A stretch of 64,000 nt of DNA from assembly GCA_963667175.2 (NCBI GenBank), contig CAXXXF010000015.1, forward strand, positions 800,001-864,000, given 5' to 3'. The stretch comes from Candidatus Latescibacterota bacterium. GTDB taxonomy: Bacteria; Latescibacterota; UBA2968; GCA-2709665. The notes under the pieces were generated by a model. The model ran no database searches and was not told the DNA's origin. It saw only the letters and a program-made list of their open reading frames with translations. Numbering within the stretch: the stretch's first letter is position 1; every line of letters starts with the position of its first letter. A program made the translations under genes and the position numbers. Shown here piece by piece: positions 1 to 64,000 of this stretch.

Positions 1-77
1 TCCAGCTCATCGGCCTCACGCTGGTCATCGTCGTTCCCGAAGTGGCCACGTGGCTGCCCCGATACCTGGCGTCGTGA
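1..77 (+). CDS. dctM: 3' end of TRAP transporter large permease (partial)
   Basis: The frame from nt 3 reads QLIGLTLVIVVPEVATWLPRYLAS*, a typical DctM C-terminus (P.IATWLP). It lies next to a DctP gene. Confidence 0.65.
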   Translation, partial: QLIGLTLVIVVPEVATWLPRYLAS

Positions 78-364
78 TCGAAAACAAGAAACAGGGACGC
101 GTCTTTCGCGCATCCCTGTCTGACAAGACTGCCGTGTTCTGATCGGCTAACCTCAATTCGAAAAAAGATAACCGTAAAATCAACGACAAAAAGCACAAAA
201 GGCACAAAGGGTATCGGCGCCAAACGGGGCGTGGAAGTCGTCCAAAGTGATGTTTTCTCCGTTCACGTCCAGTGACCTGAAGGTTCCTGGAAATCCGACG
301 TCAAATCGCCTTTATTTTCTTGCGTATATTCGAATTTACGTTTCCGAAAAATGACGAATCGAGG

Positions 365-1486
365 CTAACCGCCTATCGCGGAATAATAGAGTTTCTCCGA
401 AAGCCCGGCCCACGGGTCGATGTTCTTCCGGAACCCGTCGAAAGAAGCATAGACCTTTTTGCTCATCGGATCGGCTTCGGCCACCTCTTCTTCAACTTCC
501 TGCGAGTACCGGCGCAACGTCTTGAGGACCTCGTCCGAAAACCGTCGCAACTCAACATTGTGTTCTTTCGTGAGCTTCTGCAGATAAATGCTGTTCTTGG
601 CCTCGAATTCGGAAAGCATCCAGGCGTTGGACCGGGCGGCGGCCGCCTGCACGATCTGTTGAAGGTCGTTTGGCAACTGCTCAAACGCGAGCCGGTTGAC
701 GATCAGTTCAAGCGAGGTCCCCGGCTCGTGCCATCCCGGATAATAGTAATATTTCGCGGCTCGGAAGAATCCCATCAGAAAGTCGTGGTAGGGTCCGATC
801 CATTCGGTAGCATCGATCACGCCGCGTTCCAGGTTGGTGTAGATTTCACCTCCGGCCGAAAGCACGGCTGATCCGCCGGCCCTGGCGATCACCTTGCCGC
901 CGAGGCCGGGTATTCGCATTTTCAGGCCTTGAAAGTCGGATATACTGTCCATTTCCCGGTTGAACCAGCCGCCCATCTGGACTCCGGTATTGCCGACGGG
1001 CATCGCGATCAGGTTGAACGGGGCATACAGTTCCTGCCAGAGCTCCAGCCCGCCGCCGCTGTAGATCCAGGCGTTGAGCTGCTGTCCGTTCATGCCGAAC
1101 GGCACCGCCGCGAAAAACTGGGTTGCCGGCGCTTTGCCGGCCCAATAATACGCGGCGCCGTGGCACATCTCAACCGTGCCCTGGTTGGCGGCATCGAAAC
1201 CTTCGAGCGGAGGAATCAACTCGCCGCCGCCGTAAACGGTAATTTTCAGCTGGCCGCCCGACATCTCGTCAATCCATTTGGCCAGCAGGTCCGCGCCTTC
1301 GCCGAGAATGGGAAAATGCGGCGGCCAGGTGGTTACCATCTTCCATTCGAACTTCCTTCCGGTCTGCACGGCGGGCGCGTCGGTCTTATCTCGTGAGGCG
1401 GGGCTGCAGCCCGCCATCGCCGCAACGCCGCCGGCAATCCCGACGGAGGCTTTCTTGAGAAAATCGCGTCGTTCGAACTTCTCCAT
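365..1486 (-). CDS. dctP: TRAP transporter solute-binding protein (DctP/TakP-like), Tat lipoprotein signal
   Basis: Start MEKFERRDFLK (twin-arginine) followed by AMAGC. Motifs WKMVTTWP, LKMRIPGLG, GEIYTNLERGVIDATEW, YYYPGWHEPG. Confidence 0.9.
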   Translation of the reverse strand: MEKFERRDFLKKASVGIAGGVAAMAGCSPASRDKTDAPAVQTGRKFEWKMVTTWPPHFPILGEGADLLAKWIDEMSGGQLKITVYGGGELIPPLEGFDAANQGTVEMCHGAAYYWAGKAPATQFFAAVPFGMNGQQLNAWIYSGGGLELWQELYAPFNLIAMPVGNTGVQMGGWFNREMDSISDFQGLKMRIPGLGGKVIARAGGSAVLSAGGEIYTNLERGVIDATEWIGPYHDFLMGFFRAAKYYYYPGWHEPGTSLELIVNRLAFEQLPNDLQQIVQAAAARSNAWMLSEFEAKNSIYLQKLTKEHNVELRRFSDEVLKTLRRYSQEVEEEVAEADPMSKKVYASFDGFRKNIDPWAGLSEKLYYSAIGG

Positions 1487-1585
1487 ACAGTTCCTCCACA
1501 CGCAAATCCCGGTGATCACGCAAAGCGCTTGCCGATCAACGGAACAAGGTAGGCCGCTTAAACACCGATGGCAAGAAGAATGAGA

Positions 1586-1622
1586 ACCCCCGTATTCCTC
1601 CTTTGGAGGCCGGGGGTGGGGA
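1586..1622. repeat. REP-like GC-rich hairpin upstream of polA
   Basis: cccc..cctcctttggaggccgggggtgggg resembles the hairpins at 35138-35170 and 48374-48410. Confidence 0.35.
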
Positions 1623-1629
1623 GAAAGCA

Positions 1630-4365
1630 ATGAGCGAACCAGAGAAAAAGCTTTACCTGCTGGACGGAATGGCGCTGGTTTACCGGGCCCATTTCTCCAT
1701 GATTCGCAACCCGCGAATGTCCTCTACAGGCCTGAATACGTCGACGGTATTCGTGCTCACGAACACCCTGCTGGACATTCTGAACAATGCGGATCCCAGC
1801 CATATCGGCGTTGTATTCGACACGCCCGAGCCAACCCACCGGCACAGGATGTTTCCCGAATACAAGGCCCAGCGCGAGGCCATGCCCGAGGATCTCAGCG
1901 CGGCGCTACCCTACGTCTTTCGCCTGTGCGAAGCGTTCAACCTGCCCGTTGTCAGGGTACCCGGATGGGAAGCGGACGACGTGATCGGAACGCTGGCCAA
2001 ACAGGCAGAAACGGCGGGGTTTACAACCTATATGGTCACACCCGACAAGGACTACGGCCAACTGGTCTCGGACCGCACCTTCGTCTGCAAACCGGGTCGC
2101 ACCGGCGACGTCGAAAACCAGGGAGTCAACGAAATTCTGGAGAAGTGGCAGATCGAACGCGTGGAACAGGTCATCGATATCCTGGGCCTGATGGGCGACA
2201 GTTCGGACAACGTGCCCGGCGTGCCGGGCGTGGGTGAAAAAACCGCCCAGAAACTCATCGGAAAGTATGGAAGCATAGAGAACCTGCTCGACCATACGCA
2301 CGAACTCAAGGGAAAACAGAAGGAACGCATTGAAGAAAACCGCGAACAGGCGCTGCTTTCCAAGAAACTGGTCACAATAGAGCGCGACGTGGTGCTGGAA
2401 GTAAAGCCCGATGACCTGGAACGTGTCAATTGGGACGAGGCGAAATTGCAGGCGCTGTTTGTCGAGCTTGAGTTCAATACCCTCGGCCAGCGACTGTTCG
2501 GCGACTCGTTCAAGGCGGGTCCCACAGCCGCAACCGACGAGGTCGGAGGAGACGTCCGCACGATCGAGGACGTGGAGCACGAATACAAGCTGGTGGATAC
2601 CGCGGAGTCGCGAAGAGAACTCATCGACGCGCTGAGTCAGCAGAAGGCCTTCTGTTTCGACGTCGAAACCACGGGCCTGAACCCCAGGAAGTGCGATTTG
2701 ATCGGCCTCGCCTTTTCCTACGAAGCGCACACGGGATTCTATGCGCCATTGCCCGACGTGCCTGAAGAGGCGCTCGAAATCCTGGAGACGTTTCGTCCCG
2801 TCCTGGAGGATCCGGAAATCGAGAAGATCGGCCACCACCTTAAATTCGATCTGAGCGTATTGCGCTGGAAGGGATTTCGGGTCAACGGGCCTCTGTTCGA
2901 CACCATGCTTGCCGCTTATCTGGCCGCGCCGGACCTTCGCCGCACCATGGACTATCTCTCCGAAGCGCTGTTGGGATATCGCCCCATACCAATTTCCGAC
3001 CTCATCGGCGAAAAAGGCGAGGACCAGCTGAGCCTGCCGGACGTTCCGCTGGACCAGGTAACCACGTATGCGGCTGAGGATGCGGACGTAACCCTTCAAC
3101 TGAGCGAAGTCCTGAGGTCCATGCTCGAAGATATGGGGCAGGTGCGCGTGTTCCGGGACGTGGAATGTCCGCTCATCCCCGCCCTGGTCGAAATGGAACG
3201 CGAAGGCATCCGGTGTGAAGCCGGGGCGCTTCGAGATTTGTCCGACGGGCTCTCGGGAGAAATCGATCGGGCCAGGGAGCAGATTTTCCAACTTGCAGGA
3301 GAACAATTCGATCTCAACTCGCCCAGGCAACTGGGCGACGTCCTGTTCGACAAACTGAAACTCGACCCGAACGCGCGCCGGACGGCCAGGACCAAACAGT
3401 ACCAGACCACGGAACAGGTCCTGCGGCGGCTGGCGTACAAGCACCAAATCGTGGAACAGGTGATGTTTTACCGGATGTGCGCCAAATTGAAATCCACCTA
3501 CGTCGACCAGTTGCCGGGTTCGATTTTCAAACCCACGGGCCGAATCCATACCAACTACGAGGCGGCGGTTACCGCGACCGGCCGTCTGCAGTCTAACGGT
3601 CCGAATATGCAGAATATCCCCATCCGCACCGAAATGGGCCGGGAGATCCGAAAGGCCTTCGTGCCGCGCGATGAAAGCCACGTGCTGCTTGCCGCCGACT
3701 ACTCCCAGATCGAACTCCGCGTTGCCGCCGAACTCAGCGGGGACGAAGCGCTCACGGAGGTTTTCAGGCAGGGCGGCGACGTCCACACGGCGACCGCTGA
3801 AAAAATCTACGGCATCGAAGAGGCTACCGAAGATATGCGGCGCCACGCGAAAACCGTCAACTTCGGCATTATCTACGGCATCTCGGCGTTCGGCCTCGCC
3901 GAACGCCTGGACATCACCCGAAAGCAGGCGGGCGAACTCATCGCCAATTACTTCGATCAGTTTCCCGGCATCCGGACCTACATGGACGAGACCATCGAGT
4001 TCGCCCGGGAAAACGGATACGTGGAGACGGTCACCGGTCGCCGCCGCTATCTGCGGGATATCAACTCGCGCAACGCCACCACCCGGAAGGGGGAAGAGCG
4101 AAACGCCATCAACTCGCGAATCCAGGGCACGGCCGCGGACATGATCAAACTCGCGATGAGCCATATCCATCGCGAGATTCTGGAACGTGACCTCAGATCC
4201 CGTATGCTGCTTCAGGTTCACGACGAACTGGTCTTCGATATGCGCCTGGACGAAGCGGATATCCTCCCGACCATCGTCGAAGACGCGATGAAATCCGCCA
4301 TTCCGATGCGGGTTCCCATCGTCGTGGAAATGGGCACGGGGACGAACTGGCTGGACGCGCATTGA
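1630..4365 (+). CDS. polA: DNA polymerase I
   Basis: 5'-3' exonuclease (LLDGMALVYRAH, EADDVIG, GDSSDNVPGVPGVGEKTA), 3'-5' exonuclease (FDVETTGL), polymerase motifs (ADYSQIELR, AKTVNFGIIYG, LLQVHDELVF). Confidence 0.98.
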   Translation: MSEPEKKLYLLDGMALVYRAHFSMIRNPRMSSTGLNTSTVFVLTNTLLDILNNADPSHIGVVFDTPEPTHRHRMFPEYKAQREAMPEDLSAALPYVFRLCEAFNLPVVRVPGWEADDVIGTLAKQAETAGFTTYMVTPDKDYGQLVSDRTFVCKPGRTGDVENQGVNEILEKWQIERVEQVIDILGLMGDSSDNVPGVPGVGEKTAQKLIGKYGSIENLLDHTHELKGKQKERIEENREQALLSKKLVTIERDVVLEVKPDDLERVNWDEAKLQALFVELEFNTLGQRLFGDSFKAGPTAATDEVGGDVRTIEDVEHEYKLVDTAESRRELIDALSQQKAFCFDVETTGLNPRKCDLIGLAFSYEAHTGFYAPLPDVPEEALEILETFRPVLEDPEIEKIGHHLKFDLSVLRWKGFRVNGPLFDTMLAAYLAAPDLRRTMDYLSEALLGYRPIPISDLIGEKGEDQLSLPDVPLDQVTTYAAEDADVTLQLSEVLRSMLEDMGQVRVFRDVECPLIPALVEMEREGIRCEAGALRDLSDGLSGEIDRAREQIFQLAGEQFDLNSPRQLGDVLFDKLKLDPNARRTARTKQYQTTEQVLRRLAYKHQIVEQVMFYRMCAKLKSTYVDQLPGSIFKPTGRIHTNYEAAVTATGRLQSNGPNMQNIPIRTEMGREIRKAFVPRDESHVLLAADYSQIELRVAAELSGDEALTEVFRQGGDVHTATAEKIYGIEEATEDMRRHAKTVNFGIIYGISAFGLAERLDITRKQAGELIANYFDQFPGIRTYMDETIEFARENGYVETVTGRRRYLRDINSRNATTRKGEERNAINSRIQGTAADMIKLAMSHIHREILERDLRSRMLLQVHDELVFDMRLDEADILPTIVEDAMKSAIPMRVPIVVEMGTGTNWLDAH

Positions 4366-4414
4366 TTCGTGGCACGGGCGACAGATTGCCGCCACCGTCT
4401 ACGGGGAAGACGCC

Positions 4415-7400
4415 ATGCGAAACGAAAAAGTGACCGATGTCATCGAATCGGCGATCAAGAAAACAGCAGAGATGAATCCACAGGAGACCGACGGCGAATG
4501 GCTTGAAGTCGTCACTGTGGAGTCCGGTCCATACATCAAAGAGTGGGACATCTCAGCGTGCTGGCATTGGGACGACTGGCCGGATCGAGAGACTCATTTC
4601 CCGATCACGACCAAATTGGACGTGGGGATCGACGCCGTAGCCGTGCGTCGCGGCGACGGAAAGCACGTTGCAATCCAGTGCAAGTCGCGCCGGCTTGATG
4701 ACCAGGGACGCGGTACCTCAATCAACAGCAACGAGATCGCCAAGTTTGCGGCTGCGTCCGCAGCGGATTTCTGGGCAGAACGCTGGGTGGTCACCAACGG
4801 AGACAATCCACTTGCCAGCGGTGCAGTGCAGTCGGCTTCGATGAGCGAGAAGCCGCTCAAACTGGTCAACGTCACGAACGACTTGCACCAGCAGCGGCGG
4901 TCCGATGGCGCATCTGAGACGTGCGAGCACCGCACGATTCCGGATAATGAGGATGCGATTCAAACGAAATCCTGCATGCAAAACGAAGCCGTCGCCAACA
5001 GCGTCCGCATACTCAAAGAGCAGGAACGCTCTGAGAGCGGAGGACGTCCGCTCGGCGAGGCCCGCGGAAGAATCATCCTGCCCTGCGGAACGGGGAAGAC
5101 TCGCATCTCGCTCCGGATCATAGAAGAACTGACGCCTCCGGGCGAACTGTCCATCGTGCTGTGTCCGTCCATCGCGCTCGTAACCCAGATAAGGCGCGAA
5201 TATCTGCAATACTCCGTGGTTCCGTTAGACGTGCTTGCGGTCTGCTCGGACGTTACGGCGGGCTACGACCCCAGGAAGGAGGGCAAGCGCAACGCGACGC
5301 TCGACCCTACGGTCGATAACAGCAATGTCAGCGCGTCCGAAGTGAAGGGCAGGGTAACCACCGACGCCGGAGAAATAGCCGATTGGATGCGCCAGAGCGC
5401 CGTCGACAGCGGAATCAAGGTTCTCATTGGGACATACCAGAGCAGCGGCAGGGTATCGGAAGCCCTGCTGAGCGCCGGTGTCAGAGCGCGCGTGATGATT
5501 GCTGACGAAGCGCACAGAACGGCGGGACTGAAGCGCAAGAACTCCAGATCCACTGCCGCCAATGAAGAAGAAAAGCGTCTTCGCGACTTCACTGTCTGCC
5601 ACAACAGCAACAGGTTTCCCGCAACCTATCGCGTCTATCAGACTGCAACTCCGCGCATTTATGACGGCAAGCGCGCCATCGGCAATCCGAACTGGATCGT
5701 CCGCTCGATGGACGACGAGACCACGTTCGGCGTCGAACTGTACCGCAAAAGCTACCTCGAAGCCGTCCGCAACCGTTGGCTGTCTGACTACCGCATCATT
5801 GCGATGGGCATCAACGACCCGGAGGCGTTCGAGACCGCGAATATTCTGGCCAAGAACACGATGAGCAAAGGACGCGGCAAGCTAACGACCGCGGACTACC
5901 TGCGCGGCCTGGCGTACGCTCTCACCATGGGCGGAGCGACCCAGGGGGATAATGTGGACATCAGGTCGTGCATTGCCTTCATGAACACGGTGGACAAGTC
6001 CAGAAACATGGCGGCAGACCTTCAGACCGAAAAGGTAAAGGAATGGGTCTCCCGGTGGCTCGTCGAGAACGCGGATGGCAGGGTTGTGTCTGATTACAGC
6101 CTCGAACACCTGGACGCTTCCAGCAGCGCCGCGGCACGCGAAACCGCGAAGGAACGGCTCGCTTCTGGCGATTTGGAGAACCCGCACGGCATCATCAATG
6201 TGGGCATCTTCGGAGAGGGCACCGATTCGCCGTCATTAAGCGCGGTGGCGTTTCTGGAAGCCCGTAAAAGTCCCATCGACGTCGTGCAAGCCGTCGGAAG
6301 GGCGATGCGAACCGCCCCCGACAAAGAGCTGGGCTACATTGTCTGCCCCATTCTGATTCCTCCGACTGCCGACCCCGAAAAATGGCTGAGCAACAGCGAC
6401 TCCGAGGAAGGTTGGCAGGAGCTTGGGCAGATTCTCCTGGCGTTGCGCGCCCACGACCAGCGCATCGAGGAGAACCTTGAGGAACTCCTGCAACTGTACA
6501 TCCCCAAGCCGCCGCCGGTTGAGCGCACTCTGGTGGCGGTTGCCACCGGTGAGGGCAATCGCATCCAGTACGGCGAAGTCGAGGGACCGCCCGGCGCGGC
6601 GCAGGAAGCGGTCGAACAGGTGTTGAAAGGCAAGACCCGCGCCGAGTCCGGAATACGACGCATAAGCGAAACGCCTGTCAATTTCCGGGCACAGGACAGC
6701 GCCAATTCCGCATCCGGATTGCCACGTATAAGCGAAGAACCGGTCGATTACCGTGCAGTGGAGATAACGCAGGTCTTGACAGGGAAAAAAAACGACGACG
6801 GTAGTATTGAGCTCCGCTCGGACTCCGTCGACCGAGACAAACCGAAAACTGGCGATGCGCGGGGCGTCGTGAACATACAGAAAACCAAAGCCAGGGCTCG
6901 GAAGATGATTAATACCGGCGAGGGCGGCACTCGCGTTCCGCCGGGCAGTCATCGGAAGTCCCGCAAGTCCGCCAAAGAGCGAGCAGAGGAAAAAGGACAG
7001 TTGATGCTCAAGTTGAGCGGGCTGGAAGCGCACGGCAGGGCCATCAAGATGAACCTTCTGGCGAAGTCCGGGCTGAGCGAAAATCGCGTGATGCGCGATC
7101 TGAACATACTGGAAGGGAGCGTCACCGAAGCTGCGTACCACATGCGCGCCGACGAACTGTTGCATGCGCTGAACCAGCACTTTGGACTGGACAGGCTCAA
7201 GAAGACGGATAAGAAGCATGCGGACGGATGCACGGTAGCCGCTCTTCTGATGATGAACGCCGCCATGCTGCACCAGCGTATAGCGAATGGCGGCTGGCTC
7301 TCGGGTATCAGCGATCTGTCGATCATCAAGAACGAAGTGAATGTCGTTCGGAAGATGAGCCGCGAATGGGAGCGCATCATGCGCCATGACTTCCGTCCGG

Positions 7401-9736
7401 TGCTTGAACCCGCGCTGGAAGCCATCTACGCGATAGAGACAACGGGTAAGACCGCCGGTCTGGAACGCGCCTTGCATCACCTCGCCGCCGAAGCCGAGCG
7501 CATCGCCGAGTCATACGCGGATATGGGCGCCGACCACGCGGGACCGCTATTCAACCGTGTCATGGGCAACCAGGCGTCGGATGGCGCGTTTTTCACCAGG
7601 CCAGTCGCCGCGTCGCTCGCTGCGCGTCTGACGCTGGACGTCTGCGGAGACCTGGACTGGTCAGACCCACGAGTATGGCGGGAGCACAAGACCGTCGATC
7701 TGGCGTGCGGCAGCGGCACGCTGCTTGCCGCAATGCTGACCGACATGAAGGGCCGTGCGGCGGAGAGGGACGCCAACGCGGAAATCCTGACCCAGCTTCA
7801 GAAGTTGGCGGTTGAGGATGTCATAAAAGGATTGGACATTAACCCCGTTTCTCTCCAGCTCGCCGCGTCCCAACTGACGGCGGGCAATCATAGAGTCAGC
7901 TACCGTAGAATGGGACTTCACCAGATGCCCTACGGCCCCGACAGGGACAATCCCGGCAGGATGTCGGTCGGAACGCTTGAACTGCTTGGGCAGAAGTCGA
8001 TTGTTAGCAGAGAAGGCGAACTGGACCTGGACGACGACGCAATCGGCTCGCAGGCCACCTGGGCGTCAGCCGACGACACGGACCTTGAGGACGCGGTTGA
8101 CGCGGCCAGGGATGCCCGCATCGTCATTATGAACCCGCCGTTCACCAACCGCGCCAACATGGGCGAGAAGTTTCCGAAGGAGACGCAGAAACGACTGCGA
8201 GCCCGCGCGGACTCAATGGAGCAGATACTCATTCAGGCTGACGCGGAACTAACCGAGTTCGTTGATAAGAACTCGATTGCGCCTCTATTTGTTGCCGTGG
8301 CGGATCATAGTCTTGAGCAAAAGAACGGCGTTCTGACTATGGTTCATCCAACAATCGCTCTGAGTAATCCGTCAGGGCTTGAAGAACGCCGCATCCTCGC
8401 ACAGCGCTTCCATGTCCACACCGTGTTAACCTCCCACCAGCCTCTTAATATTAACATGAGCCAGCATACGAGCATCAACGAGAGCATCGTGGTGATGCGG
8501 CGACATGCTCGTGACAAACCGCCGACGCGGTTCATCAATCTTGACAGGATGCCGGTGGACGATGGCGAGGTTGCCGATTTTCATCGATGTCTGCTGGACT
8601 GCGAGGAAGGTCTTATAGCGAACGGATGGGGCGATGTGTCGTTCTGGCCTGCCGAGCGCATCGAGGCCGGCGATTGGACGCCCGCGATATGGCGTTCTCC
8701 TGCGCTGGCGGAAGCGGCGTCTGAATTTGCCAACCATCCAGAACTACATACTATCGGAAAGTGCATGGGTTGGACGACACATGAAGCCATGCGTAGATTG
8801 TATGAAAACTTTGAGAAGTCAACAGAGGACAATTCTGAGAGCATCCCAGTGTTGGAGTCAAAAGGAGCTGATGGTCAAGAAACGATAGCAAGTGTTCCTG
8901 ATGGCTATTGGATTCCCAAGCAAGGCCGGAAACGGCAAGCAGCACATTACGTTGGATGGGCATCGCATCTGTTAGTAACTTCTGGACAACGAAACAATAC
9001 GGCTCGATTAACTGCGAGTGCAAGTGACAATAGGTATTTGGGAATTGGATGGTCTCCTGTGGTTGGGCCATCCATAAACGAGGCAAAGGCTGTTTCAGTA
9101 TTCATCAACTCAACACCGGGACGGTTGCAACTTATGCGAGGCCCAGGTCAGACCATCGAATTCCCCACTTACAAACCCCGGACTATAGAAAGCCTCAAAG
9201 TACCCGATATCAAGGACGACCTCATACGCGGCATTCTGGCCGGCTGCTGGGAACGCACGAAGGACATGGAGGTGCCACAGTTTCGCGACGGCGAATGCGA
9301 AGTGCGGCGGCTGTGGGACGAAGCCGTAGCCGACGCGATGGGCTGGGACGCTACCGAGCTAACTCGCCTCCGCCTGCTGTTGCACCAGGAGCCGCATGTG
9401 CGTGGTCTGGGATACGGGCAATTCGCCGACGAAGTCGACATTGAGCCGGCCGATCATGAGCGATTCAATGAACTGGCTGACCAATGGGAAATAGAAACTG
9501 TGCTGCTGTCACGCACCGACCTGATGATCAAACATCCCGCCCACCAAAAAATCATCAGTATGGGTGAGCCGGCAGTACCCCTGATCCTGCAACGGATGAG
9601 ATCACAGGGCGGACACTGGTTTACAGCTCTTCGCGAAATCACCAACGCTAACCCCGTTCAGTTCGCCGACAGAGGCAATGTATCGGCTATGCAGGAGGCC
9701 TGGCTGAAATGGGGCGAAGCCAATGGATACGCCTAG
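4415..9736 (+). CDS. Type ISP-like (LlaGI/LlaBIII-type) restriction-modification enzyme: Mrr-like nuclease + SF2 helicase + N6-adenine MTase + TRD + extra C-terminal domain
   Basis: Nuclease GIDAVA..AIQCK; helicase motifs LPCGTGKT, DEAH, TATP, QAVGRAMR; MTase motif I DLACGSGT and motif IV NPPF; 1773 aa. Confidence 0.88.
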   Translation: MRNEKVTDVIESAIKKTAEMNPQETDGEWLEVVTVESGPYIKEWDISACWHWDDWPDRETHFPITTKLDVGIDAVAVRRGDGKHVAIQCKSRRLDDQGRGTSINSNEIAKFAAASAADFWAERWVVTNGDNPLASGAVQSASMSEKPLKLVNVTNDLHQQRRSDGASETCEHRTIPDNEDAIQTKSCMQNEAVANSVRILKEQERSESGGRPLGEARGRIILPCGTGKTRISLRIIEELTPPGELSIVLCPSIALVTQIRREYLQYSVVPLDVLAVCSDVTAGYDPRKEGKRNATLDPTVDNSNVSASEVKGRVTTDAGEIADWMRQSAVDSGIKVLIGTYQSSGRVSEALLSAGVRARVMIADEAHRTAGLKRKNSRSTAANEEEKRLRDFTVCHNSNRFPATYRVYQTATPRIYDGKRAIGNPNWIVRSMDDETTFGVELYRKSYLEAVRNRWLSDYRIIAMGINDPEAFETANILAKNTMSKGRGKLTTADYLRGLAYALTMGGATQGDNVDIRSCIAFMNTVDKSRNMAADLQTEKVKEWVSRWLVENADGRVVSDYSLEHLDASSSAAARETAKERLASGDLENPHGIINVGIFGEGTDSPSLSAVAFLEARKSPIDVVQAVGRAMRTAPDKELGYIVCPILIPPTADPEKWLSNSDSEEGWQELGQILLALRAHDQRIEENLEELLQLYIPKPPPVERTLVAVATGEGNRIQYGEVEGPPGAAQEAVEQVLKGKTRAESGIRRISETPVNFRAQDSANSASGLPRISEEPVDYRAVEITQVLTGKKNDDGSIELRSDSVDRDKPKTGDARGVVNIQKTKARARKMINTGEGGTRVPPGSHRKSRKSAKERAEEKGQLMLKLSGLEAHGRAIKMNLLAKSGLSENRVMRDLNILEGSVTEAAYHMRADELLHALNQHFGLDRLKKTDKKHADGCTVAALLMMNAAMLHQRIANGGWLSGISDLSIIKNEVNVVRKMSREWERIMRHDFRPVLEPALEAIYAIETTGKTAGLERALHHLAAEAERIAESYADMGADHAGPLFNRVMGNQASDGAFFTRPVAASLAARLTLDVCGDLDWSDPRVWREHKTVDLACGSGTLLAAMLTDMKGRAAERDANAEILTQLQKLAVEDVIKGLDINPVSLQLAASQLTAGNHRVSYRRMGLHQMPYGPDRDNPGRMSVGTLELLGQKSIVSREGELDLDDDAIGSQATWASADDTDLEDAVDAARDARIVIMNPPFTNRANMGEKFPKETQKRLRARADSMEQILIQADAELTEFVDKNSIAPLFVAVADHSLEQKNGVLTMVHPTIALSNPSGLEERRILAQRFHVHTVLTSHQPLNINMSQHTSINESIVVMRRHARDKPPTRFINLDRMPVDDGEVADFHRCLLDCEEGLIANGWGDVSFWPAERIEAGDWTPAIWRSPALAEAASEFANHPELHTIGKCMGWTTHEAMRRLYENFEKSTEDNSESIPVLESKGADGQETIASVPDGYWIPKQGRKRQAAHYVGWASHLLVTSGQRNNTARLTASASDNRYLGIGWSPVVGPSINEAKAVSVFINSTPGRLQLMRGPGQTIEFPTYKPRTIESLKVPDIKDDLIRGILAGCWERTKDMEVPQFRDGECEVRRLWDEAVADAMGWDATELTRLRLLLHQEPHVRGLGYGQFADEVDIEPADHERFNELADQWEIETVLLSRTDLMIKHPAHQKIISMGEPAVPLILQRMRSQGGHWFTALREITNANPVQFADRGNVSAMQEAWLKWGEANGYA

Positions 9737-10175
9737 ATCGGTGCGGTTTCTTGCTCGAGAATTCCACAGGCTATCCTATGAAGGCTTTGAATTCGTCGGA
9801 GAACCCTCCAATCGATACAACTGCATCGCGTACGCCGCCGGTGATACAACTAACCCCTGGAGTCATTACGGAGACGACTACTGGCCCGAGCATGCTACTC
9901 GCTCGGCCGATATCCAGAGCCTCGTGGATGTATTCGCCGGTCTGGGATTTGTGCAATGCCGGGACAGCAGTCTTGAGGACGGCTATGAAAAGGTGGCGTT
10001 GTACGAAAAACAGTGTGAGTGGATGCACGCTGCATTACAGACTCCCAACGGACGCTGGCGCAGCAAAATGGGACAAGGGCCGGTGATTGAACACCTCAGC
10101 CCTGAGTCGCTTTCAGGCGGAATGTACGGCAATCCGACAATCTACATGCGAAGAGCGCTCAACGCTCCGGTATAA
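9723..10175 (+). CDS. DUF7689-like papain-fold protein (putative Cys-His enzyme/toxin)
   Basis: YNCIAYAAG..YWP..EKVALY..HAALQ..GRWRSKMG..IEH..L..YG pattern. Overlaps the RM gene end by 14 nt. Confidence 0.7.
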   Translation: MDTPRSVRFLAREFHRLSYEGFEFVGEPSNRYNCIAYAAGDTTNPWSHYGDDYWPEHATRSADIQSLVDVFAGLGFVQCRDSSLEDGYEKVALYEKQCEWMHAALQTPNGRWRSKMGQGPVIEHLSPESLSGGMYGNPTIYMRRALNAPV

Positions 10176-10225
10176 GCAACCCTGAATCTCAGACGCAGAC
10201 CACAATTTCGTGACGAATCGCCTTT

Positions 10226-10438
10226 TTGACGTGTTTACCGGTTGGCGGTTGTTGGGGCGGAGCGAGTTGAAGAAAGACTTGGCGAGAGACGGATTCGCGG
10301 AACGGAAGGCGCCGATGCGAAAGGCGAATTGTCTCGCGATTTCGTCACTTGATCGCAGAACAGCCGGAAGATAAATCGGACGGACGTAACCGACTGCAAG
10401 AAGAAGGGCCGTGTGACTCACACGGCCCTTCTTCTTGC
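10226..10438. repeat. ~200-bp dispersed repeat, copy A, ending in a strong hairpin
   Basis: Alignable with 16189-16399, e.g. cacttgatcgc(a/g)gaac(a/t)gccggaa and agaagggccgtgtgac.cacacggcccttct. Confidence 0.8.
10396..10438. terminator. Bidirectional intrinsic terminator-like hairpin
   Basis: Perfect 21-bp inverted repeat gcaagaagaagggccgtgtga-c-tcacacggcccttcttcttgc downstream of the DUF7689-like gene. Confidence 0.75.
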
Positions 10439-10534
10439 TTTGAGCAAAACGAAACGGAGACACTCCGGATTATCGGACGGGTCAACGATGATTTGGGACG
10501 CCTGAGGATTTCCGAGTTCATAAGCTCGAGAAAC

Positions 10535-10577
10535 ATACAACAAAACCGTTGACAACAAAACCGTTGTATCGTATATT
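10535..10577 (+). promoter_or_regulatory. Sigma70 promoter overlapped by a tripartite palindromic operator
   Basis: TTGACA(10549)-17 nt-TATATT(10572). Operator ATACAAC-N6-GTTGACAAC-N6-GTTGTAT at 10535-10569. Confidence 0.75.
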
Positions 10578-10728
10578 TGAACTTGGATTCGCGGAATTCC
10601 AATCCAACCAATTTGGAAGTGTTGCAAGTACAGCTGATGGATATGAGGAGATAGTTAGGCAAGTTGCTGAATATGTGACATAGTGAGCTAAACAGAGAAA
10701 ATAGATATACTTTCATTGGGAGCCAAAT

Positions 10729-11970
10729 ATGAACTCATCCACGGGCCGCTGGGTTAGCGGCGACGACTTTTTCGATCGTGAACGTGAATTGCAGATACTG
10801 GAAACGCGGGTCCGAGACCAAAACCACTTGCTTTTGACCGGACAGCGACGCATGGGAAAGACGAGCATTATCAGGGAACTTGGGCGCAGGCTGGAAGCCG
10901 ATGGTTGGATCTTTCTCTTTGCCGACGTCGAGGGAGCAACTTCCCACGAAGACGCGATCACAGAGATTGCAAGGGCCGCACATCCCGTTCGCTCCATTGC
11001 GTCCCGTTTCGCCGTTGTAATGAAGCGCTTTTTTGGTGAAAACTTCGAGGAGATTACCGCAGTTGATTTTGGCGTGAAGTTCCGTGCCGGATTGAATGAG
11101 GGGAATTGGCGACATCACGGTGCGCAGATGTTTAACGTGTGTGCCGATCAGGATGAACCGGTCCTTTTGGTTATCGACGAGTTGCCGATATTTCTTAAGC
11201 GGATGCTCCAACACGATGAAAATGCGCGACGTGTGGACGAATTCTTGAGTTGGCTGAGGGGCGCGCTTCAGGTTCTCGACAACGATGCTCCTGTCCTCAT
11301 TGTATCCGGCAGTATCGGTCTCGAGCCCCTGGTGCGACAACTCGGGATACCCGACAGGATCAACCATTTCTATCCGTTTCGTCTCGGACCTTGGGACCGT
11401 GAAACAAGCATGAATTGCTTTAACCGTCTTGCGAGCCGTTACGCATTGTCCGTCGCTGGCGGCGTGGCTGGTGCGGTATACGACACACTTGGAATCGGTA
11501 TCCCTCATCATGTTCAGTCTTTTTTCGCCAGGCTGCGAGACCACGCAATCCTGCACGGGCGGGATCGGCTGACGTTGGAAGACGTTGAATTTGTCCATCG
11601 CCATTCGTTACTGGGTCCCTCAGGTCAAAACGACCTCGTACACTATGAGACGCGCCTAAAGGGGGCTCTGGAAGATGAGAGTTACTCTATTGCTATGGAA
11701 GTCCTCGCCGAAGCGGCAGTTGAGGGGGTGTTCACGCCAGACGCTAAGAAATGTCTCGTACGGATGTATTCCAGGCTGGTAAATGACGCAGGCACACGCA
11801 TTGCAGACGTCCTCGAAGTCCTTGAACACGACGGGTATCTCGAATCCAACGACGATGGTCATAGCTTTGCTTCACGTTTGCTGAAAGATTGGTGGACGGC
11901 CCGCTTTCGAGATCACCATGTCCCCATACGAAGCCGCGAATCCAACGAAAGTTCAAGGGAGGGAATGTAA
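10729..11970 (+). CDS. STAND-like P-loop ATPase (AAA family) with C-terminal winged helix
   Basis: F.DRERE N-terminal motif, Walker A GQRRMGKTS, Walker B LLVIDE, IVSGS, C-terminal LEVLEHDGYL..F.S.LLKDWW. Confidence 0.8.
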   Translation: MNSSTGRWVSGDDFFDRERELQILETRVRDQNHLLLTGQRRMGKTSIIRELGRRLEADGWIFLFADVEGATSHEDAITEIARAAHPVRSIASRFAVVMKRFFGENFEEITAVDFGVKFRAGLNEGNWRHHGAQMFNVCADQDEPVLLVIDELPIFLKRMLQHDENARRVDEFLSWLRGALQVLDNDAPVLIVSGSIGLEPLVRQLGIPDRINHFYPFRLGPWDRETSMNCFNRLASRYALSVAGGVAGAVYDTLGIGIPHHVQSFFARLRDHAILHGRDRLTLEDVEFVHRHSLLGPSGQNDLVHYETRLKGALEDESYSIAMEVLAEAAVEGVFTPDAKKCLVRMYSRLVNDAGTRIADVLEVLEHDGYLESNDDGHSFASRLLKDWWTARFRDHHVPIRSRESNESSREGM

Positions 11971-14750
11971 TGACGGGGACTAGACTATCGACGACCAGCC
12001 GAAATCCCCGGATACGAAAATTCAATCCAGGCGCCCATCAGACCGATGGCGAGATAATTGAGCAGTTCGTCGTCCGCGAGCGAGAACTTGATTCTGTACT
12101 TGAGGTCCTCCGTGGAAACGTAGATTCGCCGTCGTGTCAACACGTCCTGGTTGTGGGACCTCGAGGCAGGGGAAAAACCATGCTCCTGGTCCGCGTCGCT
12201 GCGGAGTTGCGGACCGACAGGAGACTCTCACATCGCTTGTTTCCTGTTCGGTTCATGGAAGAAAGCCAGGAGATCTTCGACCTGGCAGACTTCTGGCTGG
12301 AAGCTCTTTTTCATCTCGCCAGGGAAACTGAAGAACGCGATCCAATCCTCTCACGGGATCTGCACAAGACGCACGGCGACCTTTCTTCGCGCTGGCGTGA
12401 AGAGTCGCTCGAAGCGCACGCTCGCGCTGCGGTCCTGGAAGCAGCGGACCGGCTGGACAGGAAACTCGTGCTCATGGTCGAAAACCTGCAATCGCTATGC
12501 GAGAACGTGGACGACGATTTCGGCTGGAAGCTCAGAGGAGCGCTGCAGTCCGAACCCGAGATCATGCTGCTCGCGTCCGCTACGACCAGGTTCGAAGGCC
12601 TGGACGACGCAGACCAGCCGTTTTTCGAACTGTTCCGGACCATCAACCTGCAGCAGCTGGATACGGATGAGTGCCGCCTGCTGTGGCACGTCGTCAGCGG
12701 AGACACAGTGAGTTCACGTGAGATCAGGCCGTTACAGATCCTTACGGGCGGCAACCCGCGGCTTCTTGTCATCGTCGCCGAATTCGCGAGGCACAGGTCC
12801 CTGCGCTTGCTGATGGAAGAACTGGTTACGTTGATCGACGAGCATACAGAGTATTTTCGAGGACACCTCGAAGTTCTGGCAAAGACTGAACGGCGGGTTT
12901 ACGTCTCGGTGATCGACCTCTGGCAGCGATCGAGTGCCGGAGAAATAGCGACACGCGCACGTATGGACGTACGTGTCGTGTCCACGATGCTGGGCAGACT
13001 CGTCGACCGCGGCGCCGTGATCGCGGAAGGCCGCGGAAGGAAGAGATTGTACGCACCCGCCGAACCACTCTACTGCATCTATTACAAACTCCGACGTGAG
13101 CGGGACGAGGCAGCTGTCGTGGAAAATCTGATCCAATTTATGGTGACGTTTTACGGCATTCACGAGTTGGACTGGATTCGCGACCAGCTATACTCGGAGG
13201 CAATCAAATCCAAGGTCTTCCACGCTGGATTAGGTCGGGCACTTGCTGTAATGCAACCTGTGGAGGACGTTGAATCGCGAACGAAATGGGATATCGTAAG
13301 AGACGCAGCGGACAAGGTTTCGACCTACCGGCAGGGGTTGGCTGAGCGGCAGATTGAGGAAGACATCATCGCAGCGTTCCAGGAACGGGATTGGCGGAAA
13401 GCCATTGAAATCGTCAACGAAGTGTTCAAGTCCCGTAACGGCGTGTCATTGCACATGTCTGAGGCATTCATCGCACGCGTCTTGTATTGTCAGGCTGAAG
13501 CACAAGAACAACTGGGACAATTCCACGCGGTGATCTCGACATGCGAGGAGGTGGCGGCAAGGTTCGGGGAGAGCGCCTTGTCAGGTCTCCAGAAGTGGGT
13601 TGCAGTGGCATTGATCGTTGGCGGAAGAGCAAAGAAGGAACTGGGCGACTTAAAGGGGGCAATTGAAGCTTGCGAGGAGGTGGTGGCAAGAATTGGGAAG
13701 AGCACCGTGTCAGATCACCAGGGGTTGGTCGCCGAGGCGTTGTTAGACATGGAGAGAATGAGAAGTGAACTGGGCGACCTGGGCGGCGCCGTTGCCGTAT
13801 GCGAGGAGGTGGTGGCAAGGTTCGGGGAGAGTGAGAAAGCAGATGTCCGGAGGCGGGTTGCCGCGGCTTTGGTAGACCTGGGAAGCGCGAAAAAGGAATT
13901 GGGCGATCCGGACGGAGCAATCGCCGCGTGGGACGACGTGGTCCGTCGATATGGCGATACCGAGGTGTCAGGTCTCGAGTGGTGGGTCGCGTTGGCTTTG
14001 ATCGCCAAGGGAAGCGCGAAAAAGGAATTGGACGATGCGGATGGAGCAATCGCAACGTGGGACGAGGTGGTCCGGCGATATGGCGATACCGACGCGTCAG
14101 ATGCACACTGGTGGGTGGCGCAGGCTTTGATCGACAAGGGAAGCGCAAAAGAGGAATTGGACGATGCGGATGGAGCGATTGCCGTGTGGGATGAGGTGGT
14201 CCGGCGATATGGCAATACCGACGTGTCGGATCTTCAACAACGGGTCGTCGTTGCGTTGGTAAACAAGGGGTTGAGGCAAGCCGAGATGGGTCGATCCGTC
14301 GAAGCACTGCGCGTCTGTGATGAGCTCAAAACAAGGATTTGTGCCCTTCCTGAATCCGAGGATGGACGACACAATTGGGGAATGCTGTGTGTGCGCGCAC
14401 TTGCGTATATGGTCGAGAAGAAGCAAGATGCCGCTCTGCAGGCGTTTCGCTCTGCGTTCGCCGAGTTTTCGCACCGCAACGAAATCTCAATGCGAGAGAT
14501 GCTGAAGATAGTACCTAACCTGGTCGCAGCGGGCGCTTCGGAGCGCGAGCTTGTCGCGATCCTGACGAGCGATACAGTGAAATCCCGTGCCCTTGCGCCC
14601 CTCATCGTCGCCCTCCGTGAGCGCTTGGGAGAGACGGTTCGCGCGCCGGCGGAAGTGCGCGAGGTGGCCGCGGATGTGCGAGAGCAAATCGACGAACGCG
14701 TGCGGAATTGGGCGGAAGCAACGACGGATTCACCCGAAGGCGACGGATGA
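11970..14750 (+). CDS. STAND-like ATPase + winged-helix + TPR-repeat protein
   Basis: FVVRERE, Walker A GPRGRGKT, variant Walker B LMVENLQ, TGGNPR (GxP), wHTH VVSTMLGRLVDRGAV, about 7 TPR-like 40-aa repeats. ATG overlaps the upstream stop (TAATG). Confidence 0.82.
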   Translation: MTGTRLSTTSRNPRIRKFNPGAHQTDGEIIEQFVVRERELDSVLEVLRGNVDSPSCQHVLVVGPRGRGKTMLLVRVAAELRTDRRLSHRLFPVRFMEESQEIFDLADFWLEALFHLARETEERDPILSRDLHKTHGDLSSRWREESLEAHARAAVLEAADRLDRKLVLMVENLQSLCENVDDDFGWKLRGALQSEPEIMLLASATTRFEGLDDADQPFFELFRTINLQQLDTDECRLLWHVVSGDTVSSREIRPLQILTGGNPRLLVIVAEFARHRSLRLLMEELVTLIDEHTEYFRGHLEVLAKTERRVYVSVIDLWQRSSAGEIATRARMDVRVVSTMLGRLVDRGAVIAEGRGRKRLYAPAEPLYCIYYKLRRERDEAAVVENLIQFMVTFYGIHELDWIRDQLYSEAIKSKVFHAGLGRALAVMQPVEDVESRTKWDIVRDAADKVSTYRQGLAERQIEEDIIAAFQERDWRKAIEIVNEVFKSRNGVSLHMSEAFIARVLYCQAEAQEQLGQFHAVISTCEEVAARFGESALSGLQKWVAVALIVGGRAKKELGDLKGAIEACEEVVARIGKSTVSDHQGLVAEALLDMERMRSELGDLGGAVAVCEEVVARFGESEKADVRRRVAAALVDLGSAKKELGDPDGAIAAWDDVVRRYGDTEVSGLEWWVALALIAKGSAKKELDDADGAIATWDEVVRRYGDTDASDAHWWVAQALIDKGSAKEELDDADGAIAVWDEVVRRYGNTDVSDLQQRVVVALVNKGLRQAEMGRSVEALRVCDELKTRICALPESEDGRHNWGMLCVRALAYMVEKKQDAALQAFRSAFAEFSHRNEISMREMLKIVPNLVAAGASERELVAILTSDTVKSRALAPLIVALRERLGETVRAPAEVREVAADVREQIDERVRNWAEATTDSPEGDG
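13520..14300 (+). repeat. Intragenic 120-nt tandem repeats (40-aa TPR-like units)
   Basis: Recurrent gaggaggtggtggcaagg / gacgaggtggtccggcgatatggc and ggaagcgcgaaaaaggaattgg at a 120-nt period. Confidence 0.85.
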
Positions 14751-14831
14751 GGCACAGAAGCGGAGGGATTGCTCGGTAACATTTGGGCGGAATCGCGAAG
14801 GGAGATTTCGCCCTATCGGCGCCCAATCGGG

Positions 14832-14859
14832 TTGACAGCAACCGATTTTGGATTAGATT
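14832..14859 (+). promoter_or_regulatory. Putative sigma70 promoter of the Cache-domain gene
   Basis: TTGACA-16 nt-TAGATT. The context (ccaat.gggttgacag...tagattt) is similar to 19405-19433. Confidence 0.5.
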
Positions 14860-14956
14860 TTTTTAGTGAGAAACGCGCGGAGATGAATCTGTCTCGCCGC
14901 GGCCCATGGGATTTCCATCGATCAAGTCGTATTTCAACCTGAGATCCGGGGATTTT

Positions 14957-16192
14957 ATGAAACCGATCGTATATGCTGGCCTGTTCGGGTGCCTACTGGG
15001 CGCCGCCAATATCTTTGCCGGTGCGGATCCCGCCAATGCACAGGAAACATCCGTAACGGCCGGAGACGTCACGAACGAGGACCCTGCAACGCTTCGCGCA
15101 TTCGTGGAGTACGCAAAGTCCCAACTCGATGACGTCGCCTCCTCCGACGAGTTGGCCGTCCTGTGGGGCAGTATGCGTCTCGACGGGGATTGGAAGTCAG
15201 GCAATACATATCTGGTTGTTCTCAACAGCCGGGGGTCCGTTCTGTTCCACGCCGGTCAGTCCGATGCAGAGGGAAAGACCCTGCGCTGGCTCGTCGACGC
15301 CAGGAGAGACAGCATTGGAAAGAATATCCTGAGGGAGGCGGCTGCCGGGGGCGGCTTCGTCGGTTACTACTGGGACGATCCTGCCGTGGAGGGAGACGAC
15401 AGCGGCCACCCCAAGGTGGCCTATGCCACGCAGCTTTTCTCGGAAGTAACCAACGAGAATCATATCGTGGTCGGCGGCTTCTACCGGGATCTTGCCGATC
15501 TACCCGTCGACCCGGGCGTTTCCGTTCCTCGCCCGGACATCACGGCCAGCGAGGTGGTGGACCGCGAGACCCTGAAAGCCTTTGTCGAAAGCGCCCTCAA
15601 GGCCTTTTCCGCTGCGCTTGAGACGATCGGGCTGGAAAGGGTGGGTCAGATCAGGGACATCTTCCGGGACGAGGGAGGGTACTGGAAGCACGGTTCAATA
15701 TACGCCTTTGTCGTTACAACCGCCGGATACGTGGTCTTTCATGGGGCGGATCCGGAGCGCGAGGGTCGACTTGCAGACATGGATATCGAAGACGCCAACG
15801 GCGTGAAGATCGTTCAAGAACTCTTCAGGGCGGCGCGGGAGGGCGGTGGGTTCGTAGAGTATACGTGGGACGATCCAACCGTGGACGAGGACGGAGACGG
15901 CGAGCTGTTGGGCGACACGGTAGGCTCATTCAAGGTGAGTTACGCGCTGCTCCATACCCATCTTGGGGTAGAGTACGTCGTCGCCGCCGGCATCTACCGG
16001 CGAGGGCCCGATTTCGACGAGGACGGTTCAGTGGGTTTCAGCGACTTTCTGCTGTTTGCCAGGCATTACGGGTTGAACAGGAATGACGCGGGTTTCGACG
16101 GTTTGTACGATCTCAATAGCGATGATGAAATCGGATTTCAGGATTTCGTGCTCTTTGCGACGGACTTCGGGAAACGGGTGCGATCGAATTGA
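14957..16192 (+). CDS. Secreted tandem Cache-domain protein with C-terminal dockerin-like EF-hand pair
   Basis: Signal peptide. Two repeats of TLxAFVE..W..G..Y..V....G.V.FH...EG....D..G..I...AA.GGGFV.Y.WDDP. C-terminus PDFDEDGSVGFSDFLLFA..YDLNSDDEIGFQDFVLFA.DFG. No TM or output domain. Confidence 0.8.
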   Translation: MKPIVYAGLFGCLLGAANIFAGADPANAQETSVTAGDVTNEDPATLRAFVEYAKSQLDDVASSDELAVLWGSMRLDGDWKSGNTYLVVLNSRGSVLFHAGQSDAEGKTLRWLVDARRDSIGKNILREAAAGGGFVGYYWDDPAVEGDDSGHPKVAYATQLFSEVTNENHIVVGGFYRDLADLPVDPGVSVPRPDITASEVVDRETLKAFVESALKAFSAALETIGLERVGQIRDIFRDEGGYWKHGSIYAFVVTTAGYVVFHGADPEREGRLADMDIEDANGVKIVQELFRAAREGGGFVEYTWDDPTVDEDGDGELLGDTVGSFKVSYALLHTHLGVEYVVAAGIYRRGPDFDEDGSVGFSDFLLFARHYGLNRNDAGFDGLYDLNSDDEIGFQDFVLFATDFGKRVRSN

Positions 16193-16399
16193 CGGCATGT
16201 TTGGCCGCGGGTTGTTGCGGCGGCGCCGAGTGAGCAGAAAATGGAGGTGGGGAGGGGCGTATTCACGGAGAGGAAAGCGGCGACGCGAACAGCGAATCGG
16301 CTCGCCGTTTCGGCACTTGATCGCGGAACTGCCGGAAAATGAATGGGCGGGCATAACCCGTTCCAAAAAGAAGGGCCGTGTGACGCACACGGCCCTTCT
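16189..16399. repeat. ~200-bp dispersed repeat, copy B, with bidirectional terminator hairpin (16369-16399)
   Basis: Similar to 10226-10438. The 14-bp stem agaagggccgtgtg-acg-cacacggcccttct lies between convergent genes. Confidence 0.8.
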
Positions 16400-16443
16400 C
16401 GCGTTGGTGATCGTGGAACGGCGAATCCCCGGCGACGTGGTTT

Positions 16444-18801
16444 TCAGTTCACCGTAAAGGTGTTCTCGCTGGCGTACGTCCCCCTCTCGCCGTCGATGGT
16501 AATCTCGGCGACCATCCTGTACGCCCCTGCGCCGGTGGCCGAGTAAGGGCACAGGCCCACGCGCAGCGTGCGCTCAATATCCGTCCATGAATCCCCCTCT
16601 TTCAGTTGCCATTTCGACGTGTGGGTCGTGTAGGTCGCGCCGTCAAGGGAAATACCGATGAGGGTGATGCATTGCTCCGTTGTCGATAGAGCCAGGAATT
16701 CAACCCCGCCGTTCGACACGCGAAGCCCGGCCAACGGCTTTGTTTCCACCGGCGTTGTCGTCGTTTCTTCGCAATTCTTGCCGGTGGCCCGGTCGATCCC
16801 TTCAAGCCACGACTGGAAACCCTCGTCGAGCGGGGCGCATAGCCCCGTGGCGTGAAACTGCAGATGTTCCATGCCGTTCAGGTTGGTCAGGCTGAACGGT
16901 AGCGCGCCATTGAGATCCGCATTATCGTTGACCCACAACTGCGCGAGTTTGGACAGGTTGCCCATGGACTCGGGAATCTCGCCGCTCAACGTGTTTTCGG
17001 AAAGGTCCAGCCATACCAGGGTGGACAATTTGCCCAATTCCGAGGGGATAGGACCGGTCAGCTTGTTGGCGGCGATCCAGAGCACCTCGATGGAGGACAT
17101 ATCGGCCAGTTCAACCGGTATCGCGCCACTCAGTTCGTTCTTGTCCAGTTCCAGCCACCTGAGCTCGTCTGACCTGCTGAACTCGGACGGAATCTCGCCC
17201 GTCAGTTTGTTTTCATTCAATCTGAGAACTTCCAGGACGGCGACGTTGGCCAGTTCCGGGGGAATGGGTCCGGTGAGTTCGTTTTCGTTGAGGTAGAGCC
17301 GCTGGAGGTGGGTCAGATTGCCAAGCGCCCCTGGAATCTCGCCGGACAGTTTGTTCGAGCTGAGCCATATCATATTCACGTTGGTCATGTCGCCCAGTTC
17401 GGCGGGTATGGCGCCGGTCAGTTCGTTTTCAGAGAAATCCAGAAATAACAGATTCGTCAGCTTGCCTAATTCTGCAGGTATTGCGCCGCTCAACGCATTT
17501 TTCCAGATCCACAGGATCTTGAGATTGGAAAGTTCTCCAAATTCGGCGGGTATCGTACCGCTCAACTCGTTTGCGTCGAGATTCAGCCAACGCAGTTCGG
17601 AGAGGGTTCCTAATTCGGGGGGTATGGTCCCGCTCAACTGGTTGGTGTTGAGAGCCATCGATCTGAGATCGGACAGGTTTCCCAGTTCGACGGGTATCGT
17701 ACCGTTCAACGCGTTCCGGTGCAAAAAGAGCGCTTCATTAAGGGTGAGATTTCCCAATTCAGGGGGAATGGGACCAGCCAGGCCGTTCCTTTGAAGGTAA
17801 AGGCGTCTCAGATGGGACAGGCTGCCCAGTTCAGACGGGATTTCGCCGGTCAGGTTGTTGTCGCTCAGGTTTACGACGGAAACGCGACCGTCGAAGGCGA
17901 TCACGCCATGCCACGTGGAAACATGCTTATCGGTCAGCCAGTTTGTCCTCTCCGACCAGTTGTCTCCGCCCGTCGATCTGTAAAGCGCCACCAGGGCGTC
18001 GCGCTCCGCGGGGTCCACGAGCGGGGCGGGCGGCGGGAGTTCCTTTCCGAACTGGGCGGAGAATTCGAGAAAATCGCCGAACGCGACCGATCCGTCGCCA
18101 TCCAGATCGAACCTTCCGTCAAAGGCATCGTCCTCCTGCTGAGATCCGAAGTTGCTCCCCAAAAGCAAAAAGTCGGAGAATGCGACCGTACCGTCGCCGT
18201 CGAAGTCGGCGCGGTGCACGTCAAGGCCGGGAGACGGCGTCGCCGTACTGTCCTGCAGAGAAATATCGACGTCGAACGACGCGGTTTCCTCCCGGTAACG
18301 ACCCAGGGAGATTTCTCCGTGGGCCAACCGGATCGTGGTGCTCGAAAACGATTCAGACGTGCGAAAACGCGCGTTACCCACAAGGCCGGCGCTGGGGGTG
18401 GCGCGGCTCGCGAACGGCCAGACCGTGATCTCCACGGACGTCGGGTGCGTCTCTTCACTCGGTACCGCCACGGCATTGGTCATGATCCCGCCGACGTCGA
18501 ACCCGTCGAAGAGGACCTGGCGCGCGTCGTACTCGAAACGCATGGTTAGCGCGGTTGCCCCCTGGATGTCATCGCCGAAAACCTGTATGGAAACGACGTC
18601 CTCCGCGGAGACTTCAAGAGACGTGGCGCCCTGATCGCCCTCCGCCGCATCCAGGTCGGGAGACAGCGTAAACGGACTCTGAGAAGAAATCGGCTGCGGG
18701 GCAATCCACAGGACCAGGGCGATGATTGCAAAGAACAACACAACCGACGCGCCGAAGTAACGGGTGGGCCAACGAGAGGGATGAATTCTCAACTCGGACA
18801 T
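16444..18801 (-). CDS. Secreted cohesin-like + dockerin-like + plant-type LRR protein
   Basis: N-terminal hydrophobic signal. Beta-sandwich with F.YD...V.F. Paired DFDGDGTVAFSDF / DLDGDGSVAFGDF. LRR N-cap ERDALVALY.ST.G.NW. About 14 24-aa LxLxxNxLxGxIPxELGxL repeats and a C-cap LCAP. Confidence 0.85.
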   Translation of the reverse strand: MSELRIHPSRWPTRYFGASVVLFFAIIALVLWIAPQPISSQSPFTLSPDLDAAEGDQGATSLEVSAEDVVSIQVFGDDIQGATALTMRFEYDARQVLFDGFDVGGIMTNAVAVPSEETHPTSVEITVWPFASRATPSAGLVGNARFRTSESFSSTTIRLAHGEISLGRYREETASFDVDISLQDSTATPSPGLDVHRADFDGDGTVAFSDFLLLGSNFGSQQEDDAFDGRFDLDGDGSVAFGDFLEFSAQFGKELPPPAPLVDPAERDALVALYRSTGGDNWSERTNWLTDKHVSTWHGVIAFDGRVSVVNLSDNNLTGEIPSELGSLSHLRRLYLQRNGLAGPIPPELGNLTLNEALFLHRNALNGTIPVELGNLSDLRSMALNTNQLSGTIPPELGTLSELRWLNLDANELSGTIPAEFGELSNLKILWIWKNALSGAIPAELGKLTNLLFLDFSENELTGAIPAELGDMTNVNMIWLSSNKLSGEIPGALGNLTHLQRLYLNENELTGPIPPELANVAVLEVLRLNENKLTGEIPSEFSRSDELRWLELDKNELSGAIPVELADMSSIEVLWIAANKLTGPIPSELGKLSTLVWLDLSENTLSGEIPESMGNLSKLAQLWVNDNADLNGALPFSLTNLNGMEHLQFHATGLCAPLDEGFQSWLEGIDRATGKNCEETTTTPVETKPLAGLRVSNGGVEFLALSTTEQCITLIGISLDGATYTTHTSKWQLKEGDSWTDIERTLRVGLCPYSATGAGAYRMVAEITIDGERGTYASENTFTVN

Positions 18802-19223
18802 GGTTTCGATTCTCCTGATTCAATCCTGTCGTTCTATTTGGAAAATAACGTCAGAAACTACGAAACACGCGAAAAAACCGAAAAATCCGTGACTGAGATC
18901 AATTGTCACAAGAGGCCTGCATGCATGCAGGCGCAAAACCACAATGTTGCGCGTCAGCCTGGCAAGGCGACGATTTTCATCATTAATGGGGGCACCAAAG
19001 GGGCATGACAACTGCTTTCTCACATTTAACATAAGGGATTCCCCCGGATTCATCAAGGGTATACCGGGTTGAATATTCCTCGCCGATTACGCAGACGCTC
19101 CGGGCTCTCCCAATCTCGAATCGTCAATCGAACCATCGGCTGTGAGACGCGAGCCCGTTTACTCAACACGGCGGCGATTTCCCACAGGGTTCCACGAGAC
19201 ACCTGCAATCGCTGAATCAATTG

Positions 19224-19258
19224 ATACAACGAAATCGTTGACAACATTTCTGTTGTAT
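19224..19258. promoter_or_regulatory. Second copy of the tripartite palindromic operator
   Basis: ATACAAC-GAAATC-GTTGACAAC-ATTTCT-GTTGTAT, with the same architecture as 10535-10569. Confidence 0.7.
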
Positions 19259-19404
19259 TCTGGCTTGTTCGTTCCGGATCCACCTCTCAGGACGGAGCTA
19301 TTGCTGATTTTCCGCAGACAGCGGCCGGACGATCTCGCGTAAGAAATCAAGCCGACGGCGGCCTTTCGCACACGTCCGCGTCGTCTGAGCCTCGTCCAAT
19401 GGGG

Positions 19405-19433
19405 TTGACAGTAGCGTACTTATGCGATAGATT
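19405..19433 (+). promoter_or_regulatory. Putative sigma70 promoter
   Basis: TTGACA-17 nt-TAGATT, about 55 nt upstream of an RBS (taaggag) and ATG 19489. Confidence 0.55.
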
Positions 19434-19488
19434 TCGTGTAGGAATCGTTCGTTGTGGAACAGAACAGGCCATTCTAAGGAGTAAGCCT

Positions 19489-20565
19489 ATGCGACGGATT
19501 TTGATCCCGACCATCTGTGCGGCGCTGGTGTCATTCGTCCCGGCCGCGGCCGATGAATTGACCGCGGACGAAAGCAGGAGCGCGATTGCAAAGCCGAAGG
19601 CGCGGCAACTGAGCGTCCTGGATGAGGGCAGGCGTTCTCTACCGAAGCCCACTCCTTCGACGGGAGACGGTACGGTGAAGGGATACGGGCTTTCGCTGGA
19701 ACACGTTCCCTCGAAATACGAGATGGTAAACGGCCGTGCGTCGAGCGGGAATCCGCTGGACGCCGCGGGCAGAGATCGGTCGTTGTCGACGTCGGATTTT
19801 GGGGAAGGAAATTCCAACGGTAAACTGACGAAGGGTTTGAACGTAACGGGCGGGCGGAACGCCTTTGCTACCCTCAAGCTCGAGCCGATCAACGAAGTCG
19901 ACGCGGACAAGGGGACCTTGAGAATTCTCGTATCACTTGCGCACGCGAAGGACCTGAAAGGGTACGGATTTTCGGTGCACTACGACCCTGCGAAGTACGA
20001 GTTCGTAAAGGCCGGGGAATCGGAGGAGAATCTGCTCACGTCCGGATCCGGTAGGCAGACGCTTTTCGTGTCCGCCAACCACACACCTGGGCGGGTGGAT
20101 CTGGGCGCCGTGAAGGTGGATGGGCAGGGCGTCAGCGGCGACGGAAAGCTCGTCGAACTTACCTTCAAGACGCCCGGCGCGACCGCAGCGGGCGATTTCA
20201 GGGTTTCGGAAGGCGTCCTGGTCGGTCTCGACGGCGCCATCGACCGGCTGGCGAACGTGGAATTCGCCCGACTGACGCCGGAAGCCGACGAATACGCCCT
20301 GGAGCAGAATGTGCCGAACCCGTTCAATCCATCCACTGTCATCGGATACCGCATTCCGGAGGCGGGTCCGGTCCGGCTGGCCATTTACAACCTGCTGGGC
20401 CAGGAGGTGCGCGTTCTGGTCGACCGCCATATGGAGGCAGGTTCCTTGTCGGCCACCTGGGATGGAAAGGATGAAACGGGCAGGCAGGTGTCCAGCGGCA
20501 TCTATCTCTACCGGATTCAGGCAGGCGGTTTCCTGGCGTCTAAACGAATGATGTTCCTGAAATGA
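19489..20565 (+). CDS. Secreted cohesin-domain protein with FlgD-Ig / T9SS type A-like C-terminal domain
   Basis: Signal peptide. Cohesin-like LKGYGFSVHYDPAKYEFV..GDGKLVELTF. C-terminus LEQNVPNPFNPSTVI.Y..IYNLLGQEVR.L..WDGKD..G..VSSGIYLYR..KRMMFLK. Confidence 0.82.
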   Translation: MRRILIPTICAALVSFVPAAADELTADESRSAIAKPKARQLSVLDEGRRSLPKPTPSTGDGTVKGYGLSLEHVPSKYEMVNGRASSGNPLDAAGRDRSLSTSDFGEGNSNGKLTKGLNVTGGRNAFATLKLEPINEVDADKGTLRILVSLAHAKDLKGYGFSVHYDPAKYEFVKAGESEENLLTSGSGRQTLFVSANHTPGRVDLGAVKVDGQGVSGDGKLVELTFKTPGATAAGDFRVSEGVLVGLDGAIDRLANVEFARLTPEADEYALEQNVPNPFNPSTVIGYRIPEAGPVRLAIYNLLGQEVRVLVDRHMEAGSLSATWDGKDETGRQVSSGIYLYRIQAGGFLASKRMMFLK

Positions 20566-20593
20566 CCGGGCTTGACGTCGCAACGGAATAGAC

Positions 20594-20622
20594 GGGCCGC
20601 CCCGAACGTGAGGCGGCCCTTT
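20594..20622 (+). terminator. Intrinsic terminator-like hairpin
   Basis: gggccgcc-ccgaacgtga-ggcggccc-ttt after the cohesin-FlgD gene. Confidence 0.5.
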
Positions 20623-20658
20623 CCATTCCAATCGATCATCCAATGGGAGGAAGGGAAC

Positions 20659-21564
20659 ATGCCCCGATTACGCGCGATCGCCCTGGCGGTCCTGGGTACG
20701 CTCGCGTTCGTCCCGCCGGTTGTCGCGGAGACGCCGGACTTCTATGCGCACTGGGGGGACGGCAGGGCGGAGATCTCCAGCTATCGCGTGGCCCAGCCTC
20801 GATACGGAGAGAATCGCGAGGGCTACGGCGTGCTCATTTTCGTCACGGAAGACCTGAACCGGAATACCTACGTCAAGGTCGAGTCGCCCACGCCGCAGGC
20901 AGACCGGGTCTACGTTCTCAAACTGAATAACGTCCTCAAGTTCACCACCGGAATTTACGACTATTCGGTAATGACATCCGTCTTCAGCGCCGTCGAGGGG
21001 TTCGCGGGTTCGGATCCGTTCGAGTTGATGAAAGTGAACCTGAGTTCTCAGGAATGGTGCGGGCACGTATTCGACGAGGTGCGGGTGGTTGACGGCAAGG
21101 CGCGCGGCGCGCTGAACAGCTACTTTGAACGCGAAGGCTTGCGTACATATAGCCTGGACGTACCCGAAGGGTTTCAGAGTGAAGACCATCTGCTCATTCA
21201 GATCAGGGAACTCAAGGGTCCGATGATGCAGGCCGGTGAATCGCGGCCGATCCGGCTGCTGCGCAGCCTCTGGTCGTACCGGACGGGGCGCCGTCCCCAC
21301 GCCCTGGTGGACGCGCGGCTGAGTAAGGGAATGCCGGAGGCGGTTACTGTCTCGGCAGAAAGGCACGAAGCCATCCCGTGGCGGCTGGCGGCTGGAGACT
21401 GGAGCAAGACAATATGGGTGGAAACGTCCCATCCGCACCGCATCCTGAAATGGGAGGACGCGTCGGATGGCAGGGGGGAACTGATGGTTACGATCCGCGA
21501 ACCCTACTGGCGACAGAAGACGGCACGGGACGAAATCTTCCGGCAGCGACTGGGGATCCCCTGA
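20659..21564 (+). CDS. Conserved secreted hypothetical protein
   Basis: RBS ggaggaag and a signal peptide. Motifs W.DG.AE.SSY...QPRYG..R.G..VLIFVTED, VLKLN....F.TGIY.YS.MTS.F, SSQEWCGH. Confidence 0.75.
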   Translation: MPRLRAIALAVLGTLAFVPPVVAETPDFYAHWGDGRAEISSYRVAQPRYGENREGYGVLIFVTEDLNRNTYVKVESPTPQADRVYVLKLNNVLKFTTGIYDYSVMTSVFSAVEGFAGSDPFELMKVNLSSQEWCGHVFDEVRVVDGKARGALNSYFEREGLRTYSLDVPEGFQSEDHLLIQIRELKGPMMQAGESRPIRLLRSLWSYRTGRRPHALVDARLSKGMPEAVTVSAERHEAIPWRLAAGDWSKTIWVETSHPHRILKWEDASDGRGELMVTIREPYWRQKTARDEIFRQRLGIP

Positions 21565-21586
21565 CACATAAATCGGAGGATATGAA

Positions 21587-22336
21587 ATGACGCCGATCGA
21601 GCAGTCGCGTGAGGCCGTTGAGCAGAGCGACGTCGAAAGGCTGGAGGCGCTGATCGAGATCCATCCTGACCTGCCCAACCTCAGGTCGGAGGATAACGAC
21701 CGGACGCTGCTGCATACAGTGGCGGACTATCCGGGGCACAAGCCGAAGGGCATTGAGATGGCCCGCGTGCTCATTGCGGCGGGCGCCAACGTGAACGCGC
21801 GTTTCCAGCACGGGCAGGTCAAGGCGGTCAGGGAGACGCCCCTGCACTGGGCGGCGAGCAACGACGACGTCGACCTGGCGGAGCTGCTTCTGGACGCAGG
21901 GGCGGATATCGACGTTGACTGCGGCGTTATTGCGAATGGCACGCCAATCTGGAATGCCGTCATTTTTCGTTGCGTGAACGCCGCACGGCTGCTGATCGAA
22001 CGGGGCGCGTCGTCCAATCTGATGACCGCCGCGGGCGCCGGTCGCAGGGACCTGGTGGACATGTACTTCGACGATCGGGGAAACGTGACGGAAAGCGCTG
22101 GCGCCCTGCCATGCTGGAATGCGCCGCGGCCGCCGCAGACGGCGCTGGACAGCGCGTTCGGCCTGGCGTGTCGAAACGGCCACGCGACCATCGCAAAGGT
22201 CCTCTACGAACGCGGCGCCGATCCGGACTGGGTCAACCCGGCCGGCGAATCCGCATATCAGCAGGCGAAGACCGGCGGTCACAAGATCGTCATGGACTGG
22301 ATGAAAGCCCGCGGCATAGCGCCCGAAGACGCATGA
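21587..22336 (+). CDS. Ankyrin-repeat protein
   Basis: TPLHWAASNDDVDLAELLLDAGADID, ARVLIAAGANVN, ACRNGHATIAKVLYERGADPD. Confidence 0.85.
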   Translation: MTPIEQSREAVEQSDVERLEALIEIHPDLPNLRSEDNDRTLLHTVADYPGHKPKGIEMARVLIAAGANVNARFQHGQVKAVRETPLHWAASNDDVDLAELLLDAGADIDVDCGVIANGTPIWNAVIFRCVNAARLLIERGASSNLMTAAGAGRRDLVDMYFDDRGNVTESAGALPCWNAPRPPQTALDSAFGLACRNGHATIAKVLYERGADPDWVNPAGESAYQQAKTGGHKIVMDWMKARGIAPEDA

Positions 22337-22593
22337 GTCCGGACGCATCCTCTCCCGTCGTTCTGGGCGGCGATTCCCGTGGCGGTCTACGATTCATCTG
22401 GAACGACGCCTCGGGCGATTCCTCGAATGCGATGCACGCGCCATTGCCTTCGAAAAAGGCCTCGGCGCCAACGATGTGCCGGGCAATACCCACCTCCTCC
22501 GCGTCACGGCCGGCGACGCGTGGTGGACCTCCCTTCCTGAACGGCTTCGTGCGGAATTTGACATCTGACACCCCCGTCCGTGTCCTATCCGTA

Positions 22594-22627
22594 TCCGCAG
22601 GGGCGACCGGCCGGTCGCCCCTGCGGA
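22594..22627. repeat. REP-like perfect palindrome (GTAG/GCAG-GGGCGACC family)
   Basis: Perfect 34-bp palindrome tccgcaggggcgaccggccggtcgcccctgcgga between convergent genes. A related copy lies at 40192-40217. Confidence 0.7.
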
Positions 22628-22658
22628 CGCAAAAACACCGAACTTCACGTTTCACTGC

Positions 22659-23696
22659 TCATGGCTTTGCGTCAGTTCGTCCCTGCACTTCCTCAAACCG
22701 CTGTAACACCTGATCCGGTGACGCGGCGCCGGTTGTCCCGATCTGCTGGATTGTGATGGACGACACCAGCACGCCAACGCGTGCGGCGTCGACGTACGAG
22801 GCGCCCGCACATAGCGCGGCGACAATGCCTGCGGAAACACTGTCTCCCGCGCCCACAATATCGATGGGTTCGGCGACCGGGATTCCGGGAACATGGTCAA
22901 TTTCCACGCCGTCGGCGCAGAGGATACCCTCGGCGCCAAGCGTGATATAGACGGGTCGTCCGGTGCGCGCGGCAAATGACCGAATTACGGCGTTCAGGCC
23001 TGCCTCGCCTTCCATATCGGCATTGCCGCACGTCGCCGCGAGCGCCTCCTCGCGGTTGACCTTGACGATCACCTTCGTGAACCTGCCGATGCGCGAACGG
23101 GAATCCGCGAGGAACACGACGTCCGGATGCGCTCCGGCAAGATGCGCGATTCCCTCGCGAACGCGGTCCGAAATCACCCCGCAATTGCGTTCCTGGACCT
23201 GGTCGAGCACAATGACGCCGTGGACGTCGCCGAGCAGATTCTCAAGGGCAGTCAGGACGCGGTCTTCCACGTTTCGGAGAAGGGGAGAACGATTTTTGAT
23301 ATCCAGTCTCTCCATCTCCTTCCCGGACGTACCGAGAACCGGTTTGGTATAGGTTGGCGTCACGCGCTCGGACACTTCCATCAGATACCGCGTATCCACA
23401 CCCGTCGCCTGCAGGCCCGCTTTCAGATCGTACCCCTGCCCGTCATCGCCGATCACCCCCAGCGCCCGGACCCGTCCCACCCCCAGGGCGCCGAGATTAC
23501 TGGTGACGGTCCCCGCGGCGCCCGGGCGGTTTCGGACCTGTACGACCTGCCGGGCTTCGAGCCCGGTCTCCAGCGAGGTCTCGGCGAGGTCAGGATCGAC
23601 AATGAGATAGCGATCCAGGAAGTAGTCGCCGATCACCAGGACGTCCAGACCGGAAAACCTGGTTAGCAGCTTCTTCAGTTCGGAATGGATCATCAT
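22659..23696 (-). CDS. PfkB/ribokinase-family carbohydrate kinase (RfaE/HldE kinase-like)
   Basis: VLVIGDYFLDRY, PGAAGTV..NL..LG, VKVNREEA, DIVGAGDS (PfkB signature). Confidence 0.85.
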   Translation of the reverse strand: MMIHSELKKLLTRFSGLDVLVIGDYFLDRYLIVDPDLAETSLETGLEARQVVQVRNRPGAAGTVTSNLGALGVGRVRALGVIGDDGQGYDLKAGLQATGVDTRYLMEVSERVTPTYTKPVLGTSGKEMERLDIKNRSPLLRNVEDRVLTALENLLGDVHGVIVLDQVQERNCGVISDRVREGIAHLAGAHPDVVFLADSRSRIGRFTKVIVKVNREEALAATCGNADMEGEAGLNAVIRSFAARTGRPVYITLGAEGILCADGVEIDHVPGIPVAEPIDIVGAGDSVSAGIVAALCAGASYVDAARVGVLVSSITIQQIGTTGAASPDQVLQRFEEVQGRTDAKP

Positions 23697-23736
23697 AACA
23701 ACGGGCCGGACCGGCCGCGTCCGCGGCGACCGGATG

Positions 23737-24582
23737 CTACGTATCGAGGAGATAGTGCACGAGCGTTTTCTGGCTCCGAAAGTCCGGGACAATCAGATCC
23801 GCACCTGCCTGGATCAGACGTTCGCGTTTCCATCCGTTCACACCCCGGCGTTGAGCCTCGTCCGACGCGACCCCCACGGCCGTTCCACCGGCCGACTTGA
23901 CGTTTTCTATCTCCACGTATCCATCGCCGAAGCCCAGCAACTCCGCGCCCTCGATTCCCTCAGAGTCGATCAGATCCCGGATCACCCGTTCCTTGGAGAA
24001 ATTCCGGAACTGATCCAGGGCGCCGTAGACGCGGTTTTCAAAGAAGCGCGTCAGGCCCAGGAGAGTGGCCTCTTCCTTAACGTACACATCGTCGGTGCCG
24101 CTTGCCAGATACAGCGTAAGTCCCCGGCGTTGCAAATTGTAAAGAAGATCCAGTGATTTCGGCACCATCAGATCTTCAGCCGCAACCGCGCCGGTACGGA
24201 GGCCGTCTTTTCGATCCTGGATGTGGTGGTTCAACCGCACGTGATAGCGGTGTTTGTACGCCACCGGGTCCAGGGTGGGGCCGCCTCGCTTGTGGACCTC
24301 GTCGCCAAGCCGGATCATCTGGTAGATGGTCTGCTTTCCGGTCAGGCGGTCCACGAAATCCGCGACGACAGACGTCAGTTCGTCCGCGGTTTCGCCTGAG
24401 TTGCATTCGCCGAGGGTTTCCACCATCATCGGAACCATGATTTCGCGCCACCCCTGGCGTATCAGCGAGAGTGTTCCGTCGAAGTCAAAGAGCACGGAGC
24501 GATAGCTGCCCCGTGCGATACCCGGGTTGACCCGTTCGACTTCAGCCTCATGCAACGAAACGGGTATCTTCCGTAAATTCAC
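23737..24582 (-). CDS. HAD-family hydrolase
   Basis: FDFDGTLS motif I, LASGT, K, FGDGYVEI. Confidence 0.85.
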   Translation of the reverse strand: MNLRKIPVSLHEAEVERVNPGIARGSYRSVLFDFDGTLSLIRQGWREIMVPMMVETLGECNSGETADELTSVVADFVDRLTGKQTIYQMIRLGDEVHKRGGPTLDPVAYKHRYHVRLNHHIQDRKDGLRTGAVAAEDLMVPKSLDLLYNLQRRGLTLYLASGTDDVYVKEEATLLGLTRFFENRVYGALDQFRNFSKERVIRDLIDSEGIEGAELLGFGDGYVEIENVKSAGGTAVGVASDEAQRRGVNGWKRERLIQAGADLIVPDFRSQKTLVHYLLDT

Positions 24583-24807
24583 CCATCTACCCCATGTTCA
24601 ATAAGAAATCGTGGATCTGTGACACGGCGCTGAACCAGACGGCGCAATCTAATTGTGCATCCGCAATTGTCAAGGCATTTAACCCGTCAGTACTTTCGTT
24701 TCCGTGTTTAAATCTGCTTGTGAAATTTCAATTGTACATTATCTTTAATGTCGTGCCTGTTACGTGATTGAGAGTGACGGTGGCCGGGGGCGTTTCTGGG
24801 GCTGGCT

Positions 24808-25476
24808 ATGGATCGGCAGGTTGTGCAGCGTTCATCCACCCGTACGGGTGAATTACAGCTTGCGTCCGTCAAAGCCGGTCTGGTCACCCATTTCGAACTC
24901 ATCGTCAACGGCGTTTTCCTGGTGGCCACGTACAATGCGACGTCCAATCGCGCATTGATGGAAGCCGTCATGGAAACATCGAAGCAGGGCAGGCACATCG
25001 ACCTCCTGATCGGTGGTTTGGGATTGGGAATCTCCCTTCGCCAGGCGCTCGCCTATTCGAACGTGCATTCCGTGTGTGTGGTGGAACTCGAATCCCGGAT
25101 TGTCAACTGGAACCGCGAGTACCTGGACAATGCCGACGTTCTGGACGATGCGCGTACGGAAGTGGTCGTTGGCGATTTTTACGACTTCATAATGGGAAAT
25201 CCCCGAAGCTATCACGGCATTGCGCTGGATATCGACAACGGCCCCGACTGGGTCGTGCGTTCGGAAAACCGGCGAGCATACAGCGTTTCGGCGCTGCAGG
25301 CCCTGAGAACGCGGTTGCGACCGGGTGGAACGCTGGCGATCTGGAGCCACGCCGTCAACAGATCTTACGAACGCGCGCTGGACCGTGTCTTCGGCGGGGT
25401 GACTCTAAAGCAAACATGCGACCATAACCTGACCGGAAAACCGCTGGAGAGCATCATCTACGCGGTTCGGGCCTGA
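24808..25476 (+). CDS. Spermidine-synthase-like SAM-dependent transferase
   Basis: LLIGGLGLGISL, VVELE, IALDIDNGP, LRPGG.LAIWS. Confidence 0.8.
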   Translation: MDRQVVQRSSTRTGELQLASVKAGLVTHFELIVNGVFLVATYNATSNRALMEAVMETSKQGRHIDLLIGGLGLGISLRQALAYSNVHSVCVVELESRIVNWNREYLDNADVLDDARTEVVVGDFYDFIMGNPRSYHGIALDIDNGPDWVVRSENRRAYSVSALQALRTRLRPGGTLAIWSHAVNRSYERALDRVFGGVTLKQTCDHNLTGKPLESIIYAVRA

Positions 25477-25512
25477 CCGGGAGGGGTAGACCACTGGAAA
25501 GGAATTTTGTGG

Positions 25513-26817
25513 ATGAACAAAGACTCACTCACCATTACGGATAATCGCACCGGAAAAACCTACGACGTACCCATTCTCTATGGCACGTACCCCGAATACG
25601 GCGCCGCCATTCGAACCGCCGACTTGAAGCAGATAAAGGTCTCGGAGAACGACTTCGGGCTTCTCGGGTACGATCCGTCGTATCTGAATACCGGCTCCTG
25701 CCGGAGCTCCGTGACGTTCATCGACGGCGAGAAGGGCATCCTCAGATACCGCGGATATCCAATCGAGCAAATGGCCGAGCGCAGCACCTACCTGGAAACA
25801 GCGTATCTGCTGTTATACGGCGAACTGCCGGCACAACAGCAACTGGATGCCTGGAACGCGTCGGTGATGGAATACGTGAAATCCGAACCCAGGTTGACCG
25901 AACTGGTGAACGGGTTCCGGAAGGGCTCCCATACGATGGGTATGATGGTGGGCGTGCTGGGGTCTCTATCCACGTTCTACGACAATTCGAGAGACATCGG
26001 CTCGGAAGAGGCGCAGGAACAGCATATCCGCCGTCTGATGGGCATGGCGCCAGTGGCTGCGGCGGCCGTGTACCGTCAAAGCCAGGGGCTGGCGCCAGTG
26101 GATCCCGACCCGTCACTGGGGTTTTGCGGCAATTATCTGAGAATGCTGTTTGACGGAACGAGCGCATACAGATCCGACCCGTCGCTTGAAAGGGCGCTGG
26201 ACGTCCTTTTGATCTTACACGCCGACCACGAACAGAACTGCAGCGCCAGCACCATGCGCGGCGTTGGCAGCAGCGGAGCAGACCCGTATTCGGCCGCGGC
26301 GGGCGCCGCCGCCGCGCTGTACGGCCCGGCACACGGGGGCGCGAATGAAGCCGTGTTGAAAATGTTGAACGAAATCGGATCCGTGGACAATATCCCCGCG
26401 TACATCAAGCGGGTGTATAACCGGGAAGTGCTCCTGCAGGGCTTCGGGCACCGGGTATACAAGAATTACGACCCGAGGGCGGCGATCATCAAGAAGACTG
26501 CTGAGGAAGTATTCGAAGTCACCGGAAGGAACCCGCTCATCGACGTCGCGGTGGAACTGGAGCGCATCGCGCTTGAAGAAGAGTTTTTCGTATCTCGCAG
26601 ACTGTATCCGAACGTGGATTTCTATTCGGGTATCATCTACCAGGCCATGGGCCTGCCAACGGACATGATGACGGTCATGTTCGCGGTGGGCCGGATGCCC
26701 GGGTGGCTCGCGCAGTGGAAGGAACTGTTGCACGACAAGGAGCAGCGTATCGCGCGTCCGCGGCAGGTCTACACGGGAGACGATATCCGGGACTACACGC
26801 CCATGGGAGAGCGGTAG
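25513..26817 (+). CDS. gltA: Citrate synthase
   Basis: IDGEKGILRYRGYPIE, LHADHEQN, GPAHGGANE, GFGHRVYKNYDPRA, LYPNVDFYSG. Confidence 0.97.
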   Translation: MNKDSLTITDNRTGKTYDVPILYGTYPEYGAAIRTADLKQIKVSENDFGLLGYDPSYLNTGSCRSSVTFIDGEKGILRYRGYPIEQMAERSTYLETAYLLLYGELPAQQQLDAWNASVMEYVKSEPRLTELVNGFRKGSHTMGMMVGVLGSLSTFYDNSRDIGSEEAQEQHIRRLMGMAPVAAAAVYRQSQGLAPVDPDPSLGFCGNYLRMLFDGTSAYRSDPSLERALDVLLILHADHEQNCSASTMRGVGSSGADPYSAAAGAAAALYGPAHGGANEAVLKMLNEIGSVDNIPAYIKRVYNREVLLQGFGHRVYKNYDPRAAIIKKTAEEVFEVTGRNPLIDVAVELERIALEEEFFVSRRLYPNVDFYSGIIYQAMGLPTDMMTVMFAVGRMPGWLAQWKELLHDKEQRIARPRQVYTGDDIRDYTPMGER

Positions 26818-26843
26818 GAAACGGATCCGTCGCAATCATGAAA

Positions 26844-26882
26844 AAACAGGGCGCAAAAGCCGCCGGCTTTTGCGCCCTGTTT
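26844..26882. terminator. Bidirectional intrinsic terminator
   Basis: 18-bp inverted repeat aaacagggcgcaaaagcc-gcc-ggcttttgcgccctgttt between gltA and convergent brnA. Confidence 0.75.
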
Positions 26883-26938
26883 CATGGGCTCTTCAGCACG
26901 ATAGCGCGCGGAAGAGCCTCTTTATTTCCTTCCTATCG

Positions 26939-27229
26939 TTATTTCAATGGATGGGTATCCATGTACTCACGCACGGCATTCTTGATCACTGTTTGAAACC
27001 CTCCACCGTGCTTCTTGCAGTATTCAAAGGTTTTCCGGTCTATCGGAATCTGCGCCAGTATTTCGGTCTCTTCCCAATCTTCAGCGCTCATGAAAGGGGG
27101 CGCGTCCGGGTCGGTACGCGCAGCTGCGTTCAATTCCTCTTCCGTCAACACAGCGACCCGATTCCAGTCTGTCTTTGTGTCTTCCGGCAGGTCATCACGG
27201 GAATATCTCACGATATTTTCTTCGCTCAT
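26939..27229 (-). CDS. brnA: BrnA-family antitoxin
   Basis: TDW.RV..L.EEE...AA..DPDAPP and C-terminal GGGFQTVIKNAVREYM. Overlaps brnT. Confidence 0.75.
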   Translation of the reverse strand: MSEENIVRYSRDDLPEDTKTDWNRVAVLTEEELNAAARTDPDAPPFMSAEDWEETEILAQIPIDRKTFEYCKKHGGGFQTVIKNAVREYMDTHPLK

Positions 27230-27467
27230 TTCGATTGGCTCTCCGTGCGGAAATGATTCGAAGGCGTCTGTTTCGAATGGCATATACAACGTAGAGTTCA
27301 GTAGCTTCAACCGTGCCAATAGAAACGTATCGAATTTCTCCGTAATCTATACGGTTATCGATAATCGTGAAAACGGGTCCATCAAAAACGCGCGCAGCGG
27401 ACAAGAAGCTTACACCGTGTTTCCGGATATTCAACTCATTCTTGCGTTCGTCCCATTCGAATTCCAT
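27195..27467 (-). CDS. brnT: BrnT-family ribonuclease toxin
   Basis: MEFEWDERKN..NIRKHGVSF..A..VF, DYGE.R..SIG, RIISARRAN..ER..Y. Confidence 0.92.
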   Translation of the reverse strand: MEFEWDERKNELNIRKHGVSFLSAARVFDGPVFTIIDNRIDYGEIRYVSIGTVEATELYVVYAIRNRRLRIISARRANRNERRKYREIFP

Positions 27468-27521
27468 AGGCTGTTGAAGTCAAAGATATGAAATTGGCCT
27501 TGTGCCGTCAAGGTTCAGCGA

Positions 27522-28289
27522 TCACTCGCCATAGAGTTTCAGAGGGGAAAGCGTGATTAGGGAGGGGTCGTCATCGAGGACGCGGGAGACGTACTCGATG
27601 GTGGGCGCGACGCGGAAGGCCTGCCAGCGTGAGGGACCGACCGAGGTTTCCAGGACAAAACCGGCCGATTTGACGCGATCGCCCATCGTACTGAAATTGT
27701 ATCCGGGCCACATGGGCGCCGGGTGGCTGCGGCCGTAATTGCGTTCGACCCAGAGGGCCTGGTTGTAGTGGAAGATGGAACAGACGTTGAAGCCGACACC
27801 CATCAGCACGTAGAGCGCGTTGCGGTCCACCAGCCAGTCCCACGGCGAGCCATGGCCGAACGCTTTCTCGTCCCAGGGGCTCAGGCGAGGCCCGGCGGAC
27901 CCGTGGGGCACCATGGCGTTCCGGGCGTCTGCGCCGATGGCGGCCAGGGAGTCGCAGCAGTGGTCGCTGCGCACGGCTTCAGGGCGCCGGCGGAAGACCT
28001 CGGTAACGTGCCCGACGTCGGACGGGGACGTGCGTACGTCCCAGGCTTCGAGGCGGGTCCTGTAGGTGGCGGATTCGCCGTTGACCTTTTGCACGAACGT
28101 TGGAACGACCACGGTACCCGACTCGCCAACGGCTTCAATCGCGCCGTCGATGACGGTATCGGCGCCACCCTGCACGTCGCCGAAGCTCTTGAGGGAACTG
28201 TGAAAGAGGAGCGCGTCGCCCCTTCGAATGCCAAGTGAGGCGAAGCCTTTCAGGATATCTTCCTTGTGGACTGTCTTCCGATCTTCCAT
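27522..28289 (-). CDS. AAC(3)/YokD-family N-acetyltransferase
   Basis: LGI..GD.LLFHSSLKSFG.V.GGA..VI, GTVVVPTF, FRR.P...RS.H, FGHGSPW, GVGF..CS.FH. Confidence 0.85.
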   Translation of the reverse strand: MEDRKTVHKEDILKGFASLGIRRGDALLFHSSLKSFGDVQGGADTVIDGAIEAVGESGTVVVPTFVQKVNGESATYRTRLEAWDVRTSPSDVGHVTEVFRRRPEAVRSDHCCDSLAAIGADARNAMVPHGSAGPRLSPWDEKAFGHGSPWDWLVDRNALYVLMGVGFNVCSIFHYNQALWVERNYGRSHPAPMWPGYNFSTMGDRVKSAGFVLETSVGPSRWQAFRVAPTIEYVSRVLDDDPSLITLSPLKLYGE

Positions 28290-28317
28290 TGCGTTACATG
28301 AAACGGACACGAGACCT

Positions 28318-29664
28318 TCACCTGTGCGTCTGAAGCGCGTCGTCGACGGCCGAGACCAGTTGGTCGACGTGTTGATTTTCCATCGGCAATGAGACGCTGC
28401 CGCCGAATTTCCAGTAGATCCCCCGGTTGAGCAGGGCGAAGAACAGCCATCGGTGCAACTGCTGGTTGTCGCGGGCGGCCTCCCGGTAGTTGCGGGGTTT
28501 TTCGGATAGAAAATGGACGCGGAACAGGGAACCGGCGGTCGTCACCCGGGCCTGAAGGCCGGCGACCCGAAAAACGCCTTCGAGCCGGCCGGCAAGGCGC
28601 CGGGTGAGCGTATCCAGCCTTTCGTAGGCTTCCGGCGTGAGCAGGCGCAGGGTGGTGAGGCCCGCGACGATGGCGATGGGGTTGGCGTTGTACGTGCCGG
28701 AATGGGGAATCCGCGGAGCGCCGCCCGTGGGATTGTAGAGGTCCAGGACGTCGGAGCGTCCGCCGACCACGGCGCCGGGGGCGCCGCCGGCGACGACCTT
28801 ACCCAGGCACGTGAGGTCCGGGCGCACGCCGTACGTTTCCTGCGCGCCCCCGCGCGCAATGCGGAAGCTCACGATTTCGTCGAAGATGAGCAGGATGCCG
28901 GCGCGTTCCGTGATTTCGCGGAGACGCGAATGGAAGCCGTTGACCGGAAGGGTAAACCCGGCTGCCGTTGAAAGCGGATCGACCACCACCGCGGCCAGTT
29001 CGTTCCGGTGTTCGTTGATGATCGTCTTGCAAGCGTCCGCGTTGTTGAACGGGAGGACAACGACATTGTCGACGGCCTCGGGCGTCAGGCCGCGTGAAGA
29101 AGGCACGGATTCAGGCCTGTCGGGAGGCCCCAGCGTCCCATCCACGGGAGGGAGATAACTGACCATGGCGTATTCGTCCATTCCGTGGTACGCGCCTTCG
29201 AATTTGGCGATTCTCGTTCTGCCGGTGAAGGCGCGGGCGGCGCGGATGGCATTCAGGATGGCTTCGGTTCCCGAGCTGCAGAAGCGTACCTTTTCAAACG
29301 AACCGACGCGGTTCTTCAGAACTTCGGCCATTTCGACTTCGAGGGCCATAGGCCGCGAAAAGCCGGTACCCAGGGATATCCGGTCCGTGAGTGCGCCGAC
29401 GATTTCCGGATGGGCGTGGCCCAGGATGAGGGCGGTGTTGTTGTTCACGAAGTCGAGCAGGCGATGGCCGTCCAGATCGATGAGGTGGACGCCTTCGCCG
29501 CGTTCGGCGTAGACCGGGTACGGGTCGAAGTGCACGCCTGTGCGCGTATTTCCGCCCGGCAGAGACGCCTGTGCGCGTCTGAACATCTCCCCGGAACGCG
29601 GGTGGTTGTCCATGTACTCGGCAATCTGTCTGTCCAGCGATGCCCGTACGACCGTTGCGTCCAT
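28318..29664 (-). CDS. Class III PLP aminotransferase (GSA-aminomutase-like paralogue)
   Basis: LPGGNTR, FCSSGTEA, KFEGAYHG, LLIFDEIVSFR, PDLTCLGKVVAGG, HSGTYNANP. Confidence 0.88.
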   Translation of the reverse strand: MDATVVRASLDRQIAEYMDNHPRSGEMFRRAQASLPGGNTRTGVHFDPYPVYAERGEGVHLIDLDGHRLLDFVNNNTALILGHAHPEIVGALTDRISLGTGFSRPMALEVEMAEVLKNRVGSFEKVRFCSSGTEAILNAIRAARAFTGRTRIAKFEGAYHGMDEYAMVSYLPPVDGTLGPPDRPESVPSSRGLTPEAVDNVVVLPFNNADACKTIINEHRNELAAVVVDPLSTAAGFTLPVNGFHSRLREITERAGILLIFDEIVSFRIARGGAQETYGVRPDLTCLGKVVAGGAPGAVVGGRSDVLDLYNPTGGAPRIPHSGTYNANPIAIVAGLTTLRLLTPEAYERLDTLTRRLAGRLEGVFRVAGLQARVTTAGSLFRVHFLSEKPRNYREAARDNQQLHRWLFFALLNRGIYWKFGGSVSLPMENQHVDQLVSAVDDALQTHR

Positions 29665-29815
29665 GCATTCCTCGTTGCGATTGCCGCGGGCGTCGAAGAT
29701 GGAGAGGGGAACTTCCGCCCGCCGATTCCTCTGAACGTTTCATAATACCGAAAAACATCACGCCATTTCAACTGTTGTTTGCAGGCTCTGGCGAGGGGTT
29801 GCAGGGCGGAAGGGG

Positions 29816-29844
29816 TTGACTTGCCCCGGATACAGGTGTAGCAT
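29816..29844 (+). promoter_or_regulatory. Putative sigma70 promoter of the PhyH operon
   Basis: TTGACT-17 nt-TAGCAT. Confidence 0.45.
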
Positions 29845-29845
29845 A

Positions 29846-29880
29846 TAGCAGTCCGGATGGACTTTGTCAACGGGCTGCTA
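29846..29880. mobile_element. Internally deleted mini-copy of the MITE-like element
   Basis: tagcagtccggatggactttgtcaacgggctgcta retains both ends of the element seen at 56382 and 62767, in reverse orientation. Confidence 0.55.
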
Positions 29881-29933
29881 TGGTGTGTTTCAGTCCGGCT
29901 GGCGTGATTTCGACGTTGGATGGAGGTGTCGTT

Positions 29934-30920
29934 ATGGCGGGTTTTTCGGGCGACGGGTTGCCGCGGCTTACCGACGACCTGTCGGTGGCGAAGGCAGACA
30001 TCGAGCGATTCGGATATTGTCTGCTGAAGGACGCGTTGAGACAGGATCAGGTGGCGGCCATGCGGGCGAGGCTGGTGGAGCAGGCGGCGGCGGAGAGACA
30101 ACTGGGCGCCGCGTACGAAGACGGAGGACCGGACCAGAATTGGGGGTCTTTCCGGGACGAAACCGGTCGGGTGCGGCCGGACGCCTTCACGGCGGCCGCC
30201 GGGGGCGTCAACCAGCGGCTGTGGATGTTGATCAACAAGGGACGGGTGTTTCACCAGGTGTTGTTTCAGGAACGGGTGCGAGAGGTGATCAGCCACGTTC
30301 TGGGCGAGGAGTACCTGCTTTCCAGCTTTACGGCAAATATCGCCAAACCCGGCGGCGTGGAGATGGATCTGCACACCGACCAGTGGTGGATGCCCTCGCC
30401 CACGCGCCCCGGCAGGAAGGCGTTGCCGGTGGGTTCGATTACGCGAGAGCGGTTCGACGCAGACGGAGAAGGCGGGCCGCAGATGATCGCGCCGGCAGCA
30501 GCGGTGAACGTGTTGTGGATGCTCGTGGAATTCACCGCCGGAAACGGGGGGACGCGCGTTGTGCCTGGCAGCCACCTGTTCGGGAGGCAGCCGGACGGGA
30601 ATTCGAACGCGGGGGCGGTTGCCGCGGAAGGACCGGCCGGCACGGCCCTGGTCATCGACGCGCGCATCTGGCATGGCACCGGGGCCAACGTGACCGGGGG
30701 CGAAAGGCTTGCAATGCTCACGACCTTCTGCGGGCCGCAGTTCCGACCCCAGGAAAATCTCACCGTGGGTACCTCGCCGGAGGTGTTGACCGACGCCTCT
30801 CCCGGGTTGCTGGCGCTGCTGGGATTCAAGGTATGGAACGCGTACGGCCGTATCGAAAACCCGGCGGTGGAGTTCATTTCGCCTGGCGAATCGTCGCTGG
30901 GAGAACTGCGGCCGGAGTAG
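29934..30920 (+). CDS. Phytanoyl-CoA dioxygenase (PhyH) family Fe/2OG oxygenase
   Basis: LHTDQ (HxD), NGGTRVVPGSH, GPAGT...D.RIWHG.G.N. Confidence 0.88.
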   Translation: MAGFSGDGLPRLTDDLSVAKADIERFGYCLLKDALRQDQVAAMRARLVEQAAAERQLGAAYEDGGPDQNWGSFRDETGRVRPDAFTAAAGGVNQRLWMLINKGRVFHQVLFQERVREVISHVLGEEYLLSSFTANIAKPGGVEMDLHTDQWWMPSPTRPGRKALPVGSITRERFDADGEGGPQMIAPAAAVNVLWMLVEFTAGNGGTRVVPGSHLFGRQPDGNSNAGAVAAEGPAGTALVIDARIWHGTGANVTGGERLAMLTTFCGPQFRPQENLTVGTSPEVLTDASPGLLALLGFKVWNAYGRIENPAVEFISPGESSLGELRPE

Positions 30921-30924
30921 CGCT

Positions 30925-31188
30925 ATGGCCCCCCGGGAGCGGGTTGAGCGCAGGACCGTCTCGATCCACTGCGCCAGATGCCGGACGTTGCTCTACAAGT
31001 ACCGTAAAGGCGGCAGTGGCGGGCTGGTCAAGTGCTTCGTGGAACGGATTGTGAAGGACTTCACCCACGGTGATCTGAAATGCCCGGACTGCGGCCAGGC
31101 ATTTGCGAGGGATCGGATGATGGGCGGGCGGCCGGCGCACAAGATCATCCAGGGCAAGGTGTTTACCCGGGGGACGTCGAGGCGGTAA
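30925..31188 (+). CDS. Small zinc-ribbon hypothetical protein
   Basis: CARC..LYKYRKGGSGGLVKC..RI..CPDCG. Operonic between PhyH and msrA. Confidence 0.7.
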   Translation: MAPRERVERRTVSIHCARCRTLLYKYRKGGSGGLVKCFVERIVKDFTHGDLKCPDCGQAFARDRMMGGRPAHKIIQGKVFTRGTSRR

Positions 31189-31212
31189 TCCAACATCACG
31201 ACGGAGACGACA

Positions 31213-31752
31213 ATGGCCGAACAACTGGCGACGTTCGGAGGGGGATGCTTCTGGTGCGTGGAAGCGGTTTATCAGGACCTGAATGGGGTGCTGGAGGTGG
31301 TTTCCGGCTATGCGGGAGGATCGGTTCCGAATCCGAACTATCAGGAGGTGTGCGAGGGAACCACGGGCCATGCCGAGGTGGCGCAGATTCGATTCGATCC
31401 TGAATCGGTTTCCTACGGGGACCTGCTGGACGTGTTCTGGCGCACACACGACCCCACAACGTTGAACCGCCAGGGGGCGGACGTGGGCACTCAGTACCGG
31501 TCGGTGATATTCCATCACGACGAGCAACAGCGGGCGGAAGCGGAACGATCCATGGCGGAGACGGATGCGTCGGACCTCTGGGCGGATCCGATCGTGACCG
31601 AGATCTCGCCGCTCACGGAATTCTACAGGGCCGAGGAATACCATCAGAACTACTACCGTTCGAATCGCGCCCAGCCGTATTGCATGTTCGTGATCGATCC
31701 GAAGATGCAGTGGTTCAGAAAAGCGTTTCAGGAACGATTGAAGACGGGGTAA
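31213..31752 (+). CDS. msrA: Peptide-methionine (S)-S-oxide reductase
   Basis: GGGCFWCVE, GTTGHAE, HDPTTLNRQGADVGTQYRS, AEEYHQNYY. Confidence 0.97.
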   Translation: MAEQLATFGGGCFWCVEAVYQDLNGVLEVVSGYAGGSVPNPNYQEVCEGTTGHAEVAQIRFDPESVSYGDLLDVFWRTHDPTTLNRQGADVGTQYRSVIFHHDEQQRAEAERSMAETDASDLWADPIVTEISPLTEFYRAEEYHQNYYRSNRAQPYCMFVIDPKMQWFRKAFQERLKTG

Positions 31753-31756
31753 CGGG

Positions 31757-33982
31757 ATGCCCGACAGGCGGTATGGATTCAGGCTGGCGGTGACGTCTGC
31801 GCTGCCCGTGGATCTGGGGCGCATTCCGATGTCGGTGGAGATCGATTTCGGCAGTATCGCGCGGCAGGTCGACGCCACGGGTGTTTTCGACCCGAATTCC
31901 ATTGAAGTCATCAATGCGGTTTCCGGTGCGGCGGTCGCGTTCGCCCGCACCGAGGATTTCGCCTATGGCGACCGGGGAAGGATCGAATGGACGATCGACG
32001 ATCCTACCCATACGGAGTACGAGATCCGCTTTGGCGCCGCGCCCGAGAGACCGCCGTTGCGGCCGCAGGAGCACACGCCCATGATCGGCGTCGGAGATCT
32101 GCTGCGGTACAATGCAGGAGCGCCCCGGCCGATTACACTCGCCCATTCGATGCGTCTCGTTGACGTCACCGGTAACGGTCGCGCCGATCTGGTGGGGTGC
32201 TGGAATTATTATTATCGTCCGGGGTCGCCTGTCAGCGGGATTGCCTGTTATCCTCGAACGGGGCCGGATGAGGACTTTACGTTCGGAAACCTCGCCAGGT
32301 TGCGGTACGTAGATCAGCCGGGATCGGGCGAACTCAGGCATTTCCCGGACGTGTACGCCGAGGCGGATTTTGCGGATCTGAACGGTAACGGGCTGCCGGA
32401 TATCGTGTACGCGGGGATGCTTGACGATGGCGTGACGGTCTACCTCAATTCAGAAACGCGCGACGGCGGCGGGCTGCCCGTCTTCGTGAAGGACATTGAG
32501 ATTCCTGCGCCGGTAGCACAGAACGCGGGGATTCAGATCGTCGATCTGAGCGGGAACGGCACCCTGGATTTGGTGGTCAACGGACATCATATCCGGAATC
32601 TGAATCCGGACGGCTGGCCGTTCATCGCCGCCGATCCGGTGGATCTCGCGGTTGGAAAGCAACTCGCGTTTATGGATCTGGACGGTGACGGCCTGCCGGA
32701 CGTGATGGCGTTGCCGGTAGGAGGCTGCGACCATGCGCTGACGTGGCGGAAGAATCTGGGCGGGGACCCGCCCCGTTTCGGGCCGGAGCATACGCTGGGA
32801 GACCTGAAGCCCGACTTCTGCAGCCGGCTCAGCACGGTAACGGACGGCAAACGGAGCGGGATTCTGGCGCAGCACGATATGTTTCAGAATCTCTCCTTCT
32901 ATGAATTCGTCGGAACGCCGGGCGGCCAACCACGTTTCGAAAACCGGGGAAGGGCCCTTTCGGTTTCCGCGGTGATGTCACTGAGCGATCAGTCGTGGCC
33001 CTGTTCGTGCGACTGGAACGGCGACGGGGTTTTCGACCTCGTCATCGGCGGGGGTTACGGGTGGCCTCGCGTGGTCGTCAACAACCGGAGCAATCAGCGA
33101 CCGGCCTGGTCGGAGCCGGAGTTAATTCGTTCCGAAGGACAACCGATCCGTGTGTTGCGCGACGATATCCTGCAAAGCAGCCACTGGCACAATATGGGGT
33201 ATCCCTATCCCGTATTCGTGGACTGGGACGGGGACGGTCTGCCGGACCTGATGCTCCCGAACGAAACGAACCGGATCGTCTGGTATCGAAATACCGGTAC
33301 CTTGAAGGAACCCAGGTTTGGCCCCCGCAGGTACCTTGAAGTGGATGGTTTCCCGGATTCCGATGAACTTCGGGCGGAATCGGGCACGGCTGCGTCCGAC
33401 GAGACCCGGCCCAACAGTCCCTATCCCCGCGACGAGCGCTCGCCCTTCTTCTGGAGGACCGGCGCGGCGTTCGCGGACTGGAACGGCGACGGGATGATGG
33501 ATTTTATCGCACACGACCATACGCGCAAAGCGACCCTGTTCCTTCAGTATCGGGACGACGACGGCCGCCGCCGGCTCAAGCACGGTGGCCATGTGCGCCT
33601 GGCGGACGGGCGGAAGATCGACGATTCCATTGTGGGCCGGACAAAGCACTGGACCGAGTCGTTCCGCGCCGTGGATTGGGACGGAAACGGGTTGATCGAC
33701 CTGGTGTATAACCTTGCGGGGACGGGGAAGATCTACCTGCTGCGCAACGTGGGGTCGGCGGATGCGCCGGTTTTCGATCTCCCGAGGAAATTCAGGTGCT
33801 ACGGCGAGGAGATCGCGTTTACCGTTCATGGCCCGAACGCGTGGCCTGGAGACTTGAATGGCGATGGAAAGCCCGATCTGCTGGGGTGTGTGGAGTGGAG
33901 CGTGTACCCCTTCTACTGTCACGCGGCCCTGGAGATGGCGCGTCACCCCGTGTACAGGATCGGTCCGGCGCGAAGCGTGTAG
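31757..33982 (+). CDS. FG-GAP/VCBS repeat protein
   Basis: Many DxxGDGxxD motifs (DLNGNGLPD, DLDGDGLPD, DWNGDGVFD, DWDGDGLPD, DLNGDGKPD). Confidence 0.85.
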   Translation: MPDRRYGFRLAVTSALPVDLGRIPMSVEIDFGSIARQVDATGVFDPNSIEVINAVSGAAVAFARTEDFAYGDRGRIEWTIDDPTHTEYEIRFGAAPERPPLRPQEHTPMIGVGDLLRYNAGAPRPITLAHSMRLVDVTGNGRADLVGCWNYYYRPGSPVSGIACYPRTGPDEDFTFGNLARLRYVDQPGSGELRHFPDVYAEADFADLNGNGLPDIVYAGMLDDGVTVYLNSETRDGGGLPVFVKDIEIPAPVAQNAGIQIVDLSGNGTLDLVVNGHHIRNLNPDGWPFIAADPVDLAVGKQLAFMDLDGDGLPDVMALPVGGCDHALTWRKNLGGDPPRFGPEHTLGDLKPDFCSRLSTVTDGKRSGILAQHDMFQNLSFYEFVGTPGGQPRFENRGRALSVSAVMSLSDQSWPCSCDWNGDGVFDLVIGGGYGWPRVVVNNRSNQRPAWSEPELIRSEGQPIRVLRDDILQSSHWHNMGYPYPVFVDWDGDGLPDLMLPNETNRIVWYRNTGTLKEPRFGPRRYLEVDGFPDSDELRAESGTAASDETRPNSPYPRDERSPFFWRTGAAFADWNGDGMMDFIAHDHTRKATLFLQYRDDDGRRRLKHGGHVRLADGRKIDDSIVGRTKHWTESFRAVDWDGNGLIDLVYNLAGTGKIYLLRNVGSADAPVFDLPRKFRCYGEEIAFTVHGPNAWPGDLNGDGKPDLLGCVEWSVYPFYCHAALEMARHPVYRIGPARSV

Positions 33983-34026
33983 ATCCCGGCGCACCGGCTC
34001 GCCGATGACGGCATTGTCTCCACAGT

Positions 34027-34878
34027 TCAATCCGTCGTCGAGGGTTCGGCGATGGCCTGCCGGCGGGCGTCGTCAAGCGCGCGGTAGCAGGATTCCGCGG
34101 CGTGCCACGGGTCGTAATCGGGCCGATTCCAGATCATGGCGCTGACTTCGGCGCTGACGGGTACTTCGGAACCGGCGTCGAGCAGGGTCTGGAAGTATGC
34201 GACGAGATCAAGGCTGCCCTGGCCGGGCAACAGGAAGGTCACGGCGCCGTCTGTCATGTACCCGTCCTTGACGTGAATGTGGACGGTATGCGGAAGGCAG
34301 AGGTCCGCCGCGCGTTTGAGGTCGATGCCCTGCACGTGAAAGTGGCTGTGGTCGAAGTGGATTTTGAGGTTGGGAAGTCGGGTATGATTCATCAGCCACG
34401 CCGCTTTCTCGGGCGTGTCGAAGAACGCGCCAACGTGCGGTTCCACGGCCAGGATCACATGATGTTCGGCTGCAATGTCCGCAAGTTCCACCAGGTCGGC
34501 GGCGACGGCTTCCCTGTCGGCCTCCCAGTCGCTGAGGGGACCGCTCACCGTGGTGGTGACGATGCTGTGGGAGTCGCCATGATTCAGTTCCGCGGCAAGG
34601 ATGCAATTCTGGATAAATCGAGTCCGCATCGCCCGCCGGTCGCTGCCCCGGACGCACGTGGCGACGGGTCCGAAGAGAGCCGGCGGCGGGAAGCCCAGAT
34701 CGCGCAACGTTCCGGCAAGTTTTCGCCGCGCGTTCCGGTCCAGCTTCCCGGGCGCGGTGGGCCATGCGTCGCCGACGGCGATTTCGACGGCGTCGTAGCC
34801 GATCGCGCGGATCTTCGGCAGGGCTTCGAATACGTCGACACGCTGTGTGGCGTAGGTGCTGAAACCGATCGGGATCAT
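34027..34878 (-). CDS. Sugar-phosphate isomerase/epimerase (xylose isomerase-like TIM barrel)
   Basis: GYDAVEI, LAVEPH, HFDHSH, HIHVKD, PGQGSLD, SAE. Confidence 0.85.
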   Translation of the reverse strand: MIPIGFSTYATQRVDVFEALPKIRAIGYDAVEIAVGDAWPTAPGKLDRNARRKLAGTLRDLGFPPPALFGPVATCVRGSDRRAMRTRFIQNCILAAELNHGDSHSIVTTTVSGPLSDWEADREAVAADLVELADIAAEHHVILAVEPHVGAFFDTPEKAAWLMNHTRLPNLKIHFDHSHFHVQGIDLKRAADLCLPHTVHIHVKDGYMTDGAVTFLLPGQGSLDLVAYFQTLLDAGSEVPVSAEVSAMIWNRPDYDPWHAAESCYRALDDARRQAIAEPSTTD

Positions 34879-34892
34879 ATCAAAACCGAATA

Positions 34893-35206
34893 AAGGAAGA
34901 AGGAAGAACGTGAAGAGCGGGAAGACGGTAGAGGTGAGACGGTAGAGGACGTCTTCGCCCGTTTGAGCCTTCCTTTATGCCTCCGGCAAGAGATAAAACC
35001 CCACGGGGCAATAAAACCTGTGAGACGTGAGACGGTAGAGGATTACGTTTCCACAGTGTTTTCACATTAACCGTGCGTGTTTTTTTATTGTTATCGTAAC
35101 GACAAAACAAAAACCATAGGGCACTGATATCATCTCCCCTCTCCCCTTGGGTAAGGGGCAGGGGAAAGGTTGCTTTTGATTCAAGCTGACTGCTGTACGC
35201 TGAACG
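34893..35206. repeat. Composite intergenic repeat: GAAGAAG/GAGACG runs + CCTCTCCC hairpin + GCTGAnn heptamers
   Basis: The left part matches 47287-47353. The right part matches 48374-48479, including an identical 19-mer gcttttgattcaagctgac. Confidence 0.7.
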
Positions 35207-35327
35207 CGAATGGCTGTTCTCTATCTTCGAGACCCGCCGGGTCGCGGTACTCGAAGATAGAGAACATAACGCATGTGTCAAGCGGCGATGAGGCAGGTAT
35301 GCCGGGATTTTGAGAAAGAGCTTCGAT

Positions 35328-36566
35328 ATGGAGCGGATCAACCTGGGTCTCGTAGGGTGCGGCGGCATGGGCACGCGGCACCTCTATGGTCTGCGGACGC
35401 TCGCACGGTCACCATTCAACAGGATCGAGTTGCGGGCGTTGTGCGACGTCAATCGGGAGAACGCCGAGTTGGCGGCCGTAGAAGCCAGGAAACTGCTCGG
35501 AGCGGAGCCGGCGATCTATACAGATTTGGAGGCAATGGCCGCTGCGACGCCGGAACTGCATGCTGTCGACGTGGTGACCGATCCTGCGGTGCATCACGAG
35601 GTTGTCTGCACGGCACTGGACCTGGGCCTGCATGTGATGGTGGAAAAGCCGATGGCGATTACCGTGCGGGCCTGTCTGATGATGATTCAGGCGGCGGAAC
35701 GGAACCGGCGCGTGCTTTCCGTGGCGGAGAACTACCGGCGGGACCCGTCGGCGCGTCTGGTCCGACATATGGTGGGCGCCGGCGCGATAGGGGTCCCGTA
35801 CATGGGCCTGTTTCACGAGGTGAGCGGGAGCGATCGGATATTCATTACCCCGTGGCGCCACCTCAAGAATCGCGGCGGGCCGCTGCTGGACATGGGCGTG
35901 CACTATACCGACCTGATCCGCTATCAATTGGGGGATATCCGCGACGTGTACGGCGACGTGCGGCTTGTGGAGCCGGTTCGGCGAAAGGCCGAGACGACGT
36001 GGAGGCCCTATGAGTTCTACCGGAAGCAATTCGAAAATATGGAACCCGTCGTCCGGGCCGACGCCGAGGATTCGTCCGTGGCGATGTTTCGAATGGCTGG
36101 CGGCGCCACGGTGAGTTGGGTGGTTGGCCTGGGAGGATACGGGGGATGCAGCGCACAGCTGATTCTTGGGACGGAGGGGTGCATGGAGGGATTCGGAACC
36201 CGCGGCGGACGGGTGCGGATGCGTCGCGGGCGGGGCGATTTCCAGGAACAGGAGGAGATGCTGGCATCCGCGGACGGCTTCGAGCTGGATCCCGTGTCGT
36301 CGCATTTCTTCCCGTCCGGGCAAACGTCGGCCGATCGCGAGGTCGACAGGAAGCTGCTTGCCATCGAGTATTACGAATTGGGCGAGGCCATTGCCGAGGG
36401 CAAGGCCGTGGAGGTGGACGGGTTGGAGGGAATGAAGGACGTGGCCGCGGTATACGCGGTGTTCGAGTCCGCGGCGGCGGGATCCACCGTGCGGGTGGCG
36501 GACGTGGAAAGCGGCGAAATCGACGCCTATCAGGCGGACATTGACGCGGCGCTGGGTATTTCGTGA
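35328..36566 (+). CDS. Gfo/Idh/MocA-family oxidoreductase
   Basis: GLVGCGGMG, HVMVEKPMA, VAENYR, GGPLLDMGVHYTD. Confidence 0.92.
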   Translation: MERINLGLVGCGGMGTRHLYGLRTLARSPFNRIELRALCDVNRENAELAAVEARKLLGAEPAIYTDLEAMAAATPELHAVDVVTDPAVHHEVVCTALDLGLHVMVEKPMAITVRACLMMIQAAERNRRVLSVAENYRRDPSARLVRHMVGAGAIGVPYMGLFHEVSGSDRIFITPWRHLKNRGGPLLDMGVHYTDLIRYQLGDIRDVYGDVRLVEPVRRKAETTWRPYEFYRKQFENMEPVVRADAEDSSVAMFRMAGGATVSWVVGLGGYGGCSAQLILGTEGCMEGFGTRGGRVRMRRGRGDFQEQEEMLASADGFELDPVSSHFFPSGQTSADREVDRKLLAIEYYELGEAIAEGKAVEVDGLEGMKDVAAVYAVFESAAAGSTVRVADVESGEIDAYQADIDAALGIS

Positions 36567-38027
36567 ATGGAGCGTGAAATGCCGGAAGATCGACCGAACG
36601 TGGTGTTGATCACCACCGATCAGCAACGCGGGGATTGCGTGGGTCTGGATCCGAACGCGCCGGAAGTCCTGCAGACCCCCAACCTCGATTGGCTGGGGGG
36701 AACGGGAGCATTTTTCGCGCGTGGATATTCGGAGTGCCCGAGCTGCATTCCCGCCAGGCGTTCCCTGATGACGGGTACGGCGCCCGCGGCCAATGGAGTT
36801 GTCGGATTTCAGCCGGCGGACTGGGAACCGGCGCATACCCTGGCGGGCGAACTTTCCAGGGCGGGCTATCAGACGGAGATGATCGGGAAGCTACACCTGT
36901 CGCCGGCGCGAAGGCGGTACGGATTCGACCATATGCAGCTCGCGGACGGGACGCGTGGGCGGGAAAACGACTACGTGGACTGGTTGCGCGAGCGTCACGG
37001 GCGTACGGAGGTGGACCCCGGTATGGCGCACGGGGCTTCGTCAAACGGCTGGGTGGGTCGGCCGCACCATCTGCCCGAGGAGCAGATGCATACGTTCTGG
37101 TGCGTGGACCGGGCCATGGCGTTTCTTCAGAAACGGGATCCGGCTGCGCCCTTCTTCCTGAATCTGTCCTTCATCGACCCGCATCCGCCGTTGACGCCGC
37201 CTCAGATCCATTATGACCGCTACGTCAATCGCGATTTGCCGGAACCCGTTGTGGGAGATTGGGCGCCCGAATTCGATGGGCCGCGGAAGGGGTTGGATCC
37301 CGACGCCTCGGAGATCTGTCTCAGTGCGCAGGACATGCAGTGCGCGCGCGCGGCGTACTACGGGATGGTGAATTTCATCGACGACCAGATCGGTCGGCTG
37401 ATTCAGTTCGCGCGGGGTCTGCTGAATGAGAGTCTTATCATCTTCACGTCGGACCACGGGGAAATGCTCGGGGACCATCACCTGTTCCGGAAAACGTGGC
37501 CCTACGAGGCGTCGGCGCGGGTGCCGTATCTGATCAGACCGCCGCGGAGCTGGGGGGCGCCGGAATCGGTGACCTGTCGAACGCCGGTGGGGATTCAGGA
37601 TATCATGCCGACAATTTTGGATGCCTGCGGCCTTGAAGTACCGGAGACCTGTACGGGAAGGAGCCTGGCGCCGGTGTTGCGCGGCGAATCGGAAGGCGTA
37701 CGCGACGTCTTGCACGGCGAGCATTCCGGGTGTTACGCGTACGAGCACGGAAATCACTATGTGACGGATGGGCGCCACAAGTACATCTGGTACACGCAGA
37801 CGGGCCGAGAGCACCTGTTCAACCTGGACGAAGACCCGCATGAAATGAAAGAGCTGGCGATGGACTACGGCGCGGAGGGACGGTTGGGGATCTGGCGAAA
37901 GCGGCTGGCGGGGTTCCTCAGAGACAGACCGGAAGGGTTCACGGACGGGGAGACGTTGATTGCCGGCCGGAAACATCGGTCGGTGATGCCGGGATACGAA
38001 CCGGCGAGGATGTTTCCGTTTCTTTAG
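36567..38027 (+). CDS. Formylglycine-dependent sulfatase (cytoplasmic)
   Basis: PNVVLITTDQQR, CIPAR (CxPxR), GYQT..IGKLH, PHPP, FTSDHGEMLGDH. Confidence 0.92.
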   Translation: MEREMPEDRPNVVLITTDQQRGDCVGLDPNAPEVLQTPNLDWLGGTGAFFARGYSECPSCIPARRSLMTGTAPAANGVVGFQPADWEPAHTLAGELSRAGYQTEMIGKLHLSPARRRYGFDHMQLADGTRGRENDYVDWLRERHGRTEVDPGMAHGASSNGWVGRPHHLPEEQMHTFWCVDRAMAFLQKRDPAAPFFLNLSFIDPHPPLTPPQIHYDRYVNRDLPEPVVGDWAPEFDGPRKGLDPDASEICLSAQDMQCARAAYYGMVNFIDDQIGRLIQFARGLLNESLIIFTSDHGEMLGDHHLFRKTWPYEASARVPYLIRPPRSWGAPESVTCRTPVGIQDIMPTILDACGLEVPETCTGRSLAPVLRGESEGVRDVLHGEHSGCYAYEHGNHYVTDGRHKYIWYTQTGREHLFNLDEDPHEMKELAMDYGAEGRLGIWRKRLAGFLRDRPEGFTDGETLIAGRKHRSVMPGYEPARMFPFL

Positions 38028-38235
38028 AAGCTACTTAGGTTGAATCCCCACGGCCGGCGCGACCCGAAGCCCAACGGACCGTTCGCCGGCGCTGATGGTT
38101 TCAATTGCCGGGGCCGGTCACGCCCGCTATATTTCAGCGATGGTTCCTGCGCGATGTTCAGTCTGATGCATCGCGTATACGGCAATCGCGCCGAACTCGT
38201 GAAACCCTATCGGTCCAGAGAAAGGAGAAGCGGGA

Positions 38236-38664
38236 ATGGATTCGTTCAAACGCATCGTCGGTGTCTATCTGATCCTCGTGGCCGCCGTGGTTGCCATCCA
38301 CACGGTCGCCGAACCGCTGTATTACACGTCCACTGAGGCAAGTCCGTACAGCCCGCACTGGAACAAGATCAACGCGCTTATGGTGCTGGCGATCGTATTG
38401 GGTCTGGTTTTTGGGTGCATGCGCAAGCGAAGCGTTGGCGGCGAGGAAGGAAGCGCGGTTACCCGGGAGTACCTGGAAGCGCACGTCCTGTTCTACGGCC
38501 TTCTTTTTGTCGGAATCCTGTTTTTCTGGAATTTCTTCAACCTGCACAGTCCCGGCTTTACGGCGATTGCGCACGAGATCGTATCGGCGGTGTGGATTTT
38601 GATCGACGCCGCCCTGCCGATCATCCTGGGCGCAATGGGCGCCTCTCTGCTCAGATCCCGGTGA
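38236..38664 (+). CDS. Hypothetical membrane protein (4 TM)
   Basis: RBS aaggag and four hydrophobic segments. Confidence 0.7.
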   Translation: MDSFKRIVGVYLILVAAVVAIHTVAEPLYYTSTEASPYSPHWNKINALMVLAIVLGLVFGCMRKRSVGGEEGSAVTREYLEAHVLFYGLLFVGILFFWNFFNLHSPGFTAIAHEIVSAVWILIDAALPIILGAMGASLLRSR

Positions 38665-38720
38665 AAATTCCCAATACAGCACGCCTGGCGCATGACTGGC
38701 GCACCCGCGAGGTGAATGAA

Positions 38721-39236
38721 TAACAGTCCATTGAAAAAGTCGCTCTGCAGGCGAGGTATGGTGTCCCGTTCCGGAAATATGTCACCATTCATCCGCCTGC
38801 CTGCGCAGCGTACTGCGCTGCAGGCAGGCCGATTCAACCCATCTGGCGGCGTTGCCTTCCCTCGCCGACCTGTCCAGTTTCTTCTTCGTCCTTTTTCTTA
38901 TAGCGCGTAAGAAAAAGGACCAAAAAGAACCGCGCCTGCCTGCCGAGCAGGCTTCGGCGCAGGCAGGCCGCTCAGACGCCGCGGGGCTGCTTTTCCGCGA
39001 ACCGCCTCCGTGAAGAAAACGTGCGCCGTTGCCCTGTAACCCTCGCAGGCGTTCCCGGACGCTGGTGCTGGACGGACTCGCGCGGAAAAGCCCCATCCAC
39101 TACCACCGGGCGGGCAGAGGGTCCTCCAGGAAGGTCAATCTGACGGAATCGTGGGGGCGCCGCCATTTGCCTTTTGCTGTTTGTCTTTGGTTTTGGCTGA
39201 CTGCTGAGAGCTGATTGCTGATCGCTGCTTTTCTCC
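38721..39236. repeat. Composite repeat region: MITE end, two CCTGCC/GGCAGG palindromes, T/A-rich hairpin, GCTGAnn heptamers
   Basis: taacagtccattgaaaaagtcgctc (38721); cgcctgcctgc..gcaggcaggccg (38794, 38932); gtcctttttctta..taagaaaaaggac; gctgactgctgagagctgattgctgatcgctgcttttctcc (39196). Confidence 0.7.
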
Positions 39237-39253
39237 GGCTGAATTCAGGCAAC

Positions 39254-40174
39254 TTATTTCCGGGACAGAACACTGTCACCAGGCGGTGCGCAGGTCGATC
39301 GCGGGCAAAGTTGCTGGATCAGCAGGCCGGCGACGATGAGAACCAGCCCGATGGGGGTGGAGAGGAGGATTTCTTCGCCGACCAGGAAATGGATGAAGAC
39401 CAGGGAGACAAACGGAGAGACGAAGATCAGGTTGGCAACTCTGGCCGTTGTTTCGGAAAGCCGCAGGGCGATGAGCCAGAAGACGAAGGCGATGCCCATT
39501 TCGACAAGCCCCACGTAGGCTGCGCCCAGAAGGCCGTAGGGACTGGAAACATGGAGGTCCGAAAAGAGCAGGCAGAGGACGAAGAGAAACGGCAGCGCAA
39601 ACGCGAAGTTCAGAAAGAGGCCCACAACCTCGTCGCGTTCATCCCGCGTATTGTAAATCCAGTATAACGCCCATACGATCGTACTGCCAAGGGCCAGGGC
39701 GACTCCCAGGGGATCTGAGAGCCGGAAGTCCAGGATGTTGCCGCGCGTGGAGATCACCAGAACGCCTGCATAACATACGAACCCCGCGAGAATTTCCTGT
39801 GGTTTCATCCGCTGTTTCAATAGCGGAATCGAGAGGATCGAGAGCGTGATCGCCCAGGTGTAGTTCAGGGGCTGGGCTTCCTGAGCGGGAAGAAGATCGT
39901 ACGCCTTGAAGAGGATCAGGTAGTAGAGGCAGGGATTGAGCAGGCCGAGAACGACGGATTTCAGATATTGTCGTGTTGAGTACGAATAAACTAGACGCTG
40001 TTTGCCCTGGAAGACGACAATGAGTCCCAGGGTCAACGTTGACGCAAGGCCGGCATAGAATAGAAGCTGCAGGGGATCCAGGTATCGAAGGGAGATCTCG
40101 AAGGCGGAGGCGACGGTGGACCAGAGAAGAACCGTGGCGACGGCGTAGAGGCAGGCTTTATTCTGGTCGCGCAT
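39254..40174 (-). CDS. DMT/EamA-family transporter
   Basis: About 10 TM helices. LLWSTVASAF, GLLNP.LYY.ILFKAY..LPAQEAQPLNYTW, PF.SL.FI...GE. Confidence 0.88.
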   Translation of the reverse strand: MRDQNKACLYAVATVLLWSTVASAFEISLRYLDPLQLLFYAGLASTLTLGLIVVFQGKQRLVYSYSTRQYLKSVVLGLLNPCLYYLILFKAYDLLPAQEAQPLNYTWAITLSILSIPLLKQRMKPQEILAGFVCYAGVLVISTRGNILDFRLSDPLGVALALGSTIVWALYWIYNTRDERDEVVGLFLNFAFALPFLFVLCLLFSDLHVSSPYGLLGAAYVGLVEMGIAFVFWLIALRLSETTARVANLIFVSPFVSLVFIHFLVGEEILLSTPIGLVLIVAGLLIQQLCPRSTCAPPGDSVLSRK

Positions 40175-40191
40175 CAAGGGTATGGGAAACG

Positions 40192-40217
40192 AGGGCGACC
40201 ACAAGGGTCGCCCCTAC
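40192..40217. repeat. REP-like palindrome
   Basis: agggcgacc-acaag-ggtcgcccctac, reading GTAGGGGCGACC on the minus strand. Confidence 0.65.
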
Positions 40218-40309
40218 GAAAACCAGACGATAGCGAAATGATTTCGTGAGGCCGTAACGCCAACCGGTTCAAGCCGACGGCTGTTTGCTGATCGCTGACT
40301 GCGTCTTTT

Positions 40310-41245
40310 CTATTCTTTCTCGACTTTATCCAGTTTGCGTTCGTAACTCATATCGATTTCGGCGCGGATATTGTCCACGGGTTTCCGGTGGTCCACCCGC
40401 CGTACCTCGGGGCGCGTGAGGTTCGTCCTTATCTTGTGAGAGATGACGATGCCGCGCGTGGCGTCGATAACCCAGGTACCCTTGCCTTCTCCGGATCCGT
40501 CGACGACAAGCTGAAGGGATCCGATGCGGACAGGCGCTCTGAAACGGACTTTTCTGTCTTCCTCGAACGTGACGATCTTATTCCCCTTCCTGGCGCCGAC
40601 GTTTTTTACTTTGTAATTGCTCTTGAGTTCCACAATCGCCTCGTCATCCAACACCAGTATCGGGGTCTTGAAATTCGTCTCACCGGTCCATGTATCGCCG
40701 GGTCCGACCGGGTCCGGAGGAAGGACCGGTTGAAGTTCGGGCGTCCAGATCTGCAATAAGTCCGTGAGGACGTCCGGACGGTTGAGTTCCCGTGCGGACT
40801 TGTTGCTCGAGTGCCGTTCAACCGTTCCGTCCGACGAGAGAAACCACGTGAGTTCCCAGTCGTCCAACTGCTCCAGCGTATAGGGAAACTGGTCGTGCGT
40901 CAGACGTTTGTTTTCGAAGAAAAAGCCGTTGACGGCCTTGCTCACGGTGGCGACGAGGCGCGTGGCATTTTCGCTGGACTCACCATCTGCACCGGCATGG
41001 ATAATTTCCCGGCTTCGCCATTCGCCCCTGATCTCGCCCGAGGTAAATCCCCGCTTCGTGCGTCCGGGCACAATCACTTCCGAGCGATCGCTTTTGAAGG
41101 TAAAGGAATACTTGTGCTTGTATTTGACGGTACGACCGTCCGGATAGGTGACCTGAAGCGCGACTTTGTCCGCGGCACGAATGGAAGCGCCTGATGACAA
41201 CAGCAACGCCAGACACAGGACCGACAGCATGCCCAGGGATTTCAT
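40310..41245 (-). CDS. Secreted hypothetical protein (DUF6263-like)
   Basis: RBS aaggagga, signal peptide MKSLGMLSVLCLALLLSSGASIRA, LP..PV.PGDTW, G.W.ID...G. Confidence 0.7.
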   Translation of the reverse strand: MKSLGMLSVLCLALLLSSGASIRAADKVALQVTYPDGRTVKYKHKYSFTFKSDRSEVIVPGRTKRGFTSGEIRGEWRSREIIHAGADGESSENATRLVATVSKAVNGFFFENKRLTHDQFPYTLEQLDDWELTWFLSSDGTVERHSSNKSARELNRPDVLTDLLQIWTPELQPVLPPDPVGPGDTWTGETNFKTPILVLDDEAIVELKSNYKVKNVGARKGNKIVTFEEDRKVRFRAPVRIGSLQLVVDGSGEGKGTWVIDATRGIVISHKIRTNLTRPEVRRVDHRKPVDNIRAEIDMSYERKLDKVEKE

Positions 41246-41271
41246 GTTGAGTCCTCCTTTGTGAACGACCG

Positions 41272-42525
41272 TCACTTGAAAAGAAGCCCGAAATAAAAGA
41301 GAGGGCTGAAGAGCTTCTTCTTGGGAACAGCGTTGGCGATCATACCGGTGATGAGTTCGCTGATCTGCTGATTCTGCGCCGCCTTCTGAATGACGAGATT
41401 GAGCAGGGGCCGCCAGCGCCCCAGGTCCTGCAGGCGCTTGCTGGTTCTGAGCTCGTCGCCGATGGCATCCCACAGTCGGTCTTCGTATCGTTTCAGGAAG
41501 GCTTCGCTGAAGTCATTCGCCTCCCGGGCTTCGGCGGCGACCTGCGCGGCGAACCGAGCGGCATACAGAGCGTTGCCGATGCCCTCCCCCGTAAAGGGGT
41601 CGATCAGCCCGGCGGCGTCGCCGAGCAGCATGAAACCGCTGCCATAGCTCTTCCTTCGGATGCTGCCGATGGGCAGGTTCCATCCGATGGGTTCTTCCAT
41701 GGCGCGCGCATTCGCGAACCGCCGGTCGAACGGCGGGCGGTTGATCACCGACTGAAGCGCGTCCTTCAGGTTGACTTTGCGGCGTTTGAGGCTGCTGTGC
41801 AGCATGCCGATGCCGACGTTCGCATAGCCGTTCTCAAGGGGAAAGGCCCAGAAGTATCCCGGCAGGACTTCATTGACGAAGTGGAGTTCGATCTGGTCCT
41901 TCAGGCCCGTCACGTTTTCGTAGTAACAGCGCAGGGCAACAACCCAGTGCCGGCCGTCGTGGCGATACTGTCCCGTTCGCCGGGCGACGATGGAGTTGAA
42001 TCCGTCACAACCCAGCACGAGGCTGGCGCGGTACGTGCGCTGTTGTCCGTTGGCGCTGCCGGTTACGCCCGTCACGGTGCCGTTTTTCCGGACAAGGTCC
42101 TTTACCGTAAACCCCTCGATGCACGTATCGACGGATTTACGGGCCTCGCGGAACAGAAAGGCGTCGAATACCGTCCGGCGGATGACAAACCCCTCCATGG
42201 GGAGATCACGCCCGGTACCGACGTCGTGAAGGGTATGCCGCTCCAGGTCGATCCGGGCATCCACGTGATTCGGGCTGCTGAAGACGATCTTATTGATGAA
42301 CGCGCCGGGCAGGTCCCGGATCTTTTCGAGCAGTCCGAGTTCGAGCAGGACAGCCACGGCTTTTCCCGACAGGGCGTCGCCGCAGACTTTGTCTCTGGGA
42401 AAAGTGGATTTGTCCAGCAGAAGGGTCTTGAGACCGTGGCGGGACGCGTACAACGCTGCCGCGGCGCCCGCCGGCCCCGCGCCGACGATGATCAGATCGT
42501 AGGTGGCTCGTTGAAGGTCCGGCAT
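41272..42525 (-). CDS. Geranylgeranyl-reductase-family FAD oxidoreductase
   Basis: DLIIVGAGPAG, FPRDKVCGD, GCDG.NS, PGYFW.FP, GDAAG.IDPFTGEGI..A. Confidence 0.9.
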   Translation of the reverse strand: MPDLQRATYDLIIVGAGPAGAAAALYASRHGLKTLLLDKSTFPRDKVCGDALSGKAVAVLLELGLLEKIRDLPGAFINKIVFSSPNHVDARIDLERHTLHDVGTGRDLPMEGFVIRRTVFDAFLFREARKSVDTCIEGFTVKDLVRKNGTVTGVTGSANGQQRTYRASLVLGCDGFNSIVARRTGQYRHDGRHWVVALRCYYENVTGLKDQIELHFVNEVLPGYFWAFPLENGYANVGIGMLHSSLKRRKVNLKDALQSVINRPPFDRRFANARAMEEPIGWNLPIGSIRRKSYGSGFMLLGDAAGLIDPFTGEGIGNALYAARFAAQVAAEAREANDFSEAFLKRYEDRLWDAIGDELRTSKRLQDLGRWRPLLNLVIQKAAQNQQISELITGMIANAVPKKKLFSPLFYFGLLFK

Positions 42526-42613
42526 GGAATCTCAGAATTGCAACGTCGTTGAATTCGTCCTTCGGTACCACGTAACTTATTCTGATCGGGCGCCCGCGTC
42601 AAGCGGGAAAACC

Positions 42614-44815
42614 ATGCCGCCCGAGGCCGGGGATGGTGAATTGAGCAGACGACGCACGCGAAATTCCAGGCTGGAACGCCCCAACGGACTTCGCCGACCC
42701 ACGACCGTGGCCGCCGTCTTCCTGGGTCTCCACGTCGTTCTGGCATACTGGCGTCCCAATCCCTTCTGGGGCGCCGACCTCCTTGCCTATTATCCCGATT
42801 CTCTGAAGGTCGCCTTCATCCTGCTGGCGATACTCGTTTTCATTCCCTGCGCGCGCGCCCGTTTCCGCGCCCTGGTCGCGGCCCTGTCGTGCGCCGTCTG
42901 GGGCAGCGGCGTCCGCGCCCGGATCGTCCGCATCCTGCTGATTCTCCTGGCGCTGGCCGGATTCATTGCGCTGCAGTCCTCGCGGCACCTCCTCGGCGAC
43001 GGGTACCTGTATCTACGGGAACTGGATGCCGGCGTCACGCAGCGCGTCGACCGTGCGCCGCTTACCTTCGCGCTGATTCGCGTGCTGCATCACGCCGGCG
43101 CCGAGGTATGGCATACCGCCGAGAATACGTACCGGGTCTACAGCTATGCCTCCGGTCTCCTGTACATCCTGCTTGCATTTGCCACGGCCGGCGTTCTCGG
43201 GAAGAACGACCGCGAAAAATCCGTGGGTTTGGCGTTCCTCGTCACCGCCGGATACGTGCAACTCTTCTTCGGTTACGTGGAGAATTACGCTTTCTACATG
43301 CCGGCCGGTCTGCTGTACCTGCTTGCGGGTCTTCGGAGTCTGGAAAACCGGGCGCCTCTGTGGGTACCCGCGCTGGCGCTCGGCCTGCTCATCCCGTTCC
43401 ACTTTCTGTTTGTTCTCTTTGTGCCTTCCCTGCTCATCCTCGCGTATTTCAGGCACAGGCGCCGGGAGACATCAACGCCGCGATGGAAGCGGGTTCCGGC
43501 CAACGTCGCCGCGTTGTGCGCCACCCCGATTGCCGCCGTGCTGGTCTTCTGGCTGGCCGGGTTCGACGCCGGCGCCTTTCTGGAGCGGACCGGCGGCAAA
43601 CACCACGTCCTCCCGCTGTTTTCGGACCCCGGATTCCACGCGCCCTACCGCATCCTTTCCATCTCGCATTTGCTCGACTTCGTCAACCTGCAGATCCTTT
43701 CCGCTCCGGCCGCGTTGATGGCGCTGTGCCTGTTCGGCAGGCAGGAGTTACGTCACCATCCGTTCCTGCTTGCCGCCGCCGCCGTTCCACTCTTCTTTAC
43801 GTTCATTGCCAACCCAGAAATCGGCGCATTCAGAGACTGGGACATTCTCGCGCTCCCCGCCCTGCCGCTCACACTCTGGGCTGCCTCGGCGCTTCTGGAG
43901 AACGGCCGGCGGTCAAAGCGGCGAGCCCGCAACGTCTCCGTGATCTGCGCCGCGGCCGCCCTGCACACCATACTTTGGATCGGGGTGAATGCCAACCCGG
44001 CGGCCGCCGAGGCGCGGTATACGCAACTCATGGGACGGCTCAGCGGACATGCGGGCTCCTACGGATGGGAGACGCTCGGGACGTACCACCGGCTGCAAGG
44101 GAAAACGGTACAAGCGCTCAACGCCTATCGGCGCGCGCTCGACGCGAATCCGCAGAACCCCCGACACTGGATGTCGGTCGGGATCATCTACTGCGACCTC
44201 GGCCGGGCGGAGCGTGGGATCGACCACCTCAGAAAGGCGGTGGAGATCCAGCCCGACCTCGCCGAGGCGCATATCAATCTGGGCGCCGCCTACCTGGGGA
44301 CGGGGCGGCGCGGGGAAGCGACTGAGCACCTCGAGAAAGCCGTTGAACTCCAGCCCGGAAGCGCGCTCGCGCTCGTCAACCTCGGCGCCGCCTACAACGA
44401 AGCGGGAAGGTTCAGCGAGGCTGTCGACCCACTTGGCAAGGCGCTTGAGATACAGCCGGGACACGCGGGCGCACATGTCAATATCGGCGCGTCCTACCAC
44501 GGTCTCGGCCGGTACGAGGAGGCGGTCGAACACCTGAAGGAAGCACTCGAGCTCCAGCCCGCGCTGCGCAGCGCACAGACCTATCTGAACATCGGCGGCA
44601 CCTATCACAGCATGGGGCGGTACGAAGAGGCGATTCCGTACCTTATGAAAGCCATTGAAATCAACCCCCGCCTTACGAACGCCTACTTCAACCTGGGCCT
44701 GGCCTACGGCGCTCTGAATCGCATGGAGGAAGCCAGAGCCAACCTGCGAAGGGTCCTTGAGCTGAATCCGAACGACCCCCAGGCGCCGGTGATCAGACAG
44801 TTGTTGAGGCAATGA
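42614..44815 (+). CDS. Polytopic membrane protein (GT-C-like) with C-terminal TPR array
   Basis: About 11-12 TM segments with LGDG and RDWD loop motifs, then about 7 canonical TPRs (A..NLGA.Y...GR..EA...L.KA.E.QP). Start codon uncertain. Confidence 0.75.
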   Translation: MPPEAGDGELSRRRTRNSRLERPNGLRRPTTVAAVFLGLHVVLAYWRPNPFWGADLLAYYPDSLKVAFILLAILVFIPCARARFRALVAALSCAVWGSGVRARIVRILLILLALAGFIALQSSRHLLGDGYLYLRELDAGVTQRVDRAPLTFALIRVLHHAGAEVWHTAENTYRVYSYASGLLYILLAFATAGVLGKNDREKSVGLAFLVTAGYVQLFFGYVENYAFYMPAGLLYLLAGLRSLENRAPLWVPALALGLLIPFHFLFVLFVPSLLILAYFRHRRRETSTPRWKRVPANVAALCATPIAAVLVFWLAGFDAGAFLERTGGKHHVLPLFSDPGFHAPYRILSISHLLDFVNLQILSAPAALMALCLFGRQELRHHPFLLAAAAVPLFFTFIANPEIGAFRDWDILALPALPLTLWAASALLENGRRSKRRARNVSVICAAAALHTILWIGVNANPAAAEARYTQLMGRLSGHAGSYGWETLGTYHRLQGKTVQALNAYRRALDANPQNPRHWMSVGIIYCDLGRAERGIDHLRKAVEIQPDLAEAHINLGAAYLGTGRRGEATEHLEKAVELQPGSALALVNLGAAYNEAGRFSEAVDPLGKALEIQPGHAGAHVNIGASYHGLGRYEEAVEHLKEALELQPALRSAQTYLNIGGTYHSMGRYEEAIPYLMKAIEINPRLTNAYFNLGLAYGALNRMEEARANLRRVLELNPNDPQAPVIRQLLRQ

Positions 44816-44863
44816 GCTAACGTCTCCCCGCCTTTAGTGGTTGCTTTATCACAGGTGACGTAA

Positions 44864-45700
44864 TTGGACCGAATCTACTTCATATCCGACGTCCACATCG
44901 GGTCGCCGGGAATCGGCGGCAGCGCCCGCGAGCGGGAAGACGTCCTGATCGACTTTCTGAAGTCGATCCGCCACAACGCCGGGGCGCTCTATATTGTCGG
45001 CGATCTATTCGACTTCTGGTTCGAATACCGCACAACCATCCCTTCGACCGGCGCCCGCGTCCTGTTCGAACTCTACAACCTGGTGGAGTCCGGCGTTCGC
45101 GTGATCTACCTGCCCGGCAATCACGACCTCTGGCCGGGCGAGTACTTCTCCGAGCAACTCGGCGTTGAACTCCCCGGCGGCCCGATCACGGTCGCCCATC
45201 AGGGACTCAGAATCCACGTCGCCCACGGCGACGAAATCCGGACCGACTGGCGGTTCCGCCTGAGCCGCGGTATCCTGAAAAACCGGCTTTGCATGGGCCT
45301 GTTTCGACTGCTTCACCCGGACCTGGGCGCCACCCTCGCCCGGTACACCTCCCGGCTTTCCGAGTTCCGGATCCGGAGGCGGGGTTCCGGGAACCGGGAG
45401 TTTCTCTACAGGGCCGCCAGAGGGAAAATCGCGCACGGCGTGGATGTCGTGATCCACGGACACTACCACTTTTCGCTTCACGCTCACGTGGGCGGTTCGC
45501 CGGACGATCCGGCCAGACCGAACGCGGGCCCCGGGAAGGGCGCCAATGACCTGGACGAACGCAGCGGCGAACTCGTTGTCCTGGGCGACTGGATTCAAAA
45601 GTACACCTACGCGGTTCTGGAAAACGGGAGCATCAGGCTCGAGAAATGGGAAGAGCACCGTTCGACCGATCCGGCGGTTGCCCCGGAGGAAGCCGGGTAA
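44864..45700 (+). CDS. lpxH: UDP-2,3-diacylglucosamine diphosphatase (LpxH-like metallophosphoesterase)
   Basis: FISDVHIG, GDLFDFWFEY, PGNHD.W, HGD, LHPD.G, GHYH, LGDWI. Confidence 0.8.
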   Translation: MDRIYFISDVHIGSPGIGGSAREREDVLIDFLKSIRHNAGALYIVGDLFDFWFEYRTTIPSTGARVLFELYNLVESGVRVIYLPGNHDLWPGEYFSEQLGVELPGGPITVAHQGLRIHVAHGDEIRTDWRFRLSRGILKNRLCMGLFRLLHPDLGATLARYTSRLSEFRIRRRGSGNREFLYRAARGKIAHGVDVVIHGHYHFSLHAHVGGSPDDPARPNAGPGKGANDLDERSGELVVLGDWIQKYTYAVLENGSIRLEKWEEHRSTDPAVAPEEAG

Positions 45701-45762
45701 CGGAATGGGGGCGCGCCACCGGCCCCGCCCGATGCCGTCACACGACCATCAGAGGGCGTCAC

Positions 45763-47253
45763 ATGATTCTCGCCATCGACCAGGGCACCACGGGCACGAC
45801 CGTGCTCGTTATCAACCGTAGAGGCGACGTCAGGGGCCGCGCCTACACGGAATTCAATCAGATTTACCCGCAGCCCGGCTGGGTATCGCACAACGTGGAG
45901 GAAATCTGGCGTTCCACGCTCGGCGTGATCGCCGAGGCCTTACGAAACGCAGGTGTGCGTACCGCGGACCTGGCCGGCATCGGGATCACCAACCAGCGGG
46001 AAACCACCGTCCTCTGGGACCGATGCACGGGTGAACCCGTCCACGACGCCATTGTGTGGCAGTGCCGGCGTACGACAGACCTGTGTCGCGCGTACCGGGA
46101 ACGAGGGCTCGAGGAAACGGTCAGTGAAAAAACGGGTCTTGTCATCGACCCCTACTTTTCCGCGACCAAAATCGCCTGGCTCCTGGAAAACGTGCCCGGC
46201 CTACGAAGGCGTGCCGAGGCAGGCGACGTCTGCTTCGGCACCATGGACGCCTATCTTCTGTACCGCTTGACCGGCGGCAAGGTACACGCGACGGATCTCA
46301 CCAATGCATCCCGAACCATGTGTTTCAATATCCACACGAAGACATGGGACGCCGACCTGCTGGACGCGTTCGACGTTCCGCGGGCGATCCTCCCGGAGGT
46401 CCACCCTTCCGCCCATGTGTTCGGAATCACCGCGGGCGGGGGCCCGTTGCCGGAAGGCATTCCCATCGCCGGGATCGCGGGAGACCAGCAGGCCGCCCTC
46501 TTCGGTCAGCGCGGCGTTTCCGAGGGTGACGTCAAGAACACCTATGGGACCGGCTGCTTCGCTCTGTTCCATACGGGATCCAACGCGTTCTCGTCGCAGA
46601 ACGGCCTGCTCACCACGCTCGCCTGCGACGCCCGCGGCGGTCCGGCCTTCGCCCTGGAAGGCTCCGTCTTCAGCGCCGGATCGGCCGTTCAGTGGTTGCG
46701 CGACGGCCTGGGCCTGATCGCGGAGTCGTCCGATACGGAAGTCCTTGCCCGATCGGTTCCGGATAACAACGGCGTCTACCTGGTCCCCGCGTTCACGGGC
46801 CTGGGCGCGCCCTACTGGGATCCGGACGCACGCGGAACCATTGTGGGCATCAACCGCGGAACGGACCGGGCCCACCTCGCGCGCGCCGCGCTCGAATCCA
46901 TCGCCTATCAGAGCGCCGCGCTCGTAGACGCCATGGCCGCGGACACGCGCCGCCCGGTTACCGGAATCCGCGTTGACGGCGGCGCATCCGCGAACGACTT
47001 CCTGATGCAGTTCCAGGCGGATATCCTCAATACGCGCGTGATCCGGCCCCGGCATACCGAGACAACCGCCCTGGGGGCCGCCATGCTCGCGGGGCTTACG
47101 ACCGGCTTCTGGACCGGCCCTGAGGCGCTTTCGGAACTGAATCCACCCGAACGTACGTTCGAACCCTCCATGTCCCAAAAAAAGCGCGAAGCCCTGCTGA
47201 ATCGCTGGCGTCACGCCGTTCAGACCGCCCGTAGCCACGGGAATCCGGAATAA
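45763..47253 (+). CDS. glpK: Glycerol kinase
   Basis: AIDQGTTGT, GITNQRET, IVWQCRRT, DPYFSATK, GDQQAALFG, KNTYGTG, PAFTGLGAPYWD. Confidence 0.96.
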   Translation: MILAIDQGTTGTTVLVINRRGDVRGRAYTEFNQIYPQPGWVSHNVEEIWRSTLGVIAEALRNAGVRTADLAGIGITNQRETTVLWDRCTGEPVHDAIVWQCRRTTDLCRAYRERGLEETVSEKTGLVIDPYFSATKIAWLLENVPGLRRRAEAGDVCFGTMDAYLLYRLTGGKVHATDLTNASRTMCFNIHTKTWDADLLDAFDVPRAILPEVHPSAHVFGITAGGGPLPEGIPIAGIAGDQQAALFGQRGVSEGDVKNTYGTGCFALFHTGSNAFSSQNGLLTTLACDARGGPAFALEGSVFSAGSAVQWLRDGLGLIAESSDTEVLARSVPDNNGVYLVPAFTGLGAPYWDPDARGTIVGINRGTDRAHLARAALESIAYQSAALVDAMAADTRRPVTGIRVDGGASANDFLMQFQADILNTRVIRPRHTETTALGAAMLAGLTTGFWTGPEALSELNPPERTFEPSMSQKKREALLNRWRHAVQTARSHGNPE

Positions 47254-47286
47254 AAAAAGCGATCGCTAAGAGCGGGGAGACGGAGA

Positions 47287-47353
47287 AAGGAAGAACGAAG
47301 AACGAAGAAGGAAGAAGGAAAACCTGAAACCAGTGAGACGTGAGAGGGTAGAC
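47287..47353. repeat. GAAGAA(C/G) heptamer run + GTGAGAC motif
   Basis: aaggaagaacgaagaacgaagaaggaagaaggaaaacctg..gtgagacgtgagagggtagac, similar to 34893-35040. Confidence 0.65.
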
Positions 47354-47473
47354 GGGAGAGGTGGTGGTAACTCTTCCGAATGATACCTCCACACGTGGAC
47401 TCTCGTTACATCAAATGGAAATTACTTTAAAGTTTCCCAATCAACTAGAGGACAGTTGACAATGCATTTCAAA

Positions 47474-48106
47474 TCATCTTCTCCACCTATTCGGACAACG
47501 CAGGATATTGCCATCACGCTTTCTTATCTCCAAGGGCAACCTGCTTTTTCGAAATCTGCTTTCCCTGATCGGAAATGCGCTCGTTGAAACCGCGGATAGT
47601 TCGTTTGAATGCCTGCCGGGTGGGAATGCAACAATGACCCGTTTATTTGGATGGCGCGCAATTACTGCCTTTATTGGGGGAGACAGATCGCTGTCACCGG
47701 ATACCACGATTGCGGTGTCAAACCTGTCATCATGTGCGTCACAGAGCAATTCAACGGCAATGGATACATCAGTCTTCTTCTCTTCGGCGCCGTACCAATT
47801 TGCTCCGCATCGCCTGCAGCTAACAGACTTATCGATATAATGACCATAGTAGAACGTAACGTCTCCAATGGCTTCCAACGCTTCAAGGTAGGTGTTCTGG
47901 CGTTTCCATTTTCCCCAGTTTCCCGGTCTTTGGGATACACGCGACGTAAAATACTTAACCGCTTCCAATTCCTGAGAATCCTTAAGCAGGGATTCTGACA
48001 ATCGCACTAAATCGAGCCAGAGATAGCGATTACTCCACTTTTCTTTTATTCCAAAGTAGAGGTTGAATCCGTCTACGTATGCAATGACCCGATTCTTATT
48101 ACGCAT
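47474..48106 (-). CDS. NYN-domain (LabA/DUF88, PIN-like) ribonuclease
   Basis: YVDGFNLY, EEKKTDV.IA..L..DA, VSGDSDL.P, S.EL. AT-rich relative to the flanks. An alternative GTG start lies at 48118. Confidence 0.9.
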   Translation of the reverse strand: MRNKNRVIAYVDGFNLYFGIKEKWSNRYLWLDLVRLSESLLKDSQELEAVKYFTSRVSQRPGNWGKWKRQNTYLEALEAIGDVTFYYGHYIDKSVSCRRCGANWYGAEEKKTDVSIAVELLCDAHDDRFDTAIVVSGDSDLSPPIKAVIARHPNKRVIVAFPPGRHSNELSAVSTSAFPIRESRFRKSRLPLEIRKRDGNILRCPNRWRR

Positions 48107-48127
48107 CTTCCGTGTCACCGGTTTTTA

Positions 48128-48156
48128 TTGACAATTACTCTAGTGATTGGTATATT
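48128..48156 (+). promoter_or_regulatory. Near-consensus sigma70 promoter divergent from the NYN gene
   Basis: TTGACA(48128)-17 nt-TATATT(48151). Confidence 0.75.
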
Positions 48157-48162
48157 GGTGAC

Positions 48163-48243
48163 GTGCTATAGCATTTGTGCCCCCCGGAGGATAGTATTCT
48201 CCGGCCCGACGCCCACTGTCTCTGACAGGGGCGTTTCTTTTTT
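48163..48243 (+). ncRNA. Candidate ~80-nt structured small RNA next to the NYN gene
   Basis: Follows a consensus promoter. Hairpin ccggaggata-g-tattctccgg (48184-48204), terminator stem acgccc-a-ctgtc-tct-gacag-gggcgt plus ttctttttt. No credible ORF. Confidence 0.55.
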
Positions 48244-48373
48244 GAATCTGACGGCTTTCGGATTTTTGCTCAATTCGATTTCCCACTTCCGGAGTCCGTC
48301 CAAACGTGGGTATGGCGGCCCTCTGCCTTCCCTCCGCTCCCCCGACAGTCGCCGTCAAATGGAAGGGTGCGGT

Positions 48374-48479
48374 CCTCTCCCGCCTTTTGGAGAGGGGGCC
48401 GGGGGAGAGGTCTGCGTTGACTTTCGCTTTTGATTCAAGCTGACAGCTGAAAGCTGACCGCTGATTGCTGCTTTTCTCC
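48374..48479. repeat. CCTCTCCC hairpin + GCTGAnn heptamer repeat
   Basis: Matches 35138-35206 and 39196-39236. Related runs at about 40280-40302 and, reversed, about 50298-50330. Confidence 0.7.
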
Positions 48480-48493
48480 CCCTCTCCCCGCCT

Positions 48494-50167
48494 CTATTCG
48501 TCCGTCACGCATCCTTCCGATGCAGTCGTGACGGTCTTGATGTATTTGTATAGCGTGCCTTGCGTTGCCTTGTATGGGGGGGGCGTCCAGGCTGCCCGCC
48601 GTCTTGCCAGTTCCTCGTCGTCCAGGTTGACGTTGATCTCGTTGGCTACCGCGTCAATGGTGATCACGTCGCCGTTTTCGATCAGGGCGATGGCGCCGCC
48701 CTCCTGCGCTTCGGGCGTGATATGCCCCACGACGAACCCGTGCGAACCCCCCGAAAAGCGTCCGTCCGTTATCAACGCCACGTCATTGCCCAGGCCCGCG
48801 CCCATGATCACCGACGTGGGCGTGAGCATCTCCGGCATGCCGGGACCGCCTTTGGGCCCCTCATAGCGGATGACGACAACGCATCCCTTCTTGACGTCGT
48901 TTCGCTCCACCGCTCCGAGGAGGTCCTCCTCGCGGTCGAACACCATCGCGGGCCCGGTGAACCGCACGCCCTCCTTGCCCGTAATCTTGGCCACCGCGCC
49001 CTCGGAAGCCAGGTTTCCACGCAAGATCCGCAGATGCCCGGTGGTTTTTATCGGCCGGTCGAGCGAGCGAACCACCTGCTGCCCCTCGTCGAGCCCGGGC
49101 AACTCCGCCAGGTTCTCCGCGATCGTCCTTCCCGTTACCGTCAGACAGTCGCCGTTCAGCAGGCCGTTCTCGAGCAGGACCTTCATTGCGCCGGGCGTTC
49201 CGCCCACGTTGTGCAGATCTTCCATGACGAATTGTCCGCTTGGCTTGAAGTCCGACAACAGAGGCACCCGGTCGCTCACCGCCTGAAAATCGTCGATTGT
49301 CAACGGGACGCCGACGGATTTCGCGATTGCGATCATGTGCAGCACCGCGTTGGTCGATCCGCCAAGGGCCATCACCACGACGATCGCGTTTTCGAATGCC
49401 TCGCGCGTCATGACGTCGCGGGGTTTGATGTCCTTCTCGAGCAGGTTCCGGATGGCCGCGCCGGACTGGAAGCACTCCTCCAGTTTTCCCTTGTCCACGG
49501 CCGGCGTCGAGGAACTGTAGGGCAGCGACATGCCCATCGCTTCGATGGCGGACGCCATCGTGTTCGCGGTGTACATCCCCCCGCACGCGCCGGCGCCCGG
49601 ACAGGCGTGCTGCACGACGCCCTTCCGTCCCTCCTCGTCCAACTCGCCGGCCAGGTACTCGCCGTAGCTCTGAAAGGCGGACACGATGTCCAGCTTCTTG
49701 CGGTCTCGGAAGCCCGGTTTGATCGTGCCTCCGTAGATCATCAACGACGGCCGGTTCAACCGCCCCATCGCCATCACGCAGCCGGGCATATTCTTGTCGC
49801 AGCCCGGGAGGGATATATTGGCGTCGTACCACTGCGCGCCCATCACGGTTTCTATGGAATCCGCAATGAGGTCCCGCGACTGCAGCGAAAAGCTCATGCC
49901 TTCGGTGCCCATCGAGATCCCGTCGCTGACGCCGATGGTGTTGAATCGCATGCCCAGCAGACCCGCCGCGTCCACGCCCTGCTTCACCTTCGCCGCGAGG
50001 TCCAGGAGATGCATATTGCAGGTATTGCCTTCATACCACATGCTGGCGACGCCGACCTGCGCCTTGTCCATATCCGCTTCGGTCATTCCGGTTCCGTACA
50101 ACATCGCCTGGGACGCGCCCTGGGACTTCACCTGCGTAATGCGGGAACTGTACTTGTTCAGCGCCAT
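48494..50167 (-). CDS. ilvD: Dihydroxy-acid dehydratase
   Basis: [63 protein letters not shown]. Confidence 0.97.
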
Positions 50168-50353
50168 GGTGTTCCTTTCCCGGTTGTCGCCCTGAAGCCC
50201 TGTTGTTGCCGCGGGTCCGGGTCATTTCCGTTTTGTATCCGTCGAATCGCGATTTAATTTAATCGAATCTGTGAAACCGGTCAACTGTCACAAGGGAGCT
50301 ATCAACTGTCAGCCATCAGCGATCAGCAAGAGGCAAAAGGCGAGACCTACCCC

Positions 50354-51631
50354 ATGACGTCTGAAGACACGACGAAGACCGAACTCGCTCAGGATTCGAG
50401 CGCCGCGCCCGTCTCACAGACGGAACGCATCGACTCGATCGACGTCCTGCGCGGCTTCGCCCTTCTCGGCATCCTCGTGATGAACATTCAGGCGTTTGCC
50501 ATGCCCCAGGCGGCGTATTTCAACCCGACCGTGTACGGCGACCTCACCGGCGCGAACCGCTACGTCTGGATCGCGGGCCGGATGTTCGCCGACCAGAAGT
50601 TCATGACGATCTTCTCCCTGCTCTTCGGCGCGGGCATCGTCCTGATGACGGGCCGGGCCGAGGCGCGCGGCGACGCCCGCCGGGTGCATTACCGCCGCAT
50701 GAGGTGGCTGCTGGTCATCGGGCTTCTCCATGGACACCTTCTCTGGTGGGGCGATATCCTCTTCCATTACGCGGTCTGCGGGATGCTGGTGTACCCGCTG
50801 CGCCGGCAGTCGCCGAGAAGGCTGATCGCCATTGGATTGGCGCTGCTCCTGGCTGCTTCCGCGTTCTGGGGTCTGGTGGGCCTGTCATTTCCGTACTGGC
50901 CGGAGGAGGTACGCGCCGAGATCGAGGAAGAAGCCTGGCGGCCGACGCAGGAGAAGATCGACGCGGAACTCGCCACGTACCGCGGCGGCTGGCTCGATCA
51001 GTTGCCGCACCGTTCGGTGACGGCGATCGAGAACCACGCGTTTTTGCTGATCATTTGGGCTGTATGGCGCGCCGGCGGGTTGATGCTGATCGGGATGGCG
51101 CTTTTCAAGAAAGAGGTGTTCAGCGCGCGGCGCTCGACTGGCTTCTACGCGGCGCTGATCGCCGTGGCGGCCGCGGTCGGCCTTCCGCTACAGGCATACG
51201 GAATCTCACTCAGTTTTGCGGACGGATGGTCGTTCGGTTCGCTATTCGTAGACACGCAACTCGTCTACTGGACGAGCATTTCGGTCGGCCTCGGTTACGT
51301 GGGCGCCGTCATGCTGGCGTGCCGCGCGGCCGCGCTTCGCCGATTCACGCGACCGTTCGCGGCCGTGGGCCAGACCGCTCTGACCAATTATCTGCTGCAA
51401 ACGGTCATCTGTACGACGATCTTCTACGGACACGGCCTCGGCTTGTTCGGCGCCGTGGACCGCGTGGGACAGGCGGGGGTGATGGCCGGCGTCTGCGCGG
51501 TGCAGCTGATCGTTTCGCCGCTGTGGCTGCGGCGGTTTCGCTTCGGTCCCGTCGAGTGGCTCTGGCGGTCGCTCACCTACCGCGCGCGCCAGCCCATGCG
51601 GCGGGTCCCTGTTCCTGAAACCGTGGCGTGA
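50354..51631 (+). CDS. DUF418 (YeiB-like) membrane protein
   Basis: RIDSIDVLRGFALLGILVMNI, KF..IFS.LFGAG, GDIL..YA, G..ALTNYL.QT, F.FGP.EWLWR.LTY. Confidence 0.9.
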   Translation: MTSEDTTKTELAQDSSAAPVSQTERIDSIDVLRGFALLGILVMNIQAFAMPQAAYFNPTVYGDLTGANRYVWIAGRMFADQKFMTIFSLLFGAGIVLMTGRAEARGDARRVHYRRMRWLLVIGLLHGHLLWWGDILFHYAVCGMLVYPLRRQSPRRLIAIGLALLLAASAFWGLVGLSFPYWPEEVRAEIEEEAWRPTQEKIDAELATYRGGWLDQLPHRSVTAIENHAFLLIIWAVWRAGGLMLIGMALFKKEVFSARRSTGFYAALIAVAAAVGLPLQAYGISLSFADGWSFGSLFVDTQLVYWTSISVGLGYVGAVMLACRAAALRRFTRPFAAVGQTALTNYLLQTVICTTIFYGHGLGLFGAVDRVGQAGVMAGVCAVQLIVSPLWLRRFRFGPVEWLWRSLTYRARQPMRRVPVPETVA

Positions 51632-51899
51632 CCGCTGCGGTAACGGGTCGTTTTATCCGTCGACGCCGATGACTGCGATGGCAGGCGCCGCCTTCAACAC
51701 AGCCAACATCTCGCCTTTCCGGGTTTTCAATCCGGTCAGGCGTTTTTTGTTGTCGGAAACCGCGTTTCTCGCGTCACGTCCGCTTCATTCCGGCCCTTCT
51801 TATGGACCGGAAAGGGAACGCTAAACCCGGCGTGTCAGTCTAACAGAACGGCCGCCATGATGTGAATTCATCGGACGCCGGGGGAAGAAGGAGGCGCAT

Positions 51900-54332
51900 G
51901 TGAGAGCGATTCTGTCAGTCGTTTCGTGTGTGTTGGCTTTGGGCGCCAGTACGCAGATTTACGGCAAGGGTACCGTGAGGGGCACGGTGCGCGATGCCAC
52001 GAACGGTGAGACGTTGCCGTATGCCAATGTCCTGATCGACAGTCTCGGCATTGGGGTATCGGCGGACAAGTCCGGCTATTTTGTCATCGGGAATCTGCCG
52101 CCCGGGAGACACGTGATCCTGGCGAGCTTTATCGGATACACGAGCCGATCCGTCGAAATTGCGATGGCGTCGGCCGAGACCGAGAAGCTTGTGATTGAAC
52201 TCGAACCGGTGGATTTGACAATTGACGAAATAGAAGTCGTCGGAGAGCGCGTGGCTCCAACGGAGGTGACGCCGGTGAGCGCGTTCGGCACGCGCGTAAC
52301 CGAACTGGCGCGAATTCCAACCGTGGGACAGCCCGATCTGATGCGCGGCATTCAATTGCTCCCGGGGGTTCAGGCGGGGAGCGAGAATTCCGCGGGGTTG
52401 TACGTGCGCGGGGGCACGCCCGGTCAGAATCTGATACTGCTGGACGACGTGGTCGTATACAACCCGAATCACCTCTTCGGGTTCTTCAGCACCTTCAATC
52501 CCGATGCATTGAAGAACGTGACGCTGATCAAGGGGACGTTTCCCGCGCGGTATGGCGACCGGCTGTCAAGTGTGCTGGATATAACGAACCTGGACGGCAA
52601 CAGGAAATCTGTCAATGCCCGGGCATCGGTGGACCTGATCAGCGCGGGATTGACGATCGGCGGACCCGTAGGCGATCGCGGATCGTGGATGCTCTCGGGG
52701 CGGCGGACGTATGAGGAGGTTCTGAAGTCGCCGCTGTTCAGTCACCTGGTGGACGAGATGTTCAGCACCCGAATCGGGACGATTTCCGCAAGTCCGGGCG
52801 CTGGCGGCGGATCCTTCGGATTCGGCGGCAGGCAAGGCGAAGGACGGTTTGGCGGTACGCGATTCAACTTCCAACAGCAGACCGGCAGCTTCGAACAGGA
52901 CTACGGATTTTACGACTCGAACTTCAAGCTGAATCTGGACGTGTCCGAGAACGACCGTTTATCCATCAGCGGATACCTGGGCCGCGATGCCCTCGATCTC
53001 TCCCTGCCTTCGTTCCGGCAGCAGACCCGTGATCAACTCATGGATTGGGGCAATCAGATTGCCAGGATCAATTGGCAACGCATCTACACCAACAACCTGA
53101 TCGGCAACGTGCAGGTTTCGGCAAGTCGATATGTGTCGAACTTCGACGTCGCGTCCAACCGGAACGCCGATCAGACCGGGCAGGCCGGCGAGGGCCGCCC
53201 GGGGCGTGGATTCGGGTTGAATCGCAACAACGAACTGAACGACCTGACGGTCAAAGCCACGTTCGATCTTTATTCGGGCCCGTATCACACCACGCGTTTT
53301 GGCGGTCAGCTGACGTCCTACGATGCATTCTACAGGCAGGGAGTGGGCGATTCGGTGCGGACTGGGATTAATACCTCCTCGCTCTATCAGACGGGTTTCC
53401 TGGAGCACGTGATGCGCATGGGCCGCCTGGAATTGACCCCGGGGATTCGCGCGAGCCACTTCAATAGCGGCAGCTACACCAGGTGGTCGCCGCGTGTTGC
53501 CGGCCTGTTCCAGGTGGACGACAAAGTTGCGTTCAAGGGCGGTTGGGGCATCTACCACCAGTTCGTCAATCTGATTTCGATCGAGGCCAATACGTATGCG
53601 ACGGATATGTGGCTGCCGGTGGACGAGACCCTGACGCCCGGCAAGGCGGTCCACAGCGCGTTCGGTCTGATGTTGACGCCCAGCGACGCGTGGCAGGTCG
53701 ATCTGGAGTTTTACCACAAGGGCCTGGAGGACCTCGTGGAATTCCAGTCGCAGGTCCGCCTGGACGATTCAACCCCGCTTTCCGACCTGTTCGCGACCGG
53801 AACGGGCACGTCATTCGGCGGAGAGCTCCTGCTTCGCAAGACGGAGGGTCGGCTGAAGGGTTGGATTGGCTATACGTTGAGCAAGACGGAACACACTTAT
53901 GCCAATCTGAACCGGGGCGAACCGTTTCCGCCAAAGTACGACCGGCGTCACGACGTGTCCGTGGTGACCGACTATTACGTGGGCAAGGGCTGGAGCGTCA
54001 ATCTGAACTGGGTTTATGGAACGGGACAGGCATATACGATACCCGAGGCGCGCTACGAGGTCCGGCAGCCCACGGGCCAGACCTTCGCATACGTCCATGT
54101 TTCGGAGAAGAACGCGTACCGGCTGCCGGCCTATCATCGGATGGACCTGGGCGTCACGCGTGACCTGAACCTGGGAGGCGTGGAAGGTCAGCTGGTATTC
54201 AGCGTCTTCAACGTCTATAACCGGCGCAACGTATGGTATCGTTCGTTCGATGCGACGGAGCCGGAAGTGCTGGTCCAGGACGTGTTGTTACAGCCCATAT
54301 TGCCGAGCATCGGCCTGAAATTCAACATGTGA
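51900..54332 (+). CDS. TonB-dependent receptor with N-terminal carboxypeptidase-regulatory-like domain
   Basis: G.VRDA.NGE.LPYANV, plug LLPGV..GLYVRGG..QNLILLD..YNPNHLFG, YDRRH, RLPAYHRMD, NVYNR.N, C-terminal F. Confidence 0.9.
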   Translation: MRAILSVVSCVLALGASTQIYGKGTVRGTVRDATNGETLPYANVLIDSLGIGVSADKSGYFVIGNLPPGRHVILASFIGYTSRSVEIAMASAETEKLVIELEPVDLTIDEIEVVGERVAPTEVTPVSAFGTRVTELARIPTVGQPDLMRGIQLLPGVQAGSENSAGLYVRGGTPGQNLILLDDVVVYNPNHLFGFFSTFNPDALKNVTLIKGTFPARYGDRLSSVLDITNLDGNRKSVNARASVDLISAGLTIGGPVGDRGSWMLSGRRTYEEVLKSPLFSHLVDEMFSTRIGTISASPGAGGGSFGFGGRQGEGRFGGTRFNFQQQTGSFEQDYGFYDSNFKLNLDVSENDRLSISGYLGRDALDLSLPSFRQQTRDQLMDWGNQIARINWQRIYTNNLIGNVQVSASRYVSNFDVASNRNADQTGQAGEGRPGRGFGLNRNNELNDLTVKATFDLYSGPYHTTRFGGQLTSYDAFYRQGVGDSVRTGINTSSLYQTGFLEHVMRMGRLELTPGIRASHFNSGSYTRWSPRVAGLFQVDDKVAFKGGWGIYHQFVNLISIEANTYATDMWLPVDETLTPGKAVHSAFGLMLTPSDAWQVDLEFYHKGLEDLVEFQSQVRLDDSTPLSDLFATGTGTSFGGELLLRKTEGRLKGWIGYTLSKTEHTYANLNRGEPFPPKYDRRHDVSVVTDYYVGKGWSVNLNWVYGTGQAYTIPEARYEVRQPTGQTFAYVHVSEKNAYRLPAYHRMDLGVTRDLNLGGVEGQLVFSVFNVYNRRNVWYRSFDATEPEVLVQDVLLQPILPSIGLKFNM

Positions 54333-54355
54333 GACTGCCGGCGGAGGAACCAATA

Positions 54356-55192
54356 ATGTGCAAATTGCGATTGATTCTGTGTCTGGTTATCGGCCTTGGA
54401 TCCGGCGCGTGCAGTACGGCGCCGACAGAGTCGCTGGGGGACTTCAGAGAGACGATCCTCATCGAGGGTTTTCTTCGAGCGGGAACGAACGTATCGGGCT
54501 TATTCGTGGGTACGACCATGCCGCTTTCGAGCGAATACGATCGTGACGCCAGCGCGGTTTCGGATGCGAACGTAGCGATCACGGTAGACGGCGTAACGCA
54601 TTCGCTGGCATCCGTGCCTGACAAGCCCGGCACGTACCACCACCCCGACCTGGTTGTTCAGTTCGGCAAGACGTATCATCTGTCGGTCACAACGGGATTG
54701 GGGACGGCGACCGCGCAGACGACGGTGCCGTTCCCGCCTCAGGCGTCTGGGGCGCCCGTGTTGTATGCAGGCGGTGATCCGTATCGCGTGACGTGGGAAG
54801 GCGAGACAAACGGAGGCTACGTCACTTCCAGGCAGGTGTTGGAGCTATTGGAGCAAATTCCGCCGGAGAGCCAGTTCGGCGGGGGAAGGTTCGGCGGCGG
54901 CTTCGGGGGCGCGGTCGACACCACCGGATTCGGTGCGCTGCGTGACAGTATCGCGCGCGCCGACCAGTGGCGGTTCCTGCAGGGGCAGTCTCAGACCCTG
55001 AATCCCATTCAGTTTTCGTACTATGGGACCTACGCGTTACTCGTCTATTCCCTCGACGAGAACTACGGGGATTTCCTGATCTCGAGCCAGCAGGACGAAG
55101 CCGCCCTGGACGAGCCCCGCTTTCACGTGGAGGGCGGGATCGGGCTGTTCGCCTCCATGGCCGCGGATTCCGTCCTGTTTCGGGTCGAGTGA
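54356..55192 (+). CDS. DUF4249-like lipoprotein partner of the TBDR
   Basis: Lipobox-like GSGAC, IEGFL, G.TY.L.V....A.T.VP, VEGGIGLF.S. Confidence 0.75.
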   Translation: MCKLRLILCLVIGLGSGACSTAPTESLGDFRETILIEGFLRAGTNVSGLFVGTTMPLSSEYDRDASAVSDANVAITVDGVTHSLASVPDKPGTYHHPDLVVQFGKTYHLSVTTGLGTATAQTTVPFPPQASGAPVLYAGGDPYRVTWEGETNGGYVTSRQVLELLEQIPPESQFGGGRFGGGFGGAVDTTGFGALRDSIARADQWRFLQGQSQTLNPIQFSYYGTYALLVYSLDENYGDFLISSQQDEAALDEPRFHVEGGIGLFASMAADSVLFRVE

Positions 55193-55271
55193 TCCGGCGA
55201 TTTCCGAATTGGCGTCTCCTGCAGAACAATGCGGGAACGGGACCGATTCAGGCGCAGAACGATCCGCCCGC

Positions 55272-55300
55272 TTGACAGCGAAAGCCGATCCGGCTATATT
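55272..55300 (+). promoter_or_regulatory. Sigma70 promoter (near-duplicate of the ssrA promoter)
   Basis: TTGACA-17 nt-TATATT within gcttgacagcgaaagccgatccggctatatttc. Confidence 0.7.
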
Positions 55301-55396
55301 TCGAACAGTTGGGCGACACCATCCGCCGCAACCTTGAATTCGAAATCATATATTCCCTCTCCCATTCAGTATTGGTGTTGTTGAAAAGGATACAGG

Positions 55397-55609
55397 ATGA
55401 ACGAAGTGGAAACCAGAGTTACGGATCTTGACAGTCGCCAGGCCAGACTCGAAGGCGTCATCGAACAGGTCAATGAGCGCCTGAACAGCATTGACAGGCG
55501 TTTGGATGGACAGCAACAATGGTTGCGATGGATTGTCGGGATCCAGATCACGTCCTTCGTTACACTGGGCAGTCTTATCATTACCGTGGTTTTGAAACTC
55601 TATTCATGA
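55397..55609 (+). CDS. Small coiled-coil + C-terminal TM protein (DUF1640/XhlA-like architecture)
   Basis: RBS aagga. Heptad pattern RLEGVIEQVNERLNSIDRRLD followed by hydrophobic WIVGIQITSFVTLGSLIITVVL. Confidence 0.7.
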   Translation: MNEVETRVTDLDSRQARLEGVIEQVNERLNSIDRRLDGQQQWLRWIVGIQITSFVTLGSLIITVVLKLYS

Positions 55610-55779
55610 CCGTTCCCCAAGGCTCTGGATGATTCCAGGCCCATCCTCGATTACCTCCAGAAGTTTCCCGCCATACAGTTTTCCGCAGTCCGTTTTCCTG
55701 CACGCTTCCAGATTGAAGCTTCAGGACGGTTCTCCATCCCTGTCTTTGCCCACTGTATAGCCTGGAAACTTCGCCCCGC

Positions 55780-55808
55780 TTGACAGGGAAGGCCGATAAG
55801 GCTATATT
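55780..55808 (+). promoter_or_regulatory. ssrA promoter
   Basis: TTGACA-17 nt-TATATT, about 40 nt upstream of the mature tmRNA 5' end. Confidence 0.75.
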
Positions 55809-55848
55809 TCAGCGGCTCGGGCGGCCAGGCGAATCGGGCTCAATGTGT

Positions 55849-56208
55849 GGGGGCGACCTGGATTCGACGGGGGTGGAGAGGCGATGGCTGCGTGTCGAGG
55901 TCCCATAACCTCGTTAAACCGTGGGAAAATCATATAATTGCGGACGATACGTACGCAATGGCTGCGTAACGAAAACGCGGCCCGTTCCGACGAGCCTCGC
56001 CCGCAGGGGTCGACCGGAGCGCCGACTTATGCGGGCTGGCTCGCGGACCCCCGTTCGAGGGTGCGAGAGCGAGAGCTGTTCGAGCTGGCGTGCCGGCAAC
56101 CCCGTTTACCGGGGCGCCGTCGCGTGAGATTCAAAAGGTAAACTACACACGTAGACGCTGTCGGTGATCTGCTTTCGGACGCGGGTTCGATTCCCGCCGC
56201 CTCCACCA
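55849..56208 (+). ncRNA. ssrA: tmRNA; tag (A)ADDTYAMAA*
   Basis: 5' GGGGGCGACCTGGATTCGAC, 3' GCGGGTTCGATTCCCGCCGCCTCCACCA, acceptor stem with G3-U70. Tag ORF 55940-55969 follows ATAATT. Confidence 0.96.
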
Positions 56209-56381
56209 ATTATCCCACGGCTTGTATTCCATACATATAGACGAACTCAGGGCCGGGCGAAGTCCGTCGCGTCTATTCGCGATTGACGTCACCCGGCCCT
56301 GACGCGTTCGGAACGCCTGGCGCGGGTTCGCTTTGCTCAGCCGCAACGAAGCTTGCAATCGAATGGTTGAGGTTCGCTCCT

Positions 56382-56466
56382 TACCAGCCCGTTGGAAAAG
56401 TCCATCCGGGCTGCCTGCCTGTGCGTGTCCGCCTGCCTGCCGAGCGACTTTTTCAACGGACTGTTA
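56382..56466. mobile_element. MITE-like element (IS-like terminal inverted repeats)
   Basis: Ends cagcccgttggaaaagt...actttttcaacggactg, internal gcctgcctg repeats. A near-identical copy lies at 62767-62871. Confidence 0.7.
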
Positions 56467-56502
56467 CGTCAGGGAATGCGCCCGGCTGGATGACGCAAAG
56501 GG

Positions 56503-57276
56503 TCATGCCTGTTCCCCCCTGGACCTACGCCGGTACGTGCGCAATTTCACGTAGGCGGGACGGATGACGAAACCCGTTATCGCCAGTGCCAGGACGGCGA
56601 TGCTCAGCGCGTCCACGTAGATCCACTCACCCTCGGGGCCGAAGAGGGCTTTGCCGGTGTGCAGGTCCAGAACCAACTTGCTGAAGCTGACGACCTCGGG
56701 AAGGGGGACTTCGACCATGGTTGCGTTCACGGCGGTCAGTTCCGTCCAGGTCGCGCCCAGATCCGCGGTGACGAAGAGGCCGTTGCTGCCCTGTATGTGG
56801 ACGATGCGACCATCTTCTGCAAAGGTTGCCGCCCCTCTGAAGTTGGAAATGCGCTTCCACTGCTCCGCCTCGAAGAGCCAGGTGCTTTCCCGCGTGCCGA
56901 CCAGGATGCGCTCTCCCTGTTGGTCGATGTTGAAGACGTCCAGGCCCTCCAATTGCGGAACGCTGCGGGTTTCGCTCCCACTCAGATGAAGCAACCCCTT
57001 GCGCGTCCCGATGTACACCTCCTCATTGCCCGAAAGCAGGGCGCACTTGATCTGTCCCAGGCGACTGGCGGTGGTGTGGTAGCCGGGAAACCACCGGCTG
57101 GGCACTCCGACGCTGCCCAGGCCCCAGCCACTGAGATGCTCCAGCAGGATCGCGGTCACGCACACGAGCACCGTGAAGACCAGTGCGAAGATGGAGGTCC
57201 AGGCATGCCAGCGGCGAACGCCTTTCTTGTAGCGTCCCTTCACTTGTCGGCGGCCCCGGGCCGTGCTCTCGTTCAT
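56503..57276 (-). CDS. PepSY-associated TM helix protein
   Basis: RRWHAWTSI..TAILLEH at the N-terminus and LDLHTG..FG..D..S......TGF at the C-terminus. Lies downstream of the TBDR. Confidence 0.8.
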   Translation of the reverse strand: MNESTARGRRQVKGRYKKGVRRWHAWTSIFALVFTVLVCVTAILLEHLSGWGLGSVGVPSRWFPGYHTTASRLGQIKCALLSGNEEVYIGTRKGLLHLSGSETRSVPQLEGLDVFNIDQQGERILVGTRESTWLFEAEQWKRISNFRGAATFAEDGRIVHIQGSNGLFVTADLGATWTELTAVNATMVEVPLPEVVSFSKLVLDLHTGKALFGPEGEWIYVDALSIAVLALAITGFVIRPAYVKLRTYRRRSRGEQA

Positions 57277-57302
57277 CGCTTTTTTCTCCTCAAAGGACGC
57301 AT

Positions 57303-59609
57303 TCACAGGCTATAGCCGAGTGACAGCAGAAAGTTCCTGGGCGTTCCCGGCATGATCCGGTCACGACGCCATGCGTTCTGGTAGTACCCCACGTCGGTGA
57401 GGTTTTTCACGCTCAGATCCACTCTCAGGGTCTGCAGCCGGTAGGTGAGGGTGGCATCGACCCGCACGTAATCGTCAAGGAGGAAGTCATTGTTCAGATT
57501 GCCCTGGCGCTCTCCGGTATAGATCACGCCCAGTCCCACCGCCAGACCATTCGTATGGCGGTAGTTGCACCACAGACTGGCGCTGTGTACGGGCGTATTG
57601 TCGAGATGGTTGTCCTCCCACGCGGGGCGGTCGGCATCCCTTTCGATGCGCGCGTCCGCATACGCGTAGCTGGCGATAGCACGCAGTTGGGGGATCGGCT
57701 GCGCGGTCAGGTCGAGATCGAGGCCCCGGCTGCGCTGGCGCCCGATCTGAACGCGGTAAATGCGGTAGCGGGGATTGGTTTCGACGACGTTGGCGCGTGC
57801 CAGATCGTACAGCGCCAGCGTCGCGCTCAGGCGGTTGTCGGCATCGGTCCATCGTCCTCCCACCTCCAATTGCGCCGCCAACTCGGGGTCGACCGGTACG
57901 ACCATGTCCGGAGTGATCGGTGTGGCGTCGTCCTCCGGTTCATTGAGGATCTTCTCGCCCGACTTCGGCCTGAAAGAGCGGCTGTAGCTGGAGTAAAGGG
58001 AGAGACCACCACCGGGCTTGTAGACGACGCCCAGGCGCGGACTCAGACTGCCGTCACTGCGGTCGTGGGTTCTGTAGGAACCGCGCTGGTTCGTACGTTC
58101 GTCGAAATCGACCCCGTCATAGCGCAAGCCCCCCAGCAGAACCCATTGGTCGCCGAGTTCCACCAGGTCCTGCAGATACATGCCCCAACTGGTCTCTTCG
58201 CGTTCGCGGTTGCGGAAGAGGGCGAAATCCTGGGGAATGGTCAGTCCGTAGTACGGCTCCGGATCGTAGATGTCGATCTTCAGCGCGTCGGCATCCGCCG
58301 CTTCCGGCGTGCCCTCTCGATGGACCCGATCGCCAAGCACTTCACGCTCTTTGTAGAAGGAGAGCGCCACGCCCAACAACAGCGTATGCCGCAGAGGTCC
58401 CCGCTCCTGCTTGTAGCTCAGGTCGTGACGCATCGTGGTCTCGCGATAGAAGATCTCGTTGTCGTAAATGGCGCGATTGAGCAGGTTGGTGTCGCTTTCC
58501 GGATGTCCTGCGCCGCCTGGCAGGCCAACGACACCGCCCCGCATGGCTTCAACCGACATTTGCTCGCGATCCCACGTGGTCTTGTAGTGGCTGAGGGCCG
58601 ACGTGTGCGTCAGGCTGCGAGTCCAGTTCCGGGTAGCGCGCAGGGTGACCGCGCCGTTTCTCATGGTTTCCTTGTTGTAGAGCGGATCTCCGTAGAAGCG
58701 ATCGATGGGTACCGACGCAGGCTGGTCCAGGATCGCGACGATGCCGGCATCGGCCGTTCTCTCGTCGCGCAACAACTCCAGATTCAGTTCCAGGGCTGTC
58801 GATTGAGACCAGCCCCAGTAGACGGAAGGGTTGACGTACCAGCGATCCTGCTCGACGAAATCGCGGAAACTCTCCGCTGTCAATCGGGAGCCGTACAGCC
58901 TGTAAAGCACTCTTCCCTCGCTGTCGAGCGGACCGGACGCCGAAAATCGGGGGCTGACGTGGCCATAGCTGCCCGCGCTCAGGTGCAACTGGCGCGTGGA
59001 GGTTGTAGACGGCTGGGGGGTAATGGTGTTGATAATCCCCCCCGGCTCAATCGCGCCGTAGAGGATGGAGGCCGGGCCCTTGAGCACCTCCACCCGTTCG
59101 AGATTGCCCGGCTCAGCGGCAAACCGATTGTAGTACGGCACGCCATTGTGGTAGTAGTTGCGCCTGGGATCCAACCGGAAGCCGCGAATGACGAAATCTT
59201 CGGAGACTGCCGAATTCGTACCGCGACTGAAAACGCCGCTCACGTTCTTCAGGCCGTCCCAAAGGGTGGTGGCCTGCTGATCTTCGAGTACCTGTCTCTT
59301 GATCGTCAGAACGGATTGCGGTGTGTCTTCCAGCGGAATGGGAACCCCGAGAGCCGTGCCGCTGTGGGTGAAGGAATAGCCCGTATCAGGGTCGGCGGAG
59401 ACGACCAACTCAGGCAGGGTATACACCCTTGTTTCCTGCGAGGAATAGCCCGTGTCGGGTTTGGCGGAGACGACCGAGGCGGTCGCGACTGCTTCGTGTT
59501 CGGCCCAGGCGGGACTGCACAGGGGGCTGAGGATCACGGCCGCGGAAAAGGGAATGGTTCGAACTCTTGACGTGCTCAGCAACAACCAGAACTTCCGGAA
59601 CGCTTGCAT
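57303..59609 (-). CDS. TonB-dependent siderophore/metal receptor (FhuA/FhuE-like)
   Basis: RBS aggaggag, DTPQSV..I....LEDQ, NVSGV, IRGF, LERVEVLKGPASILYG..EPGG.IN, SPRLG.VY, Q.E.G, KNLTD..Y, PR.F. Confidence 0.92.
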   Translation of the reverse strand: MQAFRKFWLLLSTSRVRTIPFSAAVILSPLCSPAWAEHEAVATASVVSAKPDTGYSSQETRVYTLPELVVSADPDTGYSFTHSGTALGVPIPLEDTPQSVLTIKRQVLEDQQATTLWDGLKNVSGVFSRGTNSAVSEDFVIRGFRLDPRRNYYHNGVPYYNRFAAEPGNLERVEVLKGPASILYGAIEPGGIINTITPQPSTTSTRQLHLSAGSYGHVSPRFSASGPLDSEGRVLYRLYGSRLTAESFRDFVEQDRWYVNPSVYWGWSQSTALELNLELLRDERTADAGIVAILDQPASVPIDRFYGDPLYNKETMRNGAVTLRATRNWTRSLTHTSALSHYKTTWDREQMSVEAMRGGVVGLPGGAGHPESDTNLLNRAIYDNEIFYRETTMRHDLSYKQERGPLRHTLLLGVALSFYKEREVLGDRVHREGTPEAADADALKIDIYDPEPYYGLTIPQDFALFRNREREETSWGMYLQDLVELGDQWVLLGGLRYDGVDFDERTNQRGSYRTHDRSDGSLSPRLGVVYKPGGGLSLYSSYSRSFRPKSGEKILNEPEDDATPITPDMVVPVDPELAAQLEVGGRWTDADNRLSATLALYDLARANVVETNPRYRIYRVQIGRQRSRGLDLDLTAQPIPQLRAIASYAYADARIERDADRPAWEDNHLDNTPVHSASLWCNYRHTNGLAVGLGVIYTGERQGNLNNDFLLDDYVRVDATLTYRLQTLRVDLSVKNLTDVGYYQNAWRRDRIMPGTPRNFLLSLGYSL

Positions 59610-59646
59610 TTCTCCTCCTGTCGTGTGCGCGTATGCGCATGGGTTA

Positions 59647-59668
59647 TGATAATGAGCACTCATTATCA
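59647..59668. promoter_or_regulatory. Fur-family operator (proximal)
   Basis: TGATAATGAG-CA-CTCATTATCA palindrome about 40 nt upstream of the TBDR start. Confidence 0.8.
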
Positions 59669-59828
59669 ATTAGAAATAGAATTCACGATCACATCCGTAC
59701 CCTTCTTTCCATGATCGAGGGCACAGGATCACAAAGACAAGCGGATGTTCGGTCTCGCGGCCGACCGACCGTCCTGGCGGCCACCGGACATGGCAGGAGC
59801 GCACCCACCGGAAAGCCCGCTTCTAAAC

Positions 59829-59848
59829 GATAATGATAATTCATTATC
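59829..59848. promoter_or_regulatory. Fur-family operator (distal)
   Basis: GATAATGATAATTCATTATC, the classical 19-bp Fur box with one extra base. Confidence 0.8.
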
Positions 59849-59956
59849 ACTAAATAGGCAAGCGAAAATATCTGGAATACCGGCTGTGCGCAGCCCTTCG
59901 GGAAGAAGCGATTCTCAGCTATCGCGTCTTTCACCTGGAGGCCCCGTGGACCGGCG

Positions 59957-60982
59957 TCAGGCCGCCGGCTGGACCTCGAAGATGACCACCTTGCCATCTC
60001 GCTGTCCAACCGCCAGCTTGCCCCCACTGCGCCACCGCAAGCAACTTGCAGGTGATGAAAGCAGAAGCCCGCCAATGACCTTGTTGTGCTCCATGGGGTC
60101 CCACAAAAAGAGCGATCCATCCGCATCTGCCGATGCCAGCAACTTCCCATCGGGCTGAAAGACCAGCTGAGTCAGCTTGCTGGAATGCGCGTCGTACTGA
60201 CGTGGTTTCCGGCCCGCCGGCCCTTTCCCGCTGCAATCCCACAGACAAACCGATTCGCCGCCGCCGGTTGCCAGCCATCGCCCGCTGGAATCCCAACTCA
60301 ACTCGAGCACCTTGGTGGGGAAGCCCCACATCTGCGCGTCGTCGCCGGACTTCACATGCCAGAAATGGACCGTGGAATCCTGTTCCCCGGTTGCCATGTA
60401 CTTCGCGTCGGGACTCCATGCCAGGACAAGGCTCGAACCCTTCCAGGTGTACTTCCGCGGCCGACGCTGCCTGCCGGGCACATGCAGGGTGATCCCGTTG
60501 TAAGCAGCCGCGGCTACCCCGGATCCGTCAGGATTCCATCCTACGTCAGCGATTGTGCTTGCATGTTCAGAAGACTCATAGAAGGGCTCGCGTTCGTCGT
60601 TCCAAACCTTGAGATGCCGGCCGGCAGCCGTTGCCAGAACATTGCGACGAGGATTGTAAACCGCCCTGGCGACCCACGGATCGCCCGCGTGCAACTCGCG
60701 TAGAAGCCGCCCCGATTTCGCGTCCCAGGATTTCACCATCCCGTCGTGCCCGGCCGTGGCGAACTCCGTCCCGTCGGGACGCCAGGACAGCGAATTCGCG
60801 CCCCCGGCATGGTGGCCAAGGAGCCTGGGTTGTGCCGAATCGCCGTGGTCTTCGATCAGGGACACCGAACCTTCCACCGTCACCGCGGCCAGCCTGGACG
60901 CATCGGGAGACCAGGCGATATCGATGATATAGTCGTCCAACGCGACACACCAGGATTCCGCGAGCAGTCCCTCGTTCAGCAT
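59957..60982 (-). CDS. WD40-repeat protein associated with the COG0523 GTPase
   Basis: Repeated .AWSPD, LATAG.DG.VK.WD, ATG.QD.TVHFW, LASAD.DG.LFLWD. Confidence 0.88.
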   Translation of the reverse strand: MLNEGLLAESWCVALDDYIIDIAWSPDASRLAAVTVEGSVSLIEDHGDSAQPRLLGHHAGGANSLSWRPDGTEFATAGHDGMVKSWDAKSGRLLRELHAGDPWVARAVYNPRRNVLATAAGRHLKVWNDEREPFYESSEHASTIADVGWNPDGSGVAAAAYNGITLHVPGRQRRPRKYTWKGSSLVLAWSPDAKYMATGEQDSTVHFWHVKSGDDAQMWGFPTKVLELSWDSSGRWLATGGGESVCLWDCSGKGPAGRKPRQYDAHSSKLTQLVFQPDGKLLASADADGSLFLWDPMEHNKVIGGLLLSSPASCLRWRSGGKLAVGQRDGKVVIFEVQPAA

Positions 60983-60990
60983 AGAGAGAT

Positions 60991-62334
60991 CTACGCCAAG
61001 CATGCGCTGAACCCTGCATTGAGTGCCTCGCGATCCAGATTGCGACCGATAAAGATCAGCGAGTTGCTTCGCTCCCCCTCGCGCCACGGTCGATCCACGC
61101 GACCGTCGAACAGCATGTGAACGCCCTGGAACACATACCGTTTCTCTTCGCCGCCAAACGCCAATACGCCTTTCATGCGGAAGATGTCCGGACCCTGGTT
61201 GGCAAGCAGATCTTGTAACCAGCCTTCAAACTTCTTGAGATCCAGATCGCCTGGCGTGTTGATTGCCACCGACGTTACGTCTTCGTCATGCTCGTGGTCC
61301 GGCTTGTATTCGCGCGTGAACAGAGCTTCGACGCGATCGCCTTCTCCGTCGCTAACGAAAGCTTCGAACTCATCAGGATGATGCTCGGTGAATAGCGTGT
61401 AGGCGCCCGCCACCGGGGCTCGCAACACGTAAACCAATTCGTCTCCTTCAAGATCGATTTGGCTCAACTGCTCGCCCGGTTCGATCACCGCGCCGGATTG
61501 CAGGTCGATTTCATCGTCCGAGAAAACGAGCACCGCCTCTTCGACGGTGTCACGCATGGCCGACTCGGTCGCCGCCGAAGCGGACCGAAAACTCAATTTC
61601 ATCGCTGGGTCCGGGCCGGGCTTCAGCACCAATCGATGGTCGCCCGCTGGAAGGTCGAACAGACCACTCCATTCAAACGGATACTCGGGTTCCATGAATT
61701 TCGGATCGACGTCGAGAGCCCGATCCAGATCAAAACCACCGAGATTGAGCACCCTGTCCATGTCGATCGCTGCGTCGCGGGTGCGAAAAATCCTGGCCGC
61801 CGCGTTCATCGAGTGAATTCGGGATTCCAGTTGGTCAAGCTCGGCGGATGAAACCAGATCGACTTTGTTCAGTAGAATCACATCGGCGAACGCGATCTGC
61901 TCCCTCACTTCGTCGCTGTCGTCGATATGCAAGAGCACATGCTTGGAATCGACCAACGTAACGACGCCATCGAGGCTCAGTGCCTCGCGGAGCTCGTCAT
62001 CCATGAAGAACGTCTGCGCGACCGGCCCCGGATCAGCCATCCCGGTCGTCTCAATCATGATGTGGTCAAACCTGTCCCGACGTTTCATCAAATTGCCGAG
62101 GATGCGAATCAAGTCTCCCCGGACGGTGCAACAGATGCAGCCGTTGTTCATTTCGAAGATCTCTTCTTCAGCTCCGATCACCAGGTCGTTATCGACGCCA
62201 ATCTCACCGAATTCGTTTTCGATCACGGCAATTCGTTTGCCGTGGTTTTCGGATAGAATTCGATTGAGCAAGGTGGTCTTGCCGGATCCCAGGAATCCGG
62301 TGAGTACGGTTACGGGAACAGTCTCTTCCGTCAT
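60991..62334 (-). CDS. COG0523/CobW-family G3E GTPase metallochaperone
   Basis: [34 protein letters not shown]-terminal CobW_C domain (IFRMKG..FQGVH..IGRNLD). Confidence 0.93.
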
Positions 62335-62362
62335 TGTCTTTTCCTCCTCTGGTACTGGATGA

Positions 62363-62737
62363 CTATGAGCTGCAATTGCGGCATTGTCCATAGAGCGTGA
62401 TCTCGTGCCCTTCGACCTCGAAGCCCGGCGGCGCCAGTTTCTCGATACCCCCCGGACACCCGCTGATATCGAACGCTTCCTCGCACTCACGACAGAGAAA
62501 ATGGTGATGATGACTCCGGTTGGTCAGCTCGTAACGCGCGTCATTGACCCCCAGTTCCACGACCCGCACTTCACCGGCCTCTTGCAGGCGCCTGAGCTGC
62601 CGATAAACCGTCGCAATGCCCAGCGTCGGCACGATGCGGGATGCCAGGTCGAGGATTTCCCGGGGCCTGAGCGGGCCGGGGGCGTCGCGAACAACCCTCA
62701 CTATGGCGCTGCGTTGGCTGGTGCGTCTGTTGCTCAT
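62363..62737 (-). CDS. Fur-family transcriptional regulator (Zur/Fur-like)
   Basis: [33 protein letters not shown]. Confidence 0.9.
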
Positions 62738-62766
62738 GAGGAACCCTCCTGACAGCGGCGGCCGAT

Positions 62767-62871
62767 CAGCCCGTTGAAAAAGCCCATCCGGGCTGCCTGC
62801 CCGTGCGTGTACGCCTGCCTGCCAAGAAATCGCTGGCAGGCCTGCAGAGCGACTTCTTCAACGGACTGCTA
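62767..62871. mobile_element. MITE-like element, overlapping the 3' end of the upstream gene
   Basis: cagcccgttgaaaaagcccatccgggctgcctgcc...gcgacttcttcaacggactgcta, same family as 56382-56466. Confidence 0.7.
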
Positions 62872-63319
62872 TGGTGGGTGACTGCATGCAAACGGATTTC
62901 TCACCGGGTTCGGAAACAGCGAACCGTTCAAATCGGTGGCGATTCAGTTCAGCGGGCAATGCGAGCAAAACATCCGCGTCACGCGAGGCGACGGCCCAAT
63001 CCACGAACAGCTCGTATTGCCACTGTTCCTGGAGGCCGCCAAACCACTGTGTCCCCTGAGATGAGATCACACAAACGACATTGGCCAGATCGCACGGGCC
63101 AAGGCATCCGGAGATCGTCAGTTGCACCGACCTGGTGAGTCTCTCCTCTTTCCACTGTCGTTTGATCCAGTCGCGGGGGAACGGCTTGAACCCCTTGTCT
63201 GTGCGACCGCAGCAACAGCCTTCGCAGAACACGATCTGCCCGAGAACGCGGCTTCGTGGCGTAGCCAATGCTTCGTGTCTGCTGAGCGTTTCGTCGATGC
63301 GTTCAGTCTGAGCATTCAT
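62858..63319 (-). CDS. Thioredoxin-like (2Fe-2S) ferredoxin-domain, Cys-rich protein
   Basis: CEGCCCG and SGCLGPC..ANV motifs. Confidence 0.7.
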   Translation of the reverse strand: MNAQTERIDETLSRHEALATPRSRVLGQIVFCEGCCCGRTDKGFKPFPRDWIKRQWKEERLTRSVQLTISGCLGPCDLANVVCVISSQGTQWFGGLQEQWQYELFVDWAVASRDADVLLALPAELNRHRFERFAVSEPGEKSVCMQSPTIAVR

Positions 63320-63382
63320 GTGCGTGCCTTCTCTGGCCAGCTGGACGTGGGATCGGTTTGACGGATTTCAATTGGCTGGCCG

Positions 63383-64000
63383 TCAGAACGCCCTTTTTCT
63401 TGTGGCGAATTGCGATTGCTGGCTGAGCGCTTGAATCAGCGTTCCCAGATTGTGCTCGAACATCTTCTCGTAGCTGGTCGCCGGGCCGCCGCGTTCCGAG
63501 AGCGCGTCGGAGAACAGCCGGCCAGCGATCTGAATTCCGGTTTCGCGCGCGATCTGTTGAATCAGGGATGGGCTGGTGACGTTCTCAACGAACAGCGCGC
63601 CGGCGCCGACTTCCTTGAGGTGATCGATCAGCCTGGCGAGGTCCCGTGCCGACGGCTCGGCATCGGTGTCGATCCCGACCGGGGCCAGAAAGGTAAGCCC
63701 ATAGGCTGCCTCCATGTACCCAAAGGCGTCGTGGGCGGTCACGACGGTGCGCCGGTCGGCGGGCAGTCTCTTGAGTTGGTCGAGCGCACGGTTGTGCAAT
63801 TCCCTGAGTCTGGCAGTGTAGGCGCGGGCGTTGGCCCTGTAGGCTTCCGCATTCTTCGGATCGTATTCCGCCATGCTGTCCGCAATATTGGCGACGTACT
63901 TCATGCCGTTCGTGAGCGAATTCCAGGCATGCGGGTCGATTTCGCCGTCAACCTTCAAAGGCGTTATGCCATCCGTCGCGACGTACACTCTGGCTTTGGT
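63383..64000 (-). CDS. Zn/Mn ABC transporter solute-binding protein (ZnuA/MntC-like), 5' end outside the window
   Basis: DPHAW, DP.N...Y..N, T.HDAFGY, EPSA, F.E, L.SDAL, Y..M..HN. Confidence 0.9.
   Translation of the reverse strand, partial: TKARVYVATDGITPLKVDGEIDPHAWNSLTNGMKYVANIADSMAEYDPKNAEAYRANARAYTARLRELHNRALDQLKRLPADRRTVVTAHDAFGYMEAAYGLTFLAPVGIDTDAEPSARDLARLIDHLKEVGAGALFVENVTSPSLIQQIARETGIQIAGRLFSDALSERGGPATSYEKMFEHNLGTLIQALSQQSQFATRKRAF

Follow-up and report, generated by a model that had tools for sequence, protein, structure and literature searches.

The NYN-domain ribonuclease gene at positions 47474–48106 (minus strand) of the window, that is, the 64,000-nt stretch of Candidatus Latescibacterota DNA analyzed here, is encoded back to back with a small RNA gene that consists of a near-consensus promoter, two conserved hairpins and a U tail. 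Comparison across bacteria strongly supports the conclusion that this nuclease, a member of the HEC-09 family of candidate defense proteins, is partnered by a structured RNA that is dedicated to it and transcribed separately. We give about an even chance to the more specific reading that the module combines the HEC-09 ribonuclease with an RNA inhibitor, i.e., a type III-like antitoxin of a new toxin fold. Orphan copies of the RNA in phages, tandem amplification of the RNA units and the ToxIN-like gene order in a few loci point to this putative antitoxin role.

With the ATG at 48106 as the start codon, the NYN gene encodes a protein of 210 amino acids, which equals the length of its closest relatives; the enclosing open reading frame (ORF) spans 47474–48118 on the minus strand, with a GTG at 48118 as an alternative start. 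A search of this protein against Pfam identifies the NYN profile (PF01936) with an E-value of 2.6e-12 and a score of 47.9 bits, above the cut-off of 24.2, and across Pfam and NCBIfam, NYN is the sole family detected, with no match to ToxN, CptN or TenpN. The PADLOC profile HEC-09 (PDLC04163) is matched with an E-value of 7.9e-83 (275 bits) over the full length (residues 9–213 of the 214-aa ORF, profile positions 2–203 of 203). Thus, what a preliminary description of this DNA regarded as a standalone LabA-type protein without a characterized equivalent is, instead, a full-length member of a published candidate defense family. The catalytic motifs are intact, as that description held: the four acidic catalytic residues, D12, D113, D138 and D140, are invariant among 86 relatives. 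A Foldseek search started with the AlphaFold2 model of the protein (pLDDT 90.6) identifies, as the best PDB folds, VPA0982 (2qip, E-value 7.6e-11) and the NYN domains of MARF1 (1.2e-4 and 3.2e-4). These proteins have the fold in common and retain the acidic active-site residues, at a sequence identity of 10–22%; unlike MARF1 and VPA0982, the window protein has a beta-hairpin insertion that bears a conserved CxxC motif (C97, C100), as well as a C-terminal extension. To our knowledge, no partner RNA is known for the MARF1 NYN domains or for VPA0982.

The small RNA gene lies on the plus strand, opposite to the NYN gene. Its promoter (48128–48156), identified by a promoter scan and by comparison with the relatives, consists of the hexamers TTGACA (48128–48133) and TATATT (48151–48156), separated by 17 nt, with a TG before the second hexamer; the two hexamers agree with the consensus in 11 of 12 positions, so that the near-consensus promoter noticed previously opposite the NYN gene is present as described. 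It is the sole promoter-like site in the segment 46800–49000 (mean of 1.2 in shuffled sequences) and is located 9 or 21 nt from the two candidate NYN start codons. Judging from the promoter position, transcription probably starts around 48161–48163 and would first produce a window-specific leader (48161–48176), recognized from the sequence and the fold, that contains the dyad tgctatagca (48164–48173). This dyad, which the preliminary description included among the RNA features, does exist, but it lies mostly outside the match to the covariance model, which begins at 48171, and it is not kept in the relatives; the distance from the second promoter hexamer to the conserved tail is 26 nt in the window vs about 10–18 nt in the relatives.

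The conserved part of the element begins with a single-stranded 5' tail (48177–48183; consensus AACCNC, here GUGCCCC), in which C occupies column 10 in 88 and column 13 in all 90 of the 90 RNA copies. The first hairpin, P1 (48184–48204), includes 8 base pairs, CCGGAGGA / UUCUCCGG, and is capped by the pentaloop UAGUA, for which the family consensus is (U/G)AG(C/U)A, with the G present in 89 and the A in 85 of the 90 copies. A pyrimidine linker, CCC (48205–48207), connects P1 to P2; its columns 67–68 contain C or U in 90/90 and 86/90 copies, respectively. The second hairpin, P2 (48208–48235), with the arms GACGCCC(A)CUGUC and GACAGGGGCGUU and the loop UCU, represents an intrinsic terminator stem whose base, GACGCC...GGCGUU, is conserved; the terminator scan delineates the stem at 48217–48233 followed by TTTCTTTTTT, and the full stem spans 48208–48235. 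The U-rich tail UUUCUUUUUU (48234–48243), detected by the same scan, marks the predicted 3' end of the RNA, and columns 105–112 contain U (C at column 107) in 60–87 of the 90 copies. The predicted length of the RNA is about 65–80 nt. Folding of the plus strand of 48160–48245 yields three hairpins at -33.5 kcal/mol, with a z-score of -3.45 and only one of 200 shuffled sequences reaching the same energy; the z-score for the opposite strand is -2.29. Both the fold and the terminator scan thus place the hairpin and the GC stem with the U-tail terminator where they had been noticed initially.

The linkage of this RNA with the nuclease extends far beyond the window. Of 80 related loci from more than a dozen phyla, 77 contain a match to a covariance model, built from 43 RNA copies of the relatives, at a distance of no more than about 350 nt from the NYN gene; two of the three loci without a match are located at contig ends (149 and 85 nt of upstream sequence). 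The conserved promoter and covarying structure that the preliminary description proposed to seek beside NYN homologs are, therefore, present. Among the 809,204 bases scanned, there are 90 matches with E-values of 1.4e-7 or lower, each beside a NYN gene, and exactly one of these falls in the 64-kb window; the survey was run apart from the relatives P0001 (98% identical) and P0002 (84% identical). Of these 90 copies (the window and the relatives), 67 are preceded by either a sigma-70-type promoter or a Bacteroidota TAnnTTTG box, whereas shuffled sequences yield 4.7 on average and 11 at most. The RNA is also present in three of the four larger plasmids tried (Thermus, Streptomyces and Microbacterium). 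Among more distant HEC-09 members, the model has no match on two small enterobacterial plasmids or at the family members of a Methylobacterium plasmid, a Mycobacterium prophage and the unverified phage contig MT836335.1, and a search of complete E. coli genomes with a gammaproteobacterial module as the query yields no match. No Rfam 15 family matches the element, either in the region 46500–49500 of the window (E-value up to 10) or in seven whole loci of the relatives (E-value up to 1), and we found no paper describing this class of small RNAs. The Rfam scans of the region and of the relatives' loci each produce two chance-level matches that lie off the element.

The two hairpins are supported by extensive covariation. 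The MAFFT seed alignment comprises 727 cells, of which 98.1% are paired (78.8% in shuffles; 37–53% in slid controls), and 14 of the 17 pairs vary on both sides. When all matches are included, the fraction of paired cells is 97.1% of 1542, with 16 of the 17 pairs varying on both sides and 298 compensatory cells vs 70.8 in shuffles. All 8 pairs of P1 vary on both sides among the relatives (96% of cells paired), as do 8 of the 9 modeled pairs of P2 (98.2%). Across the RNA copies, there are 128 G.U pairs but only 15 A.C pairs, which indicates that the structure forms on the promoter strand, where the U tail is located as well, and that this is the only strand with a fold under selection. The cross-phylum invariance of the unpaired C13 and of the loop G counts for recognition by a conserved partner, as far as sequence comparison can indicate. 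The alternative pairing of GCCCC (48179–48183) with GGGGC (48228–48232), suggested initially as a possible switch or pseudoknot, has no comparative support: 60.5% of the cells can pair vs 57.8% in shuffles, with slid controls reaching 71.3%. Nor do the unpaired columns contain any long-range covariation, with mutual information of at most 0.22 vs 0.87–1.49 for true pairs, in a test that is blind to a pseudoknot of invariant bases. The possibility that the P1 loop mimics an anticodon loop (A-U-AGC-A-U) was considered but abandoned, as the flanking A-U shows the covariation of a genuine base pair.

The placement of the RNA relative to the NYN gene bears on its likely mode of action. Among 89 copies, 80 are divergent upstream, two are co-directional upstream, and seven are convergent downstream, and this variety counts for an action of the RNA in trans rather than by position. 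In the two co-directional cases (L045 and L079), the terminator ends 16–26 nt ahead of the NYN start codon, in a ToxIN-like order. In the divergent layout, the distance between the start of the RNA model and the NYN start codon is 16–200 nt. With the divergent RNA promoter directly adjoining the NYN start codon, transcription of the NYN gene itself probably begins on the far side of the RNA gene, and the leader of its mRNA would be fully complementary to the small RNA. This arrangement is compatible with a cis-encoded, type I-like antisense regulator, in which duplex formation, cleavage of the duplex or polymerase collision would keep NYN expression low. The divergent copies leave little or no room for a NYN promoter, and many loci contain an upstream co-directional gene whose end lies 9–40 nt from the RNA terminator, so that read-through from that gene would cross the RNA gene in the antisense orientation; moreover, a phage-borne copy could pair with the host leader in trans. 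Nevertheless, the nine copies that are co-directional or downstream do not overlap the leader and yet are unchanged in sequence and structure. Complementarity of this kind is automatic and requires no conservation, yet the unpaired nucleotides are invariant across phyla, and the G.U bias reveals selection on the fold of the RNA strand alone. We therefore regard antisense regulation as rather unlikely.

The number of RNA units and their presence in phages are relevant to the sign of the interaction. Of the 77 loci, 67 contain one RNA unit, nine contain two, and one (L021) contains four, each with its own promoter. Two phage genomes encode the RNA: Dolichospermum phage Dfl-JY45 (56.7 bits, E-value 6.8e-17) and Flavobacterium phage 11b (45 bits, E-value 3.3e-13), where the element is located downstream of a TATATTTG box; no NYN gene is detectable in either genome. 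The neighbors of the RNA in Dfl-JY45 were examined as potential NYN-like proteins and rejected (hhalign probability of 0.2, no match to Pfam NYN or to PADLOC). These two orphans come from a BLAST search of limited sensitivity, in which the RNA variants of L015 and L051 produced one true match each, those of L026 and L004 none, and the phage's own copy matched only itself. An RNA without the nuclease would benefit a phage only if it inhibits or misdirects the nuclease.

These observations weigh against a role of the RNA as a positive partner of the nuclease, i.e., a scaffold, cofactor or sensor in a ribonucleoprotein effector. Any stable RNA-protein complex would account for the strict co-occurrence of RNA and nuclease and for the conservation of unpaired nucleotides, and HEC-09, when cloned together with its putative native promoter region, had no phenotype against the phages tested, according to the preprint text (bioRxiv 10.1101/2024.01.29.577857), which is compatible with such a role as well. 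However, a 5' tail this short and this invariant could not act as a guide, and the phages that carry the RNA alone are hard to reconcile with an activator. The presence of 2–4 copies in a locus suggests a better fit to a dosage-dependent inhibitor. Taken together, a positive role appears quite unlikely.

The module occupies a low-G+C insert (47254–48493) that is delineated by the composition profile, the flanking genes and inverted repeats. The G+C content is 0.44–0.51 across 47150–48350 vs 0.60–0.70 in the flanks, and the insert is bounded by genes for an FGGY kinase (glpK-like) and IlvD, so that the AT-rich unit between glpK and ilvD reported initially is borne out; imperfect inverted repeats at the edges (I1, 47272–47293, and I2, 48468–48491) may be due to chance. 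Thus, in the window, the module is located between housekeeping genes, not embedded in Hma or another multi-gene defense system. In the related loci, the left-hand neighbors match PADLOC defense families in 31 of 76 cases, with HmaA as the best match in 11, and the modules are often found between large co-directional defense genes, such as those encoding HmaA, BrxC and restriction-modification subunits. The low G+C content and the many insertion contexts clearly indicate that the NYN-RNA module is mobile.

This setting could also suggest that the element serves the surrounding operon, as an insulator or terminator ahead of the NYN gene or as a regulator of the host defense system. In the window, ilvD and the NYN gene have the same direction, with the hairpins between them, and the frequent location between defense genes in the relatives is in line with such a function. 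A mere ilvD terminator was considered and rejected because both the U run and the G.U pairs belong to the strand opposite to ilvD, and because a separate promoter precedes the element; on the gene strand, the stem is followed by GUCGGG, with no U run. Furthermore, the RNA accompanies the NYN gene in every setting, including that between housekeeping genes, and, across the 809 kb searched, was not detected next to the other defense genes where NYN is missing, so that a function in the surrounding operon is very improbable. A small ORF, possibly for a protein antitoxin, hidden on the NYN strand was considered as well: 73 of 88 copies are crossed by a NYN-strand ORF of at least 30 aa (in the window, a 72-aa ORF at 48140–48358). 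Relative to the conserved loop, these ORFs are distributed over all three frames (40, 43 and 26), which rules out such a gene, and the antisense strand of the element is stop-free, per frame, in 45–67 of 87 copies, indicating that the crossing ORFs are a by-product of composition. The notion that the hairpins of this mobile module act as DNA, e.g., as a recombination or attachment site, or conceal a protein gene is the least credible of all, given the lineage-type promoters and U tails, the G.U bias that marks one folded strand, and element lengths that vary between 57 and 76 nt with no three-nucleotide increments.

Under the antitoxin reading, a strong promoter of its own, on the strand opposite to the NYN gene, would drive synthesis of the RNA, which would end at its own intrinsic terminator; the abundant transcript would bind the NYN nuclease and hold it inactive. 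Shut-off of host transcription or destruction of the RNA by a phage would free the nuclease to cut cellular or phage RNA, and the infection would be aborted; a copy of the RNA encoded by the phage could keep the host nuclease silenced. A broader proposal, to which we assign somewhat less than an even chance, is that these modules form a family, the fourth and a very widespread one, of toxin-antitoxin or abortive infection systems made of protein and RNA. Its members would combine a NYN toxin with a two-hairpin RNA that has its own promoter and is recognized through its pentaloop; they would often be nested in Hma, BREX or restriction operons as a back-up and be countered by phages that encode the antitoxin RNA alone. 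This proposal would also explain the inert behavior of HEC-09.

Should this interpretation be correct, the element would represent a new conserved class of bacterial RNAs, absent from Rfam 15, with clear covariation and a defined protein partner. HEC-09 would then possess a hidden second component, which would change the design of cloning and assays. The concept of RNA antitoxins would extend to the NYN fold, which is present also in eukaryotic RNA-decay factors such as MARF1, and to an architecture with separate promoters. The RNA-only copies of the cyanophage and the Flavobacterium phage would be natural instances of anti-defense by antitoxin mimicry, and the covariance model would provide a simple detector of such modules and their phage counterparts in genomes.

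Among known systems, the module most readily invites comparison with the type III toxin-antitoxin systems, ToxIN, CptIN and TenpIN, which, as described in PMC5086642, combine an endoribonuclease with a dedicated small non-coding RNA gene that ends in a Rho-independent terminator, operate in an anti-phage setting, and likely produce the RNA in excess of the protein, as predicted here. The RNA-terminator-toxin order of type III systems is found in 2 of the 89 copies from the related loci (L045 and L079) and in one plasmid copy (Streptomyces), and tandem RNA units are present in some relatives. Unlike in type III systems, the toxin has the NYN rather than the ToxN-like fold, and the RNA, which is typically encoded as one unit on the opposite strand under its own promoter, forms two plain hairpins without a pseudoknot signal. 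In the window, the toxin family, the lack of tandem repeats and the gene order, without a single shared promoter, all depart from the formal definition of type III, so that the module can be called only type III-like. It does not conform to type I either: the candidate toxin is a 210-aa soluble nuclease, not a small protein of the usually membrane-active kind, and the overlap between the RNA and the NYN mRNA that is possible in the divergent layout is absent in 9 of the 89 copies. The RNA-only copies in Dfl-JY45 and 11b resemble pseudo-ToxI, the phage-borne mimic of the ToxIN antitoxin that is carried by phage TE as described in PMC3475682. Another parallel is AbiF of Clostridioides difficile, which, according to PMC12373285, is neutralized by the non-coding RNA RCd22 (abiF motif) through direct binding, in cis and in trans, and which falls outside the three classic type III families. 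In both cases, a defense-type protein is encoded beside a structured non-coding RNA, but the protein family (Abi_2/AbiD/F in the case of AbiF) and the RNA motif differ, the window module having matches only to NYN in Pfam and none in Rfam.

HEC-09 itself was introduced as Hma-embedded candidate system 09, with members inside Hma, BREX and restriction-modification loci, and was handled as a single gene; the main text of the preprint contains neither 'ncRNA' nor 'non-coding', and, by its account, none of the phages assayed in E. coli was restricted by HEC-09, while the available text makes no mention of toxicity (bioRxiv 10.1101/2024.01.29.577857). The relatives of the window protein are likewise found in Hma, BREX and restriction-modification loci, as described for HEC-09, whereas the window copy, unlike the described members, lies between housekeeping genes and not in a defense operon. 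The nested location of the related modules has a precedent in the anticodon nuclease PrrC, a latent ribonuclease that serves as a back-up defense and whose gene is nested within the EcoprrI restriction locus; PrrC is not a NYN protein and is restrained by the restriction proteins, not by RNA. As with PrrC, the NYN modules of these relatives place a ribonuclease gene inside a restriction-modification operon, where it may provide a second line of defense.

The NYN-domain ORF at 47474-48118 on the minus strand (Pfam PF01936, E 2.6e-12), when started at the ATG at 48106, encodes a 210-aa protein of the same length as its nearest relatives. This protein is a member of the NYN family and of HEC-09, a PADLOC candidate defence family to which it is assigned over its full length (E 7.9e-83) and which includes 4150 proteins at E <= 0.001. 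D12, D113, D138 and D140, as well as C97 and C100, are invariant in 86 aligned relatives. The closest structures to the AlphaFold2 model (pLDDT 90.6, pTM 0.87) are 2qip (E 7.6e-11) and then the MARF1 NYN domains 5yaa and 6fdl. Residues 89-110 form an inserted beta hairpin bearing the invariant CxxC (C97, C100); the matched PDB domains, being shorter, do not extend over this hairpin, which, judging from the model, could provide a metal or RNA contact. According to the portion of the source preprint used here (10.1101/2024.01.29.577857), HEC-09 belongs to a set of nine "Hma-embedded candidate" systems, its NYN protein resembles the MARF1 NYN domain with three aspartates in common, and the construct, cloned with the putative native promoter region, protected against 0 of the tested phages; the terms "ncRNA" and "non-coding" are absent from the main text.

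Back to back with this gene, the plus strand carries a small RNA element. Its promoter (TTGACA 48128-48133, 17 nt, TATATT 48151-48156 preceded by TG; 11/12 matches) lies 9 or 21 nt away from the NYN gene, depending on which candidate start codon is used, and a promoter scan of 46800-49000 detected no second promoter-like site. Downstream, on the same strand, a small dyad (48164-48173) comes first, then a hairpin of 8 bp with the loop UAGUA (48184-48204), three pyrimidines, and a G+C-rich stem of 12 bp with a bulge (48208-48235), which leads into UUUCUUUUUU. The 48160-48245 segment folds at -33.5 kcal/mol on the plus strand (z -3.45, compared with -2.29 for the minus strand), and the covariance model described below has exactly one match in the window (48171-48242, 50.8 bits, E 5.7e-13). 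The G+C content is 44-51% over the 1.2 kb between the FGGY (glpK-like) kinase gene and ilvD, against 60-70% in the surroundings. The scans and the fold thus bear out the preliminary description of an NYN ORF with an opposite-strand promoter, hairpins and a terminator-like stem in an AT-rich unit between these two genes. The extra leader at 48164-48179 (GCUAUAGCAUUUGUG) resembles a P1 loop (P1 and P2 being the two hairpins of the RNA, the latter the terminator stem) plus the UUUGUG junction that separates tandemly arrayed units in L013 and L018; speculatively, it may be what is left of an upstream copy that was lost. Where the low-G+C insert meets the glpK-like gene and ilvD, imperfect inverted repeats (47272-47293 and 48468-48491; 15-20 nt, 75-87% complementary) lie immediately on the insert side of the two stop codons; these could be the ends of an inserted element or chance matches of purine-rich and pyrimidine-rich sequence. 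Other repeats include a purine-rich 21-nt tandem pair downstream of the NYN stop codon (47278-47319), a 14-nt tandem AAGCTGAC(A/C)GCTGA between the RNA and ilvD (48437-48464), and G-rich and C-rich inverted repeats at 48369-48415 and 48394-48489.

GTDB species genomes, scanned once with 23 aligned homologues as the query, yielded 80 related loci (41-53% protein identity) from Gamma- and Betaproteobacteria, Myxococcales, Desulfobacteraceae, Acidobacteriota, Chloroflexota, Actinomycetota, Bacteroidota, Ignavibacteriota, Chlorobiaceae, Planctomycetota, Opitutaceae, Oscillatoriaceae, KSB1, Neomarinimicrobiota and Hydrogenedentota. Inspection by eye of the 300 nt upstream of the NYN genes reveals the same element almost everywhere, on the opposite strand. 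The consensus structure, written down from a MAFFT alignment of 43 copies that was not fitted to structure, consists of a single-stranded 5' tail AACCNC, P1 of 8 bp with the pentaloop (U/G)AG(C/U)A, two pyrimidines, P2 (GACGCC...GGCGUU) and a U tail. In this alignment, 98.1% of 727 cells are paired, compared with 78.8% in shuffles, none of 500 of which reached the observed value, and with 37-53% in slid controls; 14 of the 17 pairs change on both sides, and there are 154 compensatory cells against 36.7 in shuffles. A covariance-model search of the window and all 80 loci (809,204 bases) produced 90 matches at E <= 1.4e-7, none of the strong ones away from NYN genes, and four weak ones (E 0.21-0.38) that were left out of the counts of 90 copies. 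With all 94 aligned to the model, an alignment that for this reason leans towards the structure, 97.1% of 1542 cells are paired, 16 of 17 pairs change on both sides, and compensatory cells number 298 against 70.8. A copy is found within about 350 nt of the NYN gene in 77 of the 80 loci; among the misses, L069 and L073 cover just 149 and 85 nt upstream, and L056 contains a degenerate copy visible by eye. NYN homologues with a single in-frame stop codon, otherwise intact, are present in L050 (3106-3720), which retains the RNA (62.4 bits), and in L069 (150-770); these could be pseudogenes or sequencing errors.

The excess of G.U over A.C pairs (128 vs 15 in the 90 copies; 66 vs 12 without one pair that is usually G.U) indicates that the fold is selected on the strand bearing the U tail. 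A promoter-type site, either sigma-70-type with at least 9/12 matches (55 copies) or a Bacteroidota-type TAnnTTTG box (20 copies), is located just upstream of 67 of the 90 copies (shuffles: mean 4.7, maximum 11), and 7 of the 23 site-less copies are downstream members of tandem arrays, directly after the previous U tail. The RNA thus appears to possess its own transcription signals. The covarying structure and the promoter that were proposed for checking beside NYN homologues are therefore both recovered.

Of the 89 copies that the related loci contain, 80 lie divergently upstream of NYN, a layout in which antisense control of the NYN mRNA, the main rival to direct recognition of the RNA by the protein, is geometrically likely; such control, however, leaves unexplained both the conservation of the RNA sequence and the other layouts, namely, same-strand upstream placement of two copies (L045, L079) and convergent downstream placement of seven (L017, four in L021, L034, L063). 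Between the end of the U tail and the NYN start codon in L045 and L079 there are 16-26 nt, and NYN is reachable only by read-through, as in ToxIN, the type III system of the RNA antitoxin ToxI and the nuclease toxin ToxN. There is one copy in 67 loci, two in 9 and four in L021, these counts being lower bounds (an extra L018 copy, found by pattern, is missing from the model matches). In L021 (5658-6038, Dehalococcoidia), the copies form a tandem array downstream of NYN, with none upstream; every unit, about 104 nt long, has its own TTGACA promoter, RNA and terminator. The nearest left-hand ORF, the neighbour used for this comparison and present in 76 of the 80 loci, matches a PADLOC family (E <= 1e-5) in 31, with HmaA the best match in 11; the others include parts of type I, IIG and III restriction-modification systems, BrxC, Cas3, Cas9, DpdE, Dsr1, PDC-S01, AbiLii, PD-T7-4 and an HKD-Snf2 protein. 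As a rule, this neighbour is co-directional with NYN, with 9-40 nt between its end and the RNA terminator.

The module is also found on plasmids. In Thermus oshimai pTHEOS01, a megaplasmid of a cultivable thermophile, parA and parB precede the series helicase-related gene, RNA (59.9 bits), NYN, after which come an IS4 transposase and a Swt1-family HEPN gene; given these neighbours, the region is a defence cluster. The RNA is upstream of NYN on the same strand in a Streptomyces plasmid (37.9 bits) and divergent in a Microbacterium plasmid (34.6 bits); the model search detected none in a Methylobacterium plasmid with a HEC-09 member. Two E. coli plasmids of about 3.5 kb (NZ_CP091696.1 and NZ_AP023432.1; HEC-09 proteins with 33-37% identity) contain little beyond the replicon, a helix-turn-helix gene and a divergent HEC-09 gene, and do not match the RNA model; other hairpins with T runs adjoin the NYN start codon, and a different partner RNA or a protein regulator may be involved. 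Similar plasmids of 3.4-5 kb were identified by tBLASTn in Serratia, Salmonella and Klebsiella.

In phages, tBLASTn found NYN relatives in only three records (window protein, E <= 1e-5; Flavobacterium homologue, E <= 1, which added only one 19-residue chance match). In an unverified phage contig (MT836335.1; 41.7% identity), which has no match to the RNA model, the equivalent divergent position (2380-2500, minus strand) contains three different hairpins with a T run at the end. The HEC-09 gene of Mycobacterium phage prophiGD43A-1 (2489-3109; 30% identity, PADLOC E 3e-39), likewise without a model match, is flanked by integrase and regulator genes on one side and an immunity repressor on the other. 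BLASTN with the RNA copies identified two phages with the RNA alone: Dolichospermum phage Dfl-JY45 (56.7 bits, E 6.8e-17), between unannotated genes near a polyvalent ART-PolyVal protein, and Flavobacterium phage 11b (45 bits, E 3.3e-13), in an unannotated gap after the lysis genes, directly behind TATATTTG. The neighbouring proteins in both show no likeness to NYN; of the 80 loci, one from a Flavobacterium genome (L051) has the full module.

No Rfam 15 family matches the RNA in the scan that had been suggested. Openly accessible full texts yielded nothing relevant on NYN with RNA antitoxins, type III systems, ncRNA or phage defence and no paper on RNA motifs with the phrase "NYN domain"; neither the 224-motif paper nor a 2026 preprint on non-coding sequence space mentions NYN, LabA or DUF88 in its main text. 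Thus, we found no earlier description of this putative RNA partner of HEC-09.

Taken together, these facts fit a trans-acting RNA that would be recognised directly by the NYN protein, given the unpaired nucleotides invariant across phyla, the fold kept by compensation, the free placement, the strong promoters, the amplification and the orphan phage copies. The last two features favour an inhibitor rather than a cofactor of NYN and hence a type III-like toxin-antitoxin or abortive-infection module, to which, on comparative genomic grounds, we give roughly even chances. The three classic type III families (PMC5086642) and AbiF with RCd22 (PMC12373285) serve as precedents, and the RNA-only phage copies are paralleled by phage TE, which carries and expands a pseudo-ToxI, suppressing ToxIN (PMC3475682). 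The RNA-antitoxin proposal of the preliminary description accordingly gains from the linkage, the fold, the orphan phage RNAs and the amplification. As to membership, the pair falls outside the type III families and at most works like them: the toxin fold differs, and the RNA described here is usually a single unit, has a predicted promoter separate from that of NYN, and gives no pseudoknot signal in pairing and covariation tests.
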